Positions 1-64,000 of a stretch of 64,000 bases of DNA are shown here, in pieces (positions within the stretch are counted from its first letter, which is position 1; each line of letters starts with the position of its first letter). The notes below the pieces were generated by a model, which had not been told where the DNA came from, made no database searches, and was given only the letters and a program-made list of their open reading frames with translations. A program made the translations under genes and the position numbers. The DNA is taken from NCBI GenBank assembly GCA_963817385.1, contig CAWFOM010000006.1, positions 245,242 through 309,241 on the forward strand, in the 5' to 3' direction. This DNA is from an uncultured delta proteobacterium. GTDB lineage: Bacteria; Desulfobacterota; Syntrophia; Syntrophales; UBA5619.

Positions 1-31
1 GCTCATCGATGCAGAGGCCGTCAAGGATTGA
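1..31 (+). CDS. 3' end of an upstream gene (partial, ...LIDAEAVKD*)
   Basis: Open frame ending in TGA at 29-31, co-oriented with the downstream operon; too short to identify. Confidence 0.4.
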   Translation, partial: LIDAEAVKD

Positions 32-232
32 CGGCTAGGGAAGAAGTCCCTGTGCGGCAGCGCTTAGGCTGCATTCTTCCCCGGCTTTCGCCGGGGCAGG
101 CTTGCGGCGTGCGCAAGAGAGTACGGCGCATTCCTCAGGCCATGCGCGCCTTGCCTCGGGAGCTTTTACCCGAAGCAGTCTTGAGGTCGGCGGCCGGCGT
201 TGGGAGATCGGCACCAGGGACGGCTTTTTGCC
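32..232. repeat. Long imperfect intergenic hairpin (REP/MITE-like)
   Basis: Ends CGGCTAGGGAAGAAGTCCCTGTGC and GCACCAGGGACGGCTTTTTGCCG are imperfect inverted repeats; inner arms AGGCTGCATTC/GAAGCAGTCTT also pair. Confidence 0.45.
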
Positions 233-256
233 GGGGAGCATAAGAGGAACAGTGAG

Positions 257-1523
257 ATGAAATTTAGATTGATCTATCCCCGCTGGAAGAAACTGGACCG
301 GCAGACCGAGTTCCACTTGCCGCCGCACGGTCCGGTGGTCTTCGCCGCCGCCCTTCCCGCGGAGTGGAAGGTGGAATTCATCGATGAAAACGTCGAGCCC
401 CTCCCTGCGGAGGGCGCCCCCGATGTCGTCGGCATCTCCATGATGCTGACCGGCCAGGTGAAACGGGGATGGGAGATCGCTGATGAGTACCGCAGCCGGG
501 GCGTTCCGGTGATCTGCGGGGGGATCGGGACGATGCTCCACGCCGAAGAGACGATGAAGCACGCCGATGCCGTCTTCCTCGGGGAGGCGGAAGGGCGGAT
601 GGGGCAGCTCCTCGCGGACTGGCAAAACGGCTGCCTGAAGGCCGTCTACGACTACTTCGGCGATCATCCGCCGACGGGAGCCATCGGTCCGGCCCGGCGC
701 GATATCCTGAAGAGGGATCTCTACAATTACAAGGGGATCCAAATGGTGGATCTCGTCCACGCCTCCCGCGGCTGCCGGTTCAACTGCTATCCCTGCTGCG
801 TGAGCTACCTGGGGGGGCGGCAGTTCCGTCCCCGCCCCGTGGAAACGGTGATCGCGGAGATGGCCGCGAATCGACAACAACCGCCTCTTCATCGTGGACA
901 ATTCGCTCGCGCAGGACCGCCAGTGGGAGATCGACCTCTTCCGCGAGATGATCCCCCTGAAGAAGAAGTGGTGCTGCCATCCCATCGAGGAGGACGACGA
1001 GGTCCTGGATCTGGCCGCCCAGGCCGGGGCCTGGTACGTCTACCAGGCCGTGTTCGATACGTCGGACCACATCCGCCGGCGGATCAAGCGCTATCACGAC
1101 CACGGCATCGCCGTGGAGGGGACGGTTCTTTTAGGTCTCGACCAGCACACCGAAGACGGCATCAAGCGGCTCATCGATTTTCTCCTGGAGGTTGAACTGG
1201 ACCTGGCGGAATTCACCATCCTCACCCCCTTTCCCCATACCCGGACATTCGAGGAGTTCGAGCGGGAGAAGCGGATCCTGACCTACGACTGGAATGCCTA
1301 TACGGCCGACCAGGTCGTCTTTCAGCCGCGGCAGATGAGCCCGGAGCGTCTCCAGGAGCTCTACGCCTACGCCTGGGAGACCTTCTACCGCGACGAGCCC
1401 CAGAACTACAAGATGTTCAAGCTCTTTAAAAGGGTCGTGGAAAGGGAGAAGGAGGACGGGTCTTTCCGGCCCCGGCGGCGGGAGCTGGCGGTCCGCCGGT
1501 TCGGCCGCGGGGATGAAGGATGA
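257..1523 (+). CDS. B12-binding radical SAM protein (class B methyltransferase-like), +1 frameshift near 868
   Basis: N-terminal cobalamin-binding region (VGIS...GG...GEAE) and CxxxCxxC motif SRGCRFNCYPC; continues in ORF 894..1523 after one extra A. Confidence 0.85.
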
Positions 1524-1538
1524 GCATGGGGTTTATTG

Positions 1539-1609
1539 GCGCTCAGACAGTTGCCTTTGCGGTCGCTCCGCTGCGACGGCAGGGTGCCCCGAAAAACATT
1601 AAAATCGCG
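1539..1609. repeat. Right-half copy of the 5408-5581 palindromic element
   Basis: 24 bp GCGCTCAGACAGTTGCCTTTGCGG identical to 5490-5513; similarity continues to AAATCGCG. Confidence 0.8.
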
Positions 1610-1655
1610 CTGCATGATCCCATGTTTCTCAATGAAAATATGTAAAGAGGATGAC

Positions 1656-3209
1656 ATGACGAGGAAGGGAAAAGAAGCCAAGGCAGTGACGGTGGGGGAG
1701 GGGCCGCTGGATCTGGCCGGGATCATCGCCGTGGCCCGGCGGGGGGCGCCGGTCGTCCTGAGCGGGAAGGCCGCATTTCACAAGCGGGTCGAGTCGTCCC
1801 GCCGGCTCCTCCAGAAGGCCATCGAGGCCGATATCCCGGTCTACGGGGTTACCACGGGGTACGGGAAGTCGTGCGGGAACCGGCTGAGCAGGAAATCCCT
1901 CCCGACAAACGGGGATAACCTCATGCGTTTCCACGGCTGCGGGACGGGGGAGCCGCTCGGCGGCGATGAGACGCGGGCGGCGATGCTCTGCCGGCTCCTC
2001 TGCCTGGCGCGGGGGTATTCGGGGGTCTCCTTTCCCCTTCTTGAACAGTTGACCGCCTTTCTCAACCTGGGGATCACCCCGGTCATCCCCTCCGAGGGGT
2101 CGGTGGGCGCCTCGGGCGATCTCACCCCGCTTTCTTACCTCCTGGCGGCACTTGCCGGGGAGCGCGAGGTCTTCTACCGGGGGGAACGGATGCCGTCGGC
2201 GCGGGCGCTGCGCGAGGCGAAGCTGAAGCCCTACACCTGCCAGCCGAAGGAGCCGCTTGCCATGGTCAACGGGACCTCCGTCATGACCGGGATCGCGGCC
2301 GTCGTCCTCGACAGGACACACCATCTTCTCGAAGCGGCGATTGCCGCCTCCGCCCTGAGCGTCCACGCCTTTATGGGGAAGGCGCACCATTACCACCCTG
2401 CCATCGGGGAGGCGAAACCCTTCCCGGGGCAGATTCACGTCGCTGCGAAATTGCGGGAGCTCCTGGCGGCCGGAAGATCAGGGGCGGCTCTCGAGGCGGA
2501 AGGGCCGGATACCCTGCAGGATCCCTACTCGCTGCGTTGCGCCCCCCAGATCATGGGCGTCCTGGCCGACGCCCTGGCCTGGATACAGCCATGGGTGGAG
2601 ATAGAAGCGAACAGCGCCAACGACAACCCCCTCTTTGACCGGTCGGCGGACCATCCCCTGATGGGGGGAAATTTCTACGGGGGGCACATCGCCTTTGCGA
2701 TGGACGCCCTGAAATCCGCACTGGCGTCTCTGGCCGACATGGCGGATCGGCAGGTCGCGCTCCTGGTCAATCCCAACGTGAATAGGGGTCTCCCGGCCGA
2801 TCTCGTCCGTCTGACCGGGGAGGCCCGGTTTCATCACCACGGGTTCAAGGCCATGTCGATTTCCGCCTCCGCCCTGACGGCCGAAGCCCTCAAGGCGACG
2901 ATGCCGGCCGCCTCCTTCTCCCGTTCGACCGAATCCCACAACCAGGACAAGGTCAGCATGGGGACCATCGCCGCCCGCGACGCGGCCCGGATCTGTACCC
3001 TCGCGGAGCGGGTCGTGGCCATCCACCTCATGGCCGCCGTCCAGGCCGTTGAGATCCGGGGACGCGTGGAGGCCCGGCCCTGCCTGGCCTCGCTGGTGAA
3101 GAAGATCCGCCTTCTGGTTGGACCGACCTTCGAGGACCGTCCCATGGATGCCGACATCGAGGCCCTGGCTGAGCGGATATCGACCACGGGTTTCCCGGGG
3201 GAGGGCTGA
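1656..3209 (+). CDS. Aromatic amino acid ammonia-lyase (HAL/PAL/TAL family)
   Basis: MIO-forming GASGDL; YGVTTGYG, QDPYSLRC, DNP and HNQDKVSMG motifs. Confidence 0.93.
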   Translation: MTRKGKEAKAVTVGEGPLDLAGIIAVARRGAPVVLSGKAAFHKRVESSRRLLQKAIEADIPVYGVTTGYGKSCGNRLSRKSLPTNGDNLMRFHGCGTGEPLGGDETRAAMLCRLLCLARGYSGVSFPLLEQLTAFLNLGITPVIPSEGSVGASGDLTPLSYLLAALAGEREVFYRGERMPSARALREAKLKPYTCQPKEPLAMVNGTSVMTGIAAVVLDRTHHLLEAAIAASALSVHAFMGKAHHYHPAIGEAKPFPGQIHVAAKLRELLAAGRSGAALEAEGPDTLQDPYSLRCAPQIMGVLADALAWIQPWVEIEANSANDNPLFDRSADHPLMGGNFYGGHIAFAMDALKSALASLADMADRQVALLVNPNVNRGLPADLVRLTGEARFHHHGFKAMSISASALTAEALKATMPAASFSRSTESHNQDKVSMGTIAARDAARICTLAERVVAIHLMAAVQAVEIRGRVEARPCLASLVKKIRLLVGPTFEDRPMDADIEALAERISTTGFPGEG

Positions 3210-3628
3210 TGGAAACGCCGAAACGACCGAGTTACGAGGTAACGCTCAAGGTGCCCTTTTACGATCTCGACCCGATGCAGATCGTCTGGCATGGGAACTA
3301 TCTCAAGTATTTCGATATCGCCCGTTCGGAGCTTTTCGACCACCTGGGCGTGGACCTCTTCGCCTTTCATGACCGGACCCGCTATATCTTCCCGATCATC
3401 CGCACCGCCGTCAAACACATCCGTCCGCTGAAGCGCGGCGATGAGTTCGTCTGCCGGGCGACGGTGAAGGAGGCCCGTACCAAGATCGTCGTAATCTTTG
3501 AGATCCGTCTCGTCAAAGATGGGACGCTCTGCGCCCGGGGATCAACGGAACAGGTGGCCGTCCGGGAACCGGAAATGGAGATGGAATTCACGATCCCGGA
3601 GGAGATCAGCCGGGCCCTGGGGTTCTGA
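3209..3628 (+). CDS. Acyl-CoA/ACP thioesterase (4HBT/YbgC hotdog family)
   Basis: FYDLDPMQIVWHGNYLKYFDIAR motif; start overlaps the upstream stop. Confidence 0.9.
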   Translation: METPKRPSYEVTLKVPFYDLDPMQIVWHGNYLKYFDIARSELFDHLGVDLFAFHDRTRYIFPIIRTAVKHIRPLKRGDEFVCRATVKEARTKIVVIFEIRLVKDGTLCARGSTEQVAVREPEMEMEFTIPEEISRALGF

Positions 3629-3629
3629 C

Positions 3630-5348
3630 ATGGATGCGCCTTTCGCACCGGCCCTGATCACCGGCGTCGAGCGCGTCACCGCCTGGGCGGACCTCCTGGA
3701 CGAAATCAACGTCTTTCCCGTGGCCGACGGCGATACGGGTCGGAACCTTGTCATCAGCCTCGCACCCCTCCGTCGGATCGCCCTGGGTCGGGAACAGACC
3801 GTCCGGGAGCTTCTCCTTTCGGCGCGGGGGAACTCGGGCAACATCGCCGCCCAGTTCTTTTCCGGCCTCCTCATGGCCGATGCTATCGAGAACATGGCTG
3901 CTGCGATTCGGCAGGGCCGGGACCGGGCGTGGCGGGCGGTCCACGACCCAAAGCCCGGCACGATGCTGACGGTCTTCGACGCCCTCGTCGCGGCTATGGA
4001 AGAGAAGCCGATGGCGTATGATGCCGGGTGGCGGGAACGGGTCGTCGGGCGACTGGAAGACGCCGTCCGCTCCACCCCGGAGCTTCTCCCCCGACTCAAG
4101 ACCGCCGGCGTCGTCGATGCCGGGGCCCTCGGGGCCTTCATCTTTCTGGACGGGTTTTTCGCATCGCTCGTGGGAACGGGCGACGCGCTTCGGCCGATCA
4201 CCGAGATCTTTCAGGATCATCTCAAGATCTCCCCGGCCTTCCGGGAGGAAGGCGAAACGGGGTACTGCATCGACACGGTGCTGGAGATCGGCGGGGATGA
4301 CGCGGATACGGCACGGCGGCTCGCCGCCGTCGGGGATAGCGTCGTTGTCCTTCGGGACGGGGGGTTTCTCAAGGTCCACCTCCATGCGACGGACGGGGAG
4401 AAGGTCAGGAGCGATCTCGCGGCCCTGGGGGAGGTTCTCCGGTGGTCCGCCGATGACCTGGACGCCCAGGTCCATGCCTTCCGCAAGCGGCCAGTCGACC
4501 GGGCGCTGCACATCATGACGGACGCCGCGGGCTCCGTGAACCGCGAACACGCGGCGGAATTGGGGATCACTCTCCTTTCGAGCTATATCTCCATCGGGGA
4601 GCGATCGCTTCCCGAGACCCATCTCGCCCCGGAGGAGCTCTACACGGCGATGCGCCAAGGCGTCAAGGTTTCCACCTCCCAGGCCTCGCTCTTCGAGCGC
4701 CATGAGTGCTATCGGAGCGTCCTGAACCGCCATCCCCGGGTCCTCTACCTCTCCGTCGGTTCCGTCTTCACCGGGAACTTTGCTGCAGCGACCGACTGGA
4801 AAAGGGATCACGATCCGGAGGATCGCTTTACCGTCCTCGATACCGGGGCGGCCTCGGGGCGTTTGGGGCTTCTGGCCGTTGCCGTCGCCCGTTTCGCCCG
4901 CGACGCGCGGGACGCCGAGGCGGTGATCGGTTTCGCCCGAGCCGGCGTGGAGCAGTGCGACGAGTATGTCTTCCTCGATAAGCTCCAGTACCTGGCGGCC
5001 GGCGGGCGCCTCTCCAAGAGCGGCGCCTTCTTCGGCGACATGCTCCATATGAAACCGATCATTTCTCCCCAGGCGGACGGGGCCAGGAAAGTGGGAGTCG
5101 TCCGGGATCGGGCCGGGCAGCTGCGGTTCGCCCTGGAAAAGCTGGAAGAGGCGTTGAAAGGGGAGGGGAGGGCCCTCATCATGCTCGAGTACACCGACAA
5201 CGCCCCCTGGGTCATCGAAACGGTGCGGCCCGAGATCGCGCGGCGGTATCCGAAGGCGGAGATCCTCCTCCATCCCATGTCCCTGACCTCAGGGGCGCAC
5301 ATGGGACCGGGGACGTGGGCGGTGGCTTTTCTGCCGGCCGGAGAGTAA
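3630..5348 (+). CDS. DAK2 + DegV fusion (FakA-FakB-like fatty acid kinase/binding protein)
   Basis: N-terminal INVFPVADGDTGRN, ARGNSG, GTMLTV, VVDAGA, KVHLH; C-terminal IMTD, VSTSQ, LQYLAAGGRL, KPII, GAHMGPG. Confidence 0.88.
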   Translation: MDAPFAPALITGVERVTAWADLLDEINVFPVADGDTGRNLVISLAPLRRIALGREQTVRELLLSARGNSGNIAAQFFSGLLMADAIENMAAAIRQGRDRAWRAVHDPKPGTMLTVFDALVAAMEEKPMAYDAGWRERVVGRLEDAVRSTPELLPRLKTAGVVDAGALGAFIFLDGFFASLVGTGDALRPITEIFQDHLKISPAFREEGETGYCIDTVLEIGGDDADTARRLAAVGDSVVVLRDGGFLKVHLHATDGEKVRSDLAALGEVLRWSADDLDAQVHAFRKRPVDRALHIMTDAAGSVNREHAAELGITLLSSYISIGERSLPETHLAPEELYTAMRQGVKVSTSQASLFERHECYRSVLNRHPRVLYLSVGSVFTGNFAAATDWKRDHDPEDRFTVLDTGAASGRLGLLAVAVARFARDARDAEAVIGFARAGVEQCDEYVFLDKLQYLAAGGRLSKSGAFFGDMLHMKPIISPQADGARKVGVVRDRAGQLRFALEKLEEALKGEGRALIMLEYTDNAPWVIETVRPEIARRYPKAEILLHPMSLTSGAHMGPGTWAVAFLPAGE

Positions 5349-5407
5349 AAGGGAGTTGTCGGGCCATGAAAGAGCATGTCAAATTGATACCTCAAGAAGG
5401 CAATGTT

Positions 5408-5581
5408 GGAAAACAGATCCCTCCGCGCTCAGGATCTTTTTCCGACCCTGCACCTCCTCGCTGCGCTGCAAGGCAAAACTCGCGCTAAAGCGCTCAGACA
5501 GTTGCCTTTGCGGGCGCTCCGCTCGTGGGGCAGGGTACCCCGGAAAAATTTCCAAATCGCGTTTCCGGGATCAGGTTTTCC
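5408..5581. repeat. ~174-bp imperfect palindrome (MITE/REP-like)
   Basis: GGAAAACAGATCCC / GGGATCAGGTTTTCC termini; inner arms TTTTTCCGACCCTGC / GCAGGGTACCCCGGAAAAA and GCAAGGCAA / TTGCCTTTGC. Confidence 0.75.
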
Positions 5582-5675
5582 CCCTGCCACGTCATGCGCC
5601 GGTGATTTTGAAAAAGAAGGGCAGATACCTATTTTCGGGATCCGATTCCCCGTCGCGCAGGACTCTGAGGACCTT

Positions 5676-6389
5676 ATGAACAGCGCCATGACCGGCCGCT
5701 TTGCGATCCTCATCCCGGTGTACAATCATGCCGAAGGCGTCGTCCCGGTGATCGAACGGGCCCGGGGGCTGGGGCTTCCGATCTGGGTCGTCGATGACGG
5801 CTCGACCGATGCGACGGCCGCAAATCTCGAAGGGATCAGAGGGATCACGGTGATCCGGCATGAACAAAACCGCGGCAAGGGGGCGGCCCTCCTCACCGGC
5901 TTTGCAGCCCTTGCGGGAAAGGCCGACTGGGCCATCACGCTGGACGCCGACGGGCAGCACGACCCCGGAGACGTTCCCGGCCTGATCCGGGCGATCCCCG
6001 CCGGGGTTCGTCCCCTTATCATCGGCCGGCGGGAGGGGATGGTCGGGGCGGACGTTCCCTGGACGAGCCGCTTCGGGAGGAAGTTCTCCAATTTCTGGGT
6101 CCGATGCGCCGGCGGGCCTTTGCTGACCGATACGCAGAGCGGGATGCGGATCTACCCCCTACCGGAGGCAGCGGGGCTCGGGGTCCGGGCGCGCCGCTTC
6201 CAGTTCGAAGTGGAGATCCTCGTCCGGGCCCGGTGGGCCGGGATTCCCGTCGTCGAGGCGCCGGTCGGCGTCTCCTACAGGCCCGGGATGAGGCGGGTAT
6301 CGCATTTCCGCCCCTTCGTCGATTTCTGCCGGAACTCGGCGACCTTCACCCGGCTGATTTTCCTGCGGATCATGGGGCGAGGGAAATAG
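5676..6389 (+). CDS. Glycosyltransferase family 2 (aryl-polyene cluster type)
   Basis: LIPVYN, VVDDGSTD, NRGKGAAL, LDADGQH, DTQSGMRIYPL, VSHFRPFVD. Confidence 0.92.
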   Translation: MNSAMTGRFAILIPVYNHAEGVVPVIERARGLGLPIWVVDDGSTDATAANLEGIRGITVIRHEQNRGKGAALLTGFAALAGKADWAITLDADGQHDPGDVPGLIRAIPAGVRPLIIGRREGMVGADVPWTSRFGRKFSNFWVRCAGGPLLTDTQSGMRIYPLPEAAGLGVRARRFQFEVEILVRARWAGIPVVEAPVGVSYRPGMRRVSHFRPFVDFCRNSATFTRLIFLRIMGRGK

Positions 6390-6399
6390 GGGGGAGAGA

Positions 6400-9300
6400 G
6401 TGTTTTTCCAACGTTACCGTTTCCGCTGGTCCCTGATCGCCGCCATTGCGGCGGTCCTGGGGGCCGTCCTGTTCTACGAATCCGCCGGCATCCGGATCGA
6501 AACGGACATCCTCGCCTCGATGCCCCGCCACGATCCCGTCCTGGCCGACGCCTACCGTGTCGTCCGTCATCTCCCCGCCCAGAACCGGCTGATCGTCGAT
6601 TGCGCAATAAACGGTGGGGACCGGGACGTCCTGGTCGTCGCGGGCGACCTGATCGAGGCCGGACTTCGGGAGAGCGGCCTCTTCCGTGAGGTCGGAGCAG
6701 GACAGATGGAGACCTTCTTCCCCGAACTCGTCGCCCATGTGGCGGGCCATCTTCCTTTGCTCTTCGACGGACCGCAGTTGGAGGCCCAGATCGCGCCGCT
6801 CCTCGCGCCATCCGAACTGCGTCGGATCCTTTCGGAGGACCTCAAGGCGCTCCAGGGGCTCGAAGGGATCGGCCAGGCCGACCTTATCGCCCGCGACCCC
6901 CTCGGCCTCAGAAACCTGGTCCTGGCTCGGATGGCCCAGCTCCTTCCGAGCAGAGACGCCCAGCTCTACCGGGGGAAGATTTTCTCCCGCGACGGCGCCC
7001 ATCTGCTCATCATCGCGGAGCTCAAAGGCGCCGCGACCGATGCCGCCTCTTCCCGGGCGATTCCCCCGCTCATCGATACGCTTGCGGAGCGGCTTAACGC
7101 GCGGCATCAAACCGGAAGCGCCCGGTTCACCCTGACTCCGGCCGGGGCCTACCGCGCCGCCCTGGACAACGAGAACGCCGCGCGGCGGGACATGCGGGGG
7201 GCGATCCTCCTGACGACGCTGGGAATCGCCTTTCTGCTCGTCATCACTTTTCCCCGGCCCCTCATCGGGCTTCTGGCGCTCCTCCCGTCGACGGTCGGGG
7301 CCGTCTTCGCGCTTCTGGTCTGTTCGTTTTTCTTCCCCTCCCTCTCGATCCTGGCGGTCAGTTTCGGCGGGGCGATCATGGCCTTCACGGTGGATCTGGG
7401 GATCACCTATCTGCTCTTCCTCGACCGCCCCTGCCAGGTCTCGGGGAGGCAGGCGGCCCGCGAGGTCCAGTCGGGGGAGATCCTGGCCGCCCTGACGACG
7501 ATCGGCGCGTTTCTCCTGCTCTTGCTGAGCAAATTCAGCGTCCTGGCCGAGATCGGCCTCTTCTCCGCCCTGGGAGTGGCCTTCACGTACGCCTTTGTTC
7601 ATTGGGTCTTCCCCATGATCTTTCCCGTCATGCCGCCGGCCCTGAAGCCCCGGAGCCCATGGCTCGGACGGATCCTCGACGGGATCGCCCTGTCGGGAGG
7701 GAAAGCAAAACTCGCCGCGGCCGCGCTCTTCTTTACGACCATGCTCTTCTTCGCCCGCCCCGTCTTTCTCGTCGACATCAACGCCATGAACTCCCTGAGT
7801 GACGAGACGATTTCTGCGGATCGGACCCTCCAGCAGGTCTGGGGGGACCTGACGAGCCGGGTCTACGTGATGACCGAGGGAAAGAATAGTGTCGAGCTCC
7901 AAGCAAAAAGCGACCGCCTGGCCGGGATGTTCCGGGAGGATGTCAAACGGGGGACGATCAATGCAGCCTTCCTCCTCTCCGATCTTTTCCCCGGGGAGGA
8001 ACTTGCGCGCCGCCGCGCGGCGGACTGGCAGGCCTTCTGGACGGCTGCGCGGATCGCGGACCTCCGGCGGGAGTTCTTGCGGGCGGGACGGGAGCTGGGG
8101 TTCGCCCCGAACGCCTTTGCCCCCTTCGCTGCCCTGCTGACCGGGCCGCCGCCGGCTGCCGCCCCCGTCCCGGAGAACCTCATGGGCTTCCTTGGGATAG
8201 CGGCGGAGAAATCCTCGATGGTTCAGGTGTCCATGGTGACGCCGGGGCCGGCCTATGATGCGAACGCCTTCTTTGCCCGCTATTCCAAAACCGATCTGGC
8301 GAACCTCTTTGATGCGGGGCTCTTCAACCGCCGCCTGGGGGAGATCCTCGTTTCACTCTTTACCGAGATCGCCGTTGTCACGGCCTTCGGGATCGTTCTC
8401 GTTGTCTTCCTCTTTTTTCTCGAATGGCGGCTCTCCCTTGTCGTCCTGGCGCCGGTGGCCTTCGCCCTCGTGGGCACCCTGGGGACCCTGAAGCTCCTGG
8501 GCCGCCCGGTCGACATCCCGGGGATCATGCTCTGGATCGTTATCATGGGGATGGGGATCGACTACGGGATATACTACACTTGCTCCTACCAGCGGTATCT
8601 CGACGAACGCCATCCTTCGATGAGTCTGATCCGCCAGGCAATGTTCCTGGCGGGGGCGACGACGCTGATCGGCTTCGGCGTCTTGGCCCTGGCGAAACAC
8701 GCGGTCCTCAAGAGCATCGGCCTGACGTCGCTCCTGGGGATCGCCTATTCGCTCGTCGGGGCCTTTCTGATCGTTCCCCCGCTCGTGAAGCGGGTGCTGG
8801 TTCCCGTCGAGCTCCCCCCGGAAACGCTCGAAGCCGGATCGCGGCGCCACACCGAACGGACGCTCCTGCGGTATAGCACCATCGAAACCACGCCCCGCCT
8901 CTTCGCCCGCTGGAAGCTCCGGCTGGACCCGATGTTCCCCCGCCTGGCCGCCTTTATGAAGGACCCGAGGCGCATCCTCGACATCGGGTGCGGCTACGGC
9001 GTCCCCTCGGTCTGGCTCCTGGAACTCTTTCCCTCGGCCACGGTCTCCTGCATCGATCCCGACGGGGAGCGCATCCGGGTGGCCGGGCGCGCTCTCGGAC
9101 CGCGGGGGGAGGCCCGGACGGGCCGGGCGCCCGGAATCGGAGGACTTCCCGACGGCGCCGATACGGCGCTCATCCTCGACGTCATCCACATGCTCGACGA
9201 CGGTGAGCTTCGGGAAACCCTGGCCATCCTCAACGAGAAGCTCATCCCCGGAGGCCGGCTCGTCATCCGGACGACGATCCCGGCGGGCGGTGGGCGCCCC

Positions 9301-9492
9301 TGGATGCGATGGATCGAAGAGCGCCGCCTGAAACGGCATCGTCTCTCGCCCTGTTACCGAAGCCGCGAGCACCTGGAAACGATGATCCGCGCCGCGGGCT
9401 TTGAGATTGTAACGATGGAGCAGGCGGCGCCGCTGAGCGAGGAGATCTGGTTTATCGCAGACCGGCGCGCACCCGGAGAGACATCGCCATGA
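6400..9492 (+). CDS. MMPL/RND-type lipid exporter fused to a C-terminal class I SAM methyltransferase
   Basis: Two multi-TM blocks with periplasmic loops (DPLG, GMGIDYG, TTLIGFGVL); C-terminal ILDIGCGYG and LDVIHML. Confidence 0.85.
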   Translation: MFFQRYRFRWSLIAAIAAVLGAVLFYESAGIRIETDILASMPRHDPVLADAYRVVRHLPAQNRLIVDCAINGGDRDVLVVAGDLIEAGLRESGLFREVGAGQMETFFPELVAHVAGHLPLLFDGPQLEAQIAPLLAPSELRRILSEDLKALQGLEGIGQADLIARDPLGLRNLVLARMAQLLPSRDAQLYRGKIFSRDGAHLLIIAELKGAATDAASSRAIPPLIDTLAERLNARHQTGSARFTLTPAGAYRAALDNENAARRDMRGAILLTTLGIAFLLVITFPRPLIGLLALLPSTVGAVFALLVCSFFFPSLSILAVSFGGAIMAFTVDLGITYLLFLDRPCQVSGRQAAREVQSGEILAALTTIGAFLLLLLSKFSVLAEIGLFSALGVAFTYAFVHWVFPMIFPVMPPALKPRSPWLGRILDGIALSGGKAKLAAAALFFTTMLFFARPVFLVDINAMNSLSDETISADRTLQQVWGDLTSRVYVMTEGKNSVELQAKSDRLAGMFREDVKRGTINAAFLLSDLFPGEELARRRAADWQAFWTAARIADLRREFLRAGRELGFAPNAFAPFAALLTGPPPAAAPVPENLMGFLGIAAEKSSMVQVSMVTPGPAYDANAFFARYSKTDLANLFDAGLFNRRLGEILVSLFTEIAVVTAFGIVLVVFLFFLEWRLSLVVLAPVAFALVGTLGTLKLLGRPVDIPGIMLWIVIMGMGIDYGIYYTCSYQRYLDERHPSMSLIRQAMFLAGATTLIGFGVLALAKHAVLKSIGLTSLLGIAYSLVGAFLIVPPLVKRVLVPVELPPETLEAGSRRHTERTLLRYSTIETTPRLFARWKLRLDPMFPRLAAFMKDPRRILDIGCGYGVPSVWLLELFPSATVSCIDPDGERIRVAGRALGPRGEARTGRAPGIGGLPDGADTALILDVIHMLDDGELRETLAILNEKLIPGGRLVIRTTIPAGGGRPWMRWIEERRLKRHRLSPCYRSREHLETMIRAAGFEIVTMEQAAPLSEEIWFIADRRAPGETSP

Positions 9493-10400
9493 AGGATTTC
9501 TTCTACCGCTGCCTCATGTTTCTGGCGAGGAGATTCGGGAGCTGGATCTTTCTCCTGATCGCCTGGCACGTGGCGCTGGGGTATTTTCTCTTCTTTCCCC
9601 GCCGCGTTGCTGTGAGCGTCCGCTTCTACCGCCGCCTCTTTCCGGAGCGCCCGCGCCGGCACGCCCTGTGGTGCGCCTGGCAGCAGTATCACCATTTCGT
9701 CCATGTCTTCCTCGACCGATTCCTCCTGCTGGAAGGTGCTGAGCTCGAAACGACGTATGAGGGATGGGAGCACATCGTCGCGGCGACCCGAAGCGGCCGC
9801 GGGGGGGTCATCCTCATGTCCCATGTGGGGAGCTGGGAGATCGCCGCCCACCTCCTCAGGCGTTACGGTCAGAGCGATCAGAGCATGAAGCTGATGCTCT
9901 ACCTGGGGGCGAAACACCGGGAACAGATCGAGCGGCGGCAGAAGAAGAGCATAGAAAAAAGCGGCATCCGTATCGTCTCGGTTCCGGAGGACGGGGGATC
10001 GGCCATGGACATCCTGGAGGGGCTGAAGTTTCTCCGGGAGGGGGGATTGGTCTCCCTGACGGGGGACCGGCTGTGGGGCCGGGAGCAGAAGGCCGTCACC
10101 GTCCGGTTTGCCGGCTGCCGGGCCCGGGTCCCGGAGATCCCCTACATCCTGGCGATGATGTCCGGGGCGCCGCTCCTGATTTTTTTCGGGTACCGCACGG
10201 GCAGGGGGAGGTATCATCTCGTCACGAGTCCGCCCATCACTGTCGCTGCGGCTTCCCGCGGCGAGCGGCGCAAGGCCGTCGAGGCTGCCGCCCAGGCCTA
10301 TGCCGATCTCCTTGTTGAGACGGTCCGCGCCCATCCCTACGAGTGGTACCACTTCGATCCCTTCCTGTTGAAGCCGGGCTGCGCGGAAGAGGATAAATAA
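9489..10400 (+). CDS. Lysophospholipid acyltransferase family (LpxL-like)
   Basis: SHVGSWE catalytic motif, GDR, V-F-G, PYEWYHFDPF C-terminus. Confidence 0.88.
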   Translation: MKDFFYRCLMFLARRFGSWIFLLIAWHVALGYFLFFPRRVAVSVRFYRRLFPERPRRHALWCAWQQYHHFVHVFLDRFLLLEGAELETTYEGWEHIVAATRSGRGGVILMSHVGSWEIAAHLLRRYGQSDQSMKLMLYLGAKHREQIERRQKKSIEKSGIRIVSVPEDGGSAMDILEGLKFLREGGLVSLTGDRLWGREQKAVTVRFAGCRARVPEIPYILAMMSGAPLLIFFGYRTGRGRYHLVTSPPITVAAASRGERRKAVEAAAQAYADLLVETVRAHPYEWYHFDPFLLKPGCAEEDK

Positions 10401-10524
10401 GATTCATCCGGCTGACGCGGCACTTTGATGATCGAGGATGAGATCAAAGGCCTATAGCAAGCAACCTTATTACAAATGTTGGTGGACGGGGTACGATAAA
10501 ATCTAACAATTACCGTTTGAAAGT

Positions 10525-10594
10525 TTCTAACGTTTCACATAAGCGGCGTTGGAAACGTTGGGCGTAGCCCAGTGTTTCCAACGCCCGATTTCAT
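10525..10594 (+). repeat. Truncated attC-like hairpin
   Basis: TTCTAAC left core, then stem GGCGTTGGAAACGTTGGGC-GTA-GCCCAGTGTTTCCAACGCC; no right GTT core. Confidence 0.45.
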
Positions 10595-10677
10595 ACCGGC
10601 TATTCAATCGGTGGCCGCACCTCGTTCTTGCTCACCCTACCTGACAGCTCCGCAAGAACAATGCACCTAGTTGCTGT

Positions 10678-13080
10678 CTACTTCTTCTCCTTCTTCTTCA
10701 TTTCAGCGCACAGGCATGCCTCGGGAGCGAACTGCCAGTTAATCCGTCCGACCTCGTCGCCCATGTATATCTGCCGAATCGCAACGCCATGACCGTATAC
10801 GATCTTGCCTTTGTGTGGGCGAATCTTGAACACGCAAGGCAGGCGCCCCATTCGTGGGATTTTGACCTCTTCCAACATGATTCGAGGACGGGCTGGAAGC
10901 GTCAATCGTGCCTTATCGCGCTTCTTGTCTTGGACAAGTTTCCATGGGTTTTCACCCTTGAGGCGTATGAGCAACCCCAACGGCCCTTCCAGTTCCAGCA
11001 CCGCGTCCTCGGGCAGTCTTCGCTCGACCTCAAACGCGAAGAGCCGTGCGCGGTCATCTGCTCCGGCCAGTTTGAAGGAAAAGGAGGGGGTAGCGTCCGG
11101 CGTGTCTGGAAGGTTGTTCACGACGTTGAAGTTGCGCCACGTAACGTTGTTGTGAGCGCGGATCATGTCCTGGAATGAGGCCCAGTCGAGAGGACCCGGA
11201 GTTGGGGGCGCCGGGTCATTGAGGTGCTGCAGCGTAGCGACGAAGCAGTAGTGGGCTATGCCGGGAATCCCTGCTTTGGGCCAAGCCAGTCTGGGGGAAA
11301 CCGTCAGCACGTTGCCGACGGGAACCAGGGGGAGAGTCACGCTGCCGATGAGGTGCCATGTCGAGGGGGTGACCAACGTGGCAACTTCGCTCCAGTAGAC
11401 CGTAGCGGCGACATTGGTAGCCGGCGCGCCTCCCCGATTGCGCACCCTCACGTAAATTGAGTTCTCCTGGCCGGACTCTACCTCGTACCCGAGAGTTTCC
11501 GAGTTTTCCGTTCCGCTTCCCTCACCATAGGTCAGTTGAGGATCGGCTACAGGTGAGGGGCGGACAATGACATCTGGACTGGTGGAAATGGAGCCCATCC
11601 ACGGAACGGCTCCACTGTCTCCAACGGCGTCGCGAAGGTAGATGTCAGGCAGAAGCCCCAGTGTGGGCACGATCGCGGCTAAGTCGGGCATCACGGCAAT
11701 AGCACCCGCGACCCCGGCTCCCTGCGGTGTGCCGGTGGCGGGATTCGAGAGTAACGCCCGCATCTGCCCCGGAGAGAGTTGCGTGCCGGTTGCCGACTGG
11801 TAGTTAGATTGTACCAGCGCCGCTGCACTCACGATAATCGGCGAGGCGCTGCTCGTGCCTTGGAACGTGTCGGTGTACCACCTGTCGGCGTTGCCACCGC
11901 CGTTGTCGAGATCGCCGTAACCGGTGGAGGTGACGTTCTCTCCCCAGGCGAAGCAGTCAATGCGGCTTCCGAAGTTGGAAGCCCACCAACGGTTGTGTGG
12001 TACGGTCGAGACCGAAGCCCCCACCATGATCGCGCCTGAGTCCACGAAGTCGGCCGACGTTCGATTAAGCCGCCGGAGTCCTCCAGGGGTGCTCCAAGCA
12101 TCGAGGTCCGTGTCCCCGTTCCCGCCGGCCTCCACCACGATGATCCCCCGCGCCGTCGCCAGCCGGATGACGTCGAGACGGTCGTCGAGCGTCTCGACGG
12201 GCAGGAATGAGGTCTGCAATTCGATCAAGAGAATCTGGCCGACCGACATGGCTGCCACCGCGGCGACCAGCGCGTCGGTCACGTGCTGTACACCGCCCGC
12301 GTCATAGATCGAACTCATCCGTATGGAGTTAATCGCAGGGGCCGAGCCAACCACCCCTACCGTGTTGTCACTGGCCAAGATCTCGCCTAAGACCGCGGTG
12401 CCGTGATCCTCCCAGCTTGCGTATTGGACACCATGGATGAGTGTCGGCGTCTTGCCGGCGAGGTCCTCGTGGGTCACCCGCCAGCCACCTTCCACATCGA
12501 CGATGCCGATGCCGGCCCCTTCTCCATTCGGCTGCGTCCACATCCAACGCGCGTCGATGCCCACGGGAGCGGCGTCCTGGTAGTCCTGACCAGCATTGTA
12601 CGCGTCATCCCCCGGAGTCACGACGGGTAGCGTGGAGAGCGGCTCCTCCCAGGCCGAGTCGACCTCCGGCAACGACGACAGCATCTCGATCAGCCGGGTG
12701 ATTTCTTCCCGCGGGCGTTCACGTAGGTCGAGGCGCCAGTACTGGGTAAGACTATGCAGCGGTGGATATTTGGTGTGAGCCACCTCGCGCTCCAAATCCA
12801 GGATTTTCTCAGCCGGAACCGAGCGTACCAGCCGGTGGGATTCAGGCGAGCGGGCGTTCTCAAGGACCTGGGACAGGCCCTTCAAGGCATATATCTTCGC
12901 ATGGGCAACGAGCGTATCCGCCACCTTGTCCCGCCCGACAGGACTCGCTTCGGCGGCGAGTCTAATAACCACCATGCCCGAAGGCCGCTCCGCCTTCGCC
13001 GGATCCCCGATCATGGGACGAACCGGCAACCCCCGGACGACTTCCCTTTTTTTCTTTTCGCTTGTTTCATTCTGATTCAT
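10678..13080 (-). CDS. S8 (subtilisin-like) serine peptidase with N-terminal prodomain and C-terminal beta-rich domains
   Basis: Triad IVDVEGG / DHGTAVLG / FQGTSSASP and oxyanion EAGGNG; no obvious signal peptide. Confidence 0.9.
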   Translation of the reverse strand: MNQNETSEKKKREVVRGLPVRPMIGDPAKAERPSGMVVIRLAAEASPVGRDKVADTLVAHAKIYALKGLSQVLENARSPESHRLVRSVPAEKILDLEREVAHTKYPPLHSLTQYWRLDLRERPREEITRLIEMLSSLPEVDSAWEEPLSTLPVVTPGDDAYNAGQDYQDAAPVGIDARWMWTQPNGEGAGIGIVDVEGGWRVTHEDLAGKTPTLIHGVQYASWEDHGTAVLGEILASDNTVGVVGSAPAINSIRMSSIYDAGGVQHVTDALVAAVAAMSVGQILLIELQTSFLPVETLDDRLDVIRLATARGIIVVEAGGNGDTDLDAWSTPGGLRRLNRTSADFVDSGAIMVGASVSTVPHNRWWASNFGSRIDCFAWGENVTSTGYGDLDNGGGNADRWYTDTFQGTSSASPIIVSAAALVQSNYQSATGTQLSPGQMRALLSNPATGTPQGAGVAGAIAVMPDLAAIVPTLGLLPDIYLRDAVGDSGAVPWMGSISTSPDVIVRPSPVADPQLTYGEGSGTENSETLGYEVESGQENSIYVRVRNRGGAPATNVAATVYWSEVATLVTPSTWHLIGSVTLPLVPVGNVLTVSPRLAWPKAGIPGIAHYCFVATLQHLNDPAPPTPGPLDWASFQDMIRAHNNVTWRNFNVVNNLPDTPDATPSFSFKLAGADDRARLFAFEVERRLPEDAVLELEGPLGLLIRLKGENPWKLVQDKKRDKARLTLPARPRIMLEEVKIPRMGRLPCVFKIRPHKGKIVYGHGVAIRQIYMGDEVGRINWQFAPEACLCAEMKKKEKK

Positions 13081-13217
13081 GTTGATCCTCCTTTTTGAAC
13101 AATTGATGGTATGCAGATGATCTCCTCTCTTTTGTCACAAGATTTAGACAGGTTAGCTTTTTCAGTAGGGTTACAAATAACAGCCCCCAAAGAGGTATAA
13201 CAACTCCGTGGAGGCCT

Positions 13218-13250
13218 TCATATTGGCACCTTCCGGTAACTCCTTCTCAC
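13218..13250 (-). promoter_or_regulatory. Putative leader mini-ORF MRRSYRKVPI* with downstream hairpin (copy 2)
   Basis: SD AGGAGGT-CACC-GTG, 10 codons, TGA, then hairpin GGCCTCCA...TGGGGGCT and GTTATTT; lies in the 5' leader of the S8 gene. Confidence 0.6.
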
Positions 13251-13436
13251 GGTGACCTCCTGGAGGTTAGTGTTTTAGGTTTGGGGTTAACGGTGACCGG
13301 GCAAGAAGGAGATTGAGATCTGGCTATCTTGAAAGATGCTCTTAAGGTCAGATGGAGATCAGTTGGAACTCAAACTTGGATTTATTGGGAAATAATGAAC
13401 AAACCTCCAAAAGGACGTCATGTCCTGCTGGAGGCT

Positions 13437-13469
13437 TCATATTGGCACCTTCCGATAATTCCGTTTCAC
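13437..13469 (-). promoter_or_regulatory. Putative leader mini-ORF MKRNYRKVPI* with downstream terminator-like hairpin (copy 1)
   Basis: GGAG-TCCACC-GTG, 10 codons, TGA, then hairpin AAGCCTCCA...TGGAGGTTT and a T-rich tail. Confidence 0.6.
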
Positions 13470-13657
13470 GGTGGACTCCGGGAGGTTAAGGGGAAGGTTG
13501 ATGGGTTTACCGAGATGATAAGAGAAGCTACAATCGAAAAATATTCTTATGCGAATGTAAAGTCAAGAGGAAAATAGCATCAGTTCTCAGACTGCAGCAT
13601 AGTTGCAGCAAAAGAAAAAGGGGCCACAGAATAAGCTCTGTAACCCCTCGTTTTTTC

Positions 13658-13702
13658 TGGAGCCGATGAGCAGGATCGAACTGCTGACCTGCTGATTACG
13701 AA
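13658..13702 (-). repeat. Duplicated 3' 45 bp of tRNA-Thr (att site)
   Basis: Identical to 14758-14802; identity ends within the anticodon loop. Confidence 0.92.
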
Positions 13703-14138
13703 AAAGATATACTCATGTTCTACCCCGCATTACTGCTGTATTTTATTTTTTGACTGTGTCCCAACAGAGTATTTTAAGGTCTTTCCCGTGTCCCAGATTC
13801 ATAAGTCCCGTCCTAATCTATGTTTTGTCCGTTCTCATGATTCTCCTTTAAAAAATTGATCCTCGGGTTTTTTATTTAGTATTTCCTGTAACAAAGCATC
13901 TGATGATTTTTACAGGCATACTTTATTTCAAACGATATTCAATAAGCTCGGGATATTCCGGAGACAATAAAGTAGGTTAATAAGTTGTCTGACTCTCCTT
14001 AACGTATCCCTCAATATATTGAGGTTTCACCAAATATTGAGGCAAACAGATCGTTTCTCACTTCTCTGCTGTTCTGTGCTATTAATCTAATCGCCTGTTA
14101 TTATAGGATGAATCAAAACTTCTGATTTTTTCCAACTA

Positions 14139-14155
14139 TTGGCAAGTCATTTGCT
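14139..14155 (+). promoter_or_regulatory. Putative sigma-54 promoter with upstream palindrome at 14009-14024
   Basis: TTGGCAAGTCATTTGCT (GG-N10-GC); perfect palindrome CCTCAATATATTGAGG ~115 bp upstream, plus a related half-site at 14028-14042. Confidence 0.6.
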
Positions 14156-14215
14156 GTTATAGCTTAACGAAGGGCTATGAAAGTTTTTCAAAAAAGATAA
14201 AAAGAGGAGGAGGCG

Positions 14216-14383
14216 ATGAAGAGAATCATTATGCTGGCAATGGTTTTGGTGATGATGCTTGCATCTATTGGAGGATGTTCGCCATGGTGGAATAAAGATG
14301 GCGGGGGTGGAGGAGATGGAGGACAGCGGTCATCAAGGCCTTCAAGGAATGGAATAACAGGATTTGAAGCTCCTTCTCATTGA
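14216..14383 (+). CDS. 55-aa Gly-rich putative lipoprotein (below the ORF-track cut-off)
   Basis: SD AGGAGGAGG; MKRIIMLAMVLVMMLASIGGC signal peptide and lipobox, then SPWWNKDGGGGGDGG. Confidence 0.7.
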   Translation: MKRIIMLAMVLVMMLASIGGCSPWWNKDGGGGGDGGQRSSRPSRNGITGFEAPSH

Positions 14384-14757
14384 AAGTGATCATATGGGTC
14401 AAAGAGTTTGAGAATTTGCGGAACGAAAAGATCATTCGCATTTCCAACGATAATCAATAAACTTTAACCTCTTTGCCTTCGTTTGATTGTAGGTGTTATC
14501 GGATAAGATCGATGAGGCCCTGAAAAACATTTCCCAGTATTTTTTTAAATTCATCGTTTTTTTAATTAAGGCAAGTGGGAAATTTGTTCCAGACTGACCA
14601 ACTGATTAATTGCTGATTAAGACGAATGATAAAAAAATAGTCGTAAATGCTCTATATTATTATGTTTAATTAAAGACCAGAAAGAACAGTGGGACACAGT
14701 GTGTCCCTTTTTTCATAATAAAGGGGTCACGATTTCACTCGTAACCCCTTATTTTAC

Positions 14758-14833
14758 TGGAGCCGATGAGCAGGATCGAACTGCTGACCTGCTGATTACG
14801 AATCAGCTGCTCTACCGTCTGAGCTACATCGGC
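14758..14833 (-). tRNA. tRNA-Thr (anticodon CGT)
   Basis: 76-nt cloverleaf GCCGATGTAGCTCAG...TTCGTAA...GTTCGATC...ATCGGCTCCA with encoded CCA. Confidence 0.97.
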
Positions 14834-15084
14834 CTTACATCCTGTGGTGCATGTACCTCTTTTCAAGATTTGCCTATCTATCGCAAGCAATACCCCTTGT
14901 CAAGGTTTTCATGCGCACGCTTTCATGCGTTCGTTTCTGTTGGATACGGAGATCGCCTTGACTTTCAGGGCTTCTCTGATATTATCCCTGAAATTTGTCT
15001 GGGGGGAAGTGTGGGACGGTGTTTTCACCATGACCAGGGAATAATTGGCTCTCCCGTCCGAGAGGCTCGACGGAAATAACTGCA

Positions 15085-17050
15085 ATGTCTCTGAAGGAAA
15101 ATCTCAGATACCGAAGCTGGGTCGAGGTCGATCTCGGCAACTTCGCCGCGAACTGGGCGGAAATGAAGCGGCTGGTCGGTCCCACTGCGCAGATCATGCA
15201 GGTGGTCAAGGCGGACGCCTACGGCCACGGGGCGATTGAGATCTCCAACGTCGCCCTCGTAAACGGCGCCTCCTGCCTCGGCGTGGCGAACGCCGACGAA
15301 GGGGTGCAACTCCGGGTGAGCGGGATCACCGCTCCCGTCATCATCCTCTCCCCTGCCACCGATTCCGAGATCGACCAGATCATCAAATATAACCTGATCC
15401 CCTCGGTATCCGATCTCGGCTTTGCCCGGGAATTTCAGAAGCGGGCCCGCAAGGCCGGCATCCGCACGCCCATCCATGTCGAGGTGGACACGGGGATGGG
15501 CCGGGGCGGCACTACCCGGGAGGAGGCCGTCCCGGTCATCCGGGAGATCGCCGCCTTCCCCAATCTCTGCCATTGAGGGGATCTTCACCCATTTTGCCGA
15601 AAGCGAGATCCTCTCCTACTACAATGACCTGCAGTGGCGCTCCTTCGCGGAGATCCTGGAGAAACTGGCGGCGCACAACATCACGATACCGATCCGCCAC
15701 ATCTCCAACAGCGGCGCCATCCTGAACTACCCGCAGTTTCACCTCGACATGGTGCGGCCGGGGATCATCTCCTACGGGATCTACCCCTCGCCGGAAACCC
15801 GGGCGAAGGCCTCCCTCGCCCCCGTGATGAGCTTCAAGACGCGGGTGGTCCTCGTCAAGGAGTTCCCCGAAGGGTACAGCATCGGCTACGGCCGGACCTT
15901 CATCACCCGGCGGCCCACCCGGATCGCCACCATCCCGGTCGGCTACGGCGACGGCTTCGGCTGGCTCCTCGGGAACCAGGGGGAGGCCCTGATCCGGGGG
16001 AGGCGCGTTCCCATCGCCGGCCGCATCTCGATGGACATGTGCACGCTCGACATCAGCCAGATCCCGGAGTGCCAGGTCGGCGAGGAGGTGGTCCTCATGG
16101 GGGAACAGGGGGGCGAGCGGATCACCGCCGACGAGATCGCCCGGAAGGTGCATACGATCAGCTACGAGATCCTCTGCGCCCTCGGGAAGCGGGCGCCGCG
16201 GGTCTTCCTCCACCAGGGGCGGGCCGACCGGGTGGAACCGAGCCTCCGGCGGATCTTCATCCCCGATGAGGAGAAATCGATCTCCCGGATCGACACGATC
16301 ATCCGCCACTGCTTCCAGACGCGGGCGCGCAACGAGGAGCTCGGCGACGCGATCTACTACGAGATGTTCGAGACCCTCTTCGGCAAGGAGGACCGCCAGC
16401 TCGAACTCAGGGACGATTTCCGCTACGCCATCCACGTGACGGAGTTCACGCCGGAGGAGGAGGTTCCGGAGGAGCTGCGGCGGGATTACTTCAAGGTCAC
16501 GACCCATGTGGAGTACACGAAGGCCATCCGGCACGCCCACTTCGTGATCGGCTGCGCACAGGACAACGAGCAACTGGCGGCGTTCTTCGAAGACAAGCGG
16601 TGCGAATACCGCTGGCTCCTGAACGGCGGGGAAAACCTCACGGCCGAGAGGGATTTCCGGGTGAACGGCGTCCGGATCGATGGCGAGGCGGTGCCGATCA
16701 TCCGGACGGAGAGCACCGCACGGGGCTATGAGGTCTGGTGCGGATCGGACGAGCTCAAAAAGAAGCTCAACCGTCAGGTCCGGGTGGAAATCGAGATCGA
16801 AACCAAAAAACTCAAAGCCAACCGGCTCTTCTCCGCCTACCTGGTCTATCCAACCCGGGGGATGGAGATCTCCTTCAATTACGGAGGGACGAATATCAAA
16901 AACGTCCGGGACGTCGGTTTCTTCGCCGGGAAACACCCCTATCCGGAGGTGACCCGGGAAAAGGGGAAATCGGTCACCCTCCGCCTCGGGAACGATGCAT
17001 GGATCTTCCCCACGAGCGGTGTGACGTTCATTTGGGATCTGGTAGAGTAA
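15085..17050 (+). CDS. alr: Alanine racemase with ~270-aa C-terminal extension, +1 frameshift near 15570
   Basis: VVKADAYGHG PLP-lysine, VDTGMGR, VRPGI, IGYG, PVGYGDG, GRISMD, TISYEILC. Confidence 0.9.
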
Positions 17051-17064
17051 TTTAGAGAAAAGGT

Positions 17065-18129
17065 ATGATCAGGATGGAAAAATTGCGTGTGGGAGTGCTC
17101 CTGGGGGGGATCTCCTCGGAGCGGGAGGTCTCCCTGAACAGCGGCAGAAACGTCTTCGACAATCTCGACCGGGAGGCATACGATCCCAAGGCCATCTTCA
17201 TGGACGGCCGGGGGGCTCTCTGGGTGATCCCGTGGCAGTTGATATCCCAGAATACCACCAAGGACATCACCGAACGGCTCGCAAGCGAAGCGCGTCGGAT
17301 CTCCTACGAGGGGCTGAAGGACGAGATCGACTTCGCCTTCATCTCGCTGCACGGGAAATTCGGAGAGGACGGCTGCGTCCAGGGTCTTCTCGAACTGCTC
17401 GGTCTCCCCTACACGGGCCCCGGCGTCCTCGCTTCCGCCCTCGGCATGGACAAGTATATCCAGCAGCGGATCCTCCGGGCGGAGGGAATCGGCGTCCCCC
17501 AAAGCACCCTCGTCCGGGAGGAGGCGTGGCAGACCGACCGCGAGGGGGTGATCAAGGCGCTCTTCAGCCGTTTCAAGGCCCCCTTCTTCACCAAACCCCC
17601 GCGCGAGGGGTCGAGCATCGGCGTCACCCTCGTCCGGGACGAGGAATCCCTCATCCACGGCATTGAAGAGGCACTGAAATGGGATAAGGCGGTCCTCGTC
17701 GAGGAGTTTATCGAGGGGACGGAATTCTCCTCCATCATCCTGGAAGAGGACGGGGAACCGCACGCCCTGGAGCTCACGGAGATCAACCCGCAGAGCGAGT
17801 ATTTCACCTACGACGACAAGTACATGCCCGGCCGCTGCCGGAAATTCACCCCCCCCAAGAACATTGCGCCGGATGCCGTGGAGGCGATCAAGCGGGAGGC
17901 TCTGCGCGCCTTTAAGGCGCTGGGCTTCCGCTCCTACGGAAGAATCGACGGCTTTTACCTCACGGACGGCCGCGTCCTCATCACGGATCCCAACTCCGCC
18001 TCCGGCATGGCGCCCTCCTCGTTCTTCTTCGAGCAGGCGGCCTGCGCGGGGATGCTCCCCTCAATGATCATCAGCCGTCTCGTCGAGAACGCCCTGATCA
18101 TCCACCGGCAGAAGACCGGGCCGCTGTAA
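17065..18129 (+). CDS. ddl: D-alanine--D-alanine ligase (variant)
   Basis: GGISSEREVSLNSG, LHGKFGEDG, MDK, KP...GSSIGV, YFTYDDKY, RID; adjacent to alr. Confidence 0.88.
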   Translation: MIRMEKLRVGVLLGGISSEREVSLNSGRNVFDNLDREAYDPKAIFMDGRGALWVIPWQLISQNTTKDITERLASEARRISYEGLKDEIDFAFISLHGKFGEDGCVQGLLELLGLPYTGPGVLASALGMDKYIQQRILRAEGIGVPQSTLVREEAWQTDREGVIKALFSRFKAPFFTKPPREGSSIGVTLVRDEESLIHGIEEALKWDKAVLVEEFIEGTEFSSIILEEDGEPHALELTEINPQSEYFTYDDKYMPGRCRKFTPPKNIAPDAVEAIKREALRAFKALGFRSYGRIDGFYLTDGRVLITDPNSASGMAPSSFFFEQAACAGMLPSMIISRLVENALIIHRQKTGPL

Positions 18130-18155
18130 ACGAACACATCGGTAAGAGAAAATTA

Positions 18156-18184
18156 TTGACATACCGGAGAGTTCTTCGTATCTT
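18156..18184 (+). promoter_or_regulatory. Sigma-70-like promoter, one of three near-identical copies
   Basis: TTGACA-17 nt-TATCTT; spacer ends TCTTCG, similar to the copies at 21660 and 22874. Confidence 0.6.
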
Positions 18185-18357
18185 TTCCTCACGGATGGGC
18201 ATATCATACCGTTCGGCCTCTCCCGGCTGGGCAGCGGCGCCCCCCCCAATGGAGTGATTGCCGCTGATATTGAAGCCGGCTTGAGAGGTTACGATCTGTT
18301 CGGAGTAGCGCGAATCATCCGGGAAAGCGTTTGCAGCAACCTGTTCGGAGGTGCATC

Positions 18358-19419
18358 ATGTTCATGAGAAGGATGATCCATATCCCCGGTCTCCTGCTTC
18401 TTTTGGCGCTGACCGGCTGTGCGGCCGGGCTCGTTTCCGATGCCGGTTCACCCGAAGAGCGGAGAAAAGCTGCCGCATCAAAAGACGACCTCTGGAATCA
18501 AACCATAGCGCTGGAGAAGGAGAAAGCCACCTATCAGAAGCAACTTGCCGATCAGCAGGCGGAGCTTGACCGGTTGAACAAGGAGCTGGCCGATCAGCAA
18601 ACTGAAATTGACCGGACAAGCAAACAGGCAACTGAACTGACCGGCGCCCTTGATGATTTGACCGCGAAGGTAAAGCAGCTCCAGGATGCCAGGCAAAGGG
18701 AACACCCTCTGAAGGAGGCTAATCTGGCGCAACCGGAGAAGCTGACGGCGAAGCAGGGGAAAAAGACCGCGGTCCCAAAGAAAGACGCACAAAAAAAGTC
18801 GCCACCTCCCAAGACGCAGGAGCCTAAATCGAAAAGCGACAGGGACCCGCAGATGAAGCCGCCGCGGGAGGCAGAGCAAAAGATTTTCCCCCCGCAAGAG
18901 ACCGAACCGGTGCCGGCGAAAAAGGATGAAGGAAAGGAGCCGCCGGAAGTGAGGACGCCGAAGCCCAGATCCGTGGAGGACCTGAGCGCTCAGATGAAGC
19001 AGTTCGAGGAAGACAGACAAAAAGGAACCGCTCTGAAAGAAACGGAGCCGGCGCAAGCGAAGAAGGAGCCGCTGAAACAGGGGAAAAATATCAGGGGCCA
19101 GAAAAAAGACGCGCAAAAAGAGCCGGCGGAGACCAAGGAGCGGGAATCCAAAACCGCTACTATCAAGGTCCTTGCCGGCGACGGGAACATTGCTTCCGCC
19201 AGGGGGCTGTCGAAACAACTGGGCAAGATGGGTTACCGGGTCAAACTAATCGACCGGGCCCCGCGGTCAGATTTTGATGTGATTACGGTTTATTACGGAA
19301 CCGATCACCGCACGGCCGCTGAGACCATGGCAAAAAGGCTGGGCGGCGGCGCCACAGCCAGGCCGCGGACGTGGTCATCTTCGTTCGACATCATCGTCGT
19401 GACGGGACGCAAACCCTAA
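18358..19419 (+). CDS. Lipoprotein with coiled coil, Lys/Pro-rich repeats and C-terminal LytR_C-like domain
   Basis: LTGC lipobox; heptad region; C-terminal IKVLAGDG...TVYY...DIIVVTG. Confidence 0.75.
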   Translation: MFMRRMIHIPGLLLLLALTGCAAGLVSDAGSPEERRKAAASKDDLWNQTIALEKEKATYQKQLADQQAELDRLNKELADQQTEIDRTSKQATELTGALDDLTAKVKQLQDARQREHPLKEANLAQPEKLTAKQGKKTAVPKKDAQKKSPPPKTQEPKSKSDRDPQMKPPREAEQKIFPPQETEPVPAKKDEGKEPPEVRTPKPRSVEDLSAQMKQFEEDRQKGTALKETEPAQAKKEPLKQGKNIRGQKKDAQKEPAETKERESKTATIKVLAGDGNIASARGLSKQLGKMGYRVKLIDRAPRSDFDVITVYYGTDHRTAAETMAKRLGGGATARPRTWSSSFDIIVVTGRKP

Positions 19420-19481
19420 CAGGGTGTTGAAATATGCCGTGGAGGCGGTCAGCGTTGGACGCCGGTCAGCCGGGACGAGGT

Positions 19482-20306
19482 TCATGACGGTATCCGATAC
19501 CGACGCCCCTTCCTTTCGATAAACGCCTCTTTTTCCAGATCAGCCAGATTCGTCTTCACCCTCGCCGCATTCACACCGGTCTCTTTCACGATGCGCGCCG
19601 CGGTGAGGGACGACTCCGTGACGAGCAGCTTCAGGATCATTCCCCGCACCTGACGGTTCGAATCTTCAAAAGGACTCTGGCGGGTATAGTGAGCGCTTCG
19701 CCGGTTGGAATTCCCCTGCGTCCGCTTCAGCATGGCGCCGTAGTCCATGAGGGCATTGTACCATCGCCGGGGGTTCTCCGCGTCCAGGGTCTGCCGAAGA
19801 AGCGGTGCGATCTCCCCGTCGCGGATCTTTTCCCGCTCTGCGAAGAACTCATCAATGTAGGCACGCCGGATATTCGTGTCCAGGAACACCACAGGTTTGT
19901 TGAAAGCAAACGCCATGACGGCGCCCGCCGTATAGGGGCCAATGCCGGGGAGTCCGATCAGGGTCTCCTGATCGGAGGGTAATTTCCCCCGATGCACGCT
20001 GACGACCTCCTGGGCAAGCCGGCGGAGCAGGAGAGCGCGGCGGTTATACCCCATACCCTGCCAGAGGCGGAGCAGCTCCGGGAGCGGCGCCCCGGCAAGG
20101 GACGGAAAATCCGGAAATGCGGCAAGAAACTCCGGGTATTTTTCGATCACCCGCTCGACCTGGGTCTGCTGGAGCATGATCTCGGAGACCAGGATGCGGT
20201 AGGGATTTTTTGTCCTGCGCCAGGGAAGATCGCGGCCATGGGTGCGATAGTGATCGTAGACTTTCTTCTGGAACAGATGGATCGTGGACGGAGAAAGAAT
20301 CTTCAT
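19482..20306 (-). CDS. mutY: A/G-specific adenine glycosylase, short form lacking the Fe-S cysteines
   Basis: RDLPWR, VSEIMLQQTQV, WQGMGYNRRA, HhH LPGIGPYTA, DTNIRR, LMDYGA. Confidence 0.85.
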   Translation of the reverse strand: MKILSPSTIHLFQKKVYDHYRTHGRDLPWRRTKNPYRILVSEIMLQQTQVERVIEKYPEFLAAFPDFPSLAGAPLPELLRLWQGMGYNRRALLLRRLAQEVVSVHRGKLPSDQETLIGLPGIGPYTAGAVMAFAFNKPVVFLDTNIRRAYIDEFFAEREKIRDGEIAPLLRQTLDAENPRRWYNALMDYGAMLKRTQGNSNRRSAHYTRQSPFEDSNRQVRGMILKLLVTESSLTAARIVKETGVNAARVKTNLADLEKEAFIERKGRRYRIPS

Positions 20307-20554
20307 GTGCTATCGTTAGGTACTCGCTTTTTGGGGGAACGGTAAGAAAAAGCGAGCCTGGTGTCAAGGAAAATAACCGTGAGCCCCGGGAATGCGTATG
20401 CAGGCATCCTCCTCGATTAACCTTATGCATTTTGGGTTACGAGTGGTTACGCACGGCTCTTTATGGTATAAAGCGCGTTATTGCCCGTCGCGGTGGCGAC
20501 GGGCAACGTTTCGAGGTTTTCCTGCACGGCATCGATACAGGCGGACAGGGGAAA

Positions 20555-21559
20555 ATGATTCACAGCGCAACACTCGTCAATGATCCCTTCGGTGATCCCG
20601 GCGCGTACGTGGATTTCCGGTACCGGCGGGAGGCCTTTCTGTTCGACCTCGGCGATATCCGCCTCCTGCCGCCGCGCAAGCTCTTAAAGATCGATCACAT
20701 CTTCGTTTCTCACACGCACATGGACCATTTCATCGGCTTTGATCATCTCCTGAGGATCTCCCTGGGGAGGGACCGGCGCATCCATCTGTACGGTCCTCCC
20801 AACTTCCTGCAGAACGTGGAGAACAAGCTCCGTTCCTATACGTGGAATCTGGTCGCCAACTACACCAACAACTTCGAGTTGCTCGTGACGGAGGTGCATC
20901 CGGAACAGACTATCAGCAGGCGGTATCGATGCAGGAATGCCTTCCTGCCGGAGGGCGAGGAACGGGCGGATTACGACGGCACGCTCGTTCACGGGGATTT
21001 CTTTTCCGTCAGGTCGGTACTCCTCGATCACGGCACCCCCTGCCTGGCGTTTCGATTTGAGGAAAAGACGCGCATCAACATCAAGAAAAATATGCTCAAG
21101 GAGATGGGGCTTCCCACGGGGGCATGGCTGCTGGAGCTTAAGGCGCACGTTGCGAGGGGCGAACCGGACGATCTGCCCGTCCGGGTATGGTGGCGCGGCG
21201 ACGACGGTCGGCGGGAGGAAAAAATCATGCCCCTCGGGGTGTTGCGAAACGAGGCCGTGAAGATCACGCCGGGGCAGATCGTATCCTACGTAACCGACGC
21301 CCTCTATAGCGAAGAAAATGTCCGCCGGATCATCGAGATCGCCGCTGGTGCGGATCTCATGTTTATCGAGGCGACGTTTCTTCACGCGGACGCCGATGCC
21401 GCAACGCGGAAATGCCATCTCACGGCGAGACAGGCGGGCATGCTGGCAAGGCAGGCGGGCGCAAAGCGCTTGGTTCTGTTTCATTTTTCTCCGAAGTACA
21501 CAGGCCGGGGGGATCTCCTCAGCGATGAGGCGATGAACGCTTTTCAGGGCGCGCCCTGA
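20555..21559 (+). CDS. Ribonuclease Z-like metallo-beta-lactamase fold protein
   Basis: LVNDPFGDP, FDLGD, HTHMDH, YVTD, EATF, HLTA, FHFSPKY. Confidence 0.85.
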   Translation: MIHSATLVNDPFGDPGAYVDFRYRREAFLFDLGDIRLLPPRKLLKIDHIFVSHTHMDHFIGFDHLLRISLGRDRRIHLYGPPNFLQNVENKLRSYTWNLVANYTNNFELLVTEVHPEQTISRRYRCRNAFLPEGEERADYDGTLVHGDFFSVRSVLLDHGTPCLAFRFEEKTRINIKKNMLKEMGLPTGAWLLELKAHVARGEPDDLPVRVWWRGDDGRREEKIMPLGVLRNEAVKITPGQIVSYVTDALYSEENVRRIIEIAAGADLMFIEATFLHADADAATRKCHLTARQAGMLARQAGAKRLVLFHFSPKYTGRGDLLSDEAMNAFQGAP

Positions 21560-21659
21560 TCCTGCTCGTTATATCAGTACATGCGGCCTGAGCGGCAAAC
21601 TCTCCTTCCCCCCCCCACAATGCCGCATGCAGGGTCAGAAATACAGGGCCAGAAACCCG

Positions 21660-21688
21660 TTGACATACCGGGCGGTTCTTCGTATCCT
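21660..21688 (+). promoter_or_regulatory. Sigma-70-like promoter (copy)
   Basis: TTGACA-TACCGGGCGGTTCTTCG-TATCCT. Confidence 0.6.
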
Positions 21689-21742
21689 TCCCATGCACAA
21701 GGCTTGAACAAATCGGATCCAAGGGAAAGATGGATGGACGAA

Positions 21743-22319
21743 ATGCCGAAAAATTGTGAGATCTCCGATGAGGACTTGAGGGCGGCCCGAAAGGAGATGA
21801 AGACGTATGTGGACATCACGGATGATGACCTGAAGCGGATTTTTACAATTGCGTTACGGTATGCCGAACAGAGAATTGCCCGCCGGGTTTCCGTGCGCGA
21901 GGTGATGACGAAAAATGTCATAAAGATCAGAGCTGATGCGGACATCAACGAAGTGACGAATCTCCTTTCCGAAAACAGAATCAGCGGTCTGCCGGTCGTG
22001 GACGGCGAGGACCGGGTCATCGGCGTCATTACGGAAGCGGATGTCCTGTCCATGGCGGGCATGCGAGAAGGAGCATGCGTTCAAGGATATCATCCGGCAT
22101 ATCCTCGGCGAACCGCTCCCCGGAAATAAAAGAACCAAGAGCCTCCGGGATGTCATGAGTTCCCCGGCGATAACGACCGGCCCTGACGCGGACATCCGGG
22201 AAGTAGCCCTGACGCTGGACGAAAAGAGGATAAAACGGCTCCCCGTTGTGGATGAGAAGGGAAAGCTGATCGGGGTGATTTCGAGGGCGGACATCGTAAG
22301 GACAATCGGGACAACATGA
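21743..22319 (+). CDS. CBS-pair protein (partner of HPP), +1 frameshift near 22064
   Basis: YVDIT, VMTKNV...ISGLPVVD...GVITEADV and VMS...KRLPVVD...GVISRADI. Confidence 0.85.
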
Positions 22320-22861
22320 AAATCCGTGAATATCTTTCAAAAATGAAGGGCGGGGCAACAAGCCCGCCCGGCGTGGGTTTAGATGAGGTACTGTGGGCAT
22401 TGCTGGGCTCTGCGATCGCGATATGTATCTGTCAATACATCTCGGTACGGTATTTTGAGCCGAGAGACCTGACGCTTATCGTCGGGTCGTTGGGCGCATC
22501 GGCAGTCCTTGTTTACGGCGCCATCAAGAGCCCCTTTGCGCAGCCGAGGAATCTCGTCGGCGGTCACATCGTGTCGGGGCTGGTCGGTGTTTCATGCTAT
22601 CAGCTGTTTGGCGGCACCCTCTGGCTGGCGGCAGCCCTGGCCGTCTCCGTTGCCATAGGCGCCATGATGGTAACAAAAACGGTGCACCCCCCGGGTGGTG
22701 CAACCGCGCTGATCGCCGTTATCGGCGGGCCGAAGGTGCACGCCCTCGGCTTTCTGTATCCGTTTGTGCCGGCCGGGCTGGGTGCGTTGATCCTCCTGGC
22801 GGTCGCGCTGCTGGTGAATAACCTGTCAAAAAATCGAAAGTATCCGGAGTATTGGTTTTAG
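22316..22861 (+). CDS. HPP family membrane protein
   Basis: GASAVL, SPFAQPRN, GGH, TVHPPGGATAL. Confidence 0.92.
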   Translation: MKIREYLSKMKGGATSPPGVGLDEVLWALLGSAIAICICQYISVRYFEPRDLTLIVGSLGASAVLVYGAIKSPFAQPRNLVGGHIVSGLVGVSCYQLFGGTLWLAAALAVSVAIGAMMVTKTVHPPGGATALIAVIGGPKVHALGFLYPFVPAGLGALILLAVALLVNNLSKNRKYPEYWF

Positions 22862-22873
22862 CGGAGAAACTTG

Positions 22874-22902
22874 TTGACATGCACGACCGTCCTTCGTATC
22901 CT
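22874..22902 (+). promoter_or_regulatory. Sigma-70-like promoter (copy)
   Basis: TTGACA-TGCACGACCGTCCTTCG-TATCCT. Confidence 0.6.
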
Positions 22903-22997
22903 TCCCTCGCAAAACAGTGCTTTTAGCGTATCGGTTTCGGTCAGACCGGGGTGCCCTGTTCCCTGTCGGCTCCGGTTTGTCCGGATGAGGAAAGAAT

Positions 22998-24341
22998 ATG
23001 TTCCAAACAATCAGTGCCCTGCTGGAAAAGAGAGACTGCCGTTTCACCCCGTCCGGACCCACCGTCGGGGAGATCGAAGCCCTGGCGGCGGGAATCAGGG
23101 ACCGCTTCAGCGAGCAGGGCGTACCTGCCGATGAACCGGTCTGCCTCTGCGCCGGGGAAAGATCGCACCTCCTGGCCGCCCTGCTCGCATCGATGGCGGG
23201 CGCTCCGCCTTTCATCCTGCCCCACGCATTTCACCCGCAGGTCCTCAAGGAGGTGCGCGCCGTGCGGCCTTTCCGGCTGATCCTGGCGGATACCGCCGTC
23301 GAGCCGCCCGAGGGGGTTGCCGTGATCGGGATGGAGGAGTGCCGTCCGACTCGTGATTTACTGAAGATCGTCCGTCCCCCTGATAAGGCCTTTCTTTCAC
23401 TCTTCACGGGTGGTTCCACCGGGAAACCCCGGATATGGCCCAAGACCCCCGCAAACCTGTTCGGCGAGGCCCTCCACCTCGCAAAGACCCTCGGCATCGA
23501 GGGGAGCGATCTTATAGTGCCCACCGTCCCACCGCAGCACATCTATGGCCTCCTCTTTTCGGTCCTCCTCCCCTTCGTCGCCTCAGCCCGCGTGCTGGGC
23601 CGCACCTGCACGTTTCCACAGGAAATCCTGAGCGCCCTGCAGAACGAAGAGGGCACCGTTCTGGTCAGCGTGCCGATCCACTACCGGGCCATGAGGGCCG
23701 GCGGAATCCGGCGATTTTCGCTCCGGCTGGCCCTCTCCTCGGCAGCTCCCCTCGACGACGAGGATGCCGCCTTCTTCCGGGAACAGACAGGGTTGGCGAT
23801 TACCGAAATCTACGGCTCGACGGAGACGGGAGGAATGGCGATCCGTTCCTACGGGGCAAATCACGGCTCCTGGGAACCTTTTGCCTGCATTGACTGGAAG
23901 ATCCTCTCCGACCATCTTTGCATCCGATCGACATTCGTCTCCCCCGATCTGCCGCGCGATGCCGACGGATTTTTCATGACGGCGGACCGCGCTGCCGAGG
24001 TCGGGGAGAACCGGTTCATGCTGCGCGGGCGGGCGGACAACGTCGTCAAAGTCGCCGGCAAGCGGGTGGACCTGGAGGAGATCCGGGAGAAGATCAGGCG
24101 GATTCCGGGCGTGACGGATGCATACGTCACGGCAGTTCCCTTGAAACGGGCGCGACAGGTGGAGATCGCGGCCCTGGTGGTGAGCGATCTGCCTACCCGC
24201 AATCTCAGAGCGGCCATCCGGTCGATGGACGAATCCGCCGGCCGGCCGAAGAGGATCCGGATCGTCGAGGCCATCCCGATCCTGCCGAACGGGAAGATAG
24301 ACCGGGAGCGGGTCGATCAGCTCCTCTGTGGGGAGGGTTGA
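22998..24341 (+). CDS. AMP-binding acyl/aryl-CoA or ACP ligase
   Basis: FTGGSTGKP, VPPQHIYGLLF, EIYGSTETGG, GRADNVVKVAGKRV, NGKID. Confidence 0.88.
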   Translation: MFQTISALLEKRDCRFTPSGPTVGEIEALAAGIRDRFSEQGVPADEPVCLCAGERSHLLAALLASMAGAPPFILPHAFHPQVLKEVRAVRPFRLILADTAVEPPEGVAVIGMEECRPTRDLLKIVRPPDKAFLSLFTGGSTGKPRIWPKTPANLFGEALHLAKTLGIEGSDLIVPTVPPQHIYGLLFSVLLPFVASARVLGRTCTFPQEILSALQNEEGTVLVSVPIHYRAMRAGGIRRFSLRLALSSAAPLDDEDAAFFREQTGLAITEIYGSTETGGMAIRSYGANHGSWEPFACIDWKILSDHLCIRSTFVSPDLPRDADGFFMTADRAAEVGENRFMLRGRADNVVKVAGKRVDLEEIREKIRRIPGVTDAYVTAVPLKRARQVEIAALVVSDLPTRNLRAAIRSMDESAGRPKRIRIVEAIPILPNGKIDRERVDQLLCGEG

Positions 24342-24342
24342 G

Positions 24343-25203
24343 ATGCGTAGTGGTCGTCGATGGAGATGGGGTTTATTGATGGGCCTCGCATTTCTGGTCC
24401 CGATTTTCTCATTGCCCAACATCGCCGCCGGGGCGGAAAAACCTCTTTGGGAATTGGGCGCGGGATTGGGTCTTCTTCAGATGCCCGATTACCGGGGTTC
24501 CGATAAAAACCGGATTTATCTGCTGCCCTATCCCTACTTCATCTACCGCGGCGATATCTTGCGGGTCGATCGGGAACGCGTCTCGGGACGTATCTTTAAA
24601 ACCGATACCGTTCTGTTGGATATCAGCCTTTTCGGTCAGGTGCCCGTCAAGAGTTCGGACAACGACGCCCGCCGCGGCATGCCCGATCTGGACCCGACGG
24701 TTGAACTCGGACCTTCCTTGGACATAACGCTTCTGGAAAACCGGCAGGATCGGTATAAACTGAATCTCACCCTGCCGGTGCGCGCCGTTTTTTCCACCGA
24801 TTTTTCCTCGCTACGGCATGAAGGTTGGGTATTCAGTCCGCGATTGGCATTCGAAAAAGCCGACTTCATCTCCGGGACCGGTTTGAATATGGGAATTTCC
24901 GCCGGGCCGCTGTTTGCCGACCGCGGTTACAACAGTTACTACTATTCGGTCGATCCCGCCTATGCCACCGCCTCGCGTCCTTCCTATGACGCGGGCGCCG
25001 GATACGCCGGGTCCTCGATTACTTTCGGTTTGAACAAAGGATATAAACAACTGGTGTTCAACGCTTTTGTCAGCATCACGTTTCTCCAGGGCGCCGTTAT
25101 CGAAGACAGTCCGCTGGTCAAATCCCACTATTCCGTCATGAGCGGCATCGCCGTCTCCTGGATCTTCCTGAAATCGGCAAAGAGCGTACCGGCGGAACGA
25201 TAA
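24343..25203 (+). CDS. MipA/OmpV family outer-membrane protein
   Basis: Signal peptide; PLWELGAG, PDYRGSD, RRGMPDLD, YYY-V, SPLV. Confidence 0.85.
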   Translation: MRSGRRWRWGLLMGLAFLVPIFSLPNIAAGAEKPLWELGAGLGLLQMPDYRGSDKNRIYLLPYPYFIYRGDILRVDRERVSGRIFKTDTVLLDISLFGQVPVKSSDNDARRGMPDLDPTVELGPSLDITLLENRQDRYKLNLTLPVRAVFSTDFSSLRHEGWVFSPRLAFEKADFISGTGLNMGISAGPLFADRGYNSYYYSVDPAYATASRPSYDAGAGYAGSSITFGLNKGYKQLVFNAFVSITFLQGAVIEDSPLVKSHYSVMSGIAVSWIFLKSAKSVPAER

Positions 25204-25565
25204 ACGTCTCCCGTCAGCAAATCATTTCCCGCCTCTTTTCGCATCGCCGATCGTTCCGCCGGGTAGTGATTTTTCATGGTTCATCCGGCATAAGCATTCT
25301 TTGTAAAAAGCATTTTTCTTTAACCTACCAAAATTCTTCAGCGGTAGAAACTCCGATATAATATTCATTGACAAACAAAAACGGCCCCCCTATACTTCGA
25401 TCCCTTGAAAGTAATGTCTTAGTGCGCCAGGCAAAGCTTGGCGAATCCAGGTGGTTGAGAAGACAGCCTGACAAAATTAGCTGACCGTCAGAACCGAGTT
25501 TTCATTCATGCGGGTAACTGCTATGGGTGAAGCGTAAGCATGGAGACGGCGGATGGAGTAAAAAA

Positions 25566-26822
25566 ATGGAGGAGTCAACCATAGGAGCAAAGATAGTTAG
25601 TCTGCGTGTTGCGGGTTGGTTTGGCGAAAGGGACATTGAGCTGGCGTTTCCCTCGACGTGGGAGGTGACTGAACGCCGCATGGCGGGCCACGACAAGCCC
25701 GCTCTCACCGACGAGGAGATGAGGTCAGCCCTCCGGAACCCCTTCAGCGCTCCCCGGCTGAGCGAACTGGCCAAAGGCAAGCAGAAGGCGGTCATTCTTT
25801 TCGACGACCTGCCCAAACCCACCCCCACCAGCCGGATCGTCCCCTTCGTTCTGGAGGAGATGCATGCCGGAGGGATCACCGACGACCAGATCCGTTTCGT
25901 CAACGCGCCGGGCACCCACAGGAACATGACCTATGGGGAGTTGGCGATGAAGCTGGGCGCCGACATCGTGGAGAGGTACCCGGTCTACCAGCACAACGTA
26001 TACGAAAACTTGGTGGAGGTGGGGACCACGAGCAACGGTACTCCTGTCCTGGTTAACCGGGAGTTCATGTCATGCGACCTGCGGGTGGGCATCGGCAGCA
26101 TCATCCCTCACCAGTCGGCGGGATTCGGAGCCGGCGGCAAGATCATCCTGCCGGGCATAGCGGGGATGAAGACGGTCGCCTACCACCACACGCATCTTCG
26201 CAAAGGTCCCAATAGTAACAAGGTGAAGCTGGGGCGGGTAGACGACAACCCCTTCCGGCTGGACATAGAGGAGGCGGCGCGGCTGGCCGGTCTGCAGTTC
26301 AAGGTGGACTGCGTGCTGAATAACCGCCGCGAGGTGGCGGGGCTGTTCGCGGGGGACTTCGTGGCAGAGCATCGGGCTGGGGTGAAGCTGGCGCGAGAAA
26401 TCTACACGACGGAGATGTTGAAGGAGATGGATGTCGTGGTGAACAACGGCTATCCCGATGAGTGCCAGTTCAGGCGCTCCACCTGGACTGTGCCGATTTC
26501 CCTGAGGGAGGGAGGCGATGTGGTGATCGTCAACCATGCCCACTCGGGGCAGGTGGTGCACCAGTGGAATGGGCGGTTCGGGACTGATTACGGCGGAGGC
26601 GGCTGGTCTGCCGGGGCGAAGGCCGACCACCTTACCAAGGCAGGCAGAGTGATCATCATGGCCCCGTTCCTGGCCAAGATGGACAGAATGGAGTTTGGGG
26701 CAGCCGACAAGGTGGTGTGGTACAAGAGCTGGGGGGAGGTGTTGGCGGACCTGGTGTCCCGGCATGGACCTGGCACAAAGGTAGGGGTCTACCCCTACAC
26801 GCCTATCCAGTTGCCTGTCTAG
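25566..26822 (+). CDS. LarA-like (nickel-pincer racemase/epimerase family) protein
   Basis: DDLPKPTP, GTHR, VGTTSNGTPVLVN, PHQSAGFGAGGKIILPG. Confidence 0.8.
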   Translation: MEESTIGAKIVSLRVAGWFGERDIELAFPSTWEVTERRMAGHDKPALTDEEMRSALRNPFSAPRLSELAKGKQKAVILFDDLPKPTPTSRIVPFVLEEMHAGGITDDQIRFVNAPGTHRNMTYGELAMKLGADIVERYPVYQHNVYENLVEVGTTSNGTPVLVNREFMSCDLRVGIGSIIPHQSAGFGAGGKIILPGIAGMKTVAYHHTHLRKGPNSNKVKLGRVDDNPFRLDIEEAARLAGLQFKVDCVLNNRREVAGLFAGDFVAEHRAGVKLAREIYTTEMLKEMDVVVNNGYPDECQFRRSTWTVPISLREGGDVVIVNHAHSGQVVHQWNGRFGTDYGGGGWSAGAKADHLTKAGRVIIMAPFLAKMDRMEFGAADKVVWYKSWGEVLADLVSRHGPGTKVGVYPYTPIQLPV

Positions 26823-27038
26823 TGTAATGTTTAAAACAGGGGCAATTACTCAGATAGCCCCACCATGGAGCCATAATTGACTGGCGAGTAGTATCCTCTC
26901 CCCGCGATGCAAGCAAAAAAACAGCAGCATGCCTATTATAGAGAAAAGAGAGGGGCTAAATAACACCGTCTAGCGGTGCGTCTGAACTGGCACGCATCGG
27001 GATAAGCCGGTCTCATCGTCGAAAACATTGGTAGACAC

Positions 27039-28159
27039 ATGCCCAAGCTGCCAGAATGGCTCGAAGATCTCTTTTGCAGAGCGGATATCCGCATCAACGG
27101 CAGGCGCCCCTGGGATCTGCAATGCCACGATGAAGCCGCCTACGAGCGCATCGCCGGCGATGTTTCGCTCGGACTTGGGGAATCCTACATGGATGGCATG
27201 TGGGACTGCGAGGCCCTGGACCAGTTCTTCGACCGGGCACTTTCCGCCCATCACGACAAGAAAGATCCCCCCCAGCCCCGCCATACTCGTCGGTGTGGCC
27301 AAGGCGAGGCTTCTCAACCGGCAGAACAAGCAACGCTCGCTCGAGGTTGCCAAGGTCCACTACGACATCGGCAATGCATTCTACGAAGCCATGCTCGATC
27401 CCTACATGCAATACACATGCGCCTACTGGAACGGGGCCGCCCAGGACCTTGCCTCCGCCCAGGAAGCCAAGCTCGACCTTATCTGCCGGAAACTGGCCCT
27501 CGCACCCGGCGAAAAGATCCTGGAGCTCGGATGCGGGTGGGGTGGTTTCGCGCGCTATGCGGCGGAACATTACGGCGTAGAGGTGATTGCATACAACATT
27601 TCCGCCGCACAGGTCGAATGGGCCCGGGCCAAGTGCAAAGGCCTCCCAGTGGAATTCCGCCTCCAGGACTACCGGGAAGCAACGGGCACCTTCGACAAGG
27701 TAGCCGCGATTGGCCTGTGCGAGCATGTAGGCTACAAGAACTACCGGAGTTTCCTCGAACTCGCCCACCGCTGCCTCAAACCGGGAGGGATTTTCCTTCT
27801 GCACACCATCGGCAGAAACCGTTCCGTCCATCACACGGATGCCTGGATGGACCGCTACATATTCCCGGGCGGCATGCTGCCCTCGGCCGCACAGCTTGGT
27901 CAAGCCATGGATGGACCTCTTTGTCCTGGAAGACTGGCACAGCTTCGGCACCGACTATGACCGCACCCTGATGGCCTGGCATGCAAACTTCGAGAAATCC
28001 TGGCCGCGCTTCTCCGCGGAATACGGTGAACGTTTCTACCGCATGTGGCGGTATTACCTCCTCTCGTGTGCAGGCGCATTTCGCAGCCGGCAAATCCAGC
28101 TCTGGCAGTTGGTGCTCTCGAAGGATGGAATCCGCGGCGGATGGAAAGGCATCCGCTGA
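27039..28159 (+). CDS. cfa: Cyclopropane/methylene fatty-acyl phospholipid methyltransferase, +1 frameshifts near 27270 and 27913
   Basis: GLGESYMDG, HYDIGN, MQYTCAYW, LELGCGWG, EHVG, YIFPGG, RMWRYYL. Confidence 0.88.
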
Positions 28160-29553
28160 TGGACCGGAATCGCCCGGACCTCTTCGACAGCTGGGAATCC
28201 TATCGCAAGACCTGCCGGGAACTATCCCACGCCATGGCAAGCCGGACAGGCGCTCAGGTCCGCCTGGCGAAGAAGACCTCGAACCTGTTCCGTACCCGCA
28301 AGGAAGCTGCAGCCAAAAGACTCGACGTCCGACGCCTTCACCGGGTCATCGAGATCGATCCGGAAGGCAGAACCGCCGAGGTGGAAGGGATGACCACCTT
28401 CGAGGACTTCGCCGACGCGACTCTCCTGAAAGGCCTGCGTCCACCCGTGGTTCCGGAGCTGAAGACCATCACCGTCGGTGGCGCGGTCTCCGGGCTCGGT
28501 ATCGAAGCGTCCTCCTTCCGGCATGGGCTCGTTCACGAGATGGTCGAGGAAATGGAAATCCTCTGCGGCGATGGGACCATCCGTATCTGCCGTCCCGACA
28601 ACGAGAACGCGGACCTCTTCCATGCCATCCCGAATTCCTACGGATCCCTCGGCTACATCCTTCGCCTGCGCGTGAAGCTCCTGCCTGCGAGTCCATTTGT
28701 CAAGCTGACCCACCAACGCTTCTCCGATCGCACGCAATTTCTGTCTACGATGGAAGCGGCCTGCGCACAGAGTCCTCATGCACCGGACTTTGTCGAGGGA
28801 GTCGCCTTCACACCCAATGACTTTACGCTCACCACGGCAAGACTCACCCATGATCGCGGCCCCGTCAGTGATTACACGGGCATGCAGATCTACTACCAAT
28901 CTCTGCGGAGCCGCAGTGAGGATCTCATGACCATGCGGGATTTTCTCTGGCGATGGGATCCGGACTGGTTCTGGTGTTCGCGGAGCTTTGGCATGCAAAA
29001 TCCCCTGCTGCGCCGTCTGCTGGGACGCTGGATGCTGCGTTCCAGCTCCTACTGGAAAATCCAATCCCTCTACCGGAAATGGAAGGTCGAGGAACGAGTA
29101 CATGCGATCCGCAAAATCCTGCACTTGCCTATCGAACGATTCGAACAGGTGATCCAGGATGTCGAGATCCCCATCGAGAAATCGCCGGAATTCATCGACT
29201 TCTATTTTCGCGAGATCGACATCCGACCTTGCTGGATCTGCCCGGTGCGCCCTCTTGAGGCAGCCGGGAACTGGACTCTCTATGCGATGGAACCGGGCGC
29301 CCTCTACCTGAACTTCGGATTCTGGGGAAGTGTCAGGACCTCTTCGGACACGGCCGCAGGGCATTTCAATCGCCGTATCGAAAACATCGTGAATCGGCTT
29401 GGCGGCCGCAAGTCGCTCTATTCGACATCCTTCTTCACGGAAGACGAATTCTGGCGTATTTACAACGGCGAAGCCTACCGGAAACTCAAGGCGAAATTCG
29501 ATCCGCAGGGCGCCTTCCGCAGTCTGTATCAGAAGGCGGTTCTTGGGCATTGA
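28159..29553 (+). CDS. FAD-binding oxidoreductase (BfaA/TmsA-like)
   Basis: RLAKKTSNLFR, VVPELKTITVGGAVSGLGIE, PNSYGSLGY, WRWDPDWFWCSR, GGRKSLYS; start overlaps the cfa stop. Confidence 0.88.
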   Translation: MDRNRPDLFDSWESYRKTCRELSHAMASRTGAQVRLAKKTSNLFRTRKEAAAKRLDVRRLHRVIEIDPEGRTAEVEGMTTFEDFADATLLKGLRPPVVPELKTITVGGAVSGLGIEASSFRHGLVHEMVEEMEILCGDGTIRICRPDNENADLFHAIPNSYGSLGYILRLRVKLLPASPFVKLTHQRFSDRTQFLSTMEAACAQSPHAPDFVEGVAFTPNDFTLTTARLTHDRGPVSDYTGMQIYYQSLRSRSEDLMTMRDFLWRWDPDWFWCSRSFGMQNPLLRRLLGRWMLRSSSYWKIQSLYRKWKVEERVHAIRKILHLPIERFEQVIQDVEIPIEKSPEFIDFYFREIDIRPCWICPVRPLEAAGNWTLYAMEPGALYLNFGFWGSVRTSSDTAAGHFNRRIENIVNRLGGRKSLYSTSFFTEDEFWRIYNGEAYRKLKAKFDPQGAFRSLYQKAVLGH

Positions 29554-29636
29554 CAACAGACTGGATGAAGGTAGTATTTGCAGCTTCCTGAACCGTTTCA
29601 AAGCTTCTGGAGTTGGTATTAGGGAGGAGGACAAAA

Positions 29637-30113
29637 GTGACGGCAAGAACGGTAGTTGCTGATGAAAGAGGAATGATCTATTTGCTTTGTCCCTTCTGCG
29701 GCGAAAACAGCTTGAAGCCGGCAAATCTCTTTCCAATTCATCAGCCTGTGAGCATGGCCTGTTCATGCGGTAAGACGTACGAGTTCCAGATCGAAACCAG
29801 AAACATTTTCCGGAAGAAAACAGCCCTCAACGGTATCTATGTTAAGCAGAATTCTGCCGGCGATTTCGAAAATATGACGGTCATTGATCTGTCGCTCGGT
29901 GGATTGTGTTTGCTTGCCTCAGAGAAGCATACGCTCCATCTCGGCGATTCGATTAAAGTGGTCTTCAAGTTGGATAATGCCAAGCGTACCTTGATTACAA
30001 GGCATGTGACGGTCCGCTGGATCATGGGGAATAAAATAGGCTGTATGCTGACCACAAATGACTATGACCCCGAACTCGGTTTCTACGTGAAGAATTTAAA
30101 TGTGCCCCAGTAA
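29637..30113 (+). CDS. PilZ domain protein with N-terminal Cys motif
   Basis: CPFC...CSC, RNIFRK (RxxxR), DLSLGG (DxSxxG); SD GGAGG before GTG. Confidence 0.8.
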   Translation: MTARTVVADERGMIYLLCPFCGENSLKPANLFPIHQPVSMACSCGKTYEFQIETRNIFRKKTALNGIYVKQNSAGDFENMTVIDLSLGGLCLLASEKHTLHLGDSIKVVFKLDNAKRTLITRHVTVRWIMGNKIGCMLTTNDYDPELGFYVKNLNVPQ

Positions 30114-30256
30114 CGGGAATAGCGGGGGAAGGGGGCGACTCGGTAATGCTTCATAACCTCAAGGAGAGCAACCCACAAGCCCCGCCCTATTGAGGTGGCT
30201 TAACTTGGGGGGGAGGCCTGTCACCATGCAGGGAAGAAGAAAGGATCAGCAACAGA

Positions 30257-31180
30257 ATGAATGACAAAGTGATTATCACCGCCGCCATTACGGGGAGCAT
30301 TCATACCCCAACCATGTCGCCGTATCTCCCCATCACGCCCCGGGAGATTGCCGATGAGGCCGTACGTTCTTATGAAGCTGGAGCCGCCGTCTGCCATATT
30401 CATGCCCGCAATCCCGAAACCGGACAACCAACGCCCGATGTCAACATTGTTAAGGAAATTATCACGAGCATCAAGAGCCGCTGCGATATCGTGATTTGTA
30501 TTACCACCGGCGGCGGGTTCGGCATGACCGTAGAACAGCGCGTAGCGCCCGTTTCTCTCTACAGGCCCGAGCTTGCCTCCTTCAACGCCGGCTCGACGAA
30601 TTTTGCGTTGTTTCCCGTGATACCACGATATCAATCATGGAAATATGAGTGGGAACCGCAGTATCTCGCCATGACCGAAGATTATATTTTCGCCAATACG
30701 TTCAAGTCGATGCGTGAATACTGCGCCATTTTCAACGAAACGGGAACGAAACCGGAACTTGAAATTTACGATTCCGGTATGGTGAATAACATTGCCTTCA
30801 TGATACAGGCCGGCTATCTAAAAAAACCTGTCTACATCCAGTTTGTCATGGGCGTTCTGGGGGGAATAACCGCCAGCCCGGAAAATCTATTATTTTTGGT
30901 AGACTATGCCCGCCGACAGATCGGCGATTTTGTGTTCTCCGTTTGTGTGGCCGGTCGTGCTCAGTTCCCGATCTGTACGCAGTCGCTCCTCATCGGCGGA
31001 AACTGTCGTGTCGGATTGGAAGACAATCTTTACCTGGAAAAGGGCAAGATGGCCAAAAGTAATGCCGATCAAGTGGCAAAAATGGTTAGAATCGCACAGG
31101 AGTTAGGCACTCAACCGGCATCTCCCGATGAAGCAAGAAAAATCCTGGGGCTAAAAGGCAGCGACAAAGTAACCTTCTGA
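30257..31180 (+). CDS. Beta-keto acid cleavage enzyme (Kce/BKACE, DUF849)
   Basis: IITAAITG, HIHAR, TTGG, PELE, RVGLEDN. Confidence 0.92.
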   Translation: MNDKVIITAAITGSIHTPTMSPYLPITPREIADEAVRSYEAGAAVCHIHARNPETGQPTPDVNIVKEIITSIKSRCDIVICITTGGGFGMTVEQRVAPVSLYRPELASFNAGSTNFALFPVIPRYQSWKYEWEPQYLAMTEDYIFANTFKSMREYCAIFNETGTKPELEIYDSGMVNNIAFMIQAGYLKKPVYIQFVMGVLGGITASPENLLFLVDYARRQIGDFVFSVCVAGRAQFPICTQSLLIGGNCRVGLEDNLYLEKGKMAKSNADQVAKMVRIAQELGTQPASPDEARKILGLKGSDKVTF

Positions 31181-31195
31181 GACATTGACTATTAA

Positions 31196-31255
31196 GGGGA
31201 TATGCGGGTCCAAACCGAGCAAGTTTTAAAGAACATCAAAAGTGTATTGGAAAAA
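31196..31255 (+). pseudogene. RidA/YjgF family fragment
   Basis: Translates GDMRVQTEQVLKNIKSVLE, typical of an internal RidA helix; no flanking coding sequence. Confidence 0.5.
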
Positions 31256-31406
31256 CTCAGTGGAACGATGAACGGGTCAAGCTCGGCACCCATGAGCATT
31301 ACCACTTGAAGTATGATCACGGGAAGTAGAGGGAGGTTCGCGGTCTTTCAAAGCGTTGCAATTGCAGAAACGTATTGCGAAAAAAAGAGAATAGGAGGGT
31401 AGGCAG

Positions 31407-31718
31407 ATGAAAAAAATTGGGTTATTGGTAGCTCTACTCATGTCACTGACGGTGACAAATGCAATGGCGGTTAAATCCGGAGTAACAATTGATTGGGACA
31501 GCCGCGAAGGTAAAGTAACCTTCGATGGCAAGGTGCATGCAGACAAGGGATTGAAGTGCACTGACTGCCATGTAAAGATCTTCAAGATGAAGAAAGGTTC
31601 TACAACCATGAAGATGGATGAAATAAATACAGGGAAGTTCTGTGGTGAATGTCACAACGGCACAAAGGCCTTCAAGACAAACGATAAAGCCAATTGTGCA
31701 AAGTGCCACAAGAAGTAA
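31407..31718 (+). CDS. Periplasmic triheme cytochrome c7/c3 family
   Basis: Signal peptide; CTDCH, CGECH, CAKCH. Confidence 0.92.
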   Translation: MKKIGLLVALLMSLTVTNAMAVKSGVTIDWDSREGKVTFDGKVHADKGLKCTDCHVKIFKMKKGSTTMKMDEINTGKFCGECHNGTKAFKTNDKANCAKCHKK

Positions 31719-32290
31719 TACGGGAAAAGAATGAGAGCACGTAACACATGGCTCCTCTTCCCTCTGCCCCGGATTATCGGGAAGAGGCGGAAAGAGTGTC
31801 TGATCCGCACCGCGGATGAAAGAGTAGGGTATCCTTTTGTTTATGACGTCTCGGTGGTCTCCATGGCTTTGGTGAATGAGGCCGGAGAAATGTATGCCGT
31901 CGCGACCACAGAGAGAATGACGGGCACGAAATAAGGGGGGGCTGGCAATGTCTGCAAAGAAATTCCGGAATTCAAGAAGGAGACTTTCTTGGGTAATCCT
32001 CACTTTAATTCGCCGTCCTCTTGTCGCTAGTCGGTTCTGCAGAACTCCAAGGAAACAATCCCGTAGAAATGATCCTGAAACTGGCAGAAATAGCGATCGA
32101 AAAGAAAAACCTGCCAACAGTGTTTTCTAAACAGGCCGCATAGTTTGTCAAAGAGTTAAATGTTACGGAATCGTAATGTCCAAACTCCCGGAATAGGATT
32201 GGCCTGCCAATAACTGTACAGTTATCTATTGTTGCCAATTACACTCAGGTTACGTAAACTCAGAACGCCATAGCTACAGAAAGTAGTCCG

Positions 32291-32420
32291 AAACTGGCCG
32301 ACGTCACGGGCCGGTCGCTTATAATCCATGCCGGTGGCGATAACTATTCAGACCAGCCAGCCGGCAGCTTTGGATGAAGGAGGTGTCAGAGTGGCCTGTG
32401 GAGTGATAAGTGGCCAATAA
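32291..32420 (+). pseudogene. sodC: Cu/Zn superoxide dismutase C-terminal remnant
   Basis: LADVTGRSLIIHAGGDNYSDQ, a 4-bp CCAG duplication, then PAALDEGGVRVACGVI*; 5' part absent. Confidence 0.8.
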
Positions 32421-32761
32421 AGGCTGCGCGACTCAAATAAACAATACCTTAACAGAGGGAGACTTATGATGTCTTTCATGAAAATTGCGGAATGCCGATG
32501 TCGCATCCTGGGGTTAATGCTGTTAGTTGCTACCCTCACCCTCAGCTTGACCATGTCGTCTGCGTTGGCCGACAGCGACAAGCGTGTGGCGAAAGCGTCA
32601 TGACCCAGAACTGGATGCGGGAACAGACCTGTTGTAGTGACGTGTTCATGTATCATTGCATCGGAGGAAACCTTTTACATTGACTATCCTTGAAATTAAG
32701 AATATTTATAAAGATCCGGCATCCATAAGAGAGTCAAATCGATAAACCTTTTTGGTGAACC

Positions 32762-32794
32762 ATGCAACGGGTAATCCAGAAGGTGCCATCATAA
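32762..32794 (+). promoter_or_regulatory. Putative leader mini-ORF MQRVIQKVPS* with downstream hairpin (copy 3)
   Basis: Aligns without gaps to the copies at 13218 and 13437; hairpin AACGCTCCCCTAG...CTGGGGGGGCGTT at 32793-32830. Confidence 0.55.
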
Positions 32795-32972
32795 CGCTCC
32801 CCTAGGTTTAAAATACTCTGGGGGGGCGTTCAAAACTCATAATACTGTATAGAAGACATCGGGATATATCAAAAATCCTCTTCTTCGGAAAATATTATCA
32901 AGATACAAATACAAGAGAAATCAAACAACAGAAAATGCCTTACACAAATCGATCAGGACAAAGAAGGTGACT

Positions 32973-33728
32973 ATGAAAACGATATTGCGTGTTGTCGTTA
33001 TTTCTTTGTTTTGTTGCATTGCTTATCCGTCTATACTTCTACCTACGGATTTTCTCGATGATGTCCTGAAAAAAGAGTTACCCCAGTTGCCTGGCGCCGT
33101 AGGAGGCCAAGCGGCAGGAAAGGGTCTTGACGATAGTACAATAGTATCCGGCTTGAAGGAGGTCCTTGCCATCGGAACTAAGAACGCTGTAAATCTGGTT
33201 TCAATGGTTAACGGTTACTATGGTAACGACGCCATCAAGATCCTCCTGCCCGATAAGATTCAGAAGGTTGCGGAGCTCGCAGGAAAAATTGGTTACCAGA
33301 AGCAGGTGGACGAATTGATCCAAAGCATGAACCATGCTGCTGAGAAGGCAGCCCCGAAGGCGGCCTCCTCCTTTTCCGATGCGATAAAGGGAATGACCAT
33401 CGACGATGCTCGAAAAATACTGTCGGGCGGTAATACGTCTGCAACCGAGTATTTTAAATCCCATACCTTCTCGAAACTCTACGATGAGTTCAAACCCAGC
33501 ATCTCCGAGAGCATGAACCAAACAGGGGTCGTACGCTCCTATAACGCCATGATGAGCAAGGTACCGGCCATTCCATTCGCAAAACCTGAGTCGGTGGATC
33601 TCGATCATTACATCACCACAAAGGCACTGGATGGTCTGTATCACATGGTAGGTCAGGAGGAACAGGAGATCAGGACAAATCCTGTTGCGCGGACGACGGA
33701 TCTTTTAACTAGGGTTTTTGGCAAATAA
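32973..33728 (+). CDS. DUF4197 domain secreted protein
   Basis: GLKEVL-IG, IKILLP, SMNHAAEKAAP, ALDGLY, EEQEIRTNPVARTTDLL. Confidence 0.88.
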   Translation: MKTILRVVVISLFCCIAYPSILLPTDFLDDVLKKELPQLPGAVGGQAAGKGLDDSTIVSGLKEVLAIGTKNAVNLVSMVNGYYGNDAIKILLPDKIQKVAELAGKIGYQKQVDELIQSMNHAAEKAAPKAASSFSDAIKGMTIDDARKILSGGNTSATEYFKSHTFSKLYDEFKPSISESMNQTGVVRSYNAMMSKVPAIPFAKPESVDLDHYITTKALDGLYHMVGQEEQEIRTNPVARTTDLLTRVFGK

Positions 33729-33746
33729 CCCGCCAAGGAGGATTAT

Positions 33747-34184
33747 ATGATTAAAGAATTCAAGGAATTCGTTATGAAGGGGAATGTGCTTGACATGGCA
33801 GTGGGCATCATCATTGGTGCGGCTTTTGGTTCAGTGGTAACGTCCTTTGTGAACGATGTGCTGATGCCTCCCATTGGTCTTCTGCTCGGCAAGGTGGATT
33901 TCAGCAACCTGTTCATCAACCTTTCGGGTAAGACCTTTGAAACATTGGCTGAAGCGAAGAAGGCTGGTGCTGCGACCCTCAACTACGGTCTTTTCCTCAA
34001 CACGGCGATCAACTTTTTGATTGTGGGCTTTGCCGTGTTTTTTCTGGTTAAACAGGTCAATCGTTTGAAACGGAATGAGCCGGCCCCCGCACCTACAACC
34101 CGCGAGTGTCGCTTTTGCTATACTGCGATCCCAATTAAAGCCACCCGCTGCCCCCATTGTACCTCAGAACTTACCAAGACTTAA
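33747..34184 (+). CDS. mscL: Large-conductance mechanosensitive channel with C-terminal Cys motif
   Basis: [34 protein letters not shown]-terminal CRFC...CPHC. Confidence 0.95.
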
Positions 34185-34395
34185 AGGCAGAGATATGGCT
34201 ATAGGCGATAGACAATCACGTAAATAAGTTAAGCAAACATGGATGATGACCGCGGGCAATGTCTCGTAGGCCCCGTCCGGACGGGCCATCCATTCGCTTA
34301 TTAAGACGGCTTCGCCGGCTTTCATGAGGCAGCGTGGATCAGCTTGCCCGGATGCCATTGATATTTTGGAGCCGTCTCAATAATGGAGGCACAGT

Positions 34396-37300
34396 ATGTG
34401 GGGACGTGCAACCAGGATTGTGTTGAGCCTGCCGTTTATTATTGTGGCGGGGTTGTTCGGTCTCTACCTGGTGTTCGGCTTTTTTCTGGTCAACCCGCTG
34501 GCCCAAAAACTGCTGCCCTGGGTGGGCGAAACCAAACTTGCCAGCCGACTCAGCGTGCAGCAGGTCAAGTTCAATCCTCTCACCCTCGAAGTGACCGTGG
34601 ACGGGTTGAAACTGGCCGATCGAAACGGTCAGCCCCTCGCCGGCTTCGACCGGCTCTACCTCAACATCGATACCACGGGGCTCTTCCGCTGGGCTTGGCG
34701 CATTCAGGATATCCAGCTCAAGCGCCCGCGTGCGACGCTGTGCGGTGCAACCCGGCGGCACAGCTCAACTGGGCGGCGCTCATGGCCAAACTCAACGAGG
34801 ACAAAAAGCCGTCGTCCGGCACCATGGCGCGTGTGCTGATCGATCACATCAAGATCGACGACGGCGATATCGAATACACCGACGCCAACCGCGCGGGCCG
34901 CTCCGTTCAAAGCCGTGCTGCAGCCGCTCGGGATCGAGCTCGACGGCTTGTCCACGCTGCCCGGTGAGCATGGCAGCTACCGGATTGCCGCCAAATTGCC
35001 GGAGCAGGGCGGGACGTTCACCTTGAAGGGTGACATCGGGCTGAACCCGCTATCGTCCAAAGGCACACTCGTCCTGGAAGGCCTGCAGCTGGCCGATCTG
35101 CAGCGCGCAATCAAGACCCCGCCCAATTTCGAACTTTCGTCCGGCACGGCGGCCGCGGACCTGCGTTACCGCTTCGCCATGGTGCGCGACAAGGCGGGCG
35201 CGGAGACGCCCTCGGTGCAGGTCAACGATGCCAACCTCAGCATACGGAATTTCACACTGGCTCCGCGCGGCGGCGGCGCGCCCGTACTGGAGCTTACCGA
35301 GGCGCGGATCGACAATGCGAACCTGGATCTGGCCGAGCGCCGCCTCGAGGTGGCGAGCGTGAGCCTGACCGGCGGCAAACTGGCGGCGACCCGCAACGTC
35401 AAGGGCACTCTGGATTGGCAGACGCTCTTTGCCGCGGACGAGGAGAAATCAGCACCGGCGACCACTCCCTCTGTGCCATCGGCGGCTGAAACAGGCGCAC
35501 CGGCGCAGCCGGCGCGTGCCGTGGAAAATTGCCGTGCGGGAAATCAGGCTGGCCGACTGGGCGGCGCGTTTCACCGACCAGGGCTTTGCCCGGCCGCTCG
35601 TCGTGAGTGCCGGCGGCTTCGGGATGACCACGGCGCTGACCGGTGAAGTAGGCGCCAAGCCGGCAATCGAAGTCGGCCCGCTGAATGCCGCCCTGGGGCC
35701 GGTGCGGGTGCTGTCGGGTGAGCAGGAAGCGGCTGTGCTGCAGCGCGCCGCACTCCTCAACGCGAAACTGAACCTGGCGGAAAACCGGCTCGTGATCGAC
35801 GCCGTGGAATTGAACGGCATGCGCACCTCGGCGGTGTTGGACAAGAACAAAACCCTCAATTGGGACGAGATACTGAAAGCCGCCCCGGGCGCACCGGCAC
35901 CTGCGCCGGCCAAGCCCACTGCGGTCAAGTCGGCCGCCGCGGATAAACCCGGCATGGATCTGCAGCTTGCGCGCTTCAGCCTGGATGGCCTCGAAGTGGG
36001 CATCGCCGATCAGTCCACCGGGGAACCGGTCAAACTCGATCTGGCCAAGGGTTTTGTGACGACTGAAAAACCTGAGCCTCGATATGAACAAAGCCGTGCC
36101 GGTGGAGGCCGGCTTCGGCCTCAAGCAGGGCGGGACATTCAACGCCGGCGGCACCATCACCCCGGGCAAAGCGTCGGGCAAACTCGATCTCAAACTCGCC
36201 GGCTTGTCGTTGAAACCCTTTACGCCTTACGTCAACCGGTTCGCCAAGCTCAACCTGCATTCGGGCGCGGCGTCCACCCGCGGCAGGCTCCTGTTTGCGC
36301 GGGCCGAAGCGGGGATGAAGGTGGATTTCAACGGTGGCTTTGCGGTGGATGCCCTCGCGATCACCGAAGAGGAAACCGGGGATCCTTTTTTCGGCTGGGA
36401 AAGGCTCTCCTCCGACAGCCTGGAGCTCAAACTGAATCCCAATCGCCTGCACATGAACGAGCTGGTGGCGGTGAATCTGTTCGGCAAGGTCATCATCTTT
36501 GAAGACAAGTCGATCAACCTGAAGCGCATCCTGCGCTCTCCGGAGCCGGAGGGCGCCGTGACAGCGAAGGCGGGCGAGCCTGCGGCGCCAGACCGTGAGG
36601 AAAAGGCCGCCGCGCCTGCGCCGGCCAAGACCGAGACGCGCGACGAAGCCGCCCCGTTCCCGCTGGCCATAGAACGTCTGCGCATCAACCAGCGCCGACG
36701 TGGAGTTTGCCGACCTCTCCCTGTCGCCGCAGTTCGGCACACGGATGCATGACCTCTCCGGCGTGGTCACGGGGCTTTCCAATGACCCGGCGACGACGGC
36801 GCTGGTGGAACTCGACGGCAAGGTGGACGAATACGGCTCGGCCCGTGTCCGCGGCTCGATCCAGCCCTTCAGGGCGACCGAGTTTCACCGACTTGACGCT
36901 CACCTTCCGCAATCTTGAAATGACCAATCTGACGCCCTATTCGGGCAGATTCGCCGGGCGGAAAGTCGATTCCGGCAAGCTCTCGGTCGATCTCGAATAC
37001 AAGATCAAGCAGCGCCAACTGGCGGGCGACAACAAGGTCGTGATCAACAAGCTCAAGCTCGGCGAGCGTGTCGAGAGTCCCGAGGCGGTGAACCTGCCGC
37101 TTGACCTGGCGATTGCGATTCTGGAGGACAGCGACGGCGTCATCGACCTGGACTTGCCGGTTACGGGAAACCTCGACGACCCCGAGTTCAGCTACGGCAG
37201 GATCATCTGGAAGGCCATCGTCAACGTGCTGACCAAGGTGGTGACCGCGCCCTTCCGGGCGCTCGGCAATCTGTTGGGAATCAGTTCCGACAAGCTCGAA

Positions 37301-37943
37301 GCGGTGGAATTCGATTTCGGAGCGGCAACCCTGCTGCCGCCGGAACAGGAGAAACTCAAGGAAATCGGCCAGGCGCTCGCCAAACGGCCTGCGCTCACGC
37401 TGTCCGTTGCCCCCGCCTATGACCTCCGGAAGGATACCCGCGCGCTCCAGGAATTGAGGATCCGGCGGGATGTCGCCCGGCAGATGGGGTTGACCGTCGA
37501 GGCCGATCAGGAACCGGGTCCGGTCGACATCGCCAACCCGCGCGCCCAGGATGCCCTGGAGTCTTTATACGGCGATCGTTTCGACAAGCAGGGCGGGGTG
37601 AAGGCCATCAAGGCCGAATACGAGAAACCCAAGGAGGGTGCCAAGCCGATTCATGCCGATATGCTGGAACGCCTGACCCTGCAGATTCCCGTGACAGATG
37701 CCGAATTGAAGCAACTGGCGCAGGCGCGCGGCGAGGCGGTGAAGCAGACGCTGATTGACGCTGGGTAAGGTGGATCCGGCCAAGATCAGCGTGGGCGAGC
37801 CGGTGAAAAATGACGATGACGGCAAGGTCGTCGTATGCAAGGTGACTCTGGGTACAGGCGGCAAGCCGGCGTCCGGACCTGCTCCGCTGCCGCCATGCCG
37901 TGATACTCGTGCAAAGCGGAGAGCAAAGCCTGCACGCGCGTGA
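34396..37943 (+). CDS. DUF748 (AsmA-like) large envelope protein with eight +1 frameshifts
   Basis: N-terminal TM, FNPLTL, PYSGRFAG, LPLDLAIAILEDSDGVIDLDLPVTGNLDDPEF; consecutive ORF pieces join by single-base insertions. Confidence 0.82.
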
Positions 37944-38030
37944 CCCGAGCCGTGCGCGAGCGAGCGTCGTCGGGGTGGGAGAGAAGGGAGGGAGAAGAGC
38001 GACTAGAGAAAAGAGGGAATATTCAATTAT

Positions 38031-38702
38031 CTACTCGCTCAGAGCCGCCAGGGTCTGGATATAGAATTCTATTGCATTATGTGCCTCAGTGTCCAAATTC
38101 TTAAATTGGCTGCCAATAGTGATTCTGTGATCGTCTCTTCTGACGTTGACTATGCCAAGTTCCACGGTTCGCTCACTTTGTGCGCCCGGGATTTGCACGG
38201 ACAGGACAGCATCTACCCCCTTCTCAACTTTTGATGAGTCACTCTCCGGGGAAGTTGTACACACAAAACTGCATCCACCCAAACTCAGGTCAAGTATTGC
38301 CCCTTTGCATGACCAGTTATCCACTTGCACTGTGGCGGGAATTAAACAAGTTATCCTGTCATTTTTTCGAAGTGTAACCGTCTCTATTTCCTCCGGATAT
38401 GATAACAGCATCAAGGGAATCGGCCCCTCTATGAGGGAGATGATGCTGCATTTGAATCCATAAACAATCCCTTTGTGCAAGTAACGCACCACAACGTGAT
38501 TCTCCTTGTGTACCTTGACCCAGATGCCTCTTATTTGTGGTATGCTGCAGATGAGGTAATGGCCTCTGTCCATTCCCACGAGAGTGCCTTTATACGATTC
38601 GCTAAACCCCTCGAAGCGAATCATGAGGAGCATTCCCCATTCCACTCCCAAATCTTTCTGATTTACCTTTCCAATACTCTTAGGTGATTCTTCAGAAACC
38701 AT
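38031..38702 (-). CDS. Flagellar-brake-like PilZ domain protein
   Basis: N-terminal YcgR-like region; LRKNDR and DLSLGG. Confidence 0.85.
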   Translation of the reverse strand: MVSEESPKSIGKVNQKDLGVEWGMLLMIRFEGFSESYKGTLVGMDRGHYLICSIPQIRGIWVKVHKENHVVVRYLHKGIVYGFKCSIISLIEGPIPLMLLSYPEEIETVTLRKNDRITCLIPATVQVDNWSCKGAILDLSLGGCSFVCTTSPESDSSKVEKGVDAVLSVQIPGAQSERTVELGIVNVRRDDHRITIGSQFKNLDTEAHNAIEFYIQTLAALSE

Positions 38703-39062
38703 GGTAACCTCCTCGTGCGGACTCTGGGGTTCAGGTCATGCAAGGATACAGTAGTCTTGATCCCCATGCTCATTTTCGTAATTCTCCTGCAATTTTACTC
38801 AATGTACCCGCGAAGATTCTATTACAGAGTTACTGAATACCGTTTGTAATAGTTGTATATCAACAAAATATAACAAAAACAACTTTTCAGCTTGTCCATA
38901 CATCGACGCACGCGCCTGCTTCAGAAAAAAATATGATAACCAGACTTCATGGCGGGCGGGTTGTCTGTCAGGAAAGCCAATATCGAACATCGAAGTGTTG
39001 CCGATTTTGCAAAAGAATGATAGGCAGATAAAAACCTGAAGCCTCACACGGGGTCATTGTCC

Positions 39063-39992
39063 ATGGAATTCACCTATGCCGATTGCGTCAAACTGATGCC
39101 TGAATGGAACGGTCTGGCGTTGGATATCCGGGAACTGAAAGGCGGGATCACGAATCAACTCTACCGGGTCACCTCAGGCAATGGAATAGACTGTGTATTC
39201 AGGTTTTACGGTAAGAAGACCGAGCTCTTTATCGACCGAGATGCGGAAATGGAGAACCTTCGGCAGCTTGCCGCATTGGGAATCACCCCCAGGTTGATCA
39301 GGTATATTCCCGAGCAGGGCGTCACCGTGGTCGAGTTCATCCCGGGATACGTGCTGAAAAACCAGGATTTCCTGAAGGAGGAGCTCTGGGAACGAATCAT
39401 CTCTCCCATCCGAATGGTTCACCAAAGCGGGATCAGGCTACCCTCCCTCTTCAATCCCCTCATCGAGGTGAGGCGTTTATCCAAGACCCTGGAGGAAATC
39501 AATCCCCACTACCCCGAGTTCGATATCCCCGGAACGATCAGAATCCTTGAAAAGATCAGTGAAGTGGCCGGCGTCTTCCCTTCTCAGTACGTACCCTGCC
39601 ACAACGACCTTCTCGCGGATAACTTTGTCCTCACCGAAGACGGGGAGCGATTCAGGTCTCCCATGTGCCTGATCGACTGGGAGTACGGTGGCATGGCTCC
39701 CGCCTATTATGATCTGGCCGACATGTTCCAGGAAATCCTGCTCCCCAGGGAGGTGGAAAGGAGGCTTCTTAACGTCTATTGGGAAGGGAACGATACAGAC
39801 CATCATCAGTACATGACCGATCTCTTCAAACCTTTTCCGGATATCTATTGGTTTCTCTGGAGTCTGATTCAGCTGAACATCTCTTCCATCGAATTCGACT
39901 ATTACCGCTATGGAAAAGTGAAGTATGACAACGCCCGGGAAAACGTCGATTATCTTCGAAGTCATTACGGCGTTACCATACCTCAAGCATAG
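39063..39992 (+). CDS. Choline/ethanolamine kinase family phosphotransferase
   Basis: GGITNQLY, IDRDAE, CHNDLLADNF, LIDWEYG. Confidence 0.88.
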   Translation: MEFTYADCVKLMPEWNGLALDIRELKGGITNQLYRVTSGNGIDCVFRFYGKKTELFIDRDAEMENLRQLAALGITPRLIRYIPEQGVTVVEFIPGYVLKNQDFLKEELWERIISPIRMVHQSGIRLPSLFNPLIEVRRLSKTLEEINPHYPEFDIPGTIRILEKISEVAGVFPSQYVPCHNDLLADNFVLTEDGERFRSPMCLIDWEYGGMAPAYYDLADMFQEILLPREVERRLLNVYWEGNDTDHHQYMTDLFKPFPDIYWFLWSLIQLNISSIEFDYYRYGKVKYDNARENVDYLRSHYGVTIPQA

Positions 39993-40070
39993 GAAGCCTG
40001 CGAGCAAGGTTGAATATCCGTGCATCCCCGCACGATCTCCGGAGACAGGAGGCACCTTATGCCACACGAC

Positions 40071-41111
40071 CTAACCTGCCGATGACACCCTGGCCTTGAG
40101 CAGCTCGAAATTCGCGGGATCCATCTTGATCTCACCCCTGTTGATCTGCCGGTCGAGTTCGACCACGGCGTCGATGGCCGGCGTCGGGATGCCGAACTCC
40201 CGGCCCTTCCTCGCCACCAAGCCGGGGAGGAATTCCATCTCGCTCCTGCGGCCCTTGAGATGGTCGTGTATGGGGGCAGTGCGGCCGCCGCCCACGTGAT
40301 TCATCAGCGTCTTCATGGCGATCACCAGGTTTTCGTCGCTCGAACCGGCAAACTTGTCGGCGCGCAGCCCGAATACCGGCTCGATCCGGTAGCCCAGAGC
40401 GGCGCCCACGGCGAGCGCTTCCCGGCCGAGTTTAACCGAGATGTCGTACATGCCGGGCAACGCCACCGCCTCATAGTTCCTGAGGCCGAATAACCCGAAC
40501 GGCGCCTGAGTCATGATGTTGGCAATGAGCTTCGTCCATTTTGCGCCATAGATGTTGCCGGTCACATCGCACCGGCCCACATTGCCCATGATGGAAGCGA
40601 TTTCGGCGAGGCGCGGGGTGGACGAACCGTCGAGCTCCCCCACGGTGAACCACGTACCCGTGTGCGTCGTGTTGCGCTGGATCTGACCGGGGATGAAGAG
40701 TTCCGCCTGCAGCTCGACGACGCAGCCTATCGTGCGTTCGCGGCCCACGATGGAAGCGATCGTGTCGTCGTTCATTCCGTTTTGGAGGCCGACCATGACG
40801 CCGTCGTTCTTGAGATACGGTTTGATGAACTCCGTCAACCAGCGGCAGTCATTCGATTTGGACGCGAGAAATACGATATCGAACTCCAGGTTGGTCGAAG
40901 CCAGCTCGCACAGATGCAGAGCCTGAACGGGCACATGAAGATCCCCGTCCTTTACCTTGACAGACAGCCCGCTTGCCTTCATCGCCTCGACATGCGCGGG
41001 CCACTGGTCGATAACCGTAACATCATAGCCCGCCTTCGTGAGATCGGCGCTTACGCTGCTGCCAATTGCGCCGGCGCCGAGAACAGCCATTGTTTTGCCC
41101 ATATCCTGCAT
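40071..41111 (-). CDS. Ketopantoate reductase (ApbA/PanE) family oxidoreductase
   Basis: GAGAIG, LQNGMN, KWTKLIAN, GRRSEME. Confidence 0.85.
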   Translation of the reverse strand: MQDMGKTMAVLGAGAIGSSVSADLTKAGYDVTVIDQWPAHVEAMKASGLSVKVKDGDLHVPVQALHLCELASTNLEFDIVFLASKSNDCRWLTEFIKPYLKNDGVMVGLQNGMNDDTIASIVGRERTIGCVVELQAELFIPGQIQRNTTHTGTWFTVGELDGSSTPRLAEIASIMGNVGRCDVTGNIYGAKWTKLIANIMTQAPFGLFGLRNYEAVALPGMYDISVKLGREALAVGAALGYRIEPVFGLRADKFAGSSDENLVIAMKTLMNHVGGGRTAPIHDHLKGRRSEMEFLPGLVARKGREFGIPTPAIDAVVELDRQINRGEIKMDPANFELLKARVSSAG

Positions 41112-41451
41112 TCCTCCGTGGTTTGATAGTTGTTCAGCTTGATGCCGATGAACCGCTATTCTTCAACCTAACTCCAGTTTGTCCTCGTCACATGAAACAG
41201 AAACGTCCTCTTCAAGCGAATGTCTGATCGTAATAATGTTACCCTTTAACAAAAGCAAGAAATTTTGCATAGGTAAACGGCAGATGGAAGGAACCAATGA
41301 CGCCATAGAAAATCTGCTCCCAGGGGCCGAAATCCAACTTGCCGTCAGGGTTTCAGGCCCGTTATCCATGATGTTATTCCATCCATAAGTGTGATAGGAA
41401 CTACCGAAAACCCACCTATGAGGAACGGGAACAAAAAATCTTGGTGTCTTC

Positions 41452-42399
41452 ATGCCGATGCAACGCAATATCGTGAACCGCAAACGCCATTCCTCCCGGC
41501 CGGCCGTGCTGGCCCTCATCGCCTTGACCTCCATCTGGGGCTATAACTGGGTGGTCATGAAAGAGTGCCTGAAATATGCCGGCGTCTATGATTTCGCCGC
41601 CCTGCGGACCGGCATTGCCGCCGTCAGTCTCTTTGTCCTCCTCATCTGGAAGCGCCGTCCCCTGCGGCCCAAAGCCATCGGGATGACTATCCTGCTGGGC
41701 TTCCTGTCCACTACCGCCTGCATCGGACTGGTTACCCTGGCCCTGGCGACGGGCGGCGTGGGCAAGACAGCGGTTCTGGTGTATATCATGCCCTTCTGGG
41801 TTCTCTTGATGGCGTGGCCCCTCCTTGCGGAGAAGATTCGGGGCGTCCAATGGGTCTCCGTCATCCTGGCTTTCATCGGGCTCATGATCATTCTGGAGCC
41901 GTGGCATCTTCAGAGCACCTTCGTGAGCAAACTCTTCGCCGTCCTGGCGGGGGTGGCCTGGGCGCTCAGCACCATCGTGGCCAAGATTATAAACCGGCGA
42001 ACCGGCTTCGATCTCATCTCGCTGACGGCTTGGCAGATGCTGATCGGCGCCCTTCCGCTTATCCTGATCGCGATGATCGTGCCGGACAGGCAGGTGCAAT
42101 GGACCCCGTATTTCACGTTCGGCCTCCTTTTCAGCTCGGTCATCAGTCAAGCCCTGGCGCTGCTCCTCTGGTTTTTCATCCTCACCGAACTGCCCGCAGG
42201 CGTGGCCAGCATGGGGACGCTCGCCACGCCGGTGATCGGCATGCTCGCGGCCTTAATCGAGCTCGGCGAGCGGCCGTCGCTCCCGGAAGCCTGGGGGATG
42301 CTGCTGATCCTGACGGCGCTTTCCGCTCTTTCGCTCCTGGGATATATTCAGCATCGGCGGATCAGCTCCGTGATCGGGGACGGGCGCAGGAAACAGTGA
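41452..42399 (+). CDS. EamA/DMT family transporter
   Basis: ~10 TM; IWGYNW, LVYIMPFWV, LGERPS. Confidence 0.9.
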   Translation: MPMQRNIVNRKRHSSRPAVLALIALTSIWGYNWVVMKECLKYAGVYDFAALRTGIAAVSLFVLLIWKRRPLRPKAIGMTILLGFLSTTACIGLVTLALATGGVGKTAVLVYIMPFWVLLMAWPLLAEKIRGVQWVSVILAFIGLMIILEPWHLQSTFVSKLFAVLAGVAWALSTIVAKIINRRTGFDLISLTAWQMLIGALPLILIAMIVPDRQVQWTPYFTFGLLFSSVISQALALLLWFFILTELPAGVASMGTLATPVIGMLAALIELGERPSLPEAWGMLLILTALSALSLLGYIQHRRISSVIGDGRRKQ

Positions 42400-42718
42400 C
42401 GTCGGTAGCGTCGATGCGCCATGCACTGCCTTTAACCGGCTCCCGGCCCGAAGCTGCGCGTCGTCCGTCATTATTGCGTTGACAAACAAGTCCATGGTGC
42501 GTATGGTGCGCCCGGCAAAAGCCAGGAGTGACAAATAACGGTTCCTGCTGCCCGGTGAATTTACGATTTCTGTTCGATCTTGGCAATTTCCGGGACCGTT
42601 TTTTCCAAGCCGCGGGCCAAAGCGGGATCTCTCCGATCCGTGCAACGGATCTGCCCGAGAGATGCATGTTGCCCGGCGCCGGTTCCGCGGACAACGACAT
42701 ATTCGGAAGGGAAGGGTT

Positions 42719-43933
42719 ATGACGAGGGCTTTGGAAGGAATCCGGGTGATCGATTTGAGCCATGTGCTGGCCGCGCCGACGACGACGATGTTTCTGGCCG
42801 ATCTGGGCGCCGAGGTGATCCATCTGGAACCGCCGCACGGGGATGACGCGCGGGAATACGGCCCCTTCGCCGGGGAGCCAGGCAAGAATCACAGCGGCTA
42901 TTTCATCAGCCTCAACCGCAACAAGAAGAGCCTGGTCCTCAACCTGAAGCTCGAAAAGGGTAGGGAAGTCCTCCGGGAGCTGATCCTGGTCTCCGACGTA
43001 ATCGTCGAGAATTTCCGGCCGGCGACGATGAAGAAGATGGGGTTCGGCTGGGAGGATGTCCGGAAACTCAACCCCCGGATCATCTACGCGGCCATCTCCG
43101 GATTCGGTCACGACAGTCCCCCCGAGTACGCCGCCCGCGCCTCGTACGACATGGTCGCCCAGGCCTACAGCGGGCTGATGAGCATCACCGGTCCGGTCGG
43201 CGGCCCCCCCTGCCGGGTGGGCTCCTCGGTTGGCGACATCATCGCCGGGCAGCAGGCCGTCATCGGCATCCTCACCGCCCTTTCGTACCGGGAGAAGACC
43301 GGCCGGGGGCAGTTCTACGACGGCTCGATGCTGGACGGACTCTTCACGGTCCTGGAGAGCGCCGTGACCCGTTATACGATCACGGGGAAGATTCCCGGAC
43401 CGCTCGGCGGGGCGCACCCCTCGATCACCCCCTTCGAGGCCTTCAAAACAAGGGACTCCTGGGTGATCGTTGCGGCGGGCAACAACCCGCTCTGGGCCAA
43501 GCTCTGCCGGATCCTTAACCGGGACGATCTGATCGGCGATCCCCGATTCGCAAGCAACTACCTTCGGACGGAAAATCAGCCGGAACTCTCCGCGATCCTC
43601 ACTGCGGAGCTGATCAAGAAGACGACGGGGGAGTGGATCGAAATCTTCGAGAAGCAGGACATTCCCTACTCTCGGATCAACAATATGAAGGATATCTGCG
43701 AGGACCCGATCATCCGTCACCGAAACATGCTCGTCACTCTCGACCAGCCTGGTGTCGGCCCTCTCCGGATCACCGGCTCCCCGATCCGCCTGTCGGAAAC
43801 CCCGGGAGAGGTGGTGAGTCCCGCCCCCCGTTTGGGAGAGCATTCCGAGGAGGTCCTCCGGACGGTCCTCGGTTACGACGGGGAGCGGATTGCGTCGCTG
43901 AAGTCGGAAGGCGTCATCAACAGCACCGTGTAA
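42719..43933 (+). CDS. Class III CoA transferase (CaiB/BaiF)
   Basis: LEGIRVIDLS, LADLGAEVI, NRNKKS, VENFRP, YD...GLMSITG, GD, APRLGEH. Confidence 0.93.
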   Translation: MTRALEGIRVIDLSHVLAAPTTTMFLADLGAEVIHLEPPHGDDAREYGPFAGEPGKNHSGYFISLNRNKKSLVLNLKLEKGREVLRELILVSDVIVENFRPATMKKMGFGWEDVRKLNPRIIYAAISGFGHDSPPEYAARASYDMVAQAYSGLMSITGPVGGPPCRVGSSVGDIIAGQQAVIGILTALSYREKTGRGQFYDGSMLDGLFTVLESAVTRYTITGKIPGPLGGAHPSITPFEAFKTRDSWVIVAAGNNPLWAKLCRILNRDDLIGDPRFASNYLRTENQPELSAILTAELIKKTTGEWIEIFEKQDIPYSRINNMKDICEDPIIRHRNMLVTLDQPGVGPLRITGSPIRLSETPGEVVSPAPRLGEHSEEVLRTVLGYDGERIASLKSEGVINSTV

Positions 43934-44243
43934 CCCGACCGGTCGCGCCACGCCAGCCGTCGGTACGGGGTGTCGTCGAAAACCGCTTGCTCGCGATGGT
44001 CCGTGCTCGGGGAGGCATCTCCCTTCGTTCCTCGGGCGCTTTTCTTCTATTTCAAGAAATTGCTTGACATGCTTATTCAAGCAGTGTAGGCAGTCATTCA
44101 CCCTCTTTATAATGCTGTTTTTATTTCTCTATTGGTAAATGGATTGGCGTCTCCTCAGTTCTCTTTGAGATGGTCCGGATAAAAAATCTCCAGTCGGGAG
44201 CCATTTTAATCCGGTAAGATGCAATTTACGAAGGGAGAAATCT

Positions 44244-45477
44244 ATGAAACACGCACGAATCATTTTCATCGTTTGCTTATTCCTCACGGGGCTTTTCATC
44301 CCGCCGACGACAGAGGTTATGGCCCAGCCCAAGGAAATCGTCCTCGGTGCGGCTCTTCCGCTTACGGGGGGGCAGTCCCGCGAGGGCGGTTACTTCAAGA
44401 GGGGCTACGAATTGGCCGTCAAGGAGATCAACGACGCCGGCGGCGTCATGGTCAAGGAATACGGGAAGAAGATACCGATCAAACTTATCATCTATGACGA
44501 CAAGAGCGACAATACCACCTCCGTTCAGCTCTACGAAAAGCTGGTCACGGAAGATAAGGTAAACGCGCTCCTCGGCGGGTATGGAACGCCGCTGATTACC
44601 GCCCACACCATAGTGGCGGAGAAATACCGGATTCCTTACGTCAATGGAGGCGGCGCCACCGGCGCGATTTATGAACGGAAGATGAAGTACATCTTCGGAT
44701 TGATCTCCAGCATCGAAAAACTTTCGTTTACCATAATGGACTGGATGGTCATCCAGCAGGATGCCGGCAATCTGAAGAAACCCGTGAAGATCGCCCTCAT
44801 GGGAGAAAACTCCTCGCACGGCAAGGAGTTCCGTCAGGCGGTCCTGGCCAGGAGCAAGGCGTCGCCGGATCGGTTCCAGGTCGTCATGGACGAGCCCTTC
44901 GAGTTGAACCTCAAGGATGCCGATCCGCTCCTGCAAAAAGTCAAGGCTTCCAACGCGGATATCTACCTGGCCGACGCCCGGCTTTCGGATTATACGACCA
45001 TCCATCGCCGCTATACGGAACTGGGCCTGTATCATCAGGTGGTAAGCTACGGTCCGCGGGGTTCTGAAAAGGCGGCCCGCGATGCACTGGGGACGGCATC
45101 CGACTATATCATCTCCTGCAACTGGTGGCATAAGGACCTTCCCATCAAGGCGGCGAAAACCTTTGCCCAGAAATGGGAAAAGGCGTTCAACGAACCGGCC
45201 GAATGGTTCCCCGCGCTGGCATACGAGACCACGCGCGTCATGGCCAAGGCCATCGAGGATGCCGGCGGCCTGGATAAGGAGAAGCTTCGCAATGCCCTGG
45301 TCAAGATGGATATGAAGAGACTCCCTGGTGGTCGGCGAACGGATCACCTTCAAGCCGAACGGCCAGATCGACAACGACTACGTGATGATGCAGAACATGC
45401 CCGGCGGCAAGGCGGCGCTCATCTATCCCAAGAATATCGCGACCGACAAAGCCGTCGTGCCGATCCCCAAAAAGTAG
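44244..45477 (+). CDS. HAAT (Liv-type) ABC substrate-binding protein, +1 frameshift near 45320
   Basis: Signal peptide; LPLTG, EINDAGG, YDDKSD; true C-terminus ...ITFKPNGQ...IYPK...PIPKK* in the next frame. Confidence 0.88.
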
Positions 45478-45563
45478 ATTGCCGGCGGGAGAGCGGGGCT
45501 CCTTGCGCCCCGCCCTCCCGCTCATCCGGATTAACCGCCCTTGGCATCCGATAAGGAGTTTCC

Positions 45564-46445
45564 ATGACCATTGACGTTCCCGCCCTGCTGGTGGGTGCGA
45601 TACTGCTGGCAGGGCTCTACGCGACAATGTCGTTCGGCCTGGCGCTGATTTACGGCGTCATGAAGATCGTCAATCTTGCCCATGCGGGCGTCATGATGTT
45701 GGGCGCCTATGCAACCTTCGTCGTTATCGTCAATTGGGGCGGAAACCCTTTCCTGGCGCCCTTGATCATCGTCCCGCTGTTCTTCTTGTTCGGAATATTC
45801 ATGCAGCGCTTCATCGTCCGACGGGTGATGTACGCCCCCCCGATCGCCTCCCTCCTCCTTCTTTTCGGCGTCTGGCTGATCATGCAGAATATCGCCTATC
45901 TGGTCTTCTCCGGCGACACCCGGGCCATCACCACCAAGTATACGTTGATGACGTTTCAGGTGGCGGGCATCGCCATCTCCTTCAATCGGCTGATCGTTTT
46001 TTGTGTGGGTATCCTGGCCCTGTTCTTGCTCCAGCAATTCCTGAATCATACCTACATGGGCAAAGCGATCCGGGCGACCTCACAGGACGGGGACGCCAGC
46101 AAACTGGTGGGGATAAACACCGAGCGCGTCATGGAGATCGCCTTCGGCTTGGGAATCGCACTGGCGAGCCTCGCCGGGTCGCTCATGGCGCTCATCTTCG
46201 CCTTTGACCCGGATTTCGGGCGGTCTCATCTCCTGAAGAGTTTTTGCATCGTCGTATTGGGGGGGGTGGGAAGCTTTGTGGGCGTGGCCCTGGGCTCGCT
46301 GGTCCTGGCTATCTCCGAAGCGCTCAGCGTTCTCTGGATCATGCCGGCCATGCAGGACTTCGTCAGCTTTGCGCTTCTGGTGATTGTTCTGATCGTCATG
46401 CCGGGCGGCATTATGGGGTTGCTGGAGAAATTCAAGAAGAGCTGA
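45564..46445 (+). CDS. HAAT ABC permease (LivH-like)
   Basis: GLALIYGVMKIVNLAHAG, GKAIRA, VVLGG. Confidence 0.92.
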   Translation: MTIDVPALLVGAILLAGLYATMSFGLALIYGVMKIVNLAHAGVMMLGAYATFVVIVNWGGNPFLAPLIIVPLFFLFGIFMQRFIVRRVMYAPPIASLLLLFGVWLIMQNIAYLVFSGDTRAITTKYTLMTFQVAGIAISFNRLIVFCVGILALFLLQQFLNHTYMGKAIRATSQDGDASKLVGINTERVMEIAFGLGIALASLAGSLMALIFAFDPDFGRSHLLKSFCIVVLGGVGSFVGVALGSLVLAISEALSVLWIMPAMQDFVSFALLVIVLIVMPGGIMGLLEKFKKS

Positions 46446-46463
46446 CGGCATCAAGGGGGTATC

Positions 46464-47526
46464 ATGCAAGTCAAAACGGCGCTTCGCTCCGGAAAGACGT
46501 GGGCAGGCCTGGCCTTCATCATCTTTTTGCTCTGGGTCCCCGCCTCCGGAATCGGGGGAGGCTACCTGCAGACCCTCTGTTTCCTGACGTTTCTCTATGT
46601 CACCCTGAGCACTGCGTGGAATATCCTGGGCGGTTACGCGGGTCAGACCTCGTTCGGGCATGCCACGTTCTATGGCCTGGGGGCTTACACGACCGCCATT
46701 CTGGTCCTGCGGGGTGTGCCGCCGCTCATCACGATGCCCCTCGCCGGGATTGTCGCCGCCCTCTACGCGCTCATGTGGGGCTACCCCTGTCTGCGTCTCC
46801 GCGGCCAGTATTTCGCCATAGCCACGATCGGCGTGGGGGAGGCGACGCGGTTATTGATGCTCAACCTCGATGACCTGATCAAGAACAACGCGCTGCTGAA
46901 AGGGTTCCTGCAAGACGGCGTCCTCACCGGGGGGGCCACCGGATTGATGCTGCCGACGCCGGAAGATATCCGCTCCTATGCCGTGGGCTTCTACTACGGG
47001 GCCATGGGGCTGATGTCCGCCGCCCTTCTGGTCTCCTGGTGGGTGAAGAACAGCAAGTTCGGCCTGGGATTGTTTGCCATAAACATGGATATCGACGCCG
47101 CGGAGACCATCGGCGTGAATACCGTCTACTTACAAGAATCTGGCCCTCATGCTCAGCGCCTTCATGGTCGGCATCTGCGGCAGCGTCTATACTCAATACA
47201 TGTTCTACATCGACCCGCAAACGGTCTTCGGTTTTCCGATGAGCATCGCCATGGTATTGATGCCCACCATCGGCGGCATCGGAACCCTTGCGGGGCCGAT
47301 CCTGGGGGCGGTTGTCTATATCGTGGTGCAGGACCGCATCCTCACCGCCAACCTGGAGATAGGGACGTTCACGCTGTCCCTGAGCTCCATGCATCTTTTG
47401 CTGTATGGCGGCCTCCTGGTCCTCATCATCCTCTTCGAGCCCAAGGGGATTACCGGCCTGTATCAACGGATGGCCAAATGGTGGAAAAAGGCCGGCGCGG
47501 GAGTGATGGACAAGAAGGCGGCGTAG
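46464..47526 (+). CDS. HAAT ABC permease (LivM-like), +1 frameshift near 47128
   Basis: WNILGGYAGQTSFGHA, RLRGQYFAIAT, IGGIGT-AGPILG. Confidence 0.88.
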
Positions 47527-47574
47527 CAGGAGCCCGGGGGAAGCGGAAACGCTTCGGTGGAATCAGCGAGGTTT

Positions 47575-48348
47575 ATGATGGGAGTCTTGATCCGGGGAGA
47601 AGATGTCTGCAGATACTTCGGCGGCCTGGCGGCGGTGAACCATGTCAGCTTCGAGGTGAATAAAGGGGAGATCTTCGGCCTGATCGGGCCGAACGGCGCC
47701 GGGAAGACGACACTCTTCCGCTGCATCACGGGGGTCTACCAGGCCACGTCGGGGCGGATTTTGTTCAATGAGAAGGACATTACCCGGCTCATGCCCCATC
47801 GCATCTGTGTCATGGGTATCACGAACACTCACCAGGTGGTGAAACCGTTCATGGACATGACCGTCCTGGACAACGTGCGCGTGGGGGCGTTCTTCGGTCG
47901 GGGCTGGGTGCGCAAAGAGGTGAAGGATGCGACAAAAGAGGCGATGCGGGTCCTGGAATTCATCGGCCTGGCGCCCCGGGCCGGTTCTTTGGCCCGCAAT
48001 CTCACCCTGCCGGACCGCAAGCGCCTCGAAGTGGCCAGGGCCCTGGCCACCCGTCCGGAACTGCTCCTGCTGGACGAGGTGGTGGCCGGTCTCAACCCCA
48101 CCGAGACGGACATGATGATCGCCCTCATTCACCGCCTGCGGGACAGCGGCATCACGATCATCATGGTCGAGCATGTCATGCGCGCCGTTCTGGGGGTGAG
48201 CGACCGCGTCATGGTGCTGAGTTTCGGCGAGAAGATCGCGGAAGGGACGCCCAAAGAGATCTACACCAATCCCGAGGTCATCGAGGCCTACCTGGGTAAG
48301 AGTTACGCCGCGGCGCCGGGTGGGGAGAATTCGGCAATCAGCCGGTAG
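47575..48348 (+). CDS. HAAT ABC ATPase (LivG-like)
   Basis: FGGLAAV, GPNGAGKT, LLLDE, VEH, VIEAYLG. Confidence 0.93.
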   Translation: MMGVLIRGEDVCRYFGGLAAVNHVSFEVNKGEIFGLIGPNGAGKTTLFRCITGVYQATSGRILFNEKDITRLMPHRICVMGITNTHQVVKPFMDMTVLDNVRVGAFFGRGWVRKEVKDATKEAMRVLEFIGLAPRAGSLARNLTLPDRKRLEVARALATRPELLLLDEVVAGLNPTETDMMIALIHRLRDSGITIIMVEHVMRAVLGVSDRVMVLSFGEKIAEGTPKEIYTNPEVIEAYLGKSYAAAPGGENSAISR

Positions 48349-48389
48349 GGCGGGCGGCAACGGGATAACGGCGAGAGGACAGGGTTCCT

Positions 48390-49094
48390 ATGCTGGAAGT
48401 GGAAAAGATCAACGTCTTTTACGACGATGCCCAGGCGTTGTGGGATGTCTCGTTCACGGTGTACAAGGGGGAAATTGTTACCCTGGTGGGTTCGAACGGG
48501 TCGGGGAAGAGCACCACCCTCAAGGCCATCTCCGGCCTGGTGCCCCCTTCATCAGGGGAGATCAGCCTGGAAGAAACACGCATCGACCGGATGGCCGCCC
48601 ACTGCATCGTAGAGATGGGCGTCGCCCAGATTCCGGAAGGCCGGCGGTTGTGGCCCGGCCTCAGCGTCCGGGAGAACCTGGAGCTGGGGGCCTATACGAA
48701 AGCCGCCCGGGCCGTGCGAGAGGAGACGATGGAATGGGTCCTGGGCCTCTTCCCCCTCCTGAAGGCACGCAGGAATCAGTTGGCGGGAACCCTTTCCGGG
48801 GGGGAGCAGCAGATGCTCGCCATCGGCAGGGGGCTCCTTTCCTGTCCCAAATTGCTGATCCTGGACGAGCCGTCGCTCGGCTTGGCGCCGCTATTGGTGG
48901 CGGAGGTCTTTGAAACCATCCAGAAGATCAACCGCGAGGGCATGACCATCCTGCTGGTTGAACAAAACGTGAATCATGCCCTGGCCATCTCCGCCCGGGG
49001 GTATGTGCTGGAGACCGGCCGCATCGTCCTTTCCGGAAGCGGCAAAGAACTATTGGCCGACGAGCACGTCAAGACGGCATATCTGGGATTTTAG
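48390..49094 (+). CDS. HAAT ABC ATPase (LivF-like)
   Basis: GSNGSGKS, LSGGEQQM, LDEPSLGLAP, VEQN. Confidence 0.93.
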   Translation: MLEVEKINVFYDDAQALWDVSFTVYKGEIVTLVGSNGSGKSTTLKAISGLVPPSSGEISLEETRIDRMAAHCIVEMGVAQIPEGRRLWPGLSVRENLELGAYTKAARAVREETMEWVLGLFPLLKARRNQLAGTLSGGEQQMLAIGRGLLSCPKLLILDEPSLGLAPLLVAEVFETIQKINREGMTILLVEQNVNHALAISARGYVLETGRIVLSGSGKELLADEHVKTAYLGF

Positions 49095-49105
49095 CGAAGC
49101 GGCGT

Positions 49106-49879
49106 CTATTTCACCCCCACCGCGGTGATCCAGGTCTGCGTAAACATGAGCCGATCGTCTCGCAGGTACGGCCGCATGCCGGTGATGCGCAGACCCCGCA
49201 GCTCCTCGCTCAACTCATCCTGAATGATCCGCCGTGTTCCGGGCTCGGTGCCGGTCATCTCCAACCAGCGCGCCAGGTCGACCTCAATGTCCCGGGCGAC
49301 CATCTGGACGATCTTCAATCCGGCATCCGTCATGACCCGGCTGAGCTCTTCGCGCGTGAGACAGCGCGTATGCGAGGGGTCGCGCAGCCTTTCGATGCGG
49401 TTGTAGGAGCGATCCAGGGCCGGATCGTCCGGCGAGATCATGTCCATGATGCCTACCCGACATCCCGGTTTGCAGACGCGGGCCATCTCCCGCACCGCCG
49501 GCCGCGGATCGGTAAAATGGTGCAGGGAGAGACGGGTGACCACCATATCGAATGAACTGTCCGGGTAGGGAAGCTGCTCCGCCCGGCCCTGTTCAAACGT
49601 GATATTGCCGAGACCGGCCTTGGCCGCCTCGCGCCGGCCCTCCGCGATCATGGCCTGGGTCAGATCCACGGCGACCACCCGCTGCACGTGGGGAGCGACG
49701 GCCCTGCCCAGGTGCCCCGTACCCGCGGCCACATCCAGCACGACAAAAGAGGGGTCGAGGCGCAGTTGGCCGACCACCCATGCAAGGTACTCCGCGCTGC
49801 TCAGCGTCAGACCCTGCTCGCCGAACCGGGCAGCCTGCAGCGTGAATTGCCTTTTGATTTCGTCGTCGTGATCGTTCAT
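49106..49879 (-). CDS. Class I SAM-dependent methyltransferase
   Basis: VLDVAAGTG, FDMV, LHHF, RDPSH. Confidence 0.88.
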   Translation of the reverse strand: MNDHDDEIKRQFTLQAARFGEQGLTLSSAEYLAWVVGQLRLDPSFVVLDVAAGTGHLGRAVAPHVQRVVAVDLTQAMIAEGRREAAKAGLGNITFEQGRAEQLPYPDSSFDMVVTRLSLHHFTDPRPAVREMARVCKPGCRVGIMDMISPDDPALDRSYNRIERLRDPSHTRCLTREELSRVMTDAGLKIVQMVARDIEVDLARWLEMTGTEPGTRRIIQDELSEELRGLRITGMRPYLRDDRLMFTQTWITAVGVK

Positions 49880-49984
49880 GTCGGGCCCCGAGGTTAATTA
49901 TCTTGACACATAAAAGTCATCTCCATATACTCGCCCAGCCAAAAGGCAGATTTGTAATATTACACGTATCGGGAGGATCTTACC

Positions 49985-50380
49985 ATGGGTAAAAAGTATG
50001 TGGTGCCCCTGAAAGAGGCGATTACGGGGGTTTTGCACGGCCGGGCGGGAACGTTTCGCATCCTGATCGATGAAGAGACCAGCGGCGCCAAGCACTTCTC
50101 GCTCCTCGTCAATACCATGAACGCCGGGGTGACCGGCGACGAACACAAGCACGATGTGGAGCATTGCTGGTACATCCTCTCCGGAACCGGGACGATGTAC
50201 ATGGACGGCAAGTCTTTCCGCATGGAACCCGATATGGCGGTTTTTGCCCCGGCCAACATGTTGCATAAGATCGTTGTCGATCCCGCCCAGGATCTCACCT
50301 ACGTCGTCATCTATGCGCCACCGGGACCCGAACAGAAACTCAAGCAATTCGGGGAGCACGCCTTCGACGCTCCCCGATAG
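49985..50380 (+). CDS. Cupin domain protein
   Basis: HKHDVEHCWYILSGTG...PANMLH. Confidence 0.88.
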   Translation: MGKKYVVPLKEAITGVLHGRAGTFRILIDEETSGAKHFSLLVNTMNAGVTGDEHKHDVEHCWYILSGTGTMYMDGKSFRMEPDMAVFAPANMLHKIVVDPAQDLTYVVIYAPPGPEQKLKQFGEHAFDAPR

Positions 50381-50518
50381 GAACTTACGCTAACCCTCAT
50401 GCCCGGGTTTCACACCCGCTCCTCCTCCCCCATCGAGGGGAAGGATAGCGTGAGGGGGCATTTTCAGATAAACCGTTTGTCCCTTATTGTGGGAGGATAA
50501 GCGGGAAGAGGAAAGCTC

Positions 50519-51541
50519 ATGAAGTTTGCCGTTCTGACCGAGCCGTATCGCTTTGAGATGAAGGAACTCCCCGTTCCCGAACCGGCGGATAACGACGTCC
50601 TGATTGCGACCAGGAAGGTCGGGATCTGCGGGTCGGAAATTACCGCCTATCGGGGGATTCACCCCTATCGGATTCCGCCCGTCATTCTCGGCCATGAAAT
50701 GGCGGGATCGGTCCTTGCGGCGGGCAGGAACGTCAAACGATTCGGGGTCGGGGATCGGGTGGTCGTGAAACCCCACACCTTTTGCGGGCGGTGTCCGAAC
50801 TGCCTCCGGGGGGAGCAGAACATCTGCAGGCGGAAGTGGGTGCTCGGCAGCCGGGAGTGGCCCGGGGCGTTTGGCGCATATATCGTCAGCCCCGAGCATC
50901 TGGTGCACCTCCTGCCCGACGCCATCGACGACGACGAGGCGGCCCTGCTGGATCCGCTGTGCGTCGGGGTGCATGCCGTCAGGAAGGCGGGGGTGCAGGC
51001 GGGCGACCGCGTGGCCATCCTCGGCGCCGGCAGCATCGGCCTCTCCACGCTCCTTCTTGCCCGGGCGACGGGAGCGGACGCCTATATTACCGATGTAAGG
51101 ACGACCAACCTGGAGATCGCCAAGGCGCTCGGGGCTAAAGAGACGTTCAACGTCGCCCGAGCGGAAGAGTCTGAGCGACTCGAAGCGCTGGCAACTGATC
51201 TGCCGCTGGACACGGTATTCATCACTGCCGGGATCGAGAATGAGGTTCCCCGTGCGGTGAAAATGGTCGGAAGAGGGGGGCAGGTGGTGGTGATCGCCCA
51301 TTTTCCCCGGCCGAACATTGCGGTGGATATGTTCACCCTGCTGACGCAGGAAAAGAGGATCCAGGGATCGATTACCTACACGAGCCTCGATCTGGAGCGG
51401 GGGATCCGCCTCCTGGCGGAGCGGAGGGTCGATGTCCGGCCGCTGATCTCCGAACGAAGGGATCTGGAGGAGATCCAGCGCTGTTTTGAGAGGCTGTCGG
51501 CAGGAGAAGAGGGATTGGTGAAGATTCTTCTGACCCCATAG
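50519..51541 (+). CDS. Zn-dependent medium-chain dehydrogenase (sorbitol/threonine dehydrogenase-like)
   Basis: GICGSE, GHE, CGRCPNC...C, GAGSIG. Confidence 0.9.
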   Translation: MKFAVLTEPYRFEMKELPVPEPADNDVLIATRKVGICGSEITAYRGIHPYRIPPVILGHEMAGSVLAAGRNVKRFGVGDRVVVKPHTFCGRCPNCLRGEQNICRRKWVLGSREWPGAFGAYIVSPEHLVHLLPDAIDDDEAALLDPLCVGVHAVRKAGVQAGDRVAILGAGSIGLSTLLLARATGADAYITDVRTTNLEIAKALGAKETFNVARAEESERLEALATDLPLDTVFITAGIENEVPRAVKMVGRGGQVVVIAHFPRPNIAVDMFTLLTQEKRIQGSITYTSLDLERGIRLLAERRVDVRPLISERRDLEEIQRCFERLSAGEEGLVKILLTP

Positions 51542-51583
51542 AGTTCCATTAAACAACCGAAAAAAACATCTGCGAGGCGAAAG

Positions 51584-52060
51584 ATGGCTGAATATGTAAA
51601 GCTGGATCAACTGTCAAGATTACTGGTTGTGCCGCCCAAGACGGGGCATTTCACCGATGTCGTCACCGATACCGCGTATGAAAAAGGACTGGCGATCAAC
51701 TTCGGCATCAATGAGCAGGTCTGCGGGTCGAAACGAATCGCCATGGGGAGAACCGTGATTCCGCCCCATACCGCCAACGAACGGCACGTGCACCTGAGCG
51801 CGGAAGCGGCCATGTACGTGATAGCGGGGACGATGATTCTCTTCGTGGGACCGGAGGCGAAGATCGTCAAGTGCCCTCCGGGCACCTTTGTCTTTGCGCC
51901 GGAGGGGGTCATTCACGGCGTGGCGAACGCCAGCCGGACGGAAGAGGTGGTGCTGGTGTTCGCGTACGGCGGGGTTCCCTCCAAGGAAGCGGCGAGGATC
52001 GTCTTCATCGACGATTCGGGGAATGCCTATCCGCCCGTGGGATGGGATCGGGAGGAATAA
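51584..52060 (+). CDS. Cupin domain protein
   Basis: RHVH...E.AMYVIAG...PEGVIH. Confidence 0.85.
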   Translation: MAEYVKLDQLSRLLVVPPKTGHFTDVVTDTAYEKGLAINFGINEQVCGSKRIAMGRTVIPPHTANERHVHLSAEAAMYVIAGTMILFVGPEAKIVKCPPGTFVFAPEGVIHGVANASRTEEVVLVFAYGGVPSKEAARIVFIDDSGNAYPPVGWDREE

Positions 52061-52063
52061 CAG

Positions 52064-52936
52064 ATGGCGGAAGGAAAAAAGAAGTACCGGTTTTTATTCA
52101 TCCAGCCGTTCGAGTTGTCGACCGGCGGCAAGTTTGCGGACAAGTATCACTCCGCCGAGCTCACAAAGGAGAAGCGTCTCCGGATGGAATACCTCAACAT
52201 CAGGCCGCTTTTGGAGGATGTCGAATGGGATTTCCACGGCGGTCCGAGACCCCCGTACGGCGACTGGGCGGTTGAGACCCGCGAGGAGTTTGCCCACGTA
52301 GCGGCCGCACGGCTGCCGATTGTCCGCGAGGCCTGCGAGAGCGGAAAGTACAACGCCATCGTCCTCTTGGGCGGCGGCGAACCGGGGTTCATGGAAGCCC
52401 GGGAGATCGCCCGCCGCTACGGCATTCCCGTAACGGCCTGCGCCTTCTCCCAGATGCACATCGCCTCCATGCTGGGCAACAAGTTCAGCGTCATCGATTT
52501 TACCGAGACGCACAACATGTTCTATTACGACCTGGTCGTCCGCCATCGCTTTACCGACCGTTGCGCCTCCATCCGGAACATCAACTTCTACCATGCCCGG
52601 CCCGGGCACAAGGACGAGAGCACCATCGATCAGGAGCGGGACAAGGCCCTCCGGGGAGAACCGTCCGAGGCGGTCGAACGGGCCGTCACGGAGGCGGTGG
52701 CCGCGATCGAAGAGGACGGCGCGGAGGTAATCACCTTCGGGTGCTCGGATTGCTTCTGGCTTCAATCGTTTCTCCAGAAGCGACTGAACAATCTGGGGTG
52801 GGAACTGCCCGTCCTGGAGGGGTACAGCTCAGCCATCGCGCTGGCCAAACTGTTTGTCGATCTGGGGGTCGATGCCAGCGGACTCAAGTTTCCGAGCGAA
52901 CGCCCGAAGCAGTGGCGGAGAAAGAAAGTCTTTTAA
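52064..52936 (+). CDS. Asp/Glu/hydantoin racemase family protein
   Basis: YNAIV...EPG...ARE..IPVT, LGNKFSVI, AIEEDGAEVITFGC, PVLEG. Confidence 0.8.
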   Translation: MAEGKKKYRFLFIQPFELSTGGKFADKYHSAELTKEKRLRMEYLNIRPLLEDVEWDFHGGPRPPYGDWAVETREEFAHVAAARLPIVREACESGKYNAIVLLGGGEPGFMEAREIARRYGIPVTACAFSQMHIASMLGNKFSVIDFTETHNMFYYDLVVRHRFTDRCASIRNINFYHARPGHKDESTIDQERDKALRGEPSEAVERAVTEAVAAIEEDGAEVITFGCSDCFWLQSFLQKRLNNLGWELPVLEGYSSAIALAKLFVDLGVDASGLKFPSERPKQWRRKKVF

Positions 52937-52974
52937 ACCCGATAAAACTCCAGACTCCGATCCTTGAGGTGTCC

Positions 52975-53652
52975 ATGATTCCCTGGCAGCTTCTCGACAG
53001 CGCGCAGGTGCCCGGAGAAAACGAAGATCTTCGCCTATACCAGCGCGGCGGAGAGTTCTCGATCCGGGTGGACGGTTCCGAACTCATGAATAGTCGTGTC
53101 CATGGATCGGAGGATGCCATGGCGGAGCTCGCCTGTGCAAGAATCGCCTCCCTCCCCTGTCCCCAGGTCCTGATCGGAGGGTTGGGCATGGGGTACACCC
53201 TGGCCGCGGCACTGAACCGACTCGGCGCCGAAAGCCGGGTGGTGGTGGCCGAACTCGTGCCGGCGGTGGTGGCGTGGAACCGGGGGCCTCTTGCAGCCCT
53301 GGCAGGCCATCCCCTTGATGACGACCGGGTCACGGTTCGAGAAGTCGACGTCGCGCAAATTCTCCAGGCGGAGCATCGGGCCTACGATGCCATCCTGCTG
53401 GACGTGGATAATGGCCCCAGGGGCCTGACCCGGAAGAGCAACGACTGGCTCTACACCCGGACCGGACTGGATGCAGCCTTTACGGCACTGCGGCCCGCGG
53501 GCGTTTTCGCCCTATGGTCGGCAAGCCCCGATCGGGCTTTCGCCCAGCTGCTGCGCAAAGCGGGATTCGAGGTTGACGAGGAACGTGTCCGGGCGCGAGG
53601 TCCCCGCGGGGGAGGATACCACACGATTTGGATCGCCGGGCGCGTTGCCTGA
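52975..53652 (+). CDS. Spermidine-synthase-like methyltransferase fold protein
   Basis: ELMNSRVHGSE, VLIGGLGMGYTL, YDAILLDVDNGP. Confidence 0.85.
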   Translation: MIPWQLLDSAQVPGENEDLRLYQRGGEFSIRVDGSELMNSRVHGSEDAMAELACARIASLPCPQVLIGGLGMGYTLAAALNRLGAESRVVVAELVPAVVAWNRGPLAALAGHPLDDDRVTVREVDVAQILQAEHRAYDAILLDVDNGPRGLTRKSNDWLYTRTGLDAAFTALRPAGVFALWSASPDRAFAQLLRKAGFEVDEERVRARGPRGGGYHTIWIAGRVA

Positions 53653-53676
53653 TCCGAGAATGGTTGATGAGGAACC

Positions 53677-54198
53677 ATGTCCTTACGATTGCCGAAGTCG
53701 GTCGAGTCTGATCCGCGAGGGCCGCAGTTGCTGCGCAACCTGACCACGCACACCCGGCTGCTGTGGCAGGAGAGCGAGATCGGGATACCGGTGGCCAGGA
53801 TGACCCCGGAACTGGCGGAGGCCCTGCGGAACGCATACAGCGCCGGACAGGTGGTGCGCAGCCTGGAGAACGCGGAACGCACGCTTGCCGCAGAGGAGCG
53901 GGGCCTGCAGATGGCGGACCGGCAGATCGGCATGACGCGCGGTGTACGTGTTTCCCGGCTGCTGCTCCTTGCAAATGACGGAGCTGAACGCTTTTATCGG
54001 CAGATAGAGGCGCTGCTGCGTCGTCATGGGCCGCGGGTTCTGGCGGTGCGTCTTGAAATAGATGAACATGGATTAGGTGAGCTGCTTTTCGGACCCCGTC
54101 GCGTCGCCCGCCTGTTGATGTTAGAGCACAAGCAGGCCGTCGGTTCGGTCCTCCTGGCGATGGCCGGTCAATGGGAGGATCCCGGGAGTGCGGGTTGA
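53677..54198 (+). CDS. Hypothetical protein, possibly L7Ae/L30e-like fold
   Basis: A..AGQVVR....L...RLLLLANDG...LGELL pattern; SD GAGG. Confidence 0.55.
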   Translation: MSLRLPKSVESDPRGPQLLRNLTTHTRLLWQESEIGIPVARMTPELAEALRNAYSAGQVVRSLENAERTLAAEERGLQMADRQIGMTRGVRVSRLLLLANDGAERFYRQIEALLRRHGPRVLAVRLEIDEHGLGELLFGPRRVARLLMLEHKQAVGSVLLAMAGQWEDPGSAG

Positions 54199-54327
54199 AC
54201 CCGCTACCCACTTTCCATCATCACCTCATTTTTTTGGTCAATATTCAATTGACTCACAAGATCATTCCCCATACACTCCGACCATGAAAAAGCAATGCCT
54301 TATCAATTCAATCTGAAAAGAGAAAAA

Positions 54328-55251
54328 ATGGTTGTTGAAGAAAGCAAAGACTATCTGGATGTTAAGGCACTCATCATCCTCTTCATTATCACCCTGGTCT
54401 GGGGTTTCAACCATCCCAGTATCAAATACGCCAATCAGGGGATTGCTCCTGTATTCGCTTCAACCTTGCGCTCCATTATCGCTTCGATGTGTGGAGTGAT
54501 CTATTGCCTGTGGAAGAAGGAGAAAATATTTCACACCGACATCAATCTGCTGCACGGAGTTGTGGTTGGCCTCCTCTTTGGTTCGGAATTCGCCTGCTTA
54601 TACTTCGGACTTCTCTACACAGACGCGGCTCGCTCCATCATTTTCATTTACACGAGCCCCTTCATCGTGGCCGTGGGAGCCCACTTTTTTCTGAAGAGGG
54701 ATCGTTTGACGTTTTTAAAGACGCTGGGACTTGTTGTGGCCTTTATGGGGGTTTTACTGGTCTTTCAAGGAAGACCCACCGCGGCAAAACCCACCATGTT
54801 CATCGGGGACATCCTGGAAATCATCGCCGCTTTCTTTTGGGCAGTGACCACCCTCTATATCAAAAGGTTCATGGCAGGGAAGGTCCAGCCGATCCATACG
54901 TTTCTTTATCAACTTGTTTTCTCGATTCCGATCCTTTTCGTTGTGAGCTTCATCCTGGAACCCCGATGGATTATCATGCTGAATCCTTCTATTGTCGGCT
55001 GCATCCTCTTTCAGTCGGTAATCGTTGCCTTCATTACTTACTTTATCTGGTTCAAACTGATCCACGGCTATTCGGTGAGCAGGCTCTCCGCCTTCACCTT
55101 CCTGACACCTATTTTCGGGGTCCTTGCAGGCGTTATCTTTCTTAACGAAGAATTCACCGGCTCTTTAATGACGGGACTTCCTATGGTCTGCGTGGGAATT
55201 TTTCTGGTGAACTGGAAAAGAAAAAACGTTGGCCTTGATACGTTGAAATAA
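54328..55251 (+). CDS. EamA/DMT family transporter
   Basis: ~10 TM; VWGFN, YTSPF, FLTPIFGV. Confidence 0.9.
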   Translation: MVVEESKDYLDVKALIILFIITLVWGFNHPSIKYANQGIAPVFASTLRSIIASMCGVIYCLWKKEKIFHTDINLLHGVVVGLLFGSEFACLYFGLLYTDAARSIIFIYTSPFIVAVGAHFFLKRDRLTFLKTLGLVVAFMGVLLVFQGRPTAAKPTMFIGDILEIIAAFFWAVTTLYIKRFMAGKVQPIHTFLYQLVFSIPILFVVSFILEPRWIIMLNPSIVGCILFQSVIVAFITYFIWFKLIHGYSVSRLSAFTFLTPIFGVLAGVIFLNEEFTGSLMTGLPMVCVGIFLVNWKRKNVGLDTLK

Positions 55252-55469
55252 AGAGTTAAGAGATGATGCTTGAGCAGGAGGGTGCTGGAAGTGTGAACTC
55301 CTTCCTTGTAAGTGAGCGTCAGGTAATTTTGAAAAGAGTGCACCCTTTCGAAGGGTATTCATTATCCGTTATTGACTGAAAGTTTTAGGTTGAATAATTT
55401 CGTTGTCATAGTAGATTTCGAATGCAAATAATGATAATCATAAAGCGATAAAAAACGTTTGAATCAGTT

Positions 55470-55546
55470 CCATCCCGTATATCCATACTGGAGGAAAATA
55501 TGGACTGGCTAACAAAACCCCGTTTCTCATAAAAGAGCGGGGTTTT
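55470..55546 (+). repeat. Structured repeat with terminator-like hairpin (copy A)
   Basis: CCATCCCGTAT...CTGGAGG...AATATGGACTGGCT-ACAA plus hairpin AAAACCCCGTTTCT/AGAGCGGGGTTTT; second copy at 57875. Confidence 0.7.
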
Positions 55547-55623
55547 CCATTACATGCGATGAGGTTATAGTGAATTTTATGCCGATCCGTAATTCGTTTT
55601 AGACAAAGAAAGGAGGTCTGCAG

Positions 55624-56910
55624 ATGGCTGATCGTATTGTACACACTTCCAAAATGGCTTGGGTATTGGACCCGAAAGAACCGATGGCCGGCCTGGTCGC
55701 GGACGGCGGCATTATTGTGGCTCGCGTCTCGCCCGGCTGCTGGGGAGCGATGATTACCCCCGACTATGCGAGCGGGCATGAAGTTACCCACCCCATTGCC
55801 GTCGAAGGGGCCGAAATCGGCGACAGCGTCTGTCTCAAGATTAAAAAGATCAACGTTTTGTCCCTTGCAACGACCTCCGGGACCGATAGCTTTATTGAGG
55901 GGAATTTTATTGGCGACCCCTTCGTTGCCAAGCAGTGTCCCGGTTGCGGTCTGATCAACCCGAAGACTTATCTTGAAGGTATTGGCGAAGATGCCATAAA
56001 ATGCGCGGCCTGTAAAACTTCTGTTAAGCCATTTCACCTGGACAACGGCTATACCATGTTATTTAATGCCGAAAGAACCCTCGGGGTTACTGTTCCGCCA
56101 AAGATGTCAGAAGAGATTGCCCGCCAGTCTCAGCAATTCAGCGCCATTCCCACCGGATCATGCCAGTATTCCTCCAACCTGCTGGCGAAAGGTGATTTGT
56201 GGGGCGTCCTTACCCGCGTTCGCCCCATGGTGGGTAATATCGGGTCCTGCCCATCGGTGTCACTGCCGTCATCGCACAATGCCGGTGATTTTGGCTCTTT
56301 CCTGATCAATGCCCCCCATAAATACGCCCTTACTCCAGAACAACTCTTACAGCGCACCGACGGCCATATGGATATTAATGAGGTCGGCGAAGGGGCCATG
56401 GTTATTGTCCCGGTAAAGGTAGCTCAGGCGGGGATATATGTGGGCGATGTTCACGCCATGATGGGCGACGGCGAAGTCGCTGGCCACACGACAGACGTTT
56501 CCGCAGAAGTCATTATCGAAGTTAACGTTATTAAAGGCCTCACCATTGACGGTCCCATCGTTTTGCCTCTCTGCGAGAATCTGCCCTTGCTGGCCCGACC
56601 TTACACGGACGAGGAAAAGAGTGAAGCGGCGAGATTTTGCCGGAATTACGGCTTCCCGATCGAAACAGATGTGTATCCGGTGCAGGTAGTGGGTTCCGGT
56701 GCGGATCTGAATACTGCTACAGCCAATGGATTAACGAGAATGGCAGCGCTGACGGGGTATTCCACTGCGGAAGTCAAGAATCGCGCTACGATTACGGGAG
56801 ATATTCAAATCGGGAGGTTGCCGGGGGTTGTTCAAGTAACCATGTTGACGCCGGCAAACGTTCTTGAAAAGTTGAATCTGCTCAATCTTTATCAAATGCA
56901 ATACCAATAA
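55624..56910 (+). CDS. Acetamidase/formamidase family protein
   Basis: HEVTHPIAVEGAEIGD, DGHMD, PVKV...YVGDVHAMMGDGE; CxxC...CxxC insert. Confidence 0.88.
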   Translation: MADRIVHTSKMAWVLDPKEPMAGLVADGGIIVARVSPGCWGAMITPDYASGHEVTHPIAVEGAEIGDSVCLKIKKINVLSLATTSGTDSFIEGNFIGDPFVAKQCPGCGLINPKTYLEGIGEDAIKCAACKTSVKPFHLDNGYTMLFNAERTLGVTVPPKMSEEIARQSQQFSAIPTGSCQYSSNLLAKGDLWGVLTRVRPMVGNIGSCPSVSLPSSHNAGDFGSFLINAPHKYALTPEQLLQRTDGHMDINEVGEGAMVIVPVKVAQAGIYVGDVHAMMGDGEVAGHTTDVSAEVIIEVNVIKGLTIDGPIVLPLCENLPLLARPYTDEEKSEAARFCRNYGFPIETDVYPVQVVGSGADLNTATANGLTRMAALTGYSTAEVKNRATITGDIQIGRLPGVVQVTMLTPANVLEKLNLLNLYQMQYQ

Positions 56911-56942
56911 GTTAAACATAATTCAATGAAAGGAGAGGCAAA

Positions 56943-57584
56943 ATGGATCCCAAGACTACGGCAGTTGTTCTGATCGAGTATCAAAATGATTTCACTACCG
57001 AGGGTGGGACGCTCCATGGAGCGGTCAAGGGCGTGATGGAAAGCAACAACATGCTCGCAAACACGGTTGATTTGGTCGCGAAGGTGCGTAAGATCGGGGC
57101 GACTATCGTCTTCACCCCGATTTCCTTCACCGACGATTACCATGAACTGGCGATTCATCCCTACGGCATCCTCAAGGGGGTGGTCGATAGCAAGTCGTTC
57201 CGCAAAGGAACCTGGGGTGCCGAGATCGTGGACGTTCTGAAGCCGCAGCCACAGGACATTATCATCGAGGGCAAGCGCGGCCTGTGTGGTTTTGCCAGCA
57301 CCAACCTGGACTTCATCCTGCGTAGTCGGGGCATCAAGACCGTAGCACTGGGCGGCTTTCTGACCAACTGCTGCGTCGAATCGACCATGCGTACGGCCTA
57401 TGAGAAGGGCTACGACGTAATAACGCTCAAGGATTGCACTGCGACGCTTAGCGAGGAAGAGCAGCGCCTATCGATCGAAAAGAATTATCCGATGTTCTCG
57501 CGGGTGATGACGCACACCGAATTCCTGGAGGTGCTGGCCGGCGAACAAGCGACGGCGGGCTCAGGCAGGGGATACAACCAGTAA
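56943..57584 (+). CDS. Isochorismatase-family cysteine hydrolase
   Basis: LIEYQNDF, GKRGL, LTNCCVESTMR. Confidence 0.9.
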   Translation: MDPKTTAVVLIEYQNDFTTEGGTLHGAVKGVMESNNMLANTVDLVAKVRKIGATIVFTPISFTDDYHELAIHPYGILKGVVDSKSFRKGTWGAEIVDVLKPQPQDIIIEGKRGLCGFASTNLDFILRSRGIKTVALGGFLTNCCVESTMRTAYEKGYDVITLKDCTATLSEEEQRLSIEKNYPMFSRVMTHTEFLEVLAGEQATAGSGRGYNQ

Positions 57585-57874
57585 AGTCAGGAAGAAGGCA
57601 AATTCCGGCGTGGCTTATAGCGGTAGCTAATTCCTTTGCTTGTTTCTGTTTTAGGCACTGCTAGGCAGCCTTATCGAGCATGAGGCAGAGCAGTAGTTCC
57701 TTGTGGGTGCGGCTGGAAGACAGGCAGTGCAAGTCCTCCAGCACCGGCATGAGCAGGTGGGGTGTCGACGTGTGAGCTCCTTCCTCGTTAGGGTCATGAA
57801 TTTAGTTCGCGTACTGGATTTCAGTCGAAAATGGTGATAAAAGTGCGACTAAATAATGTAAGCAGTGTAATGTG

Positions 57875-57951
57875 CCATCCCGTATAATCTGCTGGAGGGA
57901 AATATGGACTGGCTGACAAGGCCCCGTTTTCACAAAATACGGGGTCTTTTT
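57875..57951 (+). repeat. Structured repeat with terminator-like hairpin (copy B)
   Basis: Matches 55470-55546; hairpin AAGGCCCCGTTTT/AAAATACGGGGTCTT followed by TTT. Confidence 0.7.
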
Positions 57952-58139
57952 GCATGTGAAAAAACCACCAGAAACTTTGGACAAATTTACCAGGTTTTAC
58001 GAAGTTCGCATTTACCGCTTATTAACAGATTATACGAAGTAGTGTGCGTGTGTATTTATTCGGAATCATGAATTAATCTCTGATATAAGGAAAATCGTCT
58101 ATGTTGAGATGATATCCAAAATATCGGAAAAAGCGAAGG

Positions 58140-58159
58140 TCGGATATTAATTGTTCGCC
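58140..58159 (+). other. Putative attI-like site (array entry point G|TTCGCC)
   Basis: TCGGATATTAATTGTTCGCC is non-palindromic; its TTCGCC complements R'' GGCGAAC of the first attC. Confidence 0.5.
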
Positions 58160-58171
58160 ACTAGATAAAAA

Positions 58172-58738
58172 ATGAATATAAACAGACTCAGAACGCTTCA
58201 TCAGCAATTTATCACCCCCAATAATGCCGAATGGGTTGAGGTGGTCAATCTGCGAAATAATATTAAGGAAGAATTTGAGAGGCAAGGATATCTTAATGCG
58301 GACACATATGAGACCATTCTTGATTGGAAACTGAGAAGACAGCGCAATCGCACAGAGAAGCACCGAGAGGACAATACTAACGATTTAATCAGGGAACTCA
58401 CTGGAACATTTTGGCGTGTTACTCATCCCAATGCTGCGAAACAGATGGAAATCAAATTAAAAGTCCTCATGGCGATTCCTGGTACCGGGCTTGGTGTTGC
58501 ATCCGCTATTCTCACCCTTAGCACTCCAGCGTCGTTCGCAATCATTGACTTCCGCAATTGGCGAGTTTTATACGATGAGCTTAAAAGAAACTTTACCCTG
58601 TCAGATTACAAAAAATATTTAGAAGCCATAAGGCAATTTGCCGCTCAACTGAACTGTGATGCTCAGGAAGTTGATTATCTCTTATGGAAAGAATATGAAA
58701 AAATCGGCGAACAAATCAATCAAGGCGACGGAGAATAA
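58172..58738 (+). CDS. Cassette 1: hypothetical protein with HhH-like motif (glycosylase-like)
   Basis: LMAIPGTGLGVASAIL...IIDFR...EVDYLLW; ORF ends inside attC1. Confidence 0.65.
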   Translation: MNINRLRTLHQQFITPNNAEWVEVVNLRNNIKEEFERQGYLNADTYETILDWKLRRQRNRTEKHREDNTNDLIRELTGTFWRVTHPNAAKQMEIKLKVLMAIPGTGLGVASAILTLSTPASFAIIDFRNWRVLYDELKRNFTLSDYKKYLEAIRQFAAQLNCDAQEVDYLLWKEYEKIGEQINQGDGE

Positions 58739-58796
58739 CGCTTGTTTGTTTTTCATTCAAGCTGGTTACCCCCGCGCCTTATTGTCGGCGTTCGGT
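58706..58796 (+). repeat. attC1
   Basis: GGCGAAC...CAATCAAGGCG / CGCCTTATTG (extrahelical base)...GTTCGGT. Confidence 0.88.
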
Positions 58797-58872
58797 CGCG
58801 CTGCGCGCGGCCGAACGGCGAGTTGCGCGGGGCGCCTCGCCCGATTAGTCCGACCGCGCGCTGATTCGCGCG

Positions 58873-58960
58873 GCCGAACAAATCGTTCGAGCCCTTCGCC
58901 CTCGGACTCGGCGAGTAAACTCGCCAGCCCGATTGCGAACCGCTCAACTCGCCGTTGGGG
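58873..58960 (+). repeat. attC2 (closes a gene-less cassette)
   Basis: GCCGAAC-AAATC-GTTCGAG...CTCAAC-TCGCC-GTTGGGG. Confidence 0.8.
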
Positions 58961-59072
58961 CCGAATCGGGACGGACCTAATGCATAACAGCGGACAGTCT
59001 AGAGATCTTTATCGCTCCAAACCGATTCGAGGATGAAAAACAGTTGCTAACAATTCTCACCAAAAGGAGGGT

Positions 59073-60050
59073 ATGCAAATGAAAAACCGCATTGTCTGCT
59101 TAATTACGTGCTGCCTACTCATACTTGGCGCGTTGCCCGCAATAGGCTTGGCTCAATCAATGCAATTGGAAAGGCTGAGACTATCTCTATACGTCTACAA
59201 AACCTTAAACTACCCCGATTCATCATCAACATGGGCTTACGGCATAGATGGAAACAACGTCGTAGGATATTATGAGGATGCTAGCGGTAAAGGGCACGGA
59301 TTCCTCTATAACGGCTTCACCTATAAAACACTTGATGTTCCCGACGCAATTATGACAAGCACCGAAGGCGTTAACGGAACCAACATCGTGGGATGGTATG
59401 TGGATAGCAATAGAAAAGTGCATGGCTTCCTCTATAACGGTGCAACTTATCAAACCATCGATGTGCCAGGGGCATTGCATACATACACCACGGGTATTAG
59501 CGGAACCAACATCGTGGGATGGTATGTGGACGCTAGCGAAAACCAGGACGCACATGGGTTCTTCTATAACGGCTCAAGCTACAAAATCCTCGATCCCCCC
59601 GGCTCAACATGGACACGAATTAATGGCATAAGTGGGACTTTAATTGTGGGGTTCTATACAACAGGCGAAGGGTATTCATATGGCTGCATCTATGACATCT
59701 CACCAAATCCATATTTTCCGCCTCCCAACTTTATTAAATCATTACGCTTCCCTGGTTCTGATACTACGCATGCCTACGGCATATATGAAAACGGAATAGT
59801 CGGACAATATATGGATGCCAGCCATGAATTGCATGGCTTCTATTATAACAACGCAACAAGCACGTATACCACCGTCGACAAACCCAATGCACAAAGGACA
59901 TTTCCAATTGGCATATATGGGGGCAAAATAGTGGGAAGCTATACTGATACCGGCACATGGAGTAAATGGTTTGGCTTCATTAGATATCTGAATCCGATTA
60001 TTACTGGTAAACCAATGGGTGTGCTACCCCCATGGCAGCAGATACCCTAA
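59073..60050 (+). CDS. Cassette 3: secreted beta-repeat protein
   Basis: Signal peptide; ~6 repeats of T-GI-G-NIVG-Y-D-HGF-YNG-Y-T-D-PG. Confidence 0.8.
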   Translation: MQMKNRIVCLITCCLLILGALPAIGLAQSMQLERLRLSLYVYKTLNYPDSSSTWAYGIDGNNVVGYYEDASGKGHGFLYNGFTYKTLDVPDAIMTSTEGVNGTNIVGWYVDSNRKVHGFLYNGATYQTIDVPGALHTYTTGISGTNIVGWYVDASENQDAHGFFYNGSSYKILDPPGSTWTRINGISGTLIVGFYTTGEGYSYGCIYDISPNPYFPPPNFIKSLRFPGSDTTHAYGIYENGIVGQYMDASHELHGFYYNNATSTYTTVDKPNAQRTFPIGIYGGKIVGSYTDTGTWSKWFGFIRYLNPIITGKPMGVLPPWQQIP

Positions 60051-60056
60051 ATGAAG

Positions 60057-60124
60057 CCCCAACAAGTCGTTCCACCGGATCGGCGAGAAAAAGCGCTCGC
60101 CTCCCGGCGAACTTCACGTTGGCT
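60057..60124 (+). repeat. attC3
   Basis: CCCCAAC...GTTCCACCGG / CCGGCGAAC...GTTGGCT. Confidence 0.88.
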
Positions 60125-60142
60125 GGAGAGGAAGGTGACAAG

Positions 60143-60565
60143 ATGGTCATGATGCTGAAGATGTCGGCTGAATCAGGGTACCTTCACGTATACGCGACGG
60201 GAAAGTTTTCGCTGGCGGAGGCGAAAAGAACATTTATAGAAATGCTCGAGGCTGTTGCGCGAAATAAGGTTGGGAAGGTACTCTTCGATGGCCGAGGCCT
60301 CACGGGAAGTCCTGAAATCATGGAACGGTTCTACTACGGCACATTTGCGGCCGAGACGGTCGCCCAATTCGGAGCTCGCGGTGTCTCCCTTGCCACAAAG
60401 TTCGCGTACGTTCTGGATGTCCCGATGCGTGACCCCGGGAGGTTCGGCGAAAACGTCGCCCGGAACCGGGGCATGCTTGTCACAACATTCGACAATCTCA
60501 ACGACGCTCTCGAATGGCTCGCAATAGCGCCAGCCAACAAGCCGGATGCAGGCGACGGGAAATAG
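60143..60565 (+). CDS. Cassette 4: SpoIIAA/STAS-like hypothetical protein
   Basis: YLHV-ATG, KVLFD-R, F-ENVARNRG...F-N---ALEWL; ORF ends inside attC4. Confidence 0.7.
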   Translation: MVMMLKMSAESGYLHVYATGKFSLAEAKRTFIEMLEAVARNKVGKVLFDGRGLTGSPEIMERFYYGTFAAETVAQFGARGVSLATKFAYVLDVPMRDPGRFGENVARNRGMLVTTFDNLNDALEWLAIAPANKPDAGDGK

Positions 60566-60590
60566 CCGCGCCTGATCCGCGGCGTTAGAT
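60532..60590 (+). repeat. attC4
   Basis: AGCCAAC...CGGATGCAGGCG / CGCCTGATCCG...GTTAGAT, 59 bp. Confidence 0.9.
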
Positions 60591-60606
60591 TATTAAAGGA
60601 ATAAGT

Positions 60607-61172
60607 ATGCCAACATCTAACACTCTGGTTAAATTGTATAGTGAAGTATCATCATGTTCAAAAAAGTGTGAGTCAATTAATAACGATCCTTCAAAGGAAT
60701 AATAGGGCGGAATGCCTTGCGGAATGGAAATTGAAATGGTAAGTAAAAATCATTGGAACTGAATGTACAAACCATTAAGTTCAATCGAACGAGTCTTAAA
60801 CATGAAGAACATGTGAAAGACGGTTGAAGGCAAAAATTCTTATATAATTCCATGTACCATGCATTTTGGATTGGGTTTCAACTTGGATTTTGCTCCTTCA
60901 GCTGTATTCCTGAATCATGACAGCAATAGTAAAATGCCAGTCAATATCGGACAAAACAAAAAAGCTCCCTCCATCAACAATCTCATTTTGTACTAATCAG
61001 TACTTATTTCGGGAGATAGAAGAAATTAAACCAAAATTTTTGCTTGGGGGAATTGCCTGTTGGAGTTCTATATCATCCTAGTTGGACCAATATGAAAGGT
61101 GGAGTAGAAAACTATAAAAAAGGCAAGCTAATAGAAATTAAAAAAGCATACCAAGAAGCAATAAGAATCTAA
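60607..61172 (+). pseudogene. Cassette 5: decayed AT-rich gene
   Basis: SD AAGGA + ATG at 60607 but early stops; a terminal frame ends at the TAA in attC5. Confidence 0.55.
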
Positions 61173-61228
61173 CCTCGCTGCACCGGATCGGCGCGTCACC
61201 GCGCCTCCCCGTGAGCTCATCGTTAGGC
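61167..61228 (+). repeat. attC5
   Basis: ATCTAAC...GCTGCAC / GTGAGC...GTTAGGC. Confidence 0.85.
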
Positions 61229-61237
61229 ACATAGATT

Positions 61238-61987
61238 ATGGCAAGAATTAAACAATCAAAAAAGGACTTAGAACAACAATTAAAACACCAAATTGGTTTT
61301 TTGATTGCCTCCTGCCAGTCTTATGACCTAGGGAAATATCCCGAAGCAAAAAGAATAGCAACCGTGCTCCGTACTCTTTTTCATAGAACTAGAACATGCA
61401 ATCCCCTTCTTGGCCAAGTGCAACTTAAGAATATACATTGGTTTAACTCTGCGGCCCCCTTCGATCCAAAGAATCTCGTCAGCCATATTGGCCTGACAAG
61501 CATTAGATTCACGTCAGGGAGCCTCCCCTGTTTAATACCGAAAGGAGCAAAAGAAAAAGAACCTGAACGACGAGAATATCCTACCTTAGATTTTAACCAG
61601 TGGTGGTCGAGACCGGTTGTTGTTGCAGTTGCAGGGGCTGAAATAAGATATTTTTCAAGGCAAAATCTAGTCCTGAATGTTGCTGAGACCGATGGCGGAA
61701 CCCATGTAGATGAAGGGCTTGATGAAATATATGACGAACTTTCTCGGCAAAATGGGCTTGGCCTTAATGCAATTGTAAATGGTAAGAAATATCCACTGCT
61801 ATATCCAGAACTTCCATGCCTCCGCCAAATTGGTCACGAGGTGCTTTTGACATTGAAGAAGAAGTCGCCACACCTTTTTGAAGAAACTTACGCCGATGAG
61901 ATTGTATTTGTCCCTTCTGGACAAGAAATTGACGATCCATCCGCTAAGATAGGGATAGAAATAAACATAAGAAAAGGGCATGCCTAA
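61238..61987 (+). CDS. Cassette 6: hypothetical protein
   Basis: 249-aa ORF filling the cassette; stop codon within attC6 R''. Confidence 0.8.
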   Translation: MARIKQSKKDLEQQLKHQIGFLIASCQSYDLGKYPEAKRIATVLRTLFHRTRTCNPLLGQVQLKNIHWFNSAAPFDPKNLVSHIGLTSIRFTSGSLPCLIPKGAKEKEPERREYPTLDFNQWWSRPVVVAVAGAEIRYFSRQNLVLNVAETDGGTHVDEGLDEIYDELSRQNGLGLNAIVNGKKYPLLYPELPCLRQIGHEVLLTLKKKSPHLFEETYADEIVFVPSGQEIDDPSAKIGIEINIRKGHA

Positions 61988-62040
61988 CAAGGCCATTCAT
62001 CCGACGCGCAGGAGCACGCGGCCGATGGCTAACGTTCGAC
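61982..62040 (+). repeat. attC6
   Basis: GCCTAAC...GCCATTC / GATGGC...GTTCGAC, 59 bp. Confidence 0.85.
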
Positions 62041-62053
62041 GCAAGGAGAACAG

Positions 62054-62527
62054 ATGAACTATGATGAAGATAAAATAGATGAATACACTCTGGCCCTTCT
62101 TTATCTTGTTACCCATGAAAGGCAAGAAGGATTGGGGGCGAGGGCTTGGAAGGGGTTCGACTGGGACACTTTGAACAGACTGCACGAGAAAGGTTATATA
62201 TCGAACCCGATAGGTAAGGCAAAGTCTGTCGTAATGACGGAAGAAGGTTTCCTTAAAGCGGAAGAACTCTTTGAACGCTATTTTGTGAAGGAAACAAAAA
62301 CAATACCCTTCCCGAAGATGACGCCTTCTGCAAAGAAACGCTGGGAGCAAATACCAGAACAGATGAGGAAAAAGATTCTTGAAAACGTCTGGTGCTCAAA
62401 ATGCCGGACTATGGTAAAACTCCAACTGCAAGAGGGGCAAATGTCGGGACGCTCTTTGGTTCTGAGAGGTATGTGTAAAACGTGCGGAAGTGAGGCTGCA
62501 AGGCTGGTAGAGCCGGTTGAAGAATAA
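62054..62527 (+). CDS. Cassette 7: DUF6429-like protein fused to a C-terminal zinc ribbon
   Basis: LALLYL...RAWKGFDWDTLNRLHEKGYI...KAKSVVMTEEG; WCSKC...CKTC. Confidence 0.8.
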   Translation: MNYDEDKIDEYTLALLYLVTHERQEGLGARAWKGFDWDTLNRLHEKGYISNPIGKAKSVVMTEEGFLKAEELFERYFVKETKTIPFPKMTPSAKKRWEQIPEQMRKKILENVWCSKCRTMVKLQLQEGQMSGRSLVLRGMCKTCGSEAARLVEPVEE

Positions 62528-62532
62528 AAACT

Positions 62533-62593
62533 GTCGAACCAGTCGCTGCACCGAATCCGGGCTACGCCCGTCTCGGTGAGCCTTTCGATGGCT
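62533..62593 (+). repeat. attC7 (right core GATGGCT)
   Basis: GTCGAAC...GCTGCACCGA / TCGGTGAGC...GATGGCT. Confidence 0.8.
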
Positions 62594-62662
62594 CGGACGC
62601 TTCGCGCCGAGCCATCGGCGCTGCGAATTGCCATCCGCTTTCCGGCCGGCGCTTACGCGCCT

Positions 62663-62746
62663 GGCCATCAAGCGGCTGCAGCTGGCAGCCGTCCCCGCGA
62701 GCAAGCTCGCGTGTACGTCAGCCGCTGATCCGCAGCGCCGTTACTG
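62663..62746 (+). repeat. attC8 (left core GGCCATC; closes a gene-less cassette)
   Basis: GGCCATC-AAGCG-GCTGCAGC...GCTGATCCGCAGCGCC-GTTACTG; right end irregular. Confidence 0.6.
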
Positions 62747-62977
62747 TCTTTCAAACCGTAATTCTTAGAAACGAGATTTATCGAAGTCATTTAGTTGTAG
62801 GTGTAAGCCAGTGTCACATACTGTCCGCATAATCCCTTTTCAAACCAAAAAGTACGAAAGAACCAGATGGCTCTCTTTTATCTCGCCTGATCGTCACCCC
62901 CATCCGCGTGAGGATGCGGAGCAGTCTTCCTGCTTGACAACCGGGCATTCTTACACTAAGAAGGAAATCCCTTGGCG

Positions 62978-62993
62978 TACATTGTATAATGTA
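62978..62993. promoter_or_regulatory. Palindromic operator candidate upstream of GntR
   Basis: TACATT-GTAT-AATGTA inverted repeat overlapping a tandem TGTATAA. Confidence 0.4.
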
Positions 62994-63180
62994 TAATTGT
63001 CAGGGGGAGATTGATGAGGGCCGGACGTTCCTGCGGCTGGTCTGCTGCGGCGGATAGCTGCCGAAACCGGATCCGAGATAATATCCGGGAGATGTTCTCC
63101 TGCCGGGAAGGCCGGGACGATAGTGAGACGATCGTGATCTGATGGAGGCGAGGAAAGGGCGTCGCCGGAGGGCACTGACC

Positions 63181-63957
63181 ATGGAATTGGAAAAACTGAT
63201 TCCGAGTATCGAGATCCCGAAGCAGAAACCTGTCGTTCTGATCGTGTATGAACAACTGTTGAGTGCGATCGTCACCGGAAAGCTGGCGGAGGGAGAGCGG
63301 CTCCTGGAGGCGGATCTCGCGAAGCTCTTCGGCGTCAGCCGTCAACCGATCCGCGAAGCGCTGCGGATGCTGGTCACGGACGGGTTCGTCGAGCTGATCC
63401 CGTACCGGGGGGTTATCGTTTCCACCATCACCCCCCAGGAGGCCAAGGATACGCTCGAGCTCAAGGGAATGGTCGAAGGGTACGCCGCCTGGATGGGCGC
63501 GCAGACGTTCGGCCCGGACATGATCGCCGAGCTGGAGACGCTGCTCAGGCAGATGGAAGCGCACATCCGGGAGGCCCAGTCGCGGGAGATCATTCAGGAC
63601 AATTACAGCTTCCATATGAAGATCGTCAGCGGCATCGGAAATGAAAAGCTGATTAAATACTACCAGGGTCTGTTCAACTCCCACCAGCGGTATTACGCGA
63701 TCGGATTATCGGAGCGGCCCGGCTGGCAGACCAGCGTAAACGAGCACCGGTTGATTCTGAAGAAGATCAGGTCCCGGGATGCCGTGGGGGCCTTCACCTG
63801 TGCCCGGCAGCACGCCTCCAACACCATCGACCGCGTCCTGGCGGCTTTGGAAAAGCGAAAAAAAGGGACGGATGGATCGCTTGCCCGCACAGCCGACTCT
63901 CAGACGATGAAACCAGGGCTGCAAAAAGCATCTGTAAGTAAATCAAAAAGACCATAA
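63181..63957 (+). CDS. GntR family transcriptional regulator (FCD subfamily)
   Basis: GERL-EADLA--FGVSRQPIREAL, FH--I...N, EH--IL. Confidence 0.92.
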   Translation: MELEKLIPSIEIPKQKPVVLIVYEQLLSAIVTGKLAEGERLLEADLAKLFGVSRQPIREALRMLVTDGFVELIPYRGVIVSTITPQEAKDTLELKGMVEGYAAWMGAQTFGPDMIAELETLLRQMEAHIREAQSREIIQDNYSFHMKIVSGIGNEKLIKYYQGLFNSHQRYYAIGLSERPGWQTSVNEHRLILKKIRSRDAVGAFTCARQHASNTIDRVLAALEKRKKGTDGSLARTADSQTMKPGLQKASVSKSKRP

Positions 63958-63968
63958 GGAGAACGGGA

Positions 63969-64000
63969 ATGAAGTTCAGATTTGACAAGAATGTAACGGC
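63969..64000 (+). CDS. Start of the next gene (partial)
   Basis: SD AGGAG then ATG; open to the window end. Confidence 0.5.
   Translation, partial: MKFRFDKNVT

Follow-up and report, generated by a model that had tools for sequence, protein, structure and literature searches.

In enterobacterial attenuators of the pyrBI/pyrE type, a ribosome that translates up to or into the terminator blocks its folding, provided that it stays close behind the polymerase, and no antiterminator is needed; these attenuators sense UTP via polymerase pausing and have no conserved peptide. For msrD, which encodes a streptococcal macrolide-resistance ABC-F protein, the leader ORF (MsrDL) is very short, and a ribosome that is held where it ends is described as blocking the Rho-independent terminator that lies directly downstream, which results in read-through; the leader senses a macrolide and controls this one resistance gene (PMC10314930). 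The bmrB/bmrCD locus of Bacillus subtilis is described as being controlled by a small translated leader ORF that contains or abuts an intrinsic terminator; induction requires translation, and this single locus has three alternative stem-loops and responds to translation inhibitors (PMC4191407). The amino-acid leaders trpL and hisL, as presented in PMC1183508, also combine a short upstream ORF (uORF) with a terminator in the 5' leader, the first hairpin overlapping the ORF. Arrest peptides of the RAPP and RGPP type are reported to share a short conserved C-terminal motif in which proline follows a basic residue; they are found upstream of Sec/YidC genes and act on translation of the next gene (PMC10951233, PMC12992588). 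In the text of PMC12992588, mention of Desulfobacterota is confined to a figure legend.

The stretch of DNA analysed here, referred to as the window, comprises 64,000 nt from an uncultured delta proteobacterium. On its minus strand the gene of an S8 peptidase is preceded by two copies of a leader in which a short uORF ending in K-V-P-I is followed by a terminator-like hairpin, and which is termed the KVPI leader below. Like MsrDL it has a very short ORF with a terminator directly downstream, but its peptide is unrelated, it is present in about 10 copies per genome before unrelated genes, and the stalling is proposed from the sequence. Whereas bmrB has three alternative stem-loops, only one helix (P1) and the terminator are supported for the KVPI leader. 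It differs from the trpL type in that regulatory codon runs are absent from the collected peptides, the downstream genes are non-biosynthetic and there is no 2:3 antiterminator. RAPP is reported to be avoided in proteomes (PMC12992588), whereas KVPI is not avoided in the proteome of the genome analysed here and is followed by a terminator. As no antiterminator was seen, the leader resembles the coupling attenuators of the pyrBI/pyrE type.

Leader-peptide terminator switches are already known as a kind of device. The novelty lies in this family, with its peptide, the number of copies per genome, the variety of downstream genes and the recurrent tandems. It has apparently not been described before: no description of this leader element was found in the literature searched, nor was any paper on leader peptides and attenuation in Syntrophus, and the main text of Naville and Gautheret 2010 (PMC2965389) mentions neither Syntrophus, Deltaproteobacteria, Geobacter nor names in Desulfo-.

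The two-copy leader of the S8 peptidase gene

The features of the leader are given in Table 1. When the sequence was re-read, the two uORFs, their minus-strand coordinates and their peptides were as given in the earlier note, as were the four differences between them, namely K/R, CGG/AGG, N/S and TAT/TAC. The layout it described is also present in both copies: AACCTCC, one nucleotide and GGAG or GGAGG lie on the 5' side of the GTG start, followed by ten codons, TGA and a GC-rich, T-tailed hairpin directly 3' that abuts the end of the uORF. The downstream gene likewise proved to be a peptidase with a Pfam Peptidase_S8 match. Only the mention of three copies has to be corrected, as both the count of the core and the matches of a covariance model (R1, see below) give two in the window.

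Table 1. Features of the leader and its surroundings (positions in the window)
Feature	Position	Strand	Sequence or basis
51-nt repeat of the tRNA-Thr 3' half, with terminator, upstream of the leader promoter	13702-13614	minus	
Sigma-70-like promoter of the leader, TTGACT-17-TATTTT	13538..13566	minus	9 of 12 matches
Conserved G-poor 5' box, GTAAACCCATCAACCT	13495..13510	minus	family comparison
Helix P1, copy 1	13447..13498	minus	MFE and centroid fold; family covariation
P1 strands, copy 1: ACCTTCC with GGAAGGT (codons 6-8)	13498-13492 with 13453-13447	minus	
uORF copy 1, MKRNYRKVPI stop	13469-13437	minus	GTG AAA CGG AAT TAT CGG AAG GTG CCA ATA TGA
Terminator-like hairpin, copy 1: AAGCCTCCA...TGGAGGTT + TTGTTCATTATTT	13390..13437	minus	folding; family inner-stem covariation
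Inter-copy spacer module, 119 nt	13271..13389	minus	homologous to spacers of two other loci of the same genome
Small hairpin inside the spacer module	13339-13323	minus	
Copy 2 pyrimidine box and SD: CTAACCTCC A GGAGG	13256..13270	minus	
uORF copy 2, MRRSYRKVPI stop	13250-13218	minus	GTG AGA AGG AGT TAC CGG AAG GTG CCA ATA TGA
Copy 2 hairpin: GGCCTCCA...TGGGGGCT + GTTATTTG	13174..13217	minus	
SD (AAAGGAGG) and 800-aa S8 (subtilase) peptidase ORF (ORF proper 13080-10678)	10678..13096	minus	PF00082, E 1.1e-16

The start codon of copy 1 is preceded by TTAACCTCC-C-GGAG, and P1 of this copy surrounds the second pyrimidine box AACCTCC, the Shine-Dalgarno sequence (SD) GGAG and the GTG start. In the copy 1 hairpin, the 5' arm begins 1 nt past the TGA. 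From the end of the copy 2 hairpin it is 78 nt to AAAGGAGG and the ATG of the peptidase ORF. A simple terminator scan missed both hairpins because their loops exceed the limit of the scan. Folding of copy 1 gave -37.5 kcal/mol (z -2.49) with P1 present. Copy 2 has two mismatches in P1 and folds no better than its shuffles (z -0.6), and it alone shows an alternative fold.

The two cores form a 54-nt direct repeat of 87% identity at a spacing of 219 nt, and a 23-nt core occurs twice in the window compared with 0.00 occurrences expected from shuffles. The spacer module between them has no Rfam match and no promoter-like site on the minus strand, and because of the latter the two modules most likely lie in series on one transcript. 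The block that runs from the -35 element of this leader through the terminator recurs in two other copies of this genome (X3 and X4, W1 being the copy in the window).

Family size, hosts and downstream genes

The covariance model R1 was built from 17 copies with a structure set by hand, BLAST having been used before it. R1 and BLAST together place 10 copies in this genome, two in the window and eight elsewhere. These 10 precede eight genes, and stand in series before two of them, the S8 peptidase gene and that of a 99-aa protein with no Pfam match; the others encode a universal stress protein, an LCAT-like esterase and four proteins with no Pfam match. R1 matched 23 of 36 genomes of the host's family, 34 of 151 genomes of its order, Syntrophales (11 of 24 families), and 14 of 151 genomes taken as a sample of the phylum; of those 14, 12 fall outside the order. 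Copies per genome reach 10-12, the highest numbers in the order and phylum searches being 11-12.

A pattern scan in which each species was represented by a single genome turned up 85 loci. Of these, 80 were fetched, and R1 confirmed 61 copies in 49 of the 80. The confirmed hosts are Syntrophus, Syntrophaceae, Syntrophales, Syntrophobacterales, Desulfobacteraceae, Desulfonema, Desulfatiglandales and unclassified Deltaproteobacteria or Thermodesulfobacteriota. R1 did not confirm the other 31 loci (in Arthrobacter, Bacteroidales, Scytonema and others), and their number is roughly what the pattern should give by chance, according to our own uncomputed estimate.

The earlier note had taken the element for a candidate undescribed family of 5' leaders in sense orientation, and both parts of this stand. 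The covariance model and the search of related genomes yielded 173 distinct copies from Syntrophales and other Desulfobacterota, although copy counts overstate the independent support because all copies are related by descent. No known family was matched in Rfam 15: in positions 12000-15500 of the window, searched with E up to 10, only a tRNA reaches its gathering score, and ten copy-bearing loci searched with E up to 1 gave 0 matches. Placement could be judged for the 160 copies that are followed by 450 nt of sequence or more, and in 153 of these an SD-preceded ORF begins on the same strand within 520 nt. The median distance from copy to ORF is 97 nt, with 52 and 183 nt as quartiles; for 47 of these 153 copies it is at most 60 nt, which leaves scant space for another promoter. 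The longest downstream open frame has the same orientation as the copy in 130 cases and the opposite one in 28. A sigma-70-like pattern lies within 80 nt upstream of 81 of the 173 copies.

Under a looser peptide rule, the 173 copies comprise 108 of type A, 21 of type B and 44 that are other or unparsed. Relative to type A, type B (MRRWGYQKMIM) carries an in-frame insertion of 3 nt and has Ile in place of Pro. Eleven tandems were seen; six of them have type B followed by type A, and the reverse order was not seen. The parsing rules of the scripts are heuristic, and 22 to 54 copies were dropped from individual counts.

Pfam was run on 72 downstream proteins. The matches include Usp, GYD (3), ABM (2), DUF3303 and SRPBCC; several alpha/beta hydrolases together with further hydrolases or peptidases, namely DLH, penicillin amidase, trypsin, fervidolysin prodomain and GGT; two nitroreductases with TAT signals, TctB and TctC; and CSD, cNMP-binding and adenylate cyclase domains. 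No match was obtained for 32 of the 72. Neither a shared pathway nor an evident common function is seen among these 72 proteins on the basis of Pfam, so that the element is not a leader of amino-acid or nucleotide operons.

Conservation of the uORF and of the RNA structure

An SD (mostly GGAG), an ATG or GTG start and a hairpin arm could be parsed in 84 of 106 copies, with the start codon 7-17 nt from the first base of the SD and at 10 nt in most. The peptide consensus is M-[KR]-x-x-[YF]-[RQ]-K-[VLM]-P-[ILM]. A conserved nascent-chain motif, as in arrest peptides of the ErmCL, MsrDL and TnaC type, is present: K[VLMI]P[ILMV] is in frame from the start codon in 65 of the 115 copies that had not been chosen by sequence pattern. 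Synonymous variation, which the earlier note saw between the two window copies, is also seen in the tail of these 65, where the lysine codon is AAG in 52 and AAA in 13, the hydrophobic position is GTG (35), GTA (16), ATG (6), TTG (4), CTG (3) or GTC (1), proline is CCA (31), CCG (24), CCC (5) or CCT (5), and the last position is ATA (42), ATG (12), CTA (4), ATC (2), TTA (2), ATT (2) or GTA (1). Copies from other orders keep KVPI, KVPL or KVPM with differing codons. This includes copies L148 (AAA GTG CCA TTA TAA) and L150 (AAG GTG CCT ATA), in which the 5' strand of P1 is unrecognisable by eye.

The distance from the start codon to the hairpin arm changes by a multiple of three in 28 of 44 non-modal cases; in the flanking segments such changes make up 9 of 64 (hairpin), 3 of 19 (box to SD) and 10 of 27 (SD to start). 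Codons 2-6 are most variable at the second position, not the third, and the constraint on the uORF looks confined to a basic N-terminus and the tail. Some copies have defects: X3 has CTG in place of the start, the copy at L018:1449-1580 has no start, two copies (L033, L036) have an in-frame TAG at codon 6, and 5 of 67 newly collected copies are frame-shifted, so that CCAGAAGG is read as P-E-G, yet they retain the nucleotides CCAGARGG.

The earlier note expected start, stop and frame to be kept, and while SD, start and frame mostly are, the stop is not. About half of the copies have UGA directly after the conserved tail, and the others have a sense codon there. Of the 84 parsed copies, 48 (about 57%) have a stop 1-5 nt upstream of the arm, 41 of them at exactly -3. 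In a further 33 the frame continues into the hairpin, reading ...PI[FRSW]-S-L-Q-G, and its ends are unconserved; in three it stops, under the heuristic parsing, earlier or barely past the start of the arm. Judged by these patterns the frame is very probably translated, and what is conserved is the peptide tail together with its register with the hairpin, not the stop. KVPI is found 6 times in the proteome of this genome compared with 6.6 expected, so that it is not avoided and a strong unconditional arrest motif is unlikely. The ribosome may still pause at KVPI under some condition or in some contexts, or be released slowly there.

In the family, P1 is formed by ACCUUCUGG, just 5' of the SD and overlapping it, with YCRGAAGGU, which corresponds to codons 5-8; in type B the 3' strand corresponds to codons 2-3. 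Its cells are paired at 83% and 90% in the two alignments that were fitted to the model, and pairing drops to 35-60% when the registers are slid. Five of seven pairs in one of these alignments (A3) and five of nine in the other (A2) are changed on both sides, and none of 500 shuffles showed covariation as high as that observed. A2 and A3 lean to the model, but the same two variable P1 pairs are also among the top covarying column pairs when 49 type A copies are aligned with plain MAFFT, unfitted to the structure. The duplex energies of P1 with its own partner were better than those with permuted partners in 300 of 300 trials, as were those of the hairpin base, and P1 was found in the MFE folds of most copies tried, type B included.

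The hairpin begins 4 nt past the last conserved codon. Its base is conserved in sequence (GCCUCCA/UGGAGGC), and there is covariation in its upper stem, where each pair is changed on both sides in 5 to 20 sequences and GC/AU exchanges are many. RNAalifold on the first MAFFT alignment gave only four inner hairpin pairs, and the structure was then set by hand. All parsed copies have a GC-rich hairpin, and 53 of 75 have a U-rich tail after it; the tail is seen in 34 of 44 copies whose stop adjoins the arm and in 19 of 31 run-in copies, a difference that is not significant (Fisher p 0.2).

Three pairings had been proposed in the earlier note. That of ACCUUC with GGAAGGU inside the ORF is borne out by the covariation of P1, and the other two are not: 252 of 300 permutations were as good as the observed pairing of the pyrimidine box with the hairpin 3' arm, and 55 of 300 as good as that of the SD with the hairpin 5' arm. 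The 5' box fared no better with the hairpin 3' arm (157 of 300), and showed no copy-specific complementarity to the N-terminal part of the uORF. A sense leader ORF with SD and start, and an intrinsic terminator before the gene, are thus found as in attenuators in general, but these tests of own against permuted duplexes found no antiterminator pairing that would exclude the terminator. Close matches to the 5' box in the genome are in copies of the leader, many looser ones (up to 3 mismatches) lie elsewhere, and no RNA complementary to it was seen when both strands were scanned. Readings of conserved stretches as sigma-54 or CIRCE-like sites were dropped after inspection by eye.

A proposed mechanism and its alternatives

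The reading we lean towards is that the KVPI leader is a translation-coupled terminator switch. The order of the module is a promoter (often its own), a G-poor leader with the 5' box, P1, the uORF, the hairpin and the gene, and the loop of P1 holds the SD and start codon of a uORF of 10-11 codons. When the uORF is not translated, P1 and the hairpin would fold and RNA polymerase would terminate. A ribosome that loads on the nascent leader and trails the polymerase would melt P1 and, on reaching K-V-P-I with Ile or the next codon in the decoding centre, would cover the 5' arm of the hairpin; the terminator would then be unable to form and the gene would be transcribed. The footprint assumed here is based on the reach of a ribosome, which is usually 12-15 nt downstream of the P site. 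The conserved tail may serve to prolong the stay of the ribosome at KVPI or to make that stay conditional, and its conservation suggests that the duration of the stay matters. As no antiterminator pairing is supported, the switch would rest on masking by the ribosome alone. At the S8 peptidase gene, where two modules follow one promoter in series, transcription would have to clear two checkpoints.

Several observations sit uneasily with this switch. P1 encloses the SD and start codon, and should impede the very translation that is required. The stop is unconserved, with 36 of 84 copies having none adjoining the arm, and some copies have no start, an in-frame stop or a shifted frame. Variation at the second position is highest in codons 2-6, 22 of 75 hairpins have no U-rich tail, and the conserved sequences of the GCCUCCA/UGGAGGC stem base and the 5' box are left unexplained.

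A bolder version, which we regard as speculative and rather unlikely, is a dispersed arrest-peptide regulon, in which the KVPI nascent chain would itself sense a metabolite or the state of a translation factor and hold the ribosome conditionally on the terminator arm. If true, this would amount to the peptide-based equivalent of a riboswitch class, copied before eight or more unrelated genes per genome in several orders of Desulfobacterota, and the heterotypic tandems (type B then type A) would be two-input gates.

It is less likely still that the leader is a cis-regulator made of RNA only, in which P1, the 5' box and the hairpin base would bind a protein or small ligand that decides on termination, and the uORF would be incidental or tolerated. 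Such a regulator would account for the covariation of P1, the absence of a third-position excess in codons 2-6, the sequence conservation of the stem base and 5' box, which has no coding reason, the CCAGARGG nucleotides kept in the five frame-shifted copies, the copies with no start or with an in-frame stop, and one copy (L145) that retains P1 and not the peptide. It would not account for the persistence of K-[VLM]-P-[ILM], in which proline takes any of its four codons and V/L/M and I/L/M replace one another, nor for the tail in L148 and L150, where the 5' strand of P1 is not recognisable by eye. The enrichment of multiple-of-three length changes in the uORF segment only, the SD and start in 84 of 106 copies and the absence of an Rfam family match also speak against it.

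Each module might instead be a small gene of its own that makes a trans-acting sRNA (CU-rich and anti-SD-like) or a ten-residue micro-peptide, its proximity to other genes being secondary, but this is very improbable. The promoter-like site before 81 of 173 copies, the terminator-like tail after 53 of 75, the 10-12 copies in some genomes and the anti-SD-like pyrimidine boxes are in its favour, and terminated leaders would in any case accumulate as short RNAs, which is compatible with the terminator switch as well. However, 153 of 160 copies are co-oriented with a gene at a median of 97 nt, in 47 of 153 the gene starts within 60 nt, and no complementary target of the 5' box was found in the genome. 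The C-terminal extensions of the run-in copies are unconserved, which also disfavours a functional free peptide. The LhrC and RoxS-like sRNAs are multicopy and trans-acting with C/U-rich motifs, and a multicopy trans-acting sRNA of that kind is disfavoured here by the strong bias in orientation and proximity.

Similarly improbable is a stop-restart arrangement, in which the ribosome would reinitiate at an AUG or GUG that overlaps the UGA (AUAUGA, AUGUGA), aided by the SD-like AAGGUG of codons K-V, and translate a second uORF, M-K-P-P..., into the terminator arm, with a dwell at Pro-Pro dependent on EF-P or prolyl-tRNA. The mgtP leader of Salmonella is a precedent for a dwell of this kind. It is also reported that translation becomes uncoupled from transcription at intrinsic terminators once EF-P is lost (PMC5021804). 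All 38 UGA stops adjoining the arm are overlapped by ATG (29) or GTG (9), with AAGGUG 5 nt upstream of the overlapping start; the second frame begins MKPP or VKPP in 36 of 54 copies, and AUA, a rare codon (11% of Ile codons in this genome), is used in 42 of 65 motifs. A second uORF reading through the hairpin was nonetheless rejected, as this frame is open through the hairpin in 37 of 54 copies, no more than the unused third frame (47 of 54), which served as control. In addition, type B has no SD-like motif near the stop, copies with a TAA or TAG stop and run-in copies have no such start, and CCUCC is already accounted for by its pairing with GGAGG.

RNA thermometers such as ROSE and fourU have a hairpin that sequesters the SD of the regulated gene itself, and a thermometer was rejected here since P1 encloses the SD of the uORF, the SD of the gene lying a median of 97 nt beyond the hairpin.

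We return to the translation-coupled terminator switch. Leader-peptide attenuators are usually devices of one operon that respond to an amino acid, a nucleotide or an antibiotic, whereas here the same peptide and terminator, often with their own promoter, are copied before many unrelated genes, including those of secreted hydrolases and peptidases, universal stress proteins, small GYD/ABM-like proteins and nitroreductases. The bacteria that carry them are slow-growing syntrophs, a group that has been little studied, and the covariance model can be used to annotate regulated genes in Desulfobacterota metagenomes. If the switch holds, these bacteria would have a regulon that is wired via the ribosome and not via a DNA-binding protein, and KVPI would be a new short candidate motif for ribosome pausing.

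Order and extent of the leader copies

The two versions of the leader module, which are distinguished by the peptide of the upstream ORF (with a KVPI-like tail in type A; MRRWGYQKMIM-like in type B), occur in a recurrent tandem in which a type B module, complete with its terminator, is followed 15-134 nt on by a type A (KVPI) module. This order was seen in six of the 11 tandems and the reverse order in none. In three copies (L033, L036 and L053, in genomes G022, G044 and G018 respectively) an insertion that follows the first hairpin arm and starts another ATGAGAAGG stretches the match to the covariance model to ~187 nt; in two of these three, codon 6 of the first upstream ORF is TAG.

Conserved sequences between and behind the copies

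The spacer separating the two window copies is itself a conserved module, present at three loci of the same genome, and carries a small hairpin (ATCTT...AAGAT) with a loop of variable length. No Rfam match was found for it. Behind type A copies whose upstream ORF runs into the hairpin, the gene repeatedly encodes a protein family of ~99 aa with the pattern MV.IG..SFPTESSKEMGKRF..., for which there was no Pfam match, and an additional conserved stretch, TTTTACGAT.CTCAGAATATCTATTTTCATA, separates the hairpin from this gene.

Promoter block and tRNA-Thr repeat

A second copy of the 3' half of the tRNA-Thr(CGU) gene, 51 nt long and 98% identical, is found 1100 nt downstream of the first, and a similar terminator start lies behind both copies. 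The intervening 1.1 kb is AT-rich with short ORFs only, and the region resembles what an element that inserted at the tRNA gene would leave behind. The leader promoter begins ~50 nt past the second repeat. Within the shared promoter block an imperfect inverted repeat, ATAAGAG-N19-CTCTTAT, extends over both the -10 region and the probable start site. In other genomes this inverted repeat is only loosely kept; it could serve as an operator or form a 5' stem.

Locations of the features (L, leader loci; G000, genome of the window; C, its contigs)
Feature	Location	Strand
tRNA-Thr(CGU) gene	window 14758-14833	minus
tRNA-Thr 3'-half repeats	window 13652-13702 and 14752-14802	minus
Shared promoter block	window 13520-13566; L025, L048 (G000 C6:183.9 kb, C31:68.3 kb)	
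Inter-copy spacer module	window 13271-13389	minus
Further spacer-module loci	G000:C6 about 150170-150262; downstream of G000:C25:47901	
Type B to type A tandems	L028, L064, L094, L130, G000:C6:150034-150401 (L211)	
~99-aa protein family	L211:375-671 (G000), L029, L028, L086, L074, L075

Follow-up and report, generated by a model that had tools for sequence, protein, structure and literature searches.

A repeated leader with a short uORF and a terminator-type hairpin in Syntrophales: a candidate ribosome-gated attenuator

In the leader-peptide attenuators of amino-acid operons (trp, his, ilvB uORF) a short upstream open reading frame (uORF) is combined with an intrinsic terminator; the leader family described here likewise has a uORF, a terminator-type hairpin and possibly a pause helix. 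The multi-copy second-messenger riboswitches of Geobacter resemble the family in other respects, as they are present in many copies per genome, are used in tandem and have genes for exported proteins 3' of them. For the pyrBI operon of E. coli, with pyrL as leader ORF, the available text of two reports describes a translating ribosome which physically blocks the intrinsic terminator hairpin, an antiterminator helix not being needed (PMC5021804, PMC4824070). Mobile attenuators and putative mobile promoters are homologous 5' terminators or promoters found before unrelated genes, and according to the available text of the reports describing them these are mostly recent, high-identity ends of insertion sequences (PMC2965389, PMC3575422).

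The present family differs from each of these. Compared with pyrBI, its uORF has only 10-11 codons, no nucleotide-synthesis gene lies 3' of it, and one family of sequences serves hundreds of unrelated genes, in tandem as well as within gene runs. Unlike the mobile attenuators, the family has only 53% column identity and is old, extends over several families of the phylum and carries a selected Shine-Dalgarno (SD)-start-uORF arrangement; no link to a transposase was found. An amino-acid attenuator was rejected, as the codon table shows no stretch of repeated codons for a single amino acid, no antiterminator is supported and no biosynthetic genes lie 3'; moreover, the predicted logic would be reversed, with translation opening the leader. 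In contrast to the Geobacter riboswitches there is no covarying aptamer, conservation is centred on the translation start, and Rfam gave no match on the element (the window searched at the gathering score; six loci at E<=5, with nothing relevant). A description of the motif was not found in the literature covered; the lists of motifs from Geobacter and from a Desulfobacteraceae genome that supplement PMC11109978 might hold it.

Three copies in the window

The window, i.e. the whole stretch of DNA analysed, is 64,000 nucleotides long and comes from an uncultured member of the Syntrophales. The original prediction had described two neighbouring copies of a mini-ORF on the reverse strand and a third, diverged copy on the forward strand, and had given a sequence pattern common to the three. 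This pattern has exactly three matches in the window (13218-13253 and 13437-13472 on the reverse strand, 32759-32794 on the forward strand) and none in 100 shuffles. The genome-wide search proposed together with the pattern returned the same three matches only.

Copies 1 and 2 form a tandem pair, 19 kb from copy 3, with a promoter-like site (TTGACT, 17 nt, TATTTT) at 13538..13566 on the reverse strand. Copy 1 consists of the arm, the SD (GGAG) and the uORF with a GTG start, KRNYRKVPI* (13437..13487, -), followed by a hairpin with a U-rich tail (13391..13436, -). Copy 2, the second tandem unit without a -35 box of its own, has the same parts: arm, SD (GGAGG) and uORF with a GTG start, RRSYRKVPI* (13218..13268, -), then a hairpin with a U-rich tail (13173..13217, -). 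The gene 3' of the pair codes for a subtilase (S8) and is located at 10678..13080 (-; PF00082, E=1.1e-16).

The first gene 3' of copy 3 is a DUF4197 gene (32973..33728, +; PF13852, E=1.4e-74), followed by mscL (33747..34184, +; PF01741, E=2.1e-43), so both genes had been named correctly. The mini-ORF itself is real and is found at 32762..32794 (+), where it reads ATG CAA CGG GTA ATC CAG AAG GTG CCA TCA TAA (MQRVIQKVPS*). A sigma70-type promoter-like site (TTGACT, 17 nt, TATTTA; 32680..32708, +), identified from the sequence directly and from the family alignment, had been overlooked and is also absent from the output of a simple promoter scan. Between this site and the uORF lies a pyrimidine arm with a weak SD (AACCTTTTTGGTG, the family consensus being AACCTTYTGGAG) at 32745..32757 (+). 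The pairing proposed for the arm, AACCT with GAAGGT, is present in the predicted fold, where the AACCUUUUUGG arm of copy 3 is paired with CCAGAAGGU, but its covariation in the family is borderline (25/500 shuffles). The terminator-type hairpin at 32793..32830 (+) begins within the stop codon and has a z of -3.5, reached by none of 200 shuffles; it lacks a U-tract, as had been noticed before, with 2 T in the next 8 positions. A sigma54 site on the opposite strand was considered and rejected by eye, the spacing being wrong.

Copy 3 was scored with a DNA profile trained on 81 elements, all of them from other genomes (leave-out model). The score was 24.3 bits (E=5.2e-5), whereas two shuffled genomes gave no more than 10.6 bits. 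Among the 11 copies in the genome copy 3 scores lowest, which makes it the most diverged of them. Its nearest relatives have 36 of 60 bases in common with it. Judged by these sequence comparisons, copy 3 is a genuine but diverged member of the family. Used alone as a DNA query it had no match in 40 relatives, and four DNA runs against its locus gave short near-identical pieces only, one spanning 32775-32926.

Copy 3 has retained the promoter, the reading frame with its stop and a hairpin that is fully paired. The SD is shifted and weak, the U-tract is missing and the pause consensus discussed below has no match. The view that the element is under selection stands for the family, by its start, SD spacing and hairpin covariation, but is weakened for copy 3 by the degraded SD and U-tract. 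What speaks for selection on this copy is the retained layout together with one compensated pair at the base of the hairpin (A-U in the consensus, C-G in copy 3). Copy 3 probably leaks or is permanently open, and its regulatory effect on DUF4197-mscL may therefore be small.

Some other features of the window were recorded. A frameshifted fragment at ~32037-32420 (+), just 5' of copy 3, resembles a Cu/Zn superoxide dismutase by a putative motif. A DUF748 gene at 34396-37768 (+) is in five pieces, and an alanine racemase at 15085-17050 (+) is split by a frameshift and has an unexplained C-terminal extension of ~280 residues; an assembly error is possible in both cases. Directly 5' of the tandem leaders lies a small integrated islet, with a tRNA-Thr gene and, 1.1 kb off, a second copy of the 3' portion of that gene (13655-13700 and 14761-14833, -). 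A second intergenic motif (CTTCCTG(T/A)A, ~38 nt, TTTCRAANGGTAATC) is present at 13883-13966 (+) and ~55298-55363 (+) in the window and at ~20 places in the genome. It lies 86-108 nt 5' of the -35 box in 36 of 87 family members, is also found without the uORF leader, and is possibly a regulator site or a separate element.

Extent and conservation of the family

That the element is not just a local duplication was borne out: profile and covariance model find 11 copies in the genome, eight more than had been seen originally, and the genes next to them are co-directional and unrelated. For the order (Syntrophales), 34 of 151 genomes, this genome counted, have matches to the covariance model; in a phylum sample 13 of 151 genomes have them (17 of 151 with a broader model, this genome counted). 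Carrier genomes contain 1-26 copies, with 26 matches in one genome, and a total of 247 unique elements was collected. Pattern matches come from Syntrophales and related Deltaproteobacteria; the pattern scans yielded 15 stretches from genomes and 81 from metagenomes, a set with a bias due to the pattern, which was kept separate where relevant. The carriers are anaerobic sediment bacteria, and the family is spread over several families of the phylum. A Hydrogenedentes bin and an archaeal bin have one copy each, near contig ends, which we discounted as a sign of a wider range.

The common layout is a TTGAC -35 box, an SD 6 nt before the start codon, a uORF of 10-11 codons and a covarying terminator-type hairpin, in all ~200 nt including the promoter. 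TTGAC[TA] is found at -125..-55 from the start in 102 of 141 elements, compared with 4-10 of 130-144 in four control windows. A weak YATTNN box is located 17 nt 3' of it, and TTGAC is scarce between the hairpin and the next gene. The leader is C-rich with AACCTTYTGGAG at its end, and a start codon (ATG 125, GTG 52, CTG/TTG/ATT 7) is found exactly 6 nt later in 184 of 208 elements, a count that is partly circular since the search profile contains ATG. On a tree of 142 elements the T of the start triplet changed 0 times and the G 2 times.

There are two types of uORF. Type A has the form M-K/R-R-x-F/Y/C-R/Q-K-V-P-I, and type B, which is one codon longer, is MRRWGYQKMIM; the N-terminus may resemble that of ribosomal protein L34. 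Twelve frameshifted or mis-anchored rows were removed before the codon table was made, and 7 further rows before the omega analysis; a frameshifted appearance was seen in about seven copies. Omega is 0.60 for the uORF, 0.75-1.43 for the five other frames and 0.75-1.05 upstream, and coding in other frames or on the reverse strand was rejected on this comparison. The uORF has more synonymous changes than expected (130 against 96), and the excess is confined to codons 5, 7 and 9. Nonsense changes are fewer than expected (6 against 14.9), but the +2 frame has an equal shortage of them (7 against 13.8).

Conservation of the individual positions is less extensive than the three window copies had suggested. 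Of the residues put forward as kept, R3 and K7-V8-P9, constraint was found for K7 and P9, together with F/Y5, but for these only, and it is weak (omega 0.60). The stop is not conserved, as 25 branches have lost the codon-11 stop and 6 have gained it. The codons AGA, AGG and ATA are rare in the genome, and rare-codon sensing by the uORF was considered. Type I toxins are hydrophobic peptides of at least about 20 residues, and a type I toxin-antitoxin system was rejected since the uORF peptide has 10-11 residues, is basic and has often lost its stop. At two loci (L155, L168) the uORF itself is locally duplicated, in one case with an in-frame fusion giving a 23-codon ORF.

Genes following the leader

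Pfam matches were obtained for 55 of 100 forward ORFs 3' of the element (hand-picked from 162 elements, with duplicates, short flanks and implausible ORFs excluded) against 3 of 114 reverse ORFs (chosen by a script), a comparison in which hand-picking favours the forward set, though too little to explain the gap. The forward matches belong to ~45 unrelated families, and the families downstream include subtilases, alpha/beta hydrolases, 5'-nucleotidases, Usp, CsbD, OsmC, GYD, DUF3303, ABM, OmpA and DUF4197. From the uORF start to the start of the next gene the median distance is 173 nt. A signal- or membrane-like N-terminus, called by a crude heuristic, is present in 76 of 160 next genes and in 331 of 1907 ORFs of the genome. 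The genes following the leader are thus co-directional, unrelated and enriched for exported proteins; as they have no common pathway, no signal can be read from them. Proteins of ~100 residues resembling GYD/DUF3303, many without a Pfam match, were found repeatedly after the leader (L005, L006, L022, L074, L109, L139, L293 and others).

The module is mobile. It is present at 2 of 30 DUF4197 loci, the second being a different subtype without hairpin, and a stable link between leader and DUF4197 was rejected on this basis. The three closest orthologues (70-72%) are without the leader, and the regulon-like reuse suggested in the original prediction is therefore not demonstrated. Comparison of the loci indicates that the leader is gained and lost quickly and is not tied to particular genes.

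Tandem copies are often of type B followed by type A, with a conserved spacer of ~170 nt that may be structured. Promoterless copies occur 40-100 nt after the preceding gene, and runs are formed such as promoter-B-A-gene-B-A-gene-A-gene. Element-gene-element-gene runs with unrelated small exported proteins were seen at L288 (4002-7116), L289 and L291-L293. Group II intron fragments lie directly 5' of the C1 copy at L008 (1757-2172, -).

Proposed ribosome gating and alternative readings

The family hairpin has the base GCCTCC/GGAGGC, starts at the uORF stop and is the only structure obtained from consensus folding. Its covariation is reached in none of 500 shuffles and comprises 73 double changes (71 sequences). 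A U-tract (at least 5 T in 8) is present in 76 of 139 elements, and the hairpin is found without it in 63 of 139. Among 156 scorable elements (30 further ones had no scorable stem and were left out) 84 have their first in-frame stop at -1..+2 relative to the base of the hairpin, 70 have a frame that runs into or through the hairpin and 2 have a premature stop. The uORF thus reaches the hairpin in 154 of 156; stop loss is tolerated and early stops are not. For comparison, ordinary gene-end terminators of the genome were collected with our own crude gene and terminator finder. They lie within 12 nt of the stop, reportedly a stop-to-stem threshold, in 14 of 87 strict calls and in 47 of 153 and 72 of 268 laxer calls, and the mode of the stop distance is 24-29 nt.

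Our main reading, to which we assign a probability of roughly one half, is that the repeated leader works as a ribosome-gated attenuator of pyrBI geometry. When no ribosome is present, transcription is predicted to stop at the hairpin after ~140 nt. If a ribosome loaded in time and translated as far as the last uORF codons, it would sit on the 5' arm of the hairpin and RNA polymerase would read through. K7 and P9 may hold the ribosome back while it is on the hairpin arm, a C-terminal proline being known for its effect on the ribosome, and a polymerase pause near codon 10-11 would give the ribosome time. The simplest guess for the signal would be translation-initiation capacity relative to polymerase speed. 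We count in favour of gating the constant spacing of SD and start, the hairpin covariation, the orientation bias of the next genes, the scarcity of TTGAC 3' of the hairpin and the persistence of tandem and promoterless copies within gene runs.

This reading draws on the uORF-hairpin geometry, on the pyrBI precedent, on plausible coupling and on a stop effect described for E. coli, where according to the available text a stop 5 bp before the terminator lowers its efficiency from ~90% to <10% in a translation-dependent manner (PMC4824070). Coupling is plausible since the ordinary terminators are mostly far from stops and since the phylum is absent from those listed as runaway in the available text of PMC13323073. 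The main objection, which comes from PMC4824070 as well, is that in the first 100 nt the ribosome would normally be too late without a polymerase pause. For a terminator located 30 bp 3' of the AUG in E. coli the loss of efficiency is only ~10%, since the ribosome has not caught up within 100 nt unless the polymerase pauses (PMC4824070).

A match to the pause consensus G-G-N8-Y-G has its peak at +30, in 49-54 of 142 copies (about a third) and not in copy 3. The peak lies 11 nt beyond the stretch of the SD-ORF helix that pairs best, and such a spacing fits hairpin-stabilised pauses as far as the available text of PMC12288461 describes them. The match is weak because a conserved motif easily gives it. 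The SD-ORF helix is 81% paired, but its covariation is borderline (25/500 shuffles) and most single changes break it; the SD pairs with its own ORF no more strongly than with a shuffled ORF (78/142). Further points against gating are the U-tract being present in only 76 of 139 elements, the equal nonsense depletion in the +2 frame, the copies with a frameshifted appearance and the lack of a common pathway among the next genes.

Retention of the hairpin in the 63 of 139 elements that have lost the U-tract is also compatible with a constitutive module, where a good promoter and a ribosome-loaded uORF plus hairpin would fix the level or stabilise the mRNA, nothing would be sensed and the U-tract would tune the output. 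Promoterless copies 40-100 nt after the preceding gene, unrelated next genes and rapid gain and loss would suit such a module as well. We consider it unlikely, however, since the tandem doubling with a conserved spacer, the constant distance from start to hairpin and the constraint on K7 and P9 exceed what a fixed dampener needs.

A stand-alone micro-gene, whose ~140-nt terminated RNA or basic 10-residue peptide would act in trans with the next genes transcribed through leak, is quite improbable. It would account for the full promoter-SD-ORF-terminator layout and for the synonymous excess at codons 5, 7 and 9 (130 against 96), but not for a stop lost on 25 branches, an omega of 0.60, the strong orientation bias of the next genes or the promoterless copies.

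It is very improbable that the regulatory look is incidental and the element a repeat, selfish or neutral, that resembles a MITE or REP or acts as a recombination site for the joining of gene cassettes. SD, start, spacing and hairpin pairing are retained at a mean column identity of 53%, and the family had no match in viral contigs or plasmids. In the genome itself, which is 82% complete, no REP (Y1) transposase (PF01797) was found, and the best match for an integron integrase (TIGR02249) has 100.9 bits, the cut-off being 265. These results stand against a patchy distribution with 1-26 copies per genome, element-gene-element-gene arrays, homology extending ~200 nt 5' of the start and neighbours including tRNA islets, toxin-antitoxin pairs and intron remnants, all of which would agree with a repeat. 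Inspection of the element boundaries by eye gave no obvious terminal inverted repeats or target duplication. An integron attC site has the consensus RYYYAAC ... GTTRRRY with both ends paired in one hairpin; attC was rejected, as the element resembles it at the 5' end (CYYTAAC) but has GGAGGCTT at the 3' end and folds into a local hairpin.

Most improbable of all is a riboswitch-like or protein-bound switch with a binder at the conserved GAAGGTGCC freeing the SD arm to pair with the hairpin 5' arm as antiterminator, which we disfavour because, although the two arms are complementary (78% of cells paired) and their predicted pairing in nascent RNA rises from 0.11 to 0.43 with the ORF region blocked, the covariation is no better than in shuffles (110/500), Rfam gave no match, the terminator is still predicted to win in the full RNA and it is the sole consensus fold.

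The ribosome-gated attenuator can be extended to a portable, phylum-wide gate for translation capacity, an extension we regard as doubtful and offer tentatively. Copies of the module, standing alone, in tandem or between the genes of growing cassette runs, would then make the expression of dozens of proteins, exported and accessory ones, depend directly on ribosome availability in energy-starved syntrophs, and the K-V-P-I tail would park the ribosome on the arm of the hairpin.

Attenuation by ribosomes is known from devices specific to a gene; if the reading is true, the present family would be a global and portable form of this control. One uORF-terminator family would then have up to 26 uses per genome and would move between genes faster than the genes diverge. 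Gene regulation in this phylum has hardly been studied, and the leader would offer a way to study how a genome takes control of newly acquired genes.

Follow-up and report, generated by a model that had tools for sequence, protein, structure and literature searches.

A gene-less integron cassette complementary to its own attC site: a predicted Y-shaped fold and variant core triplets in several sequence families

Integron cassettes are usually viewed as vehicles for genes, whose GTT core is invariant and whose recombination site folds as a simple hairpin. MITEs, REP/REPIN sequences, and the IS200/IS605 group are short, non-coding, multi-copy elements that rely on an enzyme supplied in trans. 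CALIN and SALIN are integrase-less arrays and single cassettes at attG sites, respectively, and the genomic insertions made by IntI1 (attG) share a GWT consensus (10.1101/2022.09.11.507474). The central spacer of an attC site usually leaves 5–6 nt unpaired in each arm (PMC5027507), and, according to the accessible portion of PMC2811028, all integrons characterised so far keep GTT. Gene-less cassettes have been described as carriers of promoters or small RNAs (10.1101/2023.11.21.568050, PMC8876359); those tested from Vibrionaceae were promoters, matched by 450–650-bp controls (10.1101/2023.11.21.568050).

Here, we describe c8, a 153-nt gene-less cassette in a 64,000-nt stretch of DNA (the window) from an uncultured delta proteobacterium, together with its relatives, which are referred to as Y elements after their predicted three-armed fold. 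Like MITEs, REP/REPIN, and IS200/IS605, Y elements are short, non-coding, multi-copy, and apparently dependent on an enzyme in trans; unlike them, they end at integron crossovers, without the terminal inverted repeats and target-site duplication that define a MITE, and without the guide tetranucleotide, or conserved 4–5-nt target at one end, of REP and IS200/IS605 elements. They resemble the integron cassettes, CALIN, and SALIN of 10.1101/2022.09.11.507474, as presented in its accessible text, in possessing an attC with R'', L'', L', R', and an extrahelical base, in crossing over after a G, in their attI, attC, and GWT genomic targets, and in their bottom-strand bias. They differ from integron cassettes in having no gene, an interior antisense to their own attC arms, frequent GAT, GTA, or ATT cores, several copies per genome, near-saturation of some arrays, and, in c8, a 9-nt right spacer. 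Nevertheless, c8 is best filed as an integron cassette, one that fails the GTT and spacer-length conventions: it carries GAT/ATC where the conserved GTT/AAC triplet is expected, and its R''/R' and L''/L' arms are complementary, with the extrahelical L'' base in place (89.9% of alignment cells paired). It keeps its membership despite GAT because IntI1 needs only the first base (PMC2811028).

Like the ORF-less cassettes of Vibrionaceae and oral Treponema (10.1101/2023.11.21.568050; PMC8876359), c8 has an attC and no reading frame; unlike the Vibrionaceae promoter cassettes, it is 153 nt long, almost wholly paired, and lacks a sigma-70 consensus. The accessible text of 10.1101/2023.11.21.568050 nowhere uses the terms inverted, hairpin, or palindrome. 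The delta-attI cassettes of PMC12901181, as far as its accessible text describes them, are unusual but a different thing. Neither a self-complementary Y cassette nor natural cassette families with non-GTT cores turned up in our literature searches, although subscription papers or supplements may describe them, or in the accessible parts of 10.64898/2026.03.17.712381, 10.1101/2025.06.18.660453, PMC8352920, and PMC11511950. What stands apart is a natural and very widespread kind of cassette that carries no cargo, whose cores are systematically altered, and in which a competing fold is conserved.

The array and the anatomy of c8

58144..58155, + strand: attI-like site at the head of the array, ATATTAATTG|TT, with no adjoining intI in this genome (the bar marks the crossover)
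58154..62740, + strand: eight-cassette array without an integrase, with six gene cassettes and two Y elements, c8 being the last cassette
58791..58954, + strand: cassette c2, 164 nt, the second gene-less Y-fold element, of another sequence family
62533..62593, + strand: attC7, the site that c8 follows, belonging to the upstream DUF6429 cassette, with GTCGAAC at 62533–62539 and a G|ATGGCT end
62587..62593, + strand: R' core G|ATGGCT, with GAT replacing GTT; it also completes attC7
62587..62616, + strand: hairpin cap 1, a 10-bp stem from R' to the internal complement AGCCATC (62610–62616), with one bulged base
62588..62740, + strand: the whole cassette c8, 153 nt, starting one base past the left crossover G (62587) and including the right crossover G
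62617..62628, + strand: internal complement of the right spacer and L' of c8 itself (62728–62739)
62629..62631, + strand: 3-nt unpaired bulge at the predicted three-way junction, its letters varying among aligned copies
62632..62640, + strand: internal complement of the left spacer and the start of L'' (62670–62678), helix 3 of the covariation analysis
62641..62666, + strand: hairpin cap 2; the R'' ATC triplet stays in a mismatched internal loop
62663..62746, + strand: the attC of c8 itself, with R'' GGCCATC at 62663–62669, L'' at 62675–62682 with one extrahelical base, terminal stem 62683–62723, L' at 62724–62730, a 9-nt spacer, and R' G|TTACTG, which is supplied by the target

The ends of c8 recur unchanged in relatives with unrelated flanks; the right end reads GCAGCGCC G|TT, with the G at 62740. 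Its interior is the reverse complement of the flanks of its own attC: positions 62610–62628 complement R', the crossover base, the right spacer, and L', and in the circle the pairing of 62617–62628 extends hairpin 1 gap-free across the crossover. On the bottom strand, the loop of hairpin cap 1 is C-GAA-G. The left spacer of the attC measures 5 nt and the right one (L'–R') 9 nt, against 7–9 nt on the right among relatives; unlike c8, both c2 and the two Y elements on contig C1 possess spacers of normal length. A first, sequence-only reading of this DNA had noticed the complementary triplet change at R', R'', and the internal AGCCATC, and had placed an inverted mini-attC, sharing the AAGCG spacer, at 62610–62647 inside the cassette. 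Both are present in the sequence as described, the mini-attC including the complement of that spacer, and c2 has the same layout; the pairing of the interior with the cassette's own attC arms and the 9-nt spacer go beyond that reading.

The attI-like motif at the array head recurs 150–171 nt from intact intI genes in three other loci (L094, L096, L107). In this genome, which is 82% complete, intI is represented only by fragments (C4:67541-67913; C1:198301-198477; C5:142008-142184; C12:83487-83608), and in the one on C4 the N-terminal 90 codons adjoin the last 30, that is, an internal deletion. One of the gene cassettes (window 59073–60050) encodes a 325-aa protein with a predicted leader and an HGFxYNG motif repeated every 42–44 residues, without a Pfam match at 1e-3. 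Two pairs of unexplained intergenic direct repeats (55268–55312/57747–57791 and 55488–55525/57892–57929), 78% and 89% alike and approximately 2.4 kb apart, lie shortly before the start of the array.

Protein coding by the element was considered and rejected, given family lengths of 145–166 nt with indels that are not in threes. No sigma-70 consensus promoter on either strand and no terminator-like site was found inside c8, and an Rfam search of 55000–64000 returned a single match (E 0.72), outside the element, and none for c8.

Core triplets and competing folds

Two further copies in the same genome, on contigs C25 and C9, are 93% identical to c8 and carry GAT/ATC at all three places; the c8 core is therefore real. 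The sequence-only reading had argued that one sequencing error could not produce such a pattern, and error as the source of GAT is indeed excluded by these copies and by 83 of 125 distinct relatives. When the 125 distinct members of the c8 family are scored at R', the internal copy, and R'', 83 are GAT throughout and 21 GTT throughout, 7 are ATT/ATT/GTT, and 14 are mixed or misread. In the contigs of four other metagenomes, no alternative letter appears at 62588 or 62668 among the matches listed. Among c8-like metagenome copies, the core is GAT in 72 of 103 and the site entered is GTT in 90 of 103. Most c2 relatives have a GTA core (R' in 14 of 20 aligned copies), with the internal copy always matching and AAC at R'' in 20 of 20; in the other families, ATT at R' and in the internal copy accompanies a GTT-type R'' in 7 of 8. 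By this comparison, non-GTT cores are a trait of the Y architecture, whose families often carry GAT, GTA, or ATT.

The same cores have been made experimentally as attCaadA7 and attI1 cleavage-site mutants, with GAT performing at least as well as GTT. Relative to wild type, IntI1 recombined attC-GAT with attI1 at 1.9-fold, attI1-GAT at 4.6-fold, and GAT with GAT at 3.2-fold; the values were 0.56 for GTA with wild type, 0.056 for GTA with GTA, and 0.003 for ATT with wild type (PMC2811028, accessible portion). Unlike those mutants, whole natural families carry the variant cores here, often with R'' unchanged. That an integrase tolerates a GAT crossover, as the sequence-only reading had supposed, is thus borne out by published IntI1 data and hence already known; the new part is the architecture and the natural families with variant cores.

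The bottom strand of c8 is predicted to fold at −69.7 kcal/mol (z = −9.98; none of 200 shuffles as good), against −57.8 kcal/mol for the top strand, and the bottom strand is the more stable one in 68 of 68 and 103 of 103 elements. For the circularised bottom strand, the prediction is a three-armed Y (−70.0 kcal/mol) with a duplex continuous across the crossover, the R'' triplet in a mismatched loop, and two small hairpins capping the ends; c2 reaches an equivalent predicted Y from different sequence (−70.5 kcal/mol). Forcing the classical R box in the circle costs a predicted 26.5 kcal/mol in c8, 16.5 in c2, and 33.6 in the C1a element. In the integrated form, the predicted cost is 15.9 kcal/mol for c8's own attC and 8.5 for the upstream attC. 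A hybrid fold, which combines the internal R box with the classical L box, comes below the classical fold, at predicted costs of 7.8 and 12.2 kcal/mol.

Both folds leave traces in the alignments. For the Y fold, 91.5% of cells pair, compared with 27–48% in slid controls, and 15 of 47 pairs have changed on both sides, which none of 500 shuffles reaches; covariation is seen in hairpin 1 (helix 1), the cross-crossover arm (helix 2), helix 3, and cap 2 (helices 5–6). Eleven different right-spacer variants, length changes included, each have a perfect internal complement, in a set that came from a scan demanding pairing; with a spacer-free pattern, 48 of 52 matches pair at 4–5 of the 5 spacer positions. 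On the internal strand, G·T pairs fall on the bottom rather than the top strand (108 vs 10 in 126 c8 elements, 22 vs 1 in c2, 12 vs 1 in the others), and the bottom-strand loop of hairpin 1 is C-GNA-G in 107 of 126 c8 and 22 of 22 c2 elements; GCGNAGC is an unusually stable DNA mini-hairpin (PMC13037366, PMC3201870, as far as accessible). Truncated copies were removed before the right-spacer and the core and loop counts.

In c8, 5 of the 6 pairs between R'' and R' of the classical attC covary, and these pairs can form only once the element is a circle; in the ATT families, R'' retains the G required by an incoming target C. The compensatory changes, bottom-strand G·T pairs, and C-GNA-G loops together indicate selection on single-stranded DNA, and, as judged from these alignments, the Y fold and the classical fold are both under selection. 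The sequences are related, so that the counts represent non-independent events, and the de novo scan required arm pairing; hairpin-templated copying, moreover, could explain part of the compensatory changes.

Spread, insertion sites, and array patterns

Matches to c8, many of them partial, occur in 33 of 301 genomes of the class, and matches to c2 in 51 of 301. A pattern built on c8 finds 52 stretches in a one-genome-per-species collection, in Desulfobacterota, Patescibacteria, Planctomycetota, Chlorobiota, Spirochaetota, NC10, Omnitrophota, Eisenbacteria, Acidobacteria, Latescibacterota, Halanaerobiaceae, and Gallionellaceae, as well as at least 134 metagenome stretches. It has no matches in viral contigs, and blastn at the sensitivity used gave none for the c8 or c2 family in 72,556 plasmids. 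Single families persist across more than 10 phylum-level groups, and c8-type elements have likely been spread through many phyla by the integron integrase. Elements measure 130–165 nt, and they are also found in an organism that is in culture and completely sequenced (L055 record). Nine long copies are present in one 2.2-Mb genome, and nine matches in a complete genome of 9.6 Mb; in the regions of the latter that were examined, there are seven element starts, with other DNA between each of them. Many copies are deleted or decayed. No sequencing run contained half of the stretch, and no RNA data set was among those listed with it. Summed contig depth in four metagenomes was 56–516 on the two Y elements against 0–24 on gene cassettes, values that do not amount to a copy number; no excised-circle joint was among the matches listed in the contigs of four metagenomes, which drop rare forms.

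A sequence-free scan for the architecture revealed two further families in this genome and five BLAST clusters in 621 kb of loci, as well as three more divergent Y elements. The first de novo scan gave false hits in an AT-only tract, and the later ones applied thresholds of 50% GC and −0.33 kcal/mol per base. (The genome, otherwise GC-rich, contains about 700 nt of nearly pure A/T at C1:52985-53700, a possible contamination or assembly artefact.) The predicted Y design is common to at least five sequence families. In this respect, the earlier proposal that such cassettes are produced repeatedly holds for the design, but c2 and c8 themselves belong to two old, widespread, multi-copy families and are not fresh local products.

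A second integrase-less array (L121) contains two Y-fold gene-less cassettes of other families (C1:112200-112039 and 110578-110414, minus strand), both of which end in A|TT although they entered G|TT sites. A further element-like family adjoins c2 or cluster-2 elements at L094:1-69 (minus strand) and in L038 upstream of 1341; the adjacency in L038 was seen by eye, and L094 is the one side-by-side case counted.

From 79 architecture-scan matches, four misplaced or duplicate ones were removed, leaving 75 elements. Our attC-detection script places 35 of these directly after an attC, 36 elsewhere, and 4 at contig edges; it overlooks real sites, as seen in 5 more elements that, by eye, follow an attC and in several zero counts of the gap analysis. 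Five of the 75 lie 150–204 nt from an intI gene (TIGR02249 above cut-off in four, one truncated). By eye, approximately 16 more have the attI-like motifs of these intI-adjacent copies, and about 11 are at other sites. Elements with a GAT core are found at the attI adjoining an intI gene in L017, L075, and L087, the gene being full-length in L017.

The element ends at G|TT-type crossovers in attI, attC, and attG targets without duplication or loss, except in the C9 copy (C9:122188-122340, L119), where the last G is missing and the right junction reads C|TT, which may reflect imprecise recombination, a later deletion, or an assembly slip. Target flanks share only the G and WT. In L044, a copy splits an rloB gene exactly at G|AT, the halves covering positions 1–97 and 99–195 of the Pfam profile; when the element is removed in silico, the flanks join into a long open reading frame in 3 of the 11 cases tested, with a family match confirming L044 only. 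The C9 and C25 copies are 100% identical over 153 nt, the former within an array and the latter alone at an intergenic G|TT site, the empty version of which was not found in 14 genomes of the same genus. Occurrence as a REP-like repeat independent of attC arrays would have refuted the sequence-only reading; solo copies do exist, but they occupy G|TT or G|AT sites, and the reading survives this check. This pattern is the signature expected of IntI, and it is from the pattern that we infer a role for the enzyme. Cassette finders probably miscount Y elements as double attC sites.

In several metagenome arrays, a c8 element follows nearly every gene cassette (L208, L210, L213, L169, L196, L145), and some arrays alternate element and gene cassette one-to-one. 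Six bases around the junction bulge vary between otherwise near-identical copies in these arrays. Among 196 records, there is no tandem of the same family and one tandem of two different families (L094); wherever one copy succeeds another (26 gaps), 449 nt or more lie between them, usually with a single attC detected there. Copies that have a downstream cassette in common differ by 0, 1, 2, 4, and 5 bases (5 related pairs), and 19 pairs with a common upstream site, in many cases only an attI, differ by 0–55, the subfamily mean being 5.8. These differences weakly suggest that the element may travel with its downstream cassette; two of the same-upstream pairs, which differ by just 0 and 1 base, count against such linkage.

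What the branched fold may do

The explanation we favour, and to which we would give about an even chance, is that c8 is a selfish, gene-less mini-cassette mobilised by IntI, in which the Y fold is the off state of its own attC and the classical fold is the one that recombines. IntI would move the element as a selfish passenger. The bottom strand would switch between the classical attC hairpin, likely the recombining form, and the more stable Y, likely the off state, in which the internal inverted copy would mask the element's own attC. The Y would then block excision of the 153-nt cassette at that site and leave hardly any of the free circle unpaired. Infrequent opening into the classical fold would allow the element to insert at attI, after gene cassettes, and into stray GWT sites; it would then often travel as the leader of a downstream cassette. 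Non-GTT cores could persist if IntI needs only a first-base match, with R' answering to its internal partner as well as to R''. Self-masking of this kind would allow a tiny selfish element to escape renewed excision.

Published work, as far as accessible, offers some support: attC sites that fold poorly are seldom excised, with more excision of shorter cassettes in such pairs (PMC5371416), and recombination is very poor when the spacer is fully paired and extrahelical bases are lacking (PMC2727003). The ATT families also speak for the classical fold as the recombining one, in that the G of R'' would accept the target C and the internal A would not. Several observations count against an off state. 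A barrier of 16–34 kcal/mol is hard to square with frequent landing at attI, the 9-nt spacer of the classical c8 fold is atypical, the missing tandems might reflect the collapse of direct repeats in cells or in short-read assembly, and this genome contains intI only as fragments. In addition, R' in c2 and the ATT families follows the internal copy rather than R'', as would be expected were the Y itself the substrate: it matches the internal copy against R'' in 20 versus 6 of 20 aligned c2 copies, and it follows the internal copy in all 8 elements of the other families. In c8, R' matches the internal copy in 116 and R'' in 107 of 125 elements. Should the elements prove to be parasites, they would show how the structure of a recombination site can control its own activity; they may also influence how environmental cassette arrays are ordered, how stable they are, and how they are expressed.

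A clearly less probable alternative is that the branched fold is itself the substrate of IntI. R' and the internal strand would form a perfect R box, the attC L box on the neighbouring arm would keep its extrahelical base, and a three- or four-way junction would replace the unpaired spacer. Besides the R' matches, this is consistent with pairing that continues without a break over the crossover in each of the five families, a feature needed by the circle alone, with the hybrid fold being cheaper (7.8 and 12.2 kcal/mol) than the classical one, and with the finding, in the accessible part of PMC5027507, that some attC sites recombine well without extrahelical bases. Against it, R'' still covaries with R' in c8, and spacer pairing lowers recombination (PMC2727003, accessible part). 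The internal partner in the ATT families is an A, as in the ATT mutant that fared approximately 300-fold worse with a G|TT attI (PMC2811028, as far as accessible), and yet, despite ATT, all 8 elements of the other families landed at G|TT targets. It is a tentative suggestion that these are distinct minimal single-stranded DNA parasites of integrons, whose branched fold IntI recombines as a fourth substrate beside attI, attC, and attG. Were there such a class, a built-in strand would serve as the R-box partner, freeing the core from GTT and allowing the element to fill whole arrays, and other site-specific recombinases may use the same design. At 130–165 nt, the elements can be synthesised, and the fold used by IntI is directly testable.

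It is improbable that the element is a host-useful spacer, damping the expression of the gene cassette behind it or stabilising it, with the structure kept for that effect. The element does stand before nearly every gene cassette in some arrays and is often first at attI, and first cassettes are polar on downstream genes in a manner linked to their own translation (PMC11511950, accessible part). However, copies also occur last in an array (c8), alone between genes (C25), and inside a gene (L044), the element contains no sigma-70 promoter or terminator-like site, and its loops and wobble pairs point to bottom-strand DNA rather than a transcript.

Somewhat less probable still is a neutral by-product, whereby fold-back copying across a folded attC, while a cassette forms or replicates, creates the element and hairpin-templated correction matches the arms without selection. 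This would account for an interior that literally complements the attC minus its terminal stem, an anatomy that may in any case bear on the origin of cassettes, and deleted and decayed copies are frequent. In one GTA-core c2 copy (C7:2412-2576, L120), a single internal base matches the upstream flank and not the element's own right end, a change that hairpin-templated correction after insertion would give. On the other side, matches are kept over approximately 110 nt, including two-sided length changes, strand-specific G·T pairs, and GNA loops, and single families range across more than 10 phylum-level groups.

Finally, it is very unlikely that an HUH transposase moves the element as a REP- or IS200/IS605-like repeat, or that the element is a gene for a structured RNA: GC-rich hairpins with small loops, solo copies, and the lack of target duplication would fit, but only G and WT are conserved at the target, with no 4–5-nt guide, most copies lie exactly at attI or attC crossovers, and there is no Rfam match.

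Some copies are much reduced. Two loci of one genome (L289:11382 and L290:4555, G304) have internal deletions that keep hairpin 1 and the cross-crossover arm and lose R'' and the attC stem; the shortest copy of this type is approximately 55 nt, and, if such forms occur at several unrelated sites, the arm alone would be mobile. Lone hairpin-1 remnants of the C1b family lie at contig ends at C4:96-131 and C1:388717-388752.
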